From the sequence record DRR723986_21710: 20,760 nt of DNA. The stretch is one strand, 5' to 3'. This document shows, piece after piece, positions 1 to 20,760 of the stretch (its first letter is position 1; each line of letters starts with the position of its first letter). Made by a program: the position numbers and the translations under genes. The notes beneath the pieces are model-generated. The model made no database searches, was not told the origin of the DNA, and saw only the letters and a program-made list of their open reading frames with translations.

Positions 1-85
1 TTGCGGTAGAGATATCCTGAGCACTAGCAGTATATATACCCAAAAGTATCAGAAGGCAGGGAAGAAGGAATCTGAAAAACTTCAT
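1..85 (-). CDS. 5' end of a secreted protein (partial, runs off the left edge); function unknown
   Basis: The reverse strand from ATG at 85 reads MKFFRFLLPCLLILLGIYTASAQDISTA.. with no stop to the window edge. It is a classic Sec signal peptide with an ASA|Q cleavage site. Not in the ORF track. Confidence 0.75.
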   Translation of the reverse strand, partial: MKFFRFLLPCLLILLGIYTASAQDISTA

Positions 86-266
86 TTTTCGAAATGAATA
101 ATTTGAAACCTAGCTAATAATTAGAATTGCTGGAGTCTTGTAAAAACCAATTTTCTTCTTTCAATATAACTTTTATTATCAGTAATGTCCTTTTGATCTT
201 AAATTTTGCAGCCTTAAAGCCGTTAGTTTTTTGATTTATGTCATTTTTTACCAGGTAGTTAACATT

Positions 267-274
267 TACTTTTG
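267..274 (+). promoter_or_regulatory. Bacteroidota -7 promoter element (TAnnTTTG)
   Basis: TACTTTTG matches the established Bacteroidota primary-sigma -7 consensus. No convincing -33 TTTG was seen at the canonical spacing. Confidence 0.45.
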
Positions 275-280
275 CATCGA

Positions 281-449
281 AGAATCCAAACAGTCCTTCG
301 TTTAAAAGTTGTTGAAAAGTGAATAAACGCCCCTAGTTTTTTGTCTATTATCTAATTTCTGGAATGTAATCCTTGCTAAGAAAATTTGATTTAATAGTCC
401 CAAATTATAATTGGAGATAACCGAAAGCCACTGGCTTTCGGTTTTTTTT
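281..449 (+). ncRNA. Candidate small RNA or leader transcript (~170 nt)
   Basis: Lies between a -7 element (267-274) and a strong + strand intrinsic terminator (419-449). It contains no credible ORF, and the neighbouring left gene points away on the - strand. The 5' end is an estimate. Confidence 0.4.
419..449 (+). terminator. Rho-independent terminator
   Basis: AACCGAAAGCC-act-GGCTTTCGGTT is a perfect inverted repeat, running into T8 (442-449). Confidence 0.85.
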
Positions 450-618
450 ATTTGTAAGGTGCCCATACTTCCTTAATTTTTTTATTAATTAGCCAAGTCA
501 ATAAAAAAACGCATCCTGAAATTGAGCATTTCAAAATCACGCCAAATGGCCTGTTTTTGAAATTGTGAGATTCCTCTGGATTCTTTATGGGATGACCATT
601 ATAATTAATAATAATAAG

Positions 619-2031
619 ATGAAAAATAACCAGAGAAGAGAGTTTCTGAAATCAACCGGCTTGGTAGGTTTGGGGCTTTTCGGGGCGGGATCTACCCTCG
701 CCAATGAATTTGAGAATCTTCCTTTACAAGCTAAGCAAGGTGTTAATCGCATTCAATCTTTCAATATGAGTGGTTTTGCTGCTCCTAAAATTGATACAGT
801 TCGCATCGGAATAGTGGGACTTGGAATGAGAGGGCCTGGTGCTGTTGATCGATTGAGTAAAATAGAAAATGTAGAAATCAAAGCGCTTTGTGATTTGCTG
901 CCTGAGCGAGTTGAAAAAGCAAAAGCTCAATTAAAAGATACTCCGCATAAGCCTGATGGTTACTCTGGGAATGCCTATTCCTGGAAAGAAATGATGGATC
1001 GAGATGATCTGGATTTGATCTATATCGCTACTCCATGGGAATGGCATACTCCTATGTCTGTGTATGCCATGGAAGCTGGCAAGCATGCAGCCTGTGAAGT
1101 GCCTATAGCGCGAACACTTGATGAGTGCTGGCAATTGGTGGAGACTTCTGAGCGTACCAAGAAGCATTGCATGCAGTTGGAAAATTGCTGCTATGATTTC
1201 TTTGAGTTGATGACTTTGAAAATGAAGCGTGAGGGATATTTTGGAGAGGTTCTTCATGTGGAAGGAGCATACATTCATGATTTACTTTCATTGAATTTCA
1301 AAAAAGATGGTGGTTATCAGGACATGTGGAGGTTGAAAGAGAATTACCGTAATGGTAATCTGTATGCTACTCATGGTCTTGGTCCAATTTGCCAAATATT
1401 GGATATCAATAGGGGAGATCAAATGGAATTTTTGACCTCAACATCTTCCAATGATTTCTCTATGCATGCTGAGGCTGTGAAATTGGCTGAACAGGATAAT
1501 TTCTTTGCTTCCTATGCTGAGAAAAAATTCCGTGGAAATATGAATACAACCATGGTAAAAACTAAGCATGGAAAGACGATTATGATTCAGCATGATGTCT
1601 CTTCACCGCGTCCTTATTCACGACTTCATGTGGTGAGCGGGACAGAGGGCTACGCTCAAAAGTATCCTCAACCAAGAGTAGCTAAAGGTCATGGCTGGTT
1701 GAAAGAGGAGGAATTCAAAGATTTGGAAACCAAATACACCCCTGAGATTATCCAAAAAGTAGGGGAGTTGGCAAAAAAAGTAGGGGGCCACGGAGGTATG
1801 GACTTTATGATGGACTGGAGATTGATTGACTGCTTGAGAAATGGCCTTCCTTTAGATCAAGATGTCTATGATGCAGCACTTTGGAGTAGTATATCTCCTC
1901 TAAGTGAGTGGTCTGTTGCAAACAGGTCCAATTCCATTGATGTGCCCGACTTTACAGGTGGGAACTGGAAAACAAATGCCCCTGTAAATATCACCTTATC
2001 AGGTGGAGGTAATACCGGAGTGAGAGTTTAA
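619..2031 (+). CDS. Tat-exported GH109 NAD-dependent alpha-N-acetylgalactosaminidase-like protein (Gfo/Idh/MocA family)
   Basis: Start revised from GTG 565 to ATG 619, giving MKNNQRREFLK (twin-arginine signal). Contains Rossmann IGIVGLGMRG, IATPWEWH, KHAACEVP, LENCCYD, YATHGLGP and the GH109 GGHGGMD motif. Confidence 0.88.
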   Translation: MKNNQRREFLKSTGLVGLGLFGAGSTLANEFENLPLQAKQGVNRIQSFNMSGFAAPKIDTVRIGIVGLGMRGPGAVDRLSKIENVEIKALCDLLPERVEKAKAQLKDTPHKPDGYSGNAYSWKEMMDRDDLDLIYIATPWEWHTPMSVYAMEAGKHAACEVPIARTLDECWQLVETSERTKKHCMQLENCCYDFFELMTLKMKREGYFGEVLHVEGAYIHDLLSLNFKKDGGYQDMWRLKENYRNGNLYATHGLGPICQILDINRGDQMEFLTSTSSNDFSMHAEAVKLAEQDNFFASYAEKKFRGNMNTTMVKTKHGKTIMIQHDVSSPRPYSRLHVVSGTEGYAQKYPQPRVAKGHGWLKEEEFKDLETKYTPEIIQKVGELAKKVGGHGGMDFMMDWRLIDCLRNGLPLDQDVYDAALWSSISPLSEWSVANRSNSIDVPDFTGGNWKTNAPVNITLSGGGNTGVRV

Positions 2032-2065
2032 CTAACGTGCCGGAGGTTTATTACTTCCGGTTATC

Positions 2066-2112
2066 AAAACAAAGGCCGCTAGTCATTATGATTAGCGGCC
2101 TTTGTTTTTTTT
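2066..2112. terminator. Bidirectional intrinsic terminator between convergent genes
   Basis: AAAACAAAGGCCGCTAGTCA..TGATTAGCGGCCTTTGTTTT forms a ~20-bp stem with one G-U pair. A T-run follows on + and an A-rich flank lies on the left. Confidence 0.88.
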
Positions 2113-2141
2113 CGTAAAAGTCTCGATTCCAATCTTGACTT

Positions 2142-2987
2142 TTAATCGTTAAGTTTTTCAGAGACCAAAGCCTTTAATTTAGCCTGATCGTCTTTGATAG
2201 GGTCTAGATCAATAATTCGAACTGTTCTAAAATCAATTGGATGACTTTCACTTTGTAATGAAATCCACCCTCCAGTTAGCATTTGACCATCTACTTTTAC
2301 TTTTGGATCGACTGGGTTTACATTACCTCCGCCCATCTGAGATTTAGTATAGCTCAAAACGGTGTCTTTTCCTACCAGATGATGTACGTCACCATTTCCT
2401 AGTACAATAAAGTTTGCAGTGACCCACTGATCTCCATGATAAGTTTCAGACGTAGAATTTACACAATGTGAAGTAATAAGTTTGTCATCCATAACTACGT
2501 TAGTTCCGGGAGTACATAGATTACAGGTGCTTCTTTTGTCCTTTCCATTTCCGCCCAGAAATTGTGCTTCTATTGAAATCGGGAAGTCTTGATCTTTCAG
2601 CATTGTCTTAGGGTCTTGGCAATGAAGCATTGCACCACTATTTCTAGTAGCCCATCCTTCACCACCATTTGCTTGCTCACCTACAAATCTATACTCTACT
2701 TGAAGCAGGTAATTGGAAAATGGCTTTTTGTAAAAAATATGACCATACTGCTGATCAAACTGATCATAACCGTCATATCTGACTTTCATCAAGCCATCTT
2801 CTACTCTAAATGTGTTTGCGAAATTGTCATTCAGTTCATGAGTACGGATTTTCACAATCCAATCCTTCATATCTTTTCCATTGAAAAGTGATTGCCAATC
2901 AGGATCTTTAGTATTAGTTGATAAGAGCTGAAAGGAAAAAAATCCAATAGATAAAGTCAGGACCAGAAAGAGGGCTGTTTTTTTCAT
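2142..2987 (-). CDS. DUF1080 / 3-keto-disaccharide hydrolase family secreted protein
   Basis: Signal peptide, WQSLFNGKDMKDW N-terminal motif, NSG motif, and C-terminal GWISLQSESHPIDFR typical of DUF1080. Confidence 0.85.
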   Translation of the reverse strand: MKKTALFLVLTLSIGFFSFQLLSTNTKDPDWQSLFNGKDMKDWIVKIRTHELNDNFANTFRVEDGLMKVRYDGYDQFDQQYGHIFYKKPFSNYLLQVEYRFVGEQANGGEGWATRNSGAMLHCQDPKTMLKDQDFPISIEAQFLGGNGKDKRSTCNLCTPGTNVVMDDKLITSHCVNSTSETYHGDQWVTANFIVLGNGDVHHLVGKDTVLSYTKSQMGGGNVNPVDPKVKVDGQMLTGGWISLQSESHPIDFRTVRIIDLDPIKDDQAKLKALVSEKLND

Positions 2988-3793
2988 TCTTTATAGGGTT
3001 TTATTAATCGAAGGGTAACTAAAACGGGATAATGATCAGAGAATGTAGCGTCAATTACCTGGTAATTCACAAGCTCAAAATATTCTGAATCATACCATAC
3101 GTAATCAATTCGTTTTCCTTCCTCTGAATTGAACGTTGGAGTTGTGTCATTTGCTACCATTCCGGCATCAATCCATTTTTCAGGAATACTTTTATATTCC
3201 TCTGAGGCAGGATCAAAATTTAAATCACCTACCCAAAATGCTGGATTGGGAAGTGAATCTGCATAGCTAATCATAGAATCCAATTGCGCAAGGCGGTTCT
3301 CTGGGAATTGATGGCATAGGTGGGTGGCCCCAAAATAAAGTTCTTTTCTGTCTCTCAATTCAATTTTTGCCCATGCCGCAGCTCTAGCTTCTCCTTCTAC
3401 AGGTGTAGGTAGCTGTAGGGTGGTATAATTCAACGCTTTTTTGATTAAAATACCTTCGCCATAGGCACCTTCTGCAAAATCCATTGCTTTTGCGAAGTAG
3501 CTCCTGTAGCCTGTCTTCTTTCCAAGTTCGGCTATCCAGTCAATTTTCTTACCGTAGATTTCTTCGGAACGAGTCGTCATACTGTCCACCTCTTGGAACG
3601 CAACCACCTCAGGTTGAAGCAAAATTACCAGATTGGCGATATCGTCTAGGTTGGGCTTGCCTAGAGAATCAGGTTTTTCGCCATGGTAAATATTATAGGT
3701 GAGAACCTTGAATTCCGGATATTTTTCTTGAGCAAATAAACTGAAGTGTAGCCCCAGTAAAAAAACTATTAATACAAAAGATGTTTTTTTCAT
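2984..3793 (-). CDS. Endonuclease/exonuclease/phosphatase (EEP) family secreted protein
   Basis: Motifs TYNI, FQEVD, THL, GDLN, RIDY and SDHYPV; signal peptide ending FA|Q. Its stop overlaps the DUF1080 start (ATGA at 2984-2987), which suggests translational coupling. Confidence 0.9.
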   Translation of the reverse strand: MKKTSFVLIVFLLGLHFSLFAQEKYPEFKVLTYNIYHGEKPDSLGKPNLDDIANLVILLQPEVVAFQEVDSMTTRSEEIYGKKIDWIAELGKKTGYRSYFAKAMDFAEGAYGEGILIKKALNYTTLQLPTPVEGEARAAAWAKIELRDRKELYFGATHLCHQFPENRLAQLDSMISYADSLPNPAFWVGDLNFDPASEEYKSIPEKWIDAGMVANDTTPTFNSEEGKRIDYVWYDSEYFELVNYQVIDATFSDHYPVLVTLRLIKPYKE

Positions 3794-4067
3794 GTTGGAT
3801 TGAATTGCTCGTTCTCACTTTTTAACTATCTAAAATTAATTTGTTTCAAGAAAAGTAAGCGAATCAAAGTGGAAGTTAATGATTTTTGATGCTTCGAAAG
3901 AATTAAAATCATTCCGTTGTTTTCTCTTTTTATTTATATGGTTGGATAAGGCTTTGGTGTGGCTACCTTGATCTAAGAATGCAATATGATTTAGTTATTA
4001 TTTATTTGTATCTTTTTGAAATTATCCATTGATAGGTTTATCCTTACGCTAGTTTACAAATCTCCCC

Positions 4068-5699
4068 TTGAAAAAAATTATTTGGGCCTTAGGAATTCTG
4101 ATTTTCTTAGCCATAGTCGCAATTGTTATCTTGGAAAAATGGGTCGTTCAGAAATTACCTGAAATTATTAATGGTAAAGAAGATCGAGCCTATACCATTC
4201 TTTTTGAGGATGTTGATTTTCAGTTGTTTAGAGGTAAAATAGGGCTGCATGGCATTTCGATTTTACCAGTGGAAGAGGAAAAGTCAGTTACTATCACTGG
4301 CACGATGAAATCCCTAAGTCTAGATGGGGTGAATATGTTTGGGTTTATTTTTGGAAAAGTAGCAGAAATAGATGAACTGCGATTTGATTCACCAAATTTC
4401 ATATTTGTCAGGAATGATTCTATTGCGTCAAAACCTGCAGATATGTCTAAAGAATTTCAAGGCCTTTTTGGTGATTTGGTGTCACGAGGTATTATCCACA
4501 ATGTAGTGCTTACAGATGGGTCAGGGGAGTTTTATACCAAGTCTGATTCCGTCAGGAAGTTTGGGAGTTTTGAAGGTTTTGAAATAGCTGCGGTAAATCT
4601 TGAGACAGATTCTGTTCGGGTGAATTATGCCATTCCATTCAAATTGGAAAGTATAAAGACCAGCATGAAAAACCTGCTAGTAAACATCAATCAAGATCAA
4701 ACTTTCACCCTAGGTTCTTTGGCTTATGATTCTAAACAGGAAAAATTTGATTTTTTTGACCTTCAGCTGAAATATAAGGATACCAATATTGAAGTAGCCA
4801 AAAAAGCAAAGGTTCAAAAGGATTTCATTGAAGTAGATGTTAAACACATACGAATTGAACAAATAAATGCACAAAGTAATATCTATGGCAACTGGGCTGT
4901 AGTGGCTGGATTGCTGACAATAGATAGCCTGCATTTGCATGATGTCAGGAATAAAAATAAGCCGCGGCCTTTTGAACCAGAAAAACCTATGTTTGAAGGA
5001 ATGGTGGAGCAAATTCCCTTTCCTTTAGAGATAGATACCATTAAGGTGATGAATTCAAAAATCACCTATTCCCAGATTTCAGAGGGGAAATCTGAACCAG
5101 GGAGCCTAATTTTCGAGCAACTCTCGGCCAAAATATCCCATGCAGTTTCTTTGGATTCTCTACAGTCTGGCGAGCTACTTATTCATGGTGAAGCTGTGTT
5201 GAACGGTTTTGCACCAATGCGCATGGATGTCAAAGTTCCTTATACTAGCGATAGTACCAAAGAGAATTTTCATTTGGAAGCTAGTGTGGATCCTTTTTCA
5301 CTGCCATCACTTAATGGGATTCTAGGCGACTTGGTTTCTGTCAATATTACTTCAGGTAGGATGCAAAAGCTAGAAATCACAATGGATGCGACACGGTTCT
5401 CCTCTTCTAATTTCATGAAGTTCCAGTACGATGATCTCAAACTTGAGCTAAGAGATGACAATGCACAAAAGAAGAAATTGATGTCTATCGTAGCAAATGT
5501 TCTTACCTCAAGCAATAACCTTCCAGAAAATAAGAATTATAAAACAGCGACTTTTCAGACAGAACGAAATGTGTATCGAGGTACTTTCAATCTAATTTGG
5601 GAATCTCTAAGAGAAGGAATGCTGGAAATAGTACCAGGTGACCTGATGCAAATCCTGATGAAGGAACAAGATCCGCCTGATGGTGGGAAAAGGAGATAG
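4068..5699 (+). CDS. Membrane-anchored AsmA/DUF748-like envelope protein (function uncertain)
   Basis: 543-aa ORF with TTG start. A single N-terminal hydrophobic anchor is followed by long amphipathic beta-strand-rich sequence, ending in FNLIWESLREGM. Family assignment is by resemblance only. Confidence 0.55.
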   Translation: MKKIIWALGILIFLAIVAIVILEKWVVQKLPEIINGKEDRAYTILFEDVDFQLFRGKIGLHGISILPVEEEKSVTITGTMKSLSLDGVNMFGFIFGKVAEIDELRFDSPNFIFVRNDSIASKPADMSKEFQGLFGDLVSRGIIHNVVLTDGSGEFYTKSDSVRKFGSFEGFEIAAVNLETDSVRVNYAIPFKLESIKTSMKNLLVNINQDQTFTLGSLAYDSKQEKFDFFDLQLKYKDTNIEVAKKAKVQKDFIEVDVKHIRIEQINAQSNIYGNWAVVAGLLTIDSLHLHDVRNKNKPRPFEPEKPMFEGMVEQIPFPLEIDTIKVMNSKITYSQISEGKSEPGSLIFEQLSAKISHAVSLDSLQSGELLIHGEAVLNGFAPMRMDVKVPYTSDSTKENFHLEASVDPFSLPSLNGILGDLVSVNITSGRMQKLEITMDATRFSSSNFMKFQYDDLKLELRDDNAQKKKLMSIVANVLTSSNNLPENKNYKTATFQTERNVYRGTFNLIWESLREGMLEIVPGDLMQILMKEQDPPDGGKRR

Positions 5700-5825
5700 G
5701 ATTAGTGATCAGAATTCAATGGAATTGCCAAGTCTTTCAATTGTTGAGGGAGATTAGGTGTTATGGTCAAATTTTCCATATTGATGAAACTCATTTAATG
5801 CTGATCCCTCTGGTATTAAGGTACC

Positions 5826-5853
5826 AAAAAAGGCTCCCCAAGATTGGAGAGCC
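5826..5853 (-). terminator. Intrinsic terminator of the PRC-barrel gene
   Basis: The minus strand reads GGCTCTCCA-atct-TGGGGAGCC-TTTTTT, 22 nt after the stop at 5876. Confidence 0.75.
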
Positions 5854-5875
5854 AAACAGATTCAGAGCGCCACGC

Positions 5876-6250
5876 CTATTCAATTAACGCTCTTCTTCTG
5901 TCAAAACCATAATATGTATGAACGTCGTTGATGAATTGATGCTGCGGACCTATAGGCCAGTCGTCTTTGTCAAAACCTGGAGCATTCTCAAGCTTTTCTT
6001 TGTTGATCTTTACCAGAATGACACCACGTTGGTGACTGTGAAAATCAAATGCCCCCCAAGGAAGAGCTAAGAGTTTGTTGCCAAGATTTAGAAATCCGGT
6101 ATCTACCGCAAGGACTACATAAGCGATTTCACCAGTTTCGGTGTCCAGCATGATGTCCTTGATACTTCCTACTACTTCATCGCTAATTGTTTTGACGGTA
6201 CAGTTTGCTGCTGTTGAACTACTAATTGGGAAATGATATTGGGTATTCAT
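5876..6250 (-). CDS. PRC-barrel domain protein
   Basis: EVVGSIKDIMLDTETGEIAYVVL..GFLNLGNKLLALPWGAF..KEKLENAPGFDKDDWP is the typical PRC-barrel pattern. Confidence 0.9.
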   Translation of the reverse strand: MNTQYHFPISSSTAANCTVKTISDEVVGSIKDIMLDTETGEIAYVVLAVDTGFLNLGNKLLALPWGAFDFHSHQRGVILVKINKEKLENAPGFDKDDWPIGPQHQFINDVHTYYGFDRRRALIE

Positions 6251-6293
6251 GATTAGTTGGGTTTAGTGTTAGGTTGCGGTTGATTAATAAGAA

Positions 6294-6308
6294 ACGAAAG
6301 GTGTGCCA
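6294..6308 (-). promoter_or_regulatory. Possible sigma-54 (-24/-12) promoter of the PRC-barrel gene
   Basis: The minus strand reads TGGCAC-ACCTT-TCGT, about 45 nt upstream of the ATG. The -24 box is perfect; the -12 box is imperfect (TCGT vs TTGC). Confidence 0.35.
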
Positions 6309-6616
6309 TCAGACAATTGATGCCTTTTGCACGTTTCCCCTTCTTTTTTTAAGATTTTTTATGTGTTGGCTTCGGGCGAATTGGGTAATCAATTGCGCAG
6401 CGGATATGTGGATAGATTCAGAGAGTTAATCCTTTTCTCTGTTTTAGGAGCTTACCTAGAAGACAATTATTGATCTGTACTAAATAAGTTGTTTTCTATA
6501 TTGTAAGTTGCGTTTAAGCTTTTTGCGGATTGCAAATAAAAAATCGAAATTAGTTAAATGAAGTTTTTGACTTCATTCTCCAATCGATTCATTTTTAAAA
6601 ATAGTAGTTTCGTCTA

Positions 6617-8875
6617 ATGGGAAATCAAAGTACTGACAAACTTGAGCTGGCTGCGAAATTTGTCAACAATACCGGAGCACCGATTTTTTTGACTGGGAAG
6701 GCAGGAACGGGGAAGACGACCTTTCTGAAAAACCTAGCTTTACAAACACATAAAAACCATGTAATCGTAGCTCCTACAGGAATTGCAGCACTAAATGCAG
6801 GCGGAGTTACCATCCATTCGCAATTCCTTTTTCCACTTGGTTTTTTTCTCCCGGTGAATGAGCCCGAGGGCAATTTTTCTGATCAGTATGGGTGTTTTAC
6901 TCAACATACCCTGGTTCGAAAACATCCGCTAAATGCGCTACGGAAAAATGTGCTAAAATCTATTGAGCTATTGGTCATTGATGAGGTGAGTATGTTGCGG
7001 GCAGATGTGCTGGACGCTATAGATTATAGACTTCGGAGTGTCAAAAGGAATTTTAATACACCTTTTGGAGGTGTTCAGCTATTGATGATTGGGGATCTAT
7101 TTCAGTTGCCGCCGATAGTTAGAGATAATGAATGGCAAGTGCTCAGTAAGTTTTACCCAAGTATGCATTTCTTCGAAGCTAGGGTTTTGCAAGACTCAGG
7201 TTTGGTCTATTTAGAGTTGGATAAAATTTTCCGACAGCAAGACGAGGACTTTATTCAAGTTTTGAATCACCTCAGGGAGAATATGGTGACTTCTGAAGAT
7301 ATAGCACTTCTGAACAAGCACTATAAGACGCAGGAAGAAATCGCCGAAGTAAAGGACTGCATTACAATTACAACACACAATTATAAAGCTGACCAGATTA
7401 ATCGGGATCGGTTGATGGCGATGAAAGGTGAGTCAAAGTTCTATGAAGCAGAAATTGAAAATGATTTTCCTGAAAATATCTATCCACTTCCCAAATCCCT
7501 GGAACTACGGGTAGGAGCCCAGGTGATGTTTATCAAAAATGATTCATCTGGAAATCAGGATTACTTCAATGGAAAGCTTGCAACTGTGGAGGAATTGGAA
7601 GAGGATTCCATCAAAGTGATGCTGGAAGGAAAACGCATTTTGTACCAATTGCGGAAGGAAATCTGGGAAAATAAGAAATACGTAATCAATCCAGATACTA
7701 AAGAATTGGAGGAGGAAGTGATTGGCACATTTAGTCAATATCCAATTAAAACTGCTTGGGCTGTGACAGTTCATAAAAGCCAAGGGTTGACCTTTGATCA
7801 GGCGATTATTGATGTTGGTAATGCCTTTGCACCTGGACAAGTGTACGTCGCTCTTAGTAGACTGAGAAGTTTGGAAGGATTAATCTTGCGAACAAGAATC
7901 CAAAATAATGCCTTACAGTCAGACTCTCAGGTACAGTCGTTTGTGGAGACTGCCAAAAAGAACGCGAAACTGGATGAACTTTTGGGAGCATATCAGCAGC
8001 GATACCTTTCGTTATTGTCTGGAGAAACCTTTGATTTGGCTGGTTTGCTTCAAGAAATAAACAGCTTCCAGCGAAAGAATGATAGCTCATTGGAGTTTGA
8101 AGATCCTGAGATGCAAAAAGCTGTGGGAGAAATCGCCACATTGATTCGAAATGAAGTGGCGACGGCTGGAAAATTCAGCAATCAATTACGTTTTCTCTTG
8201 CAGCAGAATGACAAAGAGAAATTAATGGAGAGATTGGACAAGGGAGCTTCCTATTTCAAGGGGTTTTTGAAAACTGCACTTGAGAAAATACTTATTCATC
8301 GAGCTGAAGTGGAGCGATTTTCCAGAACAAAGACCTATGCCAATTCCTTGGAAGAATTGGAAGTTAGCTTGTTGAGAAAGTACGGTGAGATCAGCAAGGT
8401 GAGTCGTTTGATCTCCTCAATCATGGATGGTGGTATTCCCGACAAAATGAGTGATTTGGAGCAAGATAAAATCAATCTCCGACTTCGATTGGCTGAAGCA
8501 GCGAAGCAAGCAGCTGCGGATAATCCAAAATTTGCCAGTAATAAAACAGGTAGGAAAAAGGCCGGCAAGAAAAATCTGAAGCGGAAAGTGGGAGAGACTT
8601 ACGAGATAACTTTTGCGATGATCAATGAAGGTAAGAGCATTGGAGATATCGTGGTGGCTCGAGGATTAGCGGAATCGACCATCAAGGGGCATTTGGCAAA
8701 AGGAATTCAAGAAGGAAGAGTGGAATTGGAAGACTGTTTACCGATGGAGGTGATCTCCGAGATCAGTTCGCAAATCGAGAATATCAAAAATCTACAAGCT
8801 CTAAGAATTCATTTTGAAGGAAAATACGATTACAATACTATAAAAATGGTAGTGGCAGGAGTAGAGAACACGTAA
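6617..8875 (+). CDS. PIF1/RecD-like SF1B DNA helicase with C-terminal helix-turn-helix domain
   Basis: Walker A GKAGTGKT, APTGIAA, Walker B VIDEVSM, FGGVQLLMIGDLFQLPP, AWAVTVHKSQGLTFD and GQVYVALSR. C-terminal EGKSIGDIVVARGLAESTIKGHL is HTH-like. Confidence 0.9.
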   Translation: MGNQSTDKLELAAKFVNNTGAPIFLTGKAGTGKTTFLKNLALQTHKNHVIVAPTGIAALNAGGVTIHSQFLFPLGFFLPVNEPEGNFSDQYGCFTQHTLVRKHPLNALRKNVLKSIELLVIDEVSMLRADVLDAIDYRLRSVKRNFNTPFGGVQLLMIGDLFQLPPIVRDNEWQVLSKFYPSMHFFEARVLQDSGLVYLELDKIFRQQDEDFIQVLNHLRENMVTSEDIALLNKHYKTQEEIAEVKDCITITTHNYKADQINRDRLMAMKGESKFYEAEIENDFPENIYPLPKSLELRVGAQVMFIKNDSSGNQDYFNGKLATVEELEEDSIKVMLEGKRILYQLRKEIWENKKYVINPDTKELEEEVIGTFSQYPIKTAWAVTVHKSQGLTFDQAIIDVGNAFAPGQVYVALSRLRSLEGLILRTRIQNNALQSDSQVQSFVETAKKNAKLDELLGAYQQRYLSLLSGETFDLAGLLQEINSFQRKNDSSLEFEDPEMQKAVGEIATLIRNEVATAGKFSNQLRFLLQQNDKEKLMERLDKGASYFKGFLKTALEKILIHRAEVERFSRTKTYANSLEELEVSLLRKYGEISKVSRLISSIMDGGIPDKMSDLEQDKINLRLRLAEAAKQAAADNPKFASNKTGRKKAGKKNLKRKVGETYEITFAMINEGKSIGDIVVARGLAESTIKGHLAKGIQEGRVELEDCLPMEVISEISSQIENIKNLQALRIHFEGKYDYNTIKMVVAGVENT

Positions 8876-8889
8876 CATTCCCAACTAAT

Positions 8890-10317
8890 ATGAAGAAGAT
8901 AATAGGACTAGTTATATGCTTTTTTACCTTCCTAAATCTGGGAAATGCTCAAGATTTGAGGATTACGCCAAATGGTAGGTATTTTGAGAATTCTGAAGGA
9001 GAACCATTTTTTTGGTTGGGAGACACTGCATGGGAGTTATTTCATAGACTCAATCAGGAAGAAGCTAAGTTATATCTTCAAACGCGCGCCAAGCAAGGTT
9101 TTACTGTAATTCAAGCCGTTATTTTGGCAGAAAGAGATGGGGTGAAAACGCCCAATGCAAATGGTGATTTGCCTTTTCATAATTTGGATCCTACCCAACC
9201 AAATGAAGCCTATTTCGCCCATGTAGATTTTATTATTGAAGAAGCTAACAGACTTGGTTTGACCATGGGGATTTTGCCTACTTGGGGAGACAAGATATTT
9301 AGTGCAAATCCAGGAGCAGGTCCATTGATTTTTGATGCGGCAAATGCTAAGACTTATGGACGGTTTCTGGGTGAGCGGTATAGAAATAGTGACCTCGTTT
9401 GGATATTAGGAGGTGATCGAATGGTAGCTAATGAAGAAGTCGCTCAAATTTGGGATGCTATGGCTAAAGGACTGGAAGAAGGTGACGAAAACCGCCATTT
9501 GACTACATTTCATCCACGTGGCTTTAGTTCCAGCTCCGATGCTTTGGATAACCCGGAGTGGCTGGACTTCAACATGTATCAAAGTGGACATGAGAAAAAG
9601 TTTTTGGAAGTATATCGATTTGCCAGAAAGGATCTTGCTTTAAGGCCTCAGAAACCAACGGTCGATGGGGAGCCAGCTTATGAAGATATTCCAGTGAAGT
9701 TTTGGAAATACATGACCTTTAAGTCCGAAGAATTTGCTGATAAAGTAGATGAAAAGGGGAATTTACTTGACCAATCGGTTTTTCCAGAAGGGTTTTTTAC
9801 CGGATATGATGTTAGGGTGCTAGCTTATTGGGATATGCTCGCAGGAGTGGCAGGATATACCTATGGCAACAATGCTGTTTGGCAGATGCATAAGGAAGGG
9901 GAGGTTTTTGTGATTCCTACGCTTACTGATTGGAAAGGAGCATTAGAGCGACCAGGAGCTGAATCAATGAAGTATTTCAGGAGGTTTTTTGAAGAAATAA
10001 ACTTTACAAAGATTATATCCAATCAGAATTTGATACTATCCGAAAACCCAGAAAATGAAGATCAGATTCGAGCAGCTATAGCCAGCGATGGCTCATATGT
10101 GATAGTCTATTTGGCCAAACCGAGGGAAGTGAAGTTAGACTTGACAGAAATGACAGGAGATAAGCTTCAAGGGATTTGGTATAACCCGAGAAATGGTAAG
10201 AAAACAGCAATTAAAAAACTGAAACCTTCTAGTTCCCTCTCACTTCAGCCGCCAACTTCTGGGCCCGAAGAAGATTGGGTTCTATTAATTCAGGATAAGG
10301 ATCAAATCAAAGACTAA
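8890..10317 (+). CDS. DUF4038 / GH140 apiosidase-like glycoside hydrolase with C-terminal putative collagen-binding-type domain
   Basis: Signal peptide NA|Q; motifs PFFWLGDTAWELFHRL, GFTVIQAV, WILGGD, DFNMYQSGH, DGEPAYE and GYTYG; C-terminal WYNPRNG..DWVLLI. Confidence 0.85.
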   Translation: MKKIIGLVICFFTFLNLGNAQDLRITPNGRYFENSEGEPFFWLGDTAWELFHRLNQEEAKLYLQTRAKQGFTVIQAVILAERDGVKTPNANGDLPFHNLDPTQPNEAYFAHVDFIIEEANRLGLTMGILPTWGDKIFSANPGAGPLIFDAANAKTYGRFLGERYRNSDLVWILGGDRMVANEEVAQIWDAMAKGLEEGDENRHLTTFHPRGFSSSSDALDNPEWLDFNMYQSGHEKKFLEVYRFARKDLALRPQKPTVDGEPAYEDIPVKFWKYMTFKSEEFADKVDEKGNLLDQSVFPEGFFTGYDVRVLAYWDMLAGVAGYTYGNNAVWQMHKEGEVFVIPTLTDWKGALERPGAESMKYFRRFFEEINFTKIISNQNLILSENPENEDQIRAAIASDGSYVIVYLAKPREVKLDLTEMTGDKLQGIWYNPRNGKKTAIKKLKPSSSLSLQPPTSGPEEDWVLLIQDKDQIKD

Positions 10318-10390
10318 TGACCAGGATGCTACATCATCATCCTAAAGTGCGCCAAATAAAAGGTGAATACCCGTGCCTTTATCCAGAACG

Positions 10391-10957
10391 TTAGCCGATC
10401 TTAATCCCATACCTTCCAAGCAAACCAGGTAAACCATCCAAATCAAATCGTGCTCCTTTGATTCTGTTTATTTCCGGATCAATAGAATAGTGGATTGCAT
10501 TCCTGAAATCAACTTTTTGAACTGTCGTTTGGTCAAAGGTAGCGCCACTAAGGTCCGAGCCTTGAAAGTCAGAGGCAGTCAAATCAGCTTGAGTAAAATC
10601 AACTTCCGTAAGTCTGCAATTGATGAACTTAGACTTTTTTATTTTAAGGTTATAAAAGCTGCTGTAATCCAATTGACATCCTTGAAAGGAAAATTCCAGT
10701 AGAAAAGGATTACTGGAGTGGAAGTGTATTCCCAGCATTTTACAATTTTCGAAAGTTACTTGTTGAAAAGATACATCTCTCACTTTTATATTGCTCAGAT
10801 CACAATTTTTGAAGGTGCAGTTTTCGAAACTTGCTCCTTGAATGTTCAAATTAGAGAGTTTACATTGTTCAAATAGACAGTTTTCATATTCAGTTATTTT
10901 AAAATTCTCTTGAGTAAAATAAATAGTATTGTAATCTTGATCTGCTTGGTGAGTCAT
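10391..10957 (-). CDS. Pentapeptide-repeat protein
   Basis: Continuous 5-residue periodicity (YENCL FEQCK LSNLN IQGAS FENCT FKNCD LSNIK.. FTQAD LTASD FQGSD LSGAT FDQTT). Confidence 0.92.
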   Translation of the reverse strand: MTHQADQDYNTIYFTQENFKITEYENCLFEQCKLSNLNIQGASFENCTFKNCDLSNIKVRDVSFQQVTFENCKMLGIHFHSSNPFLLEFSFQGCQLDYSSFYNLKIKKSKFINCRLTEVDFTQADLTASDFQGSDLSGATFDQTTVQKVDFRNAIHYSIDPEINRIKGARFDLDGLPGLLGRYGIKIG

Positions 10958-11161
10958 AAGTTTTAAAGCACTTGAACTGGTATTTTTTAATTTAATTGTT
11001 CAGGATGTTTTTCAAAATCATACAGACCTCAATGCATTACTTGTTTCGTTTTCCAGAACTGCTATTGAAGTCAAAATTAAACAATGGCATTTTTTAATTC
11101 ATTTTGAATGATGAAATTATAAAACTACTTTCAAAATGAAACCAAAAAAGTAAATCTATCC

Positions 11162-12073
11162 ATGCGAACAGTAATTTTTACGCAAAGTATATGGAGCCTT
11201 TCTTCCATTCAAAATTTATCCCAAAAGAATCAGCTTGCAGGTGTAGTAATCCCAAATAAAGAAGTTCCAGATCGAAAAATGCTTTTAGACATCTCTAATA
11301 ATTTAAATCTTCCAGTTTATAGTTGGGATGGTAAAGAGTTAGATGAAATTAGAAAGTGGTTCTTTGATGTGAAAGCCGATAGAGGATTAAGTTTTGGTTT
11401 TTCATATAAGATTCCCAAAGCAATTATTGAAAGTTTTCAGTTTGGAATATTAAATGTCCACTATGGAAAGCTTCCGACATACGCGGGGGCTGCTCCTCTT
11501 TTTTGGACTTTGAAAAATAGGGAGAAGAATGTCACAATTTCCTTCCATCAAATAAACGAAAACTGGGATTCTGGTAGAATGGTTAAAGAGGTACTAGTCC
11601 CAATTTTTCCAGGGGAGCCAATTGGTCTACTTTCTTCTCGTCTATCTATAGTAGCCGCCAATGATATATCAGAAGCAATGGAAAAACTGGAGTTGAATGT
11701 TGGTGAATTAATACCTTCAATTCCACAGATACTTCAAAGACCAACAGAACAGGACCTATATGTAGATTGGAAGAACCAAACAGCAGATGAAGTGGAATCT
11801 TTGGTTAATGCCGCCAATCCTCATTATGGAGGAGCAATTTCAAATTTTAGAGAGAATCAGATTCGGATTTTGGAAGTTAGTCCAGCAGAAGTAAATGTAA
11901 CCGGAATTTTCTCTCCTGGCTCTATTGTTTATGCAGACACCACATATGGAGTGTTTGTATTATGTTCTGATTTCAAATACTTGAGAATAAATATTTTTCA
12001 AATAGAAGGAACAATAATTACTGGGACAAAATTGGCGGCTTTAGGAATTAAACCCTTTGAAAAGCTTATATGA
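11162..12073 (+). CDS. Formyltransferase family protein (Fmt-like fold, probably not the housekeeping Met-tRNA formyltransferase)
   Basis: GILNVHYGKLPTYAGAAP corresponds to the NxHxSLLPxxRGxxP motif, and HQINENWDSG carries the catalytic Asp. An Fmt C-terminal-like domain is present (VDWKNQTADEVESLVNAANP). The N-terminal GTPxFA of true Fmt is missing. Confidence 0.8.
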   Translation: MRTVIFTQSIWSLSSIQNLSQKNQLAGVVIPNKEVPDRKMLLDISNNLNLPVYSWDGKELDEIRKWFFDVKADRGLSFGFSYKIPKAIIESFQFGILNVHYGKLPTYAGAAPLFWTLKNREKNVTISFHQINENWDSGRMVKEVLVPIFPGEPIGLLSSRLSIVAANDISEAMEKLELNVGELIPSIPQILQRPTEQDLYVDWKNQTADEVESLVNAANPHYGGAISNFRENQIRILEVSPAEVNVTGIFSPGSIVYADTTYGVFVLCSDFKYLRINIFQIEGTIITGTKLAALGIKPFEKLI

Positions 12074-12196
12074 GCATTCTTTGACATTTTTGTTTAAATA
12101 GTTAAAAAAATAAGGAAATAGTACTTGCATTATATATTGAAATTTGAATTAATAAAGTGTATTTTTCCTATATGACTTTTCAACTAATTTTTAATT

Positions 12197-12988
12197 ATGA
12201 ATTTTGATAGGAGAGAATTTTTAATAAAAATGTCGGTTTCAGCAGGAATGTTATCACTTCCAGGTATTGGGTTTTCTGATGTTTTATCTGAAACCATCGG
12301 GTTTAATAATCATATTTTACATTTAGGTTCCGTATATGGTTTGGATTCTAATTTCCCGAATTCTGTAAGTAAGCTTACAGCGGGAAAAAGTTTGATTTTT
12401 TCAACAGCCGCTCCAGGAAAAACCTTTCAAAGAAATTTATCTAGTATTGCGCCACATGGAATTCATGCGGTTTTATTTGGAGGGGATTGGTGGGGTCAAA
12501 TAGGATTACCTGAAGTTGATAAAGCTATAAATGAAAATCTTCCTTTTATCAATTCTAATTTTACCTTTTCATCATTTGAGAAACCTGTTTCAGTATCCAA
12601 ACATTTAATTATTAATGATGGAAAAAGTAAGATTGGTGTGATGGGAATTGGGTTCGGTGAGAGTGGGCAGAAAATTAAAGATACAATTGAAAAAATGAAT
12701 CAGGTTTCTTCATTTTTGAAGAATGAATTAGTGTGTGATAAAGTCTATTGCTTAGTAGATGATCCTAAGCCATATTTTCCATTATTTTCATTGAGAGATT
12801 TAGCATCTTCAAGCATTAATGTTAATCAGTTTTTTGGCCGTGATACTTTGAGTAAAGTTAATCAATTGCATGTTTTAAGAAATATAAACAAGGATCAAGT
12901 TTTAGTTAGTGCAAGTAGTGAAATAGATAAAATGCAAGAATTAATTTCTTTTCAAAAAGGCAGATTTTCAGACTATAAATTTATCTAA
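12197..12988 (+). CDS. Tat-exported protein resembling a degenerate 5'-nucleotidase/metallophosphoesterase N-terminal domain
   Basis: MNFDRREFLIK twin-arginine signal. Scaffold segments LPFINSNF, KHLIINDGKSKIGVMGIG and FLKNELVCDKVYCL resemble Bacteroidota UshA-type N-domains, but the metal-binding motifs are not recognisable. Confidence 0.55.
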   Translation: MNFDRREFLIKMSVSAGMLSLPGIGFSDVLSETIGFNNHILHLGSVYGLDSNFPNSVSKLTAGKSLIFSTAAPGKTFQRNLSSIAPHGIHAVLFGGDWWGQIGLPEVDKAINENLPFINSNFTFSSFEKPVSVSKHLIINDGKSKIGVMGIGFGESGQKIKDTIEKMNQVSSFLKNELVCDKVYCLVDDPKPYFPLFSLRDLASSSINVNQFFGRDTLSKVNQLHVLRNINKDQVLVSASSEIDKMQELISFQKGRFSDYKFI

Positions 12989-13172
12989 TTATTAGATTAG
13001 TTTTGCTTATTGTATGGGATACCTCTAATAATTAATTAACGCAGTCTATTTTATACAAATATTTTTGCAGATTAAATTCTGTATTAAGAATTTGTAATTA
13101 TTTGTAAAAAAAAAATATCTGATTTTCTTACAAAAAAACATGTATTAATTATATATTGAAGTTTAATAATTT

Positions 13173-13197
13173 TTGATATATCAAGCTTTTAAAGCTT
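13173..13197. promoter_or_regulatory. Two overlapping palindromes, candidate operator upstream of the tail-collar genes
   Basis: TTGATATATCAA (13173-13184) is a perfect 12-bp palindrome. AAGCTTT-t-AAAGCTT occupies 13183-13197. Confidence 0.35.
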
Positions 13198-13248
13198 TAT
13201 AAATACACTACTTTATTAATTTATTTTTCACTTAAACCTTTAATTATT

Positions 13249-13794
13249 ATGGAACCCTTTTTAGGACAAATTATGATGGTGGGATTTAATTTCGCACCGA
13301 GAGGCTGGGCATTTTGCGATGGTAGATTATTACCCATTTCTTCCTACTCTGCGTTATTCTCTCTCCTTGGAACAATGTATGGAGGAGATGGAAGAACGAC
13401 TTTTGCATTGCCGGATTTGAGAGGTCGTGTTGCGATCGGAATGGGACATGGGCCTGGACTAACCGATAGAAGACAAGGTCAATATGTAGGAAAGGAAACA
13501 CATACATTGACTGTCCCAGAAATTCCATCTCATAATCATTACTTAAATGCTAGTAATACTGATGGAACAACAAATGATCCAACAGGTAATGTCATTGCAA
13601 AAAATTCAGTTATAGTAGAAAGAGGAGGAGCTGCAATACCGGCCAATGGATTTGTATCAGGTACACCAAATACCCAAATGAATATTAGTAGTATCGAATA
13701 TGTAGGTGGAAGTCAATCGCATAATAACATGCAGCCTTTAGTAGTCATGAATTATGTAATTGCTTTAAATGGCATTTTTCCTTCAAGAAGCTAA
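13249..13794 (+). CDS. Phage tail-collar domain protein (microcystin-dependent protein MrpB/RhiB-like mini-fibre), copy 1
   Basis: PFLGQIMMVGFNFAPRGWAFCDGRLLPI..ALFSLLGTMYGGDGRTTFALPDLRGR collar domain, HNH motif, and C-terminal HNNMQP..NYVIALNGIFPSR. No signal peptide. Confidence 0.92.
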   Translation: MEPFLGQIMMVGFNFAPRGWAFCDGRLLPISSYSALFSLLGTMYGGDGRTTFALPDLRGRVAIGMGHGPGLTDRRQGQYVGKETHTLTVPEIPSHNHYLNASNTDGTTNDPTGNVIAKNSVIVERGGAAIPANGFVSGTPNTQMNISSIEYVGGSQSHNNMQPLVVMNYVIALNGIFPSRS

Positions 13795-13820
13795 GTTATT
13801 GCAAATAAACGATATTAATC

Positions 13821-14369
13821 ATGGTTACTCCTTTTATAGGTCAAATAGAACTGTTTGGATTTAACTTTGCCCCAAGAGGTTGGGCATTTTGTGCTGGCCA
13901 ACTATTGCAGATTTCTCAAAATGAAGCTTTATTTTCTTTATTAGGAACAATATATGGCGGTGATGGTAGGAATACCTTTGGCCTACCAGATTTAAGAGGT
14001 TGTGCAGCAATAAGCTATGGAACAGGTTCTGGATTGACTCCAAGGGTCATTGGTCAAAGAGTTGGTGTGGAAAATGTGACACTAACTACAGCTCAAATAC
14101 CTAACCATAATCATCCTTTGTATGGGAATAATTCCAATGGAACTACAAATGATCCATCAGGAAATGTCATAGCGAAAAATTCTGTCATTGTTGAAAGAGG
14201 AGGGTCAGCCATTCCAGTCAATGGATATGTATCTGGAACTGCAAATGTCGGAACGAATGCCAACAGTGTGGGCAATGAAGGTGGAAATCAATCACATATT
14301 AATATGCAGCCTTCAATAGTGTTGAATTATTGCATTGCGCTGGTTGGGATTTATCCTTCCAGAGATTAA
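13821..14369 (+). CDS. Phage tail-collar domain protein (MrpB/RhiB-like mini-fibre), copy 2
   Basis: Same architecture as copy 1: FGFNFAPRGWAFCAGQLL..LPDLRG, HNH, HINMQP..NYCIALVGIYPSR. Starts 26 nt after copy 1. Confidence 0.92.
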   Translation: MVTPFIGQIELFGFNFAPRGWAFCAGQLLQISQNEALFSLLGTIYGGDGRNTFGLPDLRGCAAISYGTGSGLTPRVIGQRVGVENVTLTTAQIPNHNHPLYGNNSNGTTNDPSGNVIAKNSVIVERGGSAIPVNGYVSGTANVGTNANSVGNEGGNQSHINMQPSIVLNYCIALVGIYPSRD

Positions 14370-14381
14370 ATTTTCTTATGA

Positions 14382-14410
14382 ACCGATCCCTTTATGGGGT
14401 CGGTATTTTT
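14382..14410 (+). terminator. Terminator-like hairpin between the collar genes and the adhesin
   Basis: ACCGATCCC-tttat-GGGGTCGGT (9-bp stem with one G-U) followed by ATTTTTATTT. Confidence 0.6.
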
Positions 14411-14428
14411 ATTTAAATATAAACCCTT

Positions 14429-17400
14429 ATGATGCCTAACGTCTTCAAACCCATTTTTTTTATACTACTATTTGTATTTAGCACTGTTTTTTCGTTTGCT
14501 CAGACTACTGTTAATTTCAATAGTTACACGGAGAACCAAGGGTTATCAAACCCACACACTGAAGGTGAATTGAAATTTGAAGTAATAAAAAACACCAGTG
14601 CATGTACTGTATGTATTGGAATTGATTTTAACGAGGGCAAAGATGGGACTCCTGGTTTGGATGATGATAATTTTCAAATCAATGGGATAGTAGCTTGGAA
14701 AATTTCCAAAGCAGATAATTCTTCGTTTCAATTTTTAAGTATTTGGCTTCAACATAGAGGAGCTGGGACTTCTACCTCAGGTACTATTAAAGCATATAAA
14801 GGAGGGGTCCAAATTGGAAGTACTGTAAATATTAATTTTGATAGTAGTACGGCAGGTCTAAAATCCCTTTCTTCTAATCCTGATTTTTATGATGTGGATT
14901 CTGTATTGATTGAGGGAGCAGATCTTTTTATAATACTTGACGAAATCACCTATAATGTTCCATTTGTTGTAGGTGATGCGGATCCGGCTGAAGTGACAGC
15001 TATCAATTTGATAGGATCTCCATTGAGTACTGCTACCTCTGTACAATACCAAGTAGATTTTTCTAAAATAGCCAAAAACGTTAGTGCTGATGATTTTACC
15101 CTGACGACAACCGGTACTGCAACCGGCACGATAGGGACAGTTACGGGAAGTGACGCTACTTATACTATTCCAATTTCTGGGATTTCTGGGGAGGGAACAA
15201 TCCGACTGGATCTTCAAGCTGGAACAAACATCGCCAATGAAAATAATGTCACAGGTACAGCGGCCTTTACATCAGGCCAGGTGCATAATGTTAGCCCATG
15301 TCTAGTCGAAGACTTTGAAGATGAAACAGTTGGAGCTAAGGTGTTTAGCTATGGAGGGTTTAATTTTACAATTACCGGAAACCTCGAAGTTTATACAGAA
15401 ACACCTTCTATAGGAATCAATGGCTCCAAAAATGTATTGAAAAATACCGGAACTGGAACGTATACGATTCGTCCCAATTCAGGTGAAATCAATTTTAGAA
15501 AAATCGCATTATTTCTTTCTTCAATTCCTACTGGTGATAGCCCTACTAATGATGGTAATATCACTGTTGTGGGTAAAAATGGAGGGGCAACTGTTTATAC
15601 TATTTCCAAAGCATCTGGATTCCCAACAGATTTCAGTGCTAATAGTGGCTATTATATTTTTGATTTACAGACAGAAGGTGGAGTTGATAATTCGGATATT
15701 TCTGTTGATGCAATTGAAATCACAATAGGAGGTGCTTTCCAATACATGAACATCGATAACTTCGAATTCTGTGCCGACGATGTGGCACCATCAGGTTATT
15801 CAGTAACCATTGACCAAGATCCAATTACCCCAGATAATGACGATGCAGTGAGCTTTACTTTTAGTGGAGCAGAAGTAGGAACGACCTACGAATATACATT
15901 TACAAGCTCAGGAGGTGGTACTCCAGTAACTAATACAGGAACAATTATAACGGCTACAGATCAGATTACTGGTATTGATTTAGGTGGTTTGGGATTGGGA
16001 ACAATCACCTTATCAGTTAACCTAACTGATGCTTCAAATAATGAAGGTCTTCCTGCACAGGATCAAGTACAAAAAAGAGTTGTCACTGTCCCAGTAGCAA
16101 CTCCTCCTTCAGCCCCAGCGGTAACAGAAGACGATGTAAATGTTGCTCTTGCAGATGATATTCAAGTGGCTGATGCTGATGGAGATGATCAAACACTTAC
16201 GTTTACTATTACTGGAGGGACAGTAACTCTTGGTACAGCAGGGATTACATTTGGAGGATCAGCAAATGGCTCAGCAAGTTTTACGGCTTCAGGAACTTTA
16301 GCAGCTCTTAATACGGCTTTGGATGCAGCTACTTTTACGCCAACTCCTGATTTATTTGGTACCGGAGTAGCGACTATTGAGTTTGTTTCCAATGACGGGA
16401 CGGCTGATTCAGACCCAGCTTCAGTCACTTTTGATATTGCTGGGGTAAATGATGCCCCTGTTGTTGACCTAAACGGTGTATTAGGGCCTGATTGGACTGA
16501 AGGAGCTAGCCCTTATGTGATCAATCCGGCAATTTTGGTGAGTGATCCAGAGGATGATAATATTGTCGCAGCTACTATAAGTATTGTTGATTTTGTCGAC
16601 GGAGATGTATTAGGAATTACCGCTCCATCTCCTTATACAGCAAGTTATAATTCCAACACGGGAGTCCTTTTATTATCTGGAACTGGAACGGCTGCTCAAA
16701 TGCAATCTGCTTTGCGAACAGTTGTATTTAGTAATTCAACAGATGATCCTGGCCAAGGTAATACTGATAATACTCGTGCAGTAAGCTTTTTTGTGACGGA
16801 TGCTAACGCTGCTACTTCAAGTACAATTGGAAATATGGTATTGACCATTATCTCTGTCAATGATGATCCTATCATGTCGGACCTACCATCGGACATTAGT
16901 GTAGTAGAAAATACAGCTAGCAACATTGATCTTTCAGGTGCAACCTTTGGAGATGTAGACTCCGGTTCAGGTAATGTCCGATTATCCTTCTTGGCTTCCG
17001 GAGGAACATTAACAGCTACAGGTACAGCAGACGTTACTGTGAGCAGTCTAACTCCTGGTACATTAAATTTAGAAGGTACAGCTGCTGCGATCGAAAGGTT
17101 CTTAAATGATCCTTCCAGCATTCAATACACCAATGCTTCAGGAGTTACTGGTGATAATGCTGCAACACTAAGTGTTTCGGCTACTGATAACGGAAATACA
17201 GGAGATGGTGGTGGCACAACTGTTAATCTAGGTGTGATAAACATTGATGTGGAAAGCTTTATATCGTTTTCTATCAATGATCCAGCTGTGACTGAAGGTG
17301 ATGCTGGTACTACAAGTCTACAATTTACTGTTTCACTAAGCGCTCCTGCACCTGCTGGAGGCGCAACTGTGGATATTGCTAGTTCGGATGGCACTGCTAC

Positions 17401-20400
17401 TGCAGGGTCAGATTATACTGGAATCAGTACGACTACCCTATCATTCCTAGCTGGAGAAAGCAGTAAAACGGTGAATGTAACTGTGGTTGGCGACCAATTA
17501 GTAGAGATGGACGAGACATTAACTTTAACCTTATCAAATCCTACGGGTACCAACGTCATTATCGCGGATGCCACGGGAACCGGAACAATCACTAATGATG
17601 ATCAAGCTGCTGTTACGATAGCTGATGTGAGTGGAAATGAGGATGAAGGATCAATTACAGTGACGGTGACTCTAGATAATGCTGTGGACGGAGGTTTTAG
17701 TGTAGACGTAAGTACAGCAGATGGCACCGCTACAACGGCTAATAGTGACTACACAGCTGTTACTTCCCAAACCTTAATTTTTACTGGAACGGCAGGAGAA
17801 ACCCAGACCTTTACAGTTACACCAACTGCTGATACTAAGTTAGAAGCAGACGAGACGGTCTCTGTAAGTATGAGTAACTTAGCTGGGACGACATTGCCAG
17901 TTACAATTACCGATGGTGCTACCGTGTCTATTTTGAATGATGATCCCTTTCCAAACCTCAACATTGACAATATCAGTGTGAACGAAAATGAGGGTAGCGC
18001 CACCTTCACTGTTACGTTATCAGCCGTGTCTGATCTAGCAGTTAGTGTCAACTATGTGAGTAGCGACGGTACTGCCATCGCAGGTAGCGACTTCACTGCT
18101 GTCTTGGGAACTCTCAACTTCGCAGCGGGCGACCTGACTAAAACCATAGTAGTACCTATTATCAATGATGGTATTTTTGAGGATTCTGAAAACTTCAGTA
18201 TCAATTTGAGCAATCCGACCAATGCTATTTTAGAAACAATAGCTGGTATAGGTACAATTCTTAATGATGATCCTGAGCCAAAAATTATTTCTATAGGTGT
18301 GCAACATGCTACTGAAGGCTTAGACTTAATTGGCACTGTAACTTTAGATCAAGCTTCAGGTACTCCTTTAACCATGAGCTATAGTATTGGTGGTGGTACT
18401 GCTTCATCATCTGATTATGGAACCCCAGTTTTTAGTGATGGAGTTGCCGTAGTGGGAACAAATTTGTTGATACCAGCTGGTATTTCAAGCTTTAGAGTCG
18501 TTGTACCAACTGTAGACGATCTATTTAATGAGGCTACTGAAACAGTGCCTTTTACATTTAATGGACTGAGTGTTTTAGGTAATATCTATGATAATGATGT
18601 TCAACCAGGCCTCTTTATTAACTCTATCTCGTTTAACGAGACCTCAGGCACAGTAGTCTTCACAGTTAGCTTGTCCGGGGCTTCGGGCAAGCTGGTCAGT
18701 GTCAATTACTCTAGTGCTGACGGAACAGCTACTGCGGGCAGTGACTATACTGCAGTTAGCGGCACCCTCAATTTTGCTGCGGGCGAACTGACCCAAACCA
18801 TCTCGGTGCCGATTATTGATGATAGCGATTTTGAAGTTCAGGAAAACTTTACCATTACCTTAAGCGGAGCTACTAATGCCAGCATTATAAATGCGACTGG
18901 CACAGGTACCATTATTGATAATGATAGTGCCCCAATAGTAAGTAGCATCAGCAGTCCTGAGGTAATTGAAGGTGAGGACTTGATATATAATGTAACACTC
19001 AGCAATGCCTCCTCTACCAATACAAGCTTCAGTTTCGCCTTGGGTGGTGGCTCTGCGTCGAATAGTGATTACGGTACTCCATCTTTCAGTAATGGGGTGA
19101 GCTTTGTGGCTGGTACCCTGATTGTGCCTGCATTCGTGACCAGCTTCAGTGTAACCTTGCCTACAGCCGATGATGATCTCTTTGAGCCATCCGAAACAGT
19201 ACCACTAAATATCGGGGGCTTAATCAGCATAGGTACTATCTTAAATAATGATCCAGCTATTCTTACTATCACCGCAAATGAGAATCAATCTAAGGTCTTG
19301 GGAGCTACAGACCCAGTTCTCACTTTCACAGCCTCAGGATTTGAAGGGACAGATGATGCGACAATTCTAACGGGTGCACTTTCTCGAGATCCAGGAGAAA
19401 CAGTAGGTACCTATGCAATTAATCAAGGAGACTTGAGTGCAGGACCTAACTATACCATCATTTTTGTTCCTGCCGATTTTGAGATCAAAAAAGGTACTGT
19501 TCAAATAACAGATTCGTTTGATGCAGCTGATAAAGTATATGACGCCACAAAGTCAGCCACTCTTTCGGTGAATAACCTTAGCCTAAGTGGAATAGATGCC
19601 AATTCGCCAGATGTATCAATTGGTACTGTGACCACTGAGTTTGTTGATAAAAATGTTGGGGTAGGTAAAGAAGTAAGAATCACATCAATCACTTTAACCG
19701 GTGCTGATGCAGGTTCTTATGATATTGATTATACTGGAGCACCAACTTCTACAGCTACTATTTCTGCTGCACCGCTTTCAGTAGTTGGTTTTAGTTCAAA
19801 CAATAAGGTCTATGACGGAACGACATTAGCTTCACTATCTGGAACTCCGTCAATTACCGGAATTGGTGCAGATGATGTATCTGTTTCAGGAACGCCTATT
19901 GCTAATTTCTTGCAGTCTGATGTTGGAGTCGCTATCCCTATAACCGTTACTGGGCTTACCTTGGATGGGGTGGATAAGGATAATTATGAGATTATTCCAC
20001 CTGCAGGATTGGAAGCGAACATTACAGAAGCGCAACTATTGATCAGCGCCAATCCAAATCAAAGTAAAGAGTTTGGATCAGCCGACCCAATATTCACTTA
20101 TTCATCCTCAGGATTTGTTGGAGGAGAAACCGACGCTATCCTGACAGGAGCATTAAGTAGGACTACAGGGGAGGATAAGGGGACTTATCCAATTAATCTT
20201 GGGACACTAGATGCAGGGTCGAATTATACAATCAACTTTACCGGAGCTAACTTTACCATTGCTGCGAAAGTATTGAACATCACAGCAGATGCCGGACAAA
20301 TGAAAGTCTATGGTGAAGCCGATCCTATCTTAACTTATGTAGCTACAGGATTTGAAGCTGGAGATGATGAAACGATTCTTACAGGAGCCTTATCAAGAGC

Positions 20401-20760
20401 AGCTGGAGAAAATGTTGGTAATTATGCGATCAACCTAGGAACACTTTCAGCTGGCGACAATTATACGATCAACTTCACTTCGGCTGACTTTGAGATCACT
20501 AAAGCTACGTTGAACATTACCGCTAATGCAGGTCAGACGAAGGTTTATGGCAATGCTGATCCAGTATATACATACTTGGCGAATGGATTTAAAAATGGCG
20601 ATACCAATGCAATCCTTACCGGGTCACTGATCAGAATAGCTGGAGAAGATGTAGGCATGTACGCCATCCAGCCAGGAACGATCAATGCGGGTGGTAACTA
20701 TACAATTAACTTTACTTCGGCTGATTTTGAGATCACGAAGGCTACGTTGAACATTACCGC
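14429..20760 (+). CDS. Giant multi-domain surface adhesin (partial, more than 2110 aa): signal peptide, two N-terminal globular modules, Ig/cadherin-like repeats, 6 Calx-beta, 2 YDG and at least 4 MBG repeats
   Basis: Translated by hand: one open frame from ATG 14429 (MMPNVFKPIFFILLFVFSTVFSFA|QTTVNF..) to the window end with no stop. Contains VNDAP/VNDDP cadherin-like junctions, DGTATAGSDY..TITNDD Calx-beta units, KVYDA/KVYDG units and KVYGxADP..LTGALSR..GE.VG.Y.I MBG units. Missing from the ORF track. Confidence 0.93.
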   Translation, partial: MMPNVFKPIFFILLFVFSTVFSFAQTTVNFNSYTENQGLSNPHTEGELKFEVIKNTSACTVCIGIDFNEGKDGTPGLDDDNFQINGIVAWKISKADNSSFQFLSIWLQHRGAGTSTSGTIKAYKGGVQIGSTVNINFDSSTAGLKSLSSNPDFYDVDSVLIEGADLFIILDEITYNVPFVVGDADPAEVTAINLIGSPLSTATSVQYQVDFSKIAKNVSADDFTLTTTGTATGTIGTVTGSDATYTIPISGISGEGTIRLDLQAGTNIANENNVTGTAAFTSGQVHNVSPCLVEDFEDETVGAKVFSYGGFNFTITGNLEVYTETPSIGINGSKNVLKNTGTGTYTIRPNSGEINFRKIALFLSSIPTGDSPTNDGNITVVGKNGGATVYTISKASGFPTDFSANSGYYIFDLQTEGGVDNSDISVDAIEITIGGAFQYMNIDNFEFCADDVAPSGYSVTIDQDPITPDNDDAVSFTFSGAEVGTTYEYTFTSSGGGTPVTNTGTIITATDQITGIDLGGLGLGTITLSVNLTDASNNEGLPAQDQVQKRVVTVPVATPPSAPAVTEDDVNVALADDIQVADADGDDQTLTFTITGGTVTLGTAGITFGGSANGSASFTASGTLAALNTALDAATFTPTPDLFGTGVATIEFVSNDGTADSDPASVTFDIAGVNDAPVVDLNGVLGPDWTEGASPYVINPAILVSDPEDDNIVAATISIVDFVDGDVLGITAPSPYTASYNSNTGVLLLSGTGTAAQMQSALRTVVFSNSTDDPGQGNTDNTRAVSFFVTDANAATSSTIGNMVLTIISVNDDPIMSDLPSDISVVENTASNIDLSGATFGDVDSGSGNVRLSFLASGGTLTATGTADVTVSSLTPGTLNLEGTAAAIERFLNDPSSIQYTNASGVTGDNAATLSVSATDNGNTGDGGGTTVNLGVINIDVESFISFSINDPAVTEGDAGTTSLQFTVSLSAPAPAGGATVDIASSDGTATAGSDYTGISTTTLSFLAGESSKTVNVTVVGDQLVEMDETLTLTLSNPTGTNVIIADATGTGTITNDDQAAVTIADVSGNEDEGSITVTVTLDNAVDGGFSVDVSTADGTATTANSDYTAVTSQTLIFTGTAGETQTFTVTPTADTKLEADETVSVSMSNLAGTTLPVTITDGATVSILNDDPFPNLNIDNISVNENEGSATFTVTLSAVSDLAVSVNYVSSDGTAIAGSDFTAVLGTLNFAAGDLTKTIVVPIINDGIFEDSENFSINLSNPTNAILETIAGIGTILNDDPEPKIISIGVQHATEGLDLIGTVTLDQASGTPLTMSYSIGGGTASSSDYGTPVFSDGVAVVGTNLLIPAGISSFRVVVPTVDDLFNEATETVPFTFNGLSVLGNIYDNDVQPGLFINSISFNETSGTVVFTVSLSGASGKLVSVNYSSADGTATAGSDYTAVSGTLNFAAGELTQTISVPIIDDSDFEVQENFTITLSGATNASIINATGTGTIIDNDSAPIVSSISSPEVIEGEDLIYNVTLSNASSTNTSFSFALGGGSASNSDYGTPSFSNGVSFVAGTLIVPAFVTSFSVTLPTADDDLFEPSETVPLNIGGLISIGTILNNDPAILTITANENQSKVLGATDPVLTFTASGFEGTDDATILTGALSRDPGETVGTYAINQGDLSAGPNYTIIFVPADFEIKKGTVQITDSFDAADKVYDATKSATLSVNNLSLSGIDANSPDVSIGTVTTEFVDKNVGVGKEVRITSITLTGADAGSYDIDYTGAPTSTATISAAPLSVVGFSSNNKVYDGTTLASLSGTPSITGIGADDVSVSGTPIANFLQSDVGVAIPITVTGLTLDGVDKDNYEIIPPAGLEANITEAQLLISANPNQSKEFGSADPIFTYSSSGFVGGETDAILTGALSRTTGEDKGTYPINLGTLDAGSNYTINFTGANFTIAAKVLNITADAGQMKVYGEADPILTYVATGFEAGDDETILTGALSRAAGENVGNYAINLGTLSAGDNYTINFTSADFEITKATLNITANAGQTKVYGNADPVYTYLANGFKNGDTNAILTGSLIRIAGEDVGMYAIQPGTINAGGNYTINFTSADFEITKATLNIT
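17258..19252 (+). repeat. Six tandem Calx-beta-like domains within the adhesin
   Basis: Units end in NDD/DND/NND at 17602, 17944, 18271, 18598, 18925 and 19252. The last four are each exactly 327 bp. Confidence 0.85.
19490..20026 (+). repeat. Two YDG-like domains within the adhesin
   Basis: DKVYDATKSATL..DKNVGVGKEV..LTGADAGSY and NKVYDGTTLASL..DVGVAIPITVTGLTLDGVDKDNY. Confidence 0.75.
20027..20760 (+). repeat. Tandem 237-bp (79-aa) MBG-like domain array, continuing beyond the window
   Basis: Units at 20027-20263, 20264-20500 and 20501-20737, with a fourth starting at 20738. An isolated copy of the same length lies at 19253-19489. Confidence 0.85.

What the first reader, a model, noticed from the sequence alone, without database searches (positions are those of the whole stretch)
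11162..20760. Candidate surface system: formyltransferase + Tat pseudo-nucleotidase + two tail-collar mini-fibres + giant adhesin
Seen: five same-strand genes, with no phage capsid, sheath, tube, baseplate or integrase gene nearby. Established: tail-collar domains and HxH motifs occur in trimeric metal-binding phage fibres (T4 gp12/gp37 type), and stand-alone MrpB/RhiB-like collar proteins have no settled function. From recollection, not verified here: such collar genes often occur as 2-3 tandem copies beside very large secreted proteins and a GNAT acyltransferase. Inference: this is a domesticated phage-fibre module in which short fibres decorate or act with the adhesin. The formyltransferase may fill the modifying-enzyme slot and the Tat protein may be a periplasmic accessory factor.
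Basis: partly seen in the sequence, partly recalled or inferred. Interest (0 to 1): 0.78.

Follow-up and report, generated by a model that had tools for sequence, protein, structure and literature searches.

The report
Tail-collar knob module beside giant adhesin
Two small proteins resembling the tip of a phage tail fibre sit with a formyltransferase, an inactive enzyme carrying an export signal, and a giant surface protein; versions of this gene set recur in many bacteria and may be an undescribed way of building cell-surface adhesins.

Summary
All five same-strand genes are real. They are:
- an Fmt-like formyltransferase;
- a twin-arginine (Tat) signal protein with a dead 5'-nucleotidase/metallophosphatase fold;
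- two 181/182-aa stand-alone tail-collar proteins;
- a giant secreted protein of more than 2110 aa.

No phage structural gene is in the window.

I compared 79 related loci from many phyla plus the window, 80 in all.
- Collars come in runs of 1-4.
- A same-strand gene of at least 700 aa follows directly in 27 of 75 loci, against 8.3% of other genes being that long.
- A RimI-like GNAT lies within two genes in 16 loci. An Fmt-like gene lies there in 5, never both.
- New here: a Tat-signal protein from one of five unrelated families lies beside the collars in 26 loci. The collars carry their own Sec or Tat signal in 6 more.

Proposed mechanism (inferred):
1. The signal-less collars fold in the cytoplasm.
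2. The acyltransferase may cap their N-terminus.
3. They cross the inner membrane through Tat on the neighbouring carrier.
4. They then act with the type IX secretion (T9SS) adhesin.

No binding, export or modification is shown.

The parts
11162..12073 (+). Fmt-like formyltransferase, 303 aa; a paralogue, not the housekeeping fmt
   Evidence: Pfam Formyl_trans_N and Formyl_trans_C. TIGR00460 fmt scores 98 bits against a cut-off of 201.5. Best PDB matches are Fmt (2e-14) and the ArnA formyltransferase domain (3e-10). N98, H100 and D136 are invariant in 21 of 21 subfamily members. Directly upstream of collars in L001, L021, L031 and L051.
12197..12988 (+). Tat-signal pseudo-metallophosphatase (5'-nucleotidase N-domain fold), 263 aa; proposed Tat carrier. 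Signal is about residues 1-29 (12197-12283)
   Evidence: RR-x-F-L motif, with R5, R6 and F8 invariant in 9 homologues. Fold search returns UshA, NadN and CD73. A profile search reaches Metallophos/5_nucleotid_C proteins. Catalytic motifs are lost. Homologues lie directly upstream of collars in L001, L004, L005 and L010.
12989..13248 (+). 260-bp AT-rich spacer upstream of collar 1; possible promoter region (weak)
   Evidence: TAnnTTTG matches at 12998 and 13060, but the motif is not above chance in the window (21 found, 23 expected). No Rfam family.
13249..13794 (+). Collar protein 1, 181 aa; stand-alone tail-collar knob of the MdpB/'microcystin-dependent protein' family; no signal peptide
   Evidence: Pfam Collar 1e-29. 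Residues 5-74 match T4 gp12 at E 2e-5. Full-length matches to phage tail-fibre PHROGs. At least 8000 homologues, the nearest 94% (A. aestuarii). HxH invariant.
13821..14369 (+). Collar protein 2, 182 aa; paralogue, 66% identical to collar 1
   Evidence: Pfam Collar 3.6e-27. Identity. Its orthologue in L001 is 90% identical.
14382..14414 (+). Terminator-like hairpin plus T-run between collar 2 and the giant gene
   Evidence: 9 pairs, 6 of them G-C. MFE -16.7, z -3.5. A hairpin with a U-run at the same place is clear in 10 of 21 loci examined. L001 differs in the stem by a G-U to A-U change that keeps the pair.
14429..20758 (+). Giant surface protein, more than 2110 aa (3' end outside the window). 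Sec signal is residues 1-24. The conserved three-domain beta-sandwich head is residues 25-448 (14501-15772), followed by Calx-beta, MBG and YDG repeats
   Evidence: Pfam. Head alignment and model (pLDDT 83). Weak fold matches to discoidin/CBM-like domains. The A. aestuarii orthologue (2958 aa) ends in a CHU_C T9SS signal and is followed by a PorP/SprF gene.

Best explanation
This is the Algoriphagus version of a widespread, uncharacterised cell-envelope module. The module is built around stand-alone tail-collar knob proteins: a gp12-like collar plus head domain with an invariant HxH site.

Shown:
- the five genes;
- their conserved linkage;
- the dead-enzyme Tat protein;
- the intact catalytic triad of the formyltransferase;
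- the T9SS nature of the orthologous giant protein.

Inferred mechanism:
1. The two collars lack any signal peptide. They fold, and probably trimerise and bind metal, in the cytoplasm.
2. The Fmt-like enzyme caps their N-terminal amino group. A RimI-like GNAT would do this job in other phyla.
3. The folded collars cross the inner membrane through the Tat pathway. They piggy-back on the neighbouring Tat-signal pseudo-nucleotidase, which has lost catalysis and serves as a carrier.
4. In the envelope they work with the giant adhesin, most likely through its conserved N-terminal lectin-like head. The adhesin itself uses Sec and then the type IX secretion system.
5. A terminator hairpin after collar 2 lets the collars be made in excess over the giant protein.
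For: Module:
- Collars are followed by a same-strand gene of at least 700 aa in 27 of 75 loci, against 71 of 859 other genes.
- 28 of the 32 large genes (27 directly downstream, 5 after one small gene) were scanned. 24 carry adhesin-type repeats or an S-layer homology (SLH) domain, and 14 of those 24 also carry a T9SS C-terminal domain. Two have no Pfam hit and two are unrelated enzymes.
- GNAT lies within two genes in 16 of 80 loci and Fmt-like in 5 of 80, never both.
- The Fmt-Tat-collar-collar-giant set sits in different chromosomal surroundings in the window and in A. aestuarii. A. halophytocola shares the window's upstream genes but has only a collar plus a giant.

Export:
- A twin-arginine motif occurs in 15 of 76 genes directly upstream of collars and 6 of 75 directly downstream, against 11 of 608 other genes (Fisher p 4e-9).
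- After curation, 26 of 80 loci have an adjacent Tat-signal protein.
- These proteins belong to five families with no detectable relationship outside the signal peptide (hhalign probability at most 9%).
- Collars carry their own Tat signal in L019, L035 and L050, and their own Sec signal in L047, L074 and L077. None of these six loci has a Tat neighbour or an acyltransferase.
- Other family members have Sec signals or PEP-CTERM-like anchors. The family therefore works outside the cytoplasm.
- Tat hitch-hiking of signal-less subunits is established (abstract starts of PMC4273604 and PMC10924467, seen in the listing).

Capping:
- The GNATs match RimI best, a protein N-terminal acetyltransferase, at 30-42 bits.
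- The Fmt-like triad N98/H100/D136 is invariant.
- In GNAT loci, collars begin M-S-E-P-F, with a small residue after Met in 31 of 34. In Fmt loci they begin M-E/D-P-F, acidic in 7 of 8.

Link to the giant:
- The window and A. aestuarii share one 83%-identical DNA block that spans both collars and the first 675 or so residues of the giant.
Against: - No binding, export or modification is demonstrated.
- Only 26 of 80 loci have an adjacent Tat-signal gene. The three Fmt loci outside Algoriphagus (L021, L031, L051) and three Algoriphagus loci (L002, L003, L006) have none.
- The Tat protein is only 29% identical between the window and A. aestuarii, and its gene shows no DNA similarity. The collars are 94% and 90% identical. 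That is odd for a conserved interface.
- In the window, 260 bp separate the Tat gene from collar 1.
- Some collars use Sec signals, so folding before export is not obligatory.
- The link between N-terminus and acyltransferase may be a lineage effect. A test on independent pairs had only 4 supported pairs and no power. 36 collars beginning M-E-P-F lie in loci without an Fmt-like gene.
- The hairpin after collar 2 means the collars and the giant may be separate transcription units.
- The sample is the best 80 of at least 578 relatives in one collection. My ORF calls are crude.
Confidence: 0.4

Rival explanations
1. The collars are domesticated phage-fibre pieces that decorate the giant adhesin. 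The Tat protein is only a periplasmic helper. The formyltransferase modifies something other than the collars.
For: Linkage of collars to giants and to acyltransferases. Homology to phage fibre tips.
Against: It gives no export route for the signal-less collars. It does not explain why unrelated Tat-signal proteins recur beside collars or why collars with their own signal lack them. The collars have no fibre shaft.
Confidence: 0.2
2. The signal-less collars act in the cytoplasm, for example as a chaperone, regulator or sensor tied to the giant protein. The Tat and Fmt-like genes are neighbours through shared regulation or chance, not physical partners.
For: No signal peptide on either collar. 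48 of 80 loci show no export signal or Tat neighbour. The Tat gene diverges fast. RhiB and MrpB have no settled function (passages of PMC13133039 and PMC3328848).
Against: Relatives with Sec signals, Tat signals or PEP-CTERM-like anchors place the family outside the cytoplasm. The enrichment of Tat-signal neighbours from five unrelated families is hard to get by chance. Fmt-like linkage persists at 31-36% identity across three orders.
Confidence: 0.2
3. The Fmt-like enzyme, and the GNATs elsewhere, N-acylate an amino sugar or another small molecule of a surface glycan. The collars or the head of the adhesin then bind that glycan.
For: The enzyme is nearly as similar to the ArnA sugar formyltransferase domain (3e-10) and to sugar formyltransferases as it is to Fmt. 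GNATs weakly match WecD-type sugar acyltransferases. The giant's head resembles carbohydrate-binding modules.
Against: No aminotransferase, dehydratase or glycosyltransferase genes accompany it in the window or among the recurrent neighbours. The best GNAT match is RimI.
Confidence: 0.1
4. The region is a decayed prophage or tailocin remnant with no cellular role.
For: The collar domain is a phage tail domain.
Against: No phage structural or integrase gene is in the window. All ORFs are intact. The family is 50-94% identical across phyla, against at most 39% to phage proteins. Non-phage neighbours are conserved.
Confidence: 0.02

Closest known systems
Bacteriophage T4 gp12 short tail fibre, C-terminal collar and receptor-binding domain
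   Same: Collar domain similarity (E 2e-5 to PDB 1ocy). An HxH motif is present. That gp12 uses it to bind zinc in a trimer is recalled, not tested here.
   Different: The collars are 181 aa with no fibre shaft, are not in a phage, and are encoded beside cellular secretion-linked genes.
RhiB (Rhizobium rhiABC) and MrpB (Microcystis mrpAB): cellular 'microcystin-dependent protein' collar family
   Same: The same stand-alone collar family by naming. RhiB carries the collar domain (PMC13133039 passage). Function is unknown.
   Different: The published operons are not described with a Tat-signal partner, an acyltransferase or a giant adhesin.
SprB-type T9SS adhesins with a type B C-terminal domain and a cognate PorP/SprF gene (Flavobacterium johnsoniae; recalled)
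   Same: The orthologous giant in A. aestuarii ends in CHU_C and is followed by a PorP/SprF gene. One Fmt-linked giant (L051) consists of SprB repeats.
   Different: The window's protein has a different head and different repeats (Calx-beta, MBG, YDG). Its own C-terminus is outside the window.
Tat hitch-hiker complexes (E. coli PaoABC; heterodimeric Tat substrates)
   Same: A signal-bearing protein is encoded next to signal-less partners (abstract starts of PMC4273604 and PMC10924467).
   Different: Known cases are cofactor-containing redox enzymes in which the carrier is a working subunit. Here the carrier would be a dead enzyme or one of several small unrelated proteins, and the cargo a phage-like knob. 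No complex is shown.
RimI-type protein N-terminal acetyltransferases, and Fmt
   Same: The GNATs match RimI best. The Fmt-like enzyme keeps the Asn-His-Asp triad and both Fmt domains.
   Different: All scores are far below the family cut-offs: 30-42 bits against 86.4, and 98 bits against 201.5. The substrates are unknown.

Membership tests
Phage tail collar domain protein (PF07484, gp12 type) | Match to the Collar domain model above the gathering score | tested here: met
   102.7 and 94.5 bits against a cut-off of 24.
Phage tail collar domain protein (PF07484, gp12 type) | HxH motif in the head region | tested here: met
   H95 and H97 are invariant in 131 of 131 collars. Metal binding itself was not tested.
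Phage tail fibre or short tail fibre as part of a virion | N-terminal shaft, and location among phage tail or baseplate genes | tested here: not met
   The proteins are 181/182 aa and align only to internal or C-terminal parts of 300-1000-aa phage families. There are no phage structural genes in the window.
Stand-alone cellular collar family (MdpB / 'microcystin-dependent protein') | About 170-190 aa, full-length similarity to proteins so named, tandem copies | tested here: met
   100% coverage hits of 169-188 aa named microcystin-dependent protein. Tandem runs.
Methionyl-tRNA formyltransferase (Fmt, TIGR00460) | Score at or above the equivalog cut-off | tested here: not met
   98.2 bits against 201.5.
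Formyltransferase superfamily (active enzyme) | Catalytic Asn-x-His and Asp | tested here: met
   The NVH and DSG motifs align with those of Fmt. N98, H100 and D136 are invariant in 21 of 21.
5'-nucleotidase / calcineurin-like metallophosphatase | Fold of the N-terminal metallophosphatase domain | tested here: met
   All top Foldseek hits are UshA, NadN or CD73, E 2e-9 and below. The model is of moderate quality (pLDDT 69).
5'-nucleotidase / calcineurin-like metallophosphatase | Metal-binding motifs (DxH, GD, GNH(E/D), H, GH) and a C-terminal 5_nucleotid_C domain | tested here: not met
   The motif columns that are conserved in P0163, P0188, P0205 and P0255 are replaced in the window protein. 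It has no Pfam match and no C-terminal domain.
Tat substrate | Twin-arginine motif followed by an uncharged h-region at the N-terminus | tested here: met
   DRREFLIK followed by MSVSAGMLSLPGIGF. R5, R6 and F8 are invariant. This rests on the motif only; no Tat-signal model reported a match.
Tat substrate | Export that depends on TatABC | not testable with these tools
   This needs an experiment. The tat genes of this genome are outside the window.
T9SS cargo protein | N-terminal Sec signal and a C-terminal sorting domain | tested here: inconclusive
   A signal-like N-terminus with Q25 after it is visible. The C-terminus lies outside the window. The orthologue L001 has CHU_C and a PorP/SprF neighbour.
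Tat hitch-hiker pair | A signal-less partner encoded beside a signal-bearing one | tested here: met
   True in the window and in 25 other loci.
Tat hitch-hiker pair | A physical complex that is co-exported | not testable with these tools
   Needs co-purification and fractionation experiments.

The most novel reading that the evidence does not exclude
Stand-alone phage-type receptor-binding knobs form a new class of bacterial envelope component. They are made without a signal peptide and N-terminally capped by a dedicated acyltransferase: formyl-Met here, acetyl-Ser in other phyla, possibly pyroglutamate where a Sec signal is used. They are exported folded through Tat on dedicated carrier proteins that have no other job, here a dead nucleotidase. 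They are then mounted on the far tip of giant T9SS (or other) adhesins as exchangeable binding heads. This would be the bacterial counterpart of a phage tail-fibre tip.
Probability: 0.2. Interest if true: 0.85.

Novelty: new variant of a known kind. Interest (0 to 1): 0.62.

Why it matters
- The cellular tail-collar family is very large. It is spread over many phyla and has had no settled function since RhiB and MrpB were named.
- A recurrent gene set of collars, a Tat-signal partner, an N-acyltransferase and a giant surface protein turns that open question into direct experiments on export, capping and binding.
- If the carrier idea holds, it would extend Tat hitch-hiking beyond redox enzymes and give pseudo-enzymes a role as export carriers.
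- If the collars sit on the adhesins, it would show how bacteria reuse phage receptor-binding parts to diversify what they stick to. That bears on biofilm, gliding and host or particle colonisation in marine Bacteroidota.

Tried and rejected
- Complex prediction of three copies of collar 1 with the mature Tat protein (residues 30-263) gave no verdict: score 0.10 against a mark of 0.34. I do not use it as evidence either way.
- A tree of 21 collars from 15 Bacteroidota loci was mostly unresolved. It did not separate first-position from second-position paralogues.
- The independent-pairs test of GNAT presence against a small residue after Met had 4 supported pairs and no power. One search failed on a wrong method name and was re-run.
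- hhalign of the recurrent neighbour families against the collar profile showed no relationship: probability at most 1.7%.
- PADLOC gave no defence-family hit for the four small genes.
- Rfam gave no family in the window.
- The Bacteroidota -7 promoter motif TAnnTTTG is not above chance in the window. The sigma-70 scan is also not above chance.
- The Microcystis MrpC lead went nowhere. MrpC is the tubular pilin, and the passages I read on its gene cluster list no collar gene.
- Literature searches for 'tail collar domain', 'microcystin-dependent protein', PF07484, MdpB, 'phage tail collar', COG4675, DUF6916 and PF21880 found no paper that links cellular collars to giant adhesins, Tat partners or acyltransferases.
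- The prophage-remnant reading was rejected.
The neighbourhoods of other members of the Tat-protein and Fmt-like families could therefore not be fetched.
Full report
**1. What is in the window**

ORF listing and Pfam/NCBIfam scans confirm five + strand genes at 11162-20758.
- An Fmt-like formyltransferase: both Fmt domains, but only 98 bits against the fmt cut-off of 201.5.
- A 263-aa protein with no family match.
- Two Collar-domain proteins of 181 and 182 aa, 66% identical to each other.
- An open-ended protein of 2110 aa with Calx-beta, MBG_2 and YDG repeats.

The eight genes upstream are:
- sugar-active enzymes;
- a DUF748-like protein and a PRC-barrel protein;
- a Pif1-like helicase;
- a pentapeptide-repeat protein.

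None matches a phage structural family or an integrase. The closest collar relative is from Algoriphagus aestuarii at 94%, so the window is from an Algoriphagus-like member of the Bacteroidota.

**2. The 263-aa protein**

- It begins MNFDRREFLIK followed by an uncharged stretch. R5, R6 and F8 are invariant among 9 homologues.
- Its AlphaFold model (pLDDT 69, pTM 0.75; the first 36 or so residues and two loops are poor) matches only N-terminal domains of 5'-nucleotidases (UshA, NadN, CD73) in the PDB (E 2e-9, TMq about 0.6).
- A profile search of 1.8 billion proteins found 276 relatives. The more distant of these are about 310-aa Tat-signal metallophosphatases and full 5'-nucleotidases.
- In the alignment with active-looking relatives, the DxH, GNH(E/D), H and GH motif positions are all replaced.

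**3. The collars**

- They match T4 gp12 only over the collar segment.
- They align over their whole length to the tip regions of much longer phage tail-fibre families.
- 497 phage records hold relatives. All are below 60% identity and the best are about 38-39%.
- Cellular relatives from many phyla are 49-94% identical, and the family search saturated at 8000 hits.
- H95 and H97 (HxH) are invariant in 131 of 131 collars.
- Neither window collar has a signal peptide. The conserved core starts at residue 3-5.

**4. Neighbourhoods**

One genome scan returned 79 loci, the best 80 of at least 578 confirmed relatives. I called ORFs myself, which is crude, especially in G+C-rich DNA.

- **Tandem runs.** Run lengths are 1 (41 loci), 2 (22), 3 (14) and 4 (1). 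In 2 loci my caller missed the collar.
- **Large downstream genes.** The gene directly downstream on the same strand is at least 700 aa in 27 of 75 loci with a downstream gene. The background is 71 of 859 other genes (Fisher p 4e-10). Five more loci have one small gene in between.
- **What the large genes are.** I scanned 28 of these 32.
  - 14 carry a T9SS C-terminal domain, including the 2958-aa A. aestuarii orthologue with CHU_C.
  - 10 others carry cadherin-like, HYR, Calx-beta or Ig-like repeats, or SLH domains.
  - 2 had no Pfam hit.
  - 2 (L054, L057) are unrelated enzymes.
- **Around the orthologue.** The gene after the A. aestuarii giant is a PorP/SprF family protein. PorV follows the giant in L024.
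- **Recurrent small neighbours.**
  - GNAT acetyltransferases: 18 loci, 16 of them within two genes.
  - DUF6916: 14 loci.
  - The Fmt-like family: the window, L001, L021, L031 and L051.
  - The pseudo-metallophosphatase: the window, L001, L004, L005 and L010, all Algoriphagus.

GNAT and Fmt-like never share a locus.

**5. A mobile, mosaic unit**

- Against A. aestuarii, the window aligns at 72% over the Fmt-like gene and not at all over the Tat gene and its flanks (protein 29%). It aligns at 83% in one block over both collars and the first 675 or so residues of the giant. After that only repeats align.
- The genes upstream of the set differ between the two genomes.
- A. halophytocola shares the window's upstream genes but has only one collar and a different giant there.
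- All three accessories together (Tat protein, acyltransferase, giant) occur only in the window and in A. aestuarii among the 80 loci.

**6. The Tat pattern (new here)**

- **Flavobacteriaceae neighbour.** The unrelated 180-aa protein upstream of collars in seven Flavobacteriaceae loci also starts with SRRLF(L/M)RN.
- **Motif scan.** A scan for RR-x-hydrophobic plus an uncharged stretch found the following (p 4e-9):

| Position relative to the collars | Genes with the motif |
|---|---|
| Directly upstream | 15 of 76 |
| Directly downstream | 6 of 75 |
| Two genes away | 3 of 73 and 3 of 59 |
| Collars themselves | 3 of 131 |
| All other genes | 11 of 608 |

- **Curation.** I added family members whose RR motif is visible by eye (L015, L024, L036, L078). 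I also added two loci where my ORF caller took the wrong frame (L018 and L026, 93-95% by tblastn to the L025 protein). This gives 26 of 80 loci with an adjacent Tat-signal protein.
- **Five families:**
  - the pseudo-metallophosphatase (5 loci);
  - a 180-aa beta-sandwich protein weakly like an intradiol dioxygenase (7);
  - long DUF6916 forms (7; one is on the opposite strand);
  - a 110-130-aa family (4);
  - a 250-aa Phycisphaerales protein (3).
- **Unrelated families.** These align to each other only in the signal peptide (hhalign probability at most 9%).
- **Collars with their own signal.** In six other loci the collars carry one: Tat in L019, L035 and L050; Sec in L047, L074 and L077. 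None of the six has a Tat neighbour or an acyltransferase. With six loci this is suggestive only.
- **Other collar forms.** Further forms have Sec signals (P0080, P0103) or are tandem fusions ending in PEP-CTERM-like anchors (P0025, P0061, P0068).
- **Reading.** The family therefore acts outside the cytoplasm. Tat exports folded proteins and is known to carry signal-less partners (abstract starts of PMC4273604 and PMC10924467 in the listing). The simplest reading is that signal-less collars ride on their Tat-signal neighbour.
- **Against this reading:**
  - 48 of 80 loci show neither feature.
  - The window's carrier is very divergent from that of A. aestuarii.
  - Sec-type collars show that folding before export is not required.

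**7. The acyltransferase slot**

- The Fmt-like subfamily (73 clusters; every named source is Bacteroidota) keeps N98, H100 and D136 in 21 of 21 members. It is as close to ArnA-type domains as to Fmt.
- The GNATs match RimI best, at 30-42 bits, below the cut-off.
- Collars in GNAT loci begin M-S-E-P-F, with a small residue after Met in 31 of 34. Collars in Fmt loci begin M-E/D-P-F (7 of 8). Loci with neither are mixed, 28 small and 48 other.
- Per locus the counts are 16 of 17, 0 of 5 and 13 of 49 (p 1e-6).
- By the established rule of methionine aminopeptidase (recalled), a small second residue means Met is removed. That exposes Ser, a RimI-type substrate. Glu or Asp means Met stays.
- Flavobacterial Sec-type collars probably mature to N-terminal Gln, which in Bacteroidota is cyclised (recalled).
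- I therefore suggest that the enzymes cap the collar N-terminus.
- The caveat is strong. GNAT loci are mostly outside core Bacteroidota, and the phylogeny-aware test had no power.

**8. The giant and its link to the collars**

- Residues 25-448 form a conserved head shared by Algoriphagus, Salegentibacter and Echinicola giants that follow collars (41-84% identity).
- The model (pLDDT 83) has three beta-sandwich domains with weak similarity to discoidin/CBM-type modules.
- If the protein is anchored through a C-terminal T9SS domain, this head is the distal end.
- A G+C-rich hairpin with a U-run lies between the last collar and the giant in 10 of 21 loci examined, with unrelated sequences. The window and L001 differ in the stem by a G-U to A-U change that keeps the pair.
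- The collars are thus probably their own, more strongly expressed unit, with or without read-through.

**9. Literature**

My searches found no paper linking cellular collars to adhesins, Tat partners or acyltransferases. I read passages only:
- RhiB has the collar domain (PMC13133039).
- mrpB is co-transcribed with mrpA (PMC3328848).
- Collar paralogues in Solibacter show a positive-selection signal (PMC3174227).
- A PilV-collar fusion exists (PMC9881135).
- MrpC is a tubular pilin whose described cluster lists no collar (PMC12397347).

**10. Verdict**

- The locus is a new variant of an uncharacterised but widespread collar module.
- I am confident about the module (about 0.85). I am much less confident about the mechanism: Tat hitch-hiking about 0.3-0.35, N-terminal capping about 0.3, physical mounting on the adhesin about 0.25.

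Noticed in passing
window 12064-13197 compared with L001: The Tat-signal gene and its flanks show no DNA similarity between the window and A. aestuarii (protein 29%). The genes on either side are 72-94% identical. This looks like allele replacement or very fast evolution of this one gene.
   Followed up: partly
window 6617-8875 (+), with 5876-6250 (-) and 4068-5699 (+): A Pif1-like helicase with a C-terminal HTH_40 domain matches candidate defence-system helicase models (PDC-M16A 1e-17, PDC-S68 3e-16) and a Dda-like phage helicase family. It sits next to a PRC-barrel protein and a DUF748-like protein. The set is conserved in A. halophytocola.
   Followed up: no
window 10391-10957 (-): A 188-aa pentapeptide-repeat protein has weak, far sub-threshold matches to Qnr/MfpA-type models (66 bits against 240). 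It marks the boundary between the conserved flank and the collar module.
   Followed up: no
L007, L008, L015, L023, L030, L036, L041, L050, L064, L066, L070, L071, L075, L078: DUF6916 proteins recur beside collars in two forms: a long form with a Tat signal, and a short form of 96-118 aa without one, often on the opposite strand after the GNAT. I found no paper on DUF6916.
   Followed up: partly
P0025, P0061, P0068: Two collar units are fused in one polypeptide that ends in a PEP-CTERM-like anchor (Pro-x-Pro, a hydrophobic stretch, then an Arg run). This implies exosortase-type surface sorting of collars in some lineages.
   Followed up: no
L040 11200-17481: A contig labelled as a Hyphomicrobiales MAG encodes three collars and a 2093-aa protein with a T9SS Por_Secre_tail domain. 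That is unexpected for Alphaproteobacteria, so the contig may be mis-binned.
   Followed up: no
window 16085-16459 (giant residues 553-677): A 125-aa segment of the giant is 68-70% identical to segments of otherwise unrelated collar-linked giants in Aquimarina (L020, L021) and in a contig labelled Limnohabitans (L012). This suggests domain shuffling between adhesins.
   Followed up: no
L018, L025, L026 (Phycisphaerales): The conserved order is Tat-signal 250-aa protein, collar, a 223-aa protein with a GC-type dockerin domain, then a CAAX-protease-like membrane protein on the opposite strand. This is a different accessory set around the same core.
   Followed up: no
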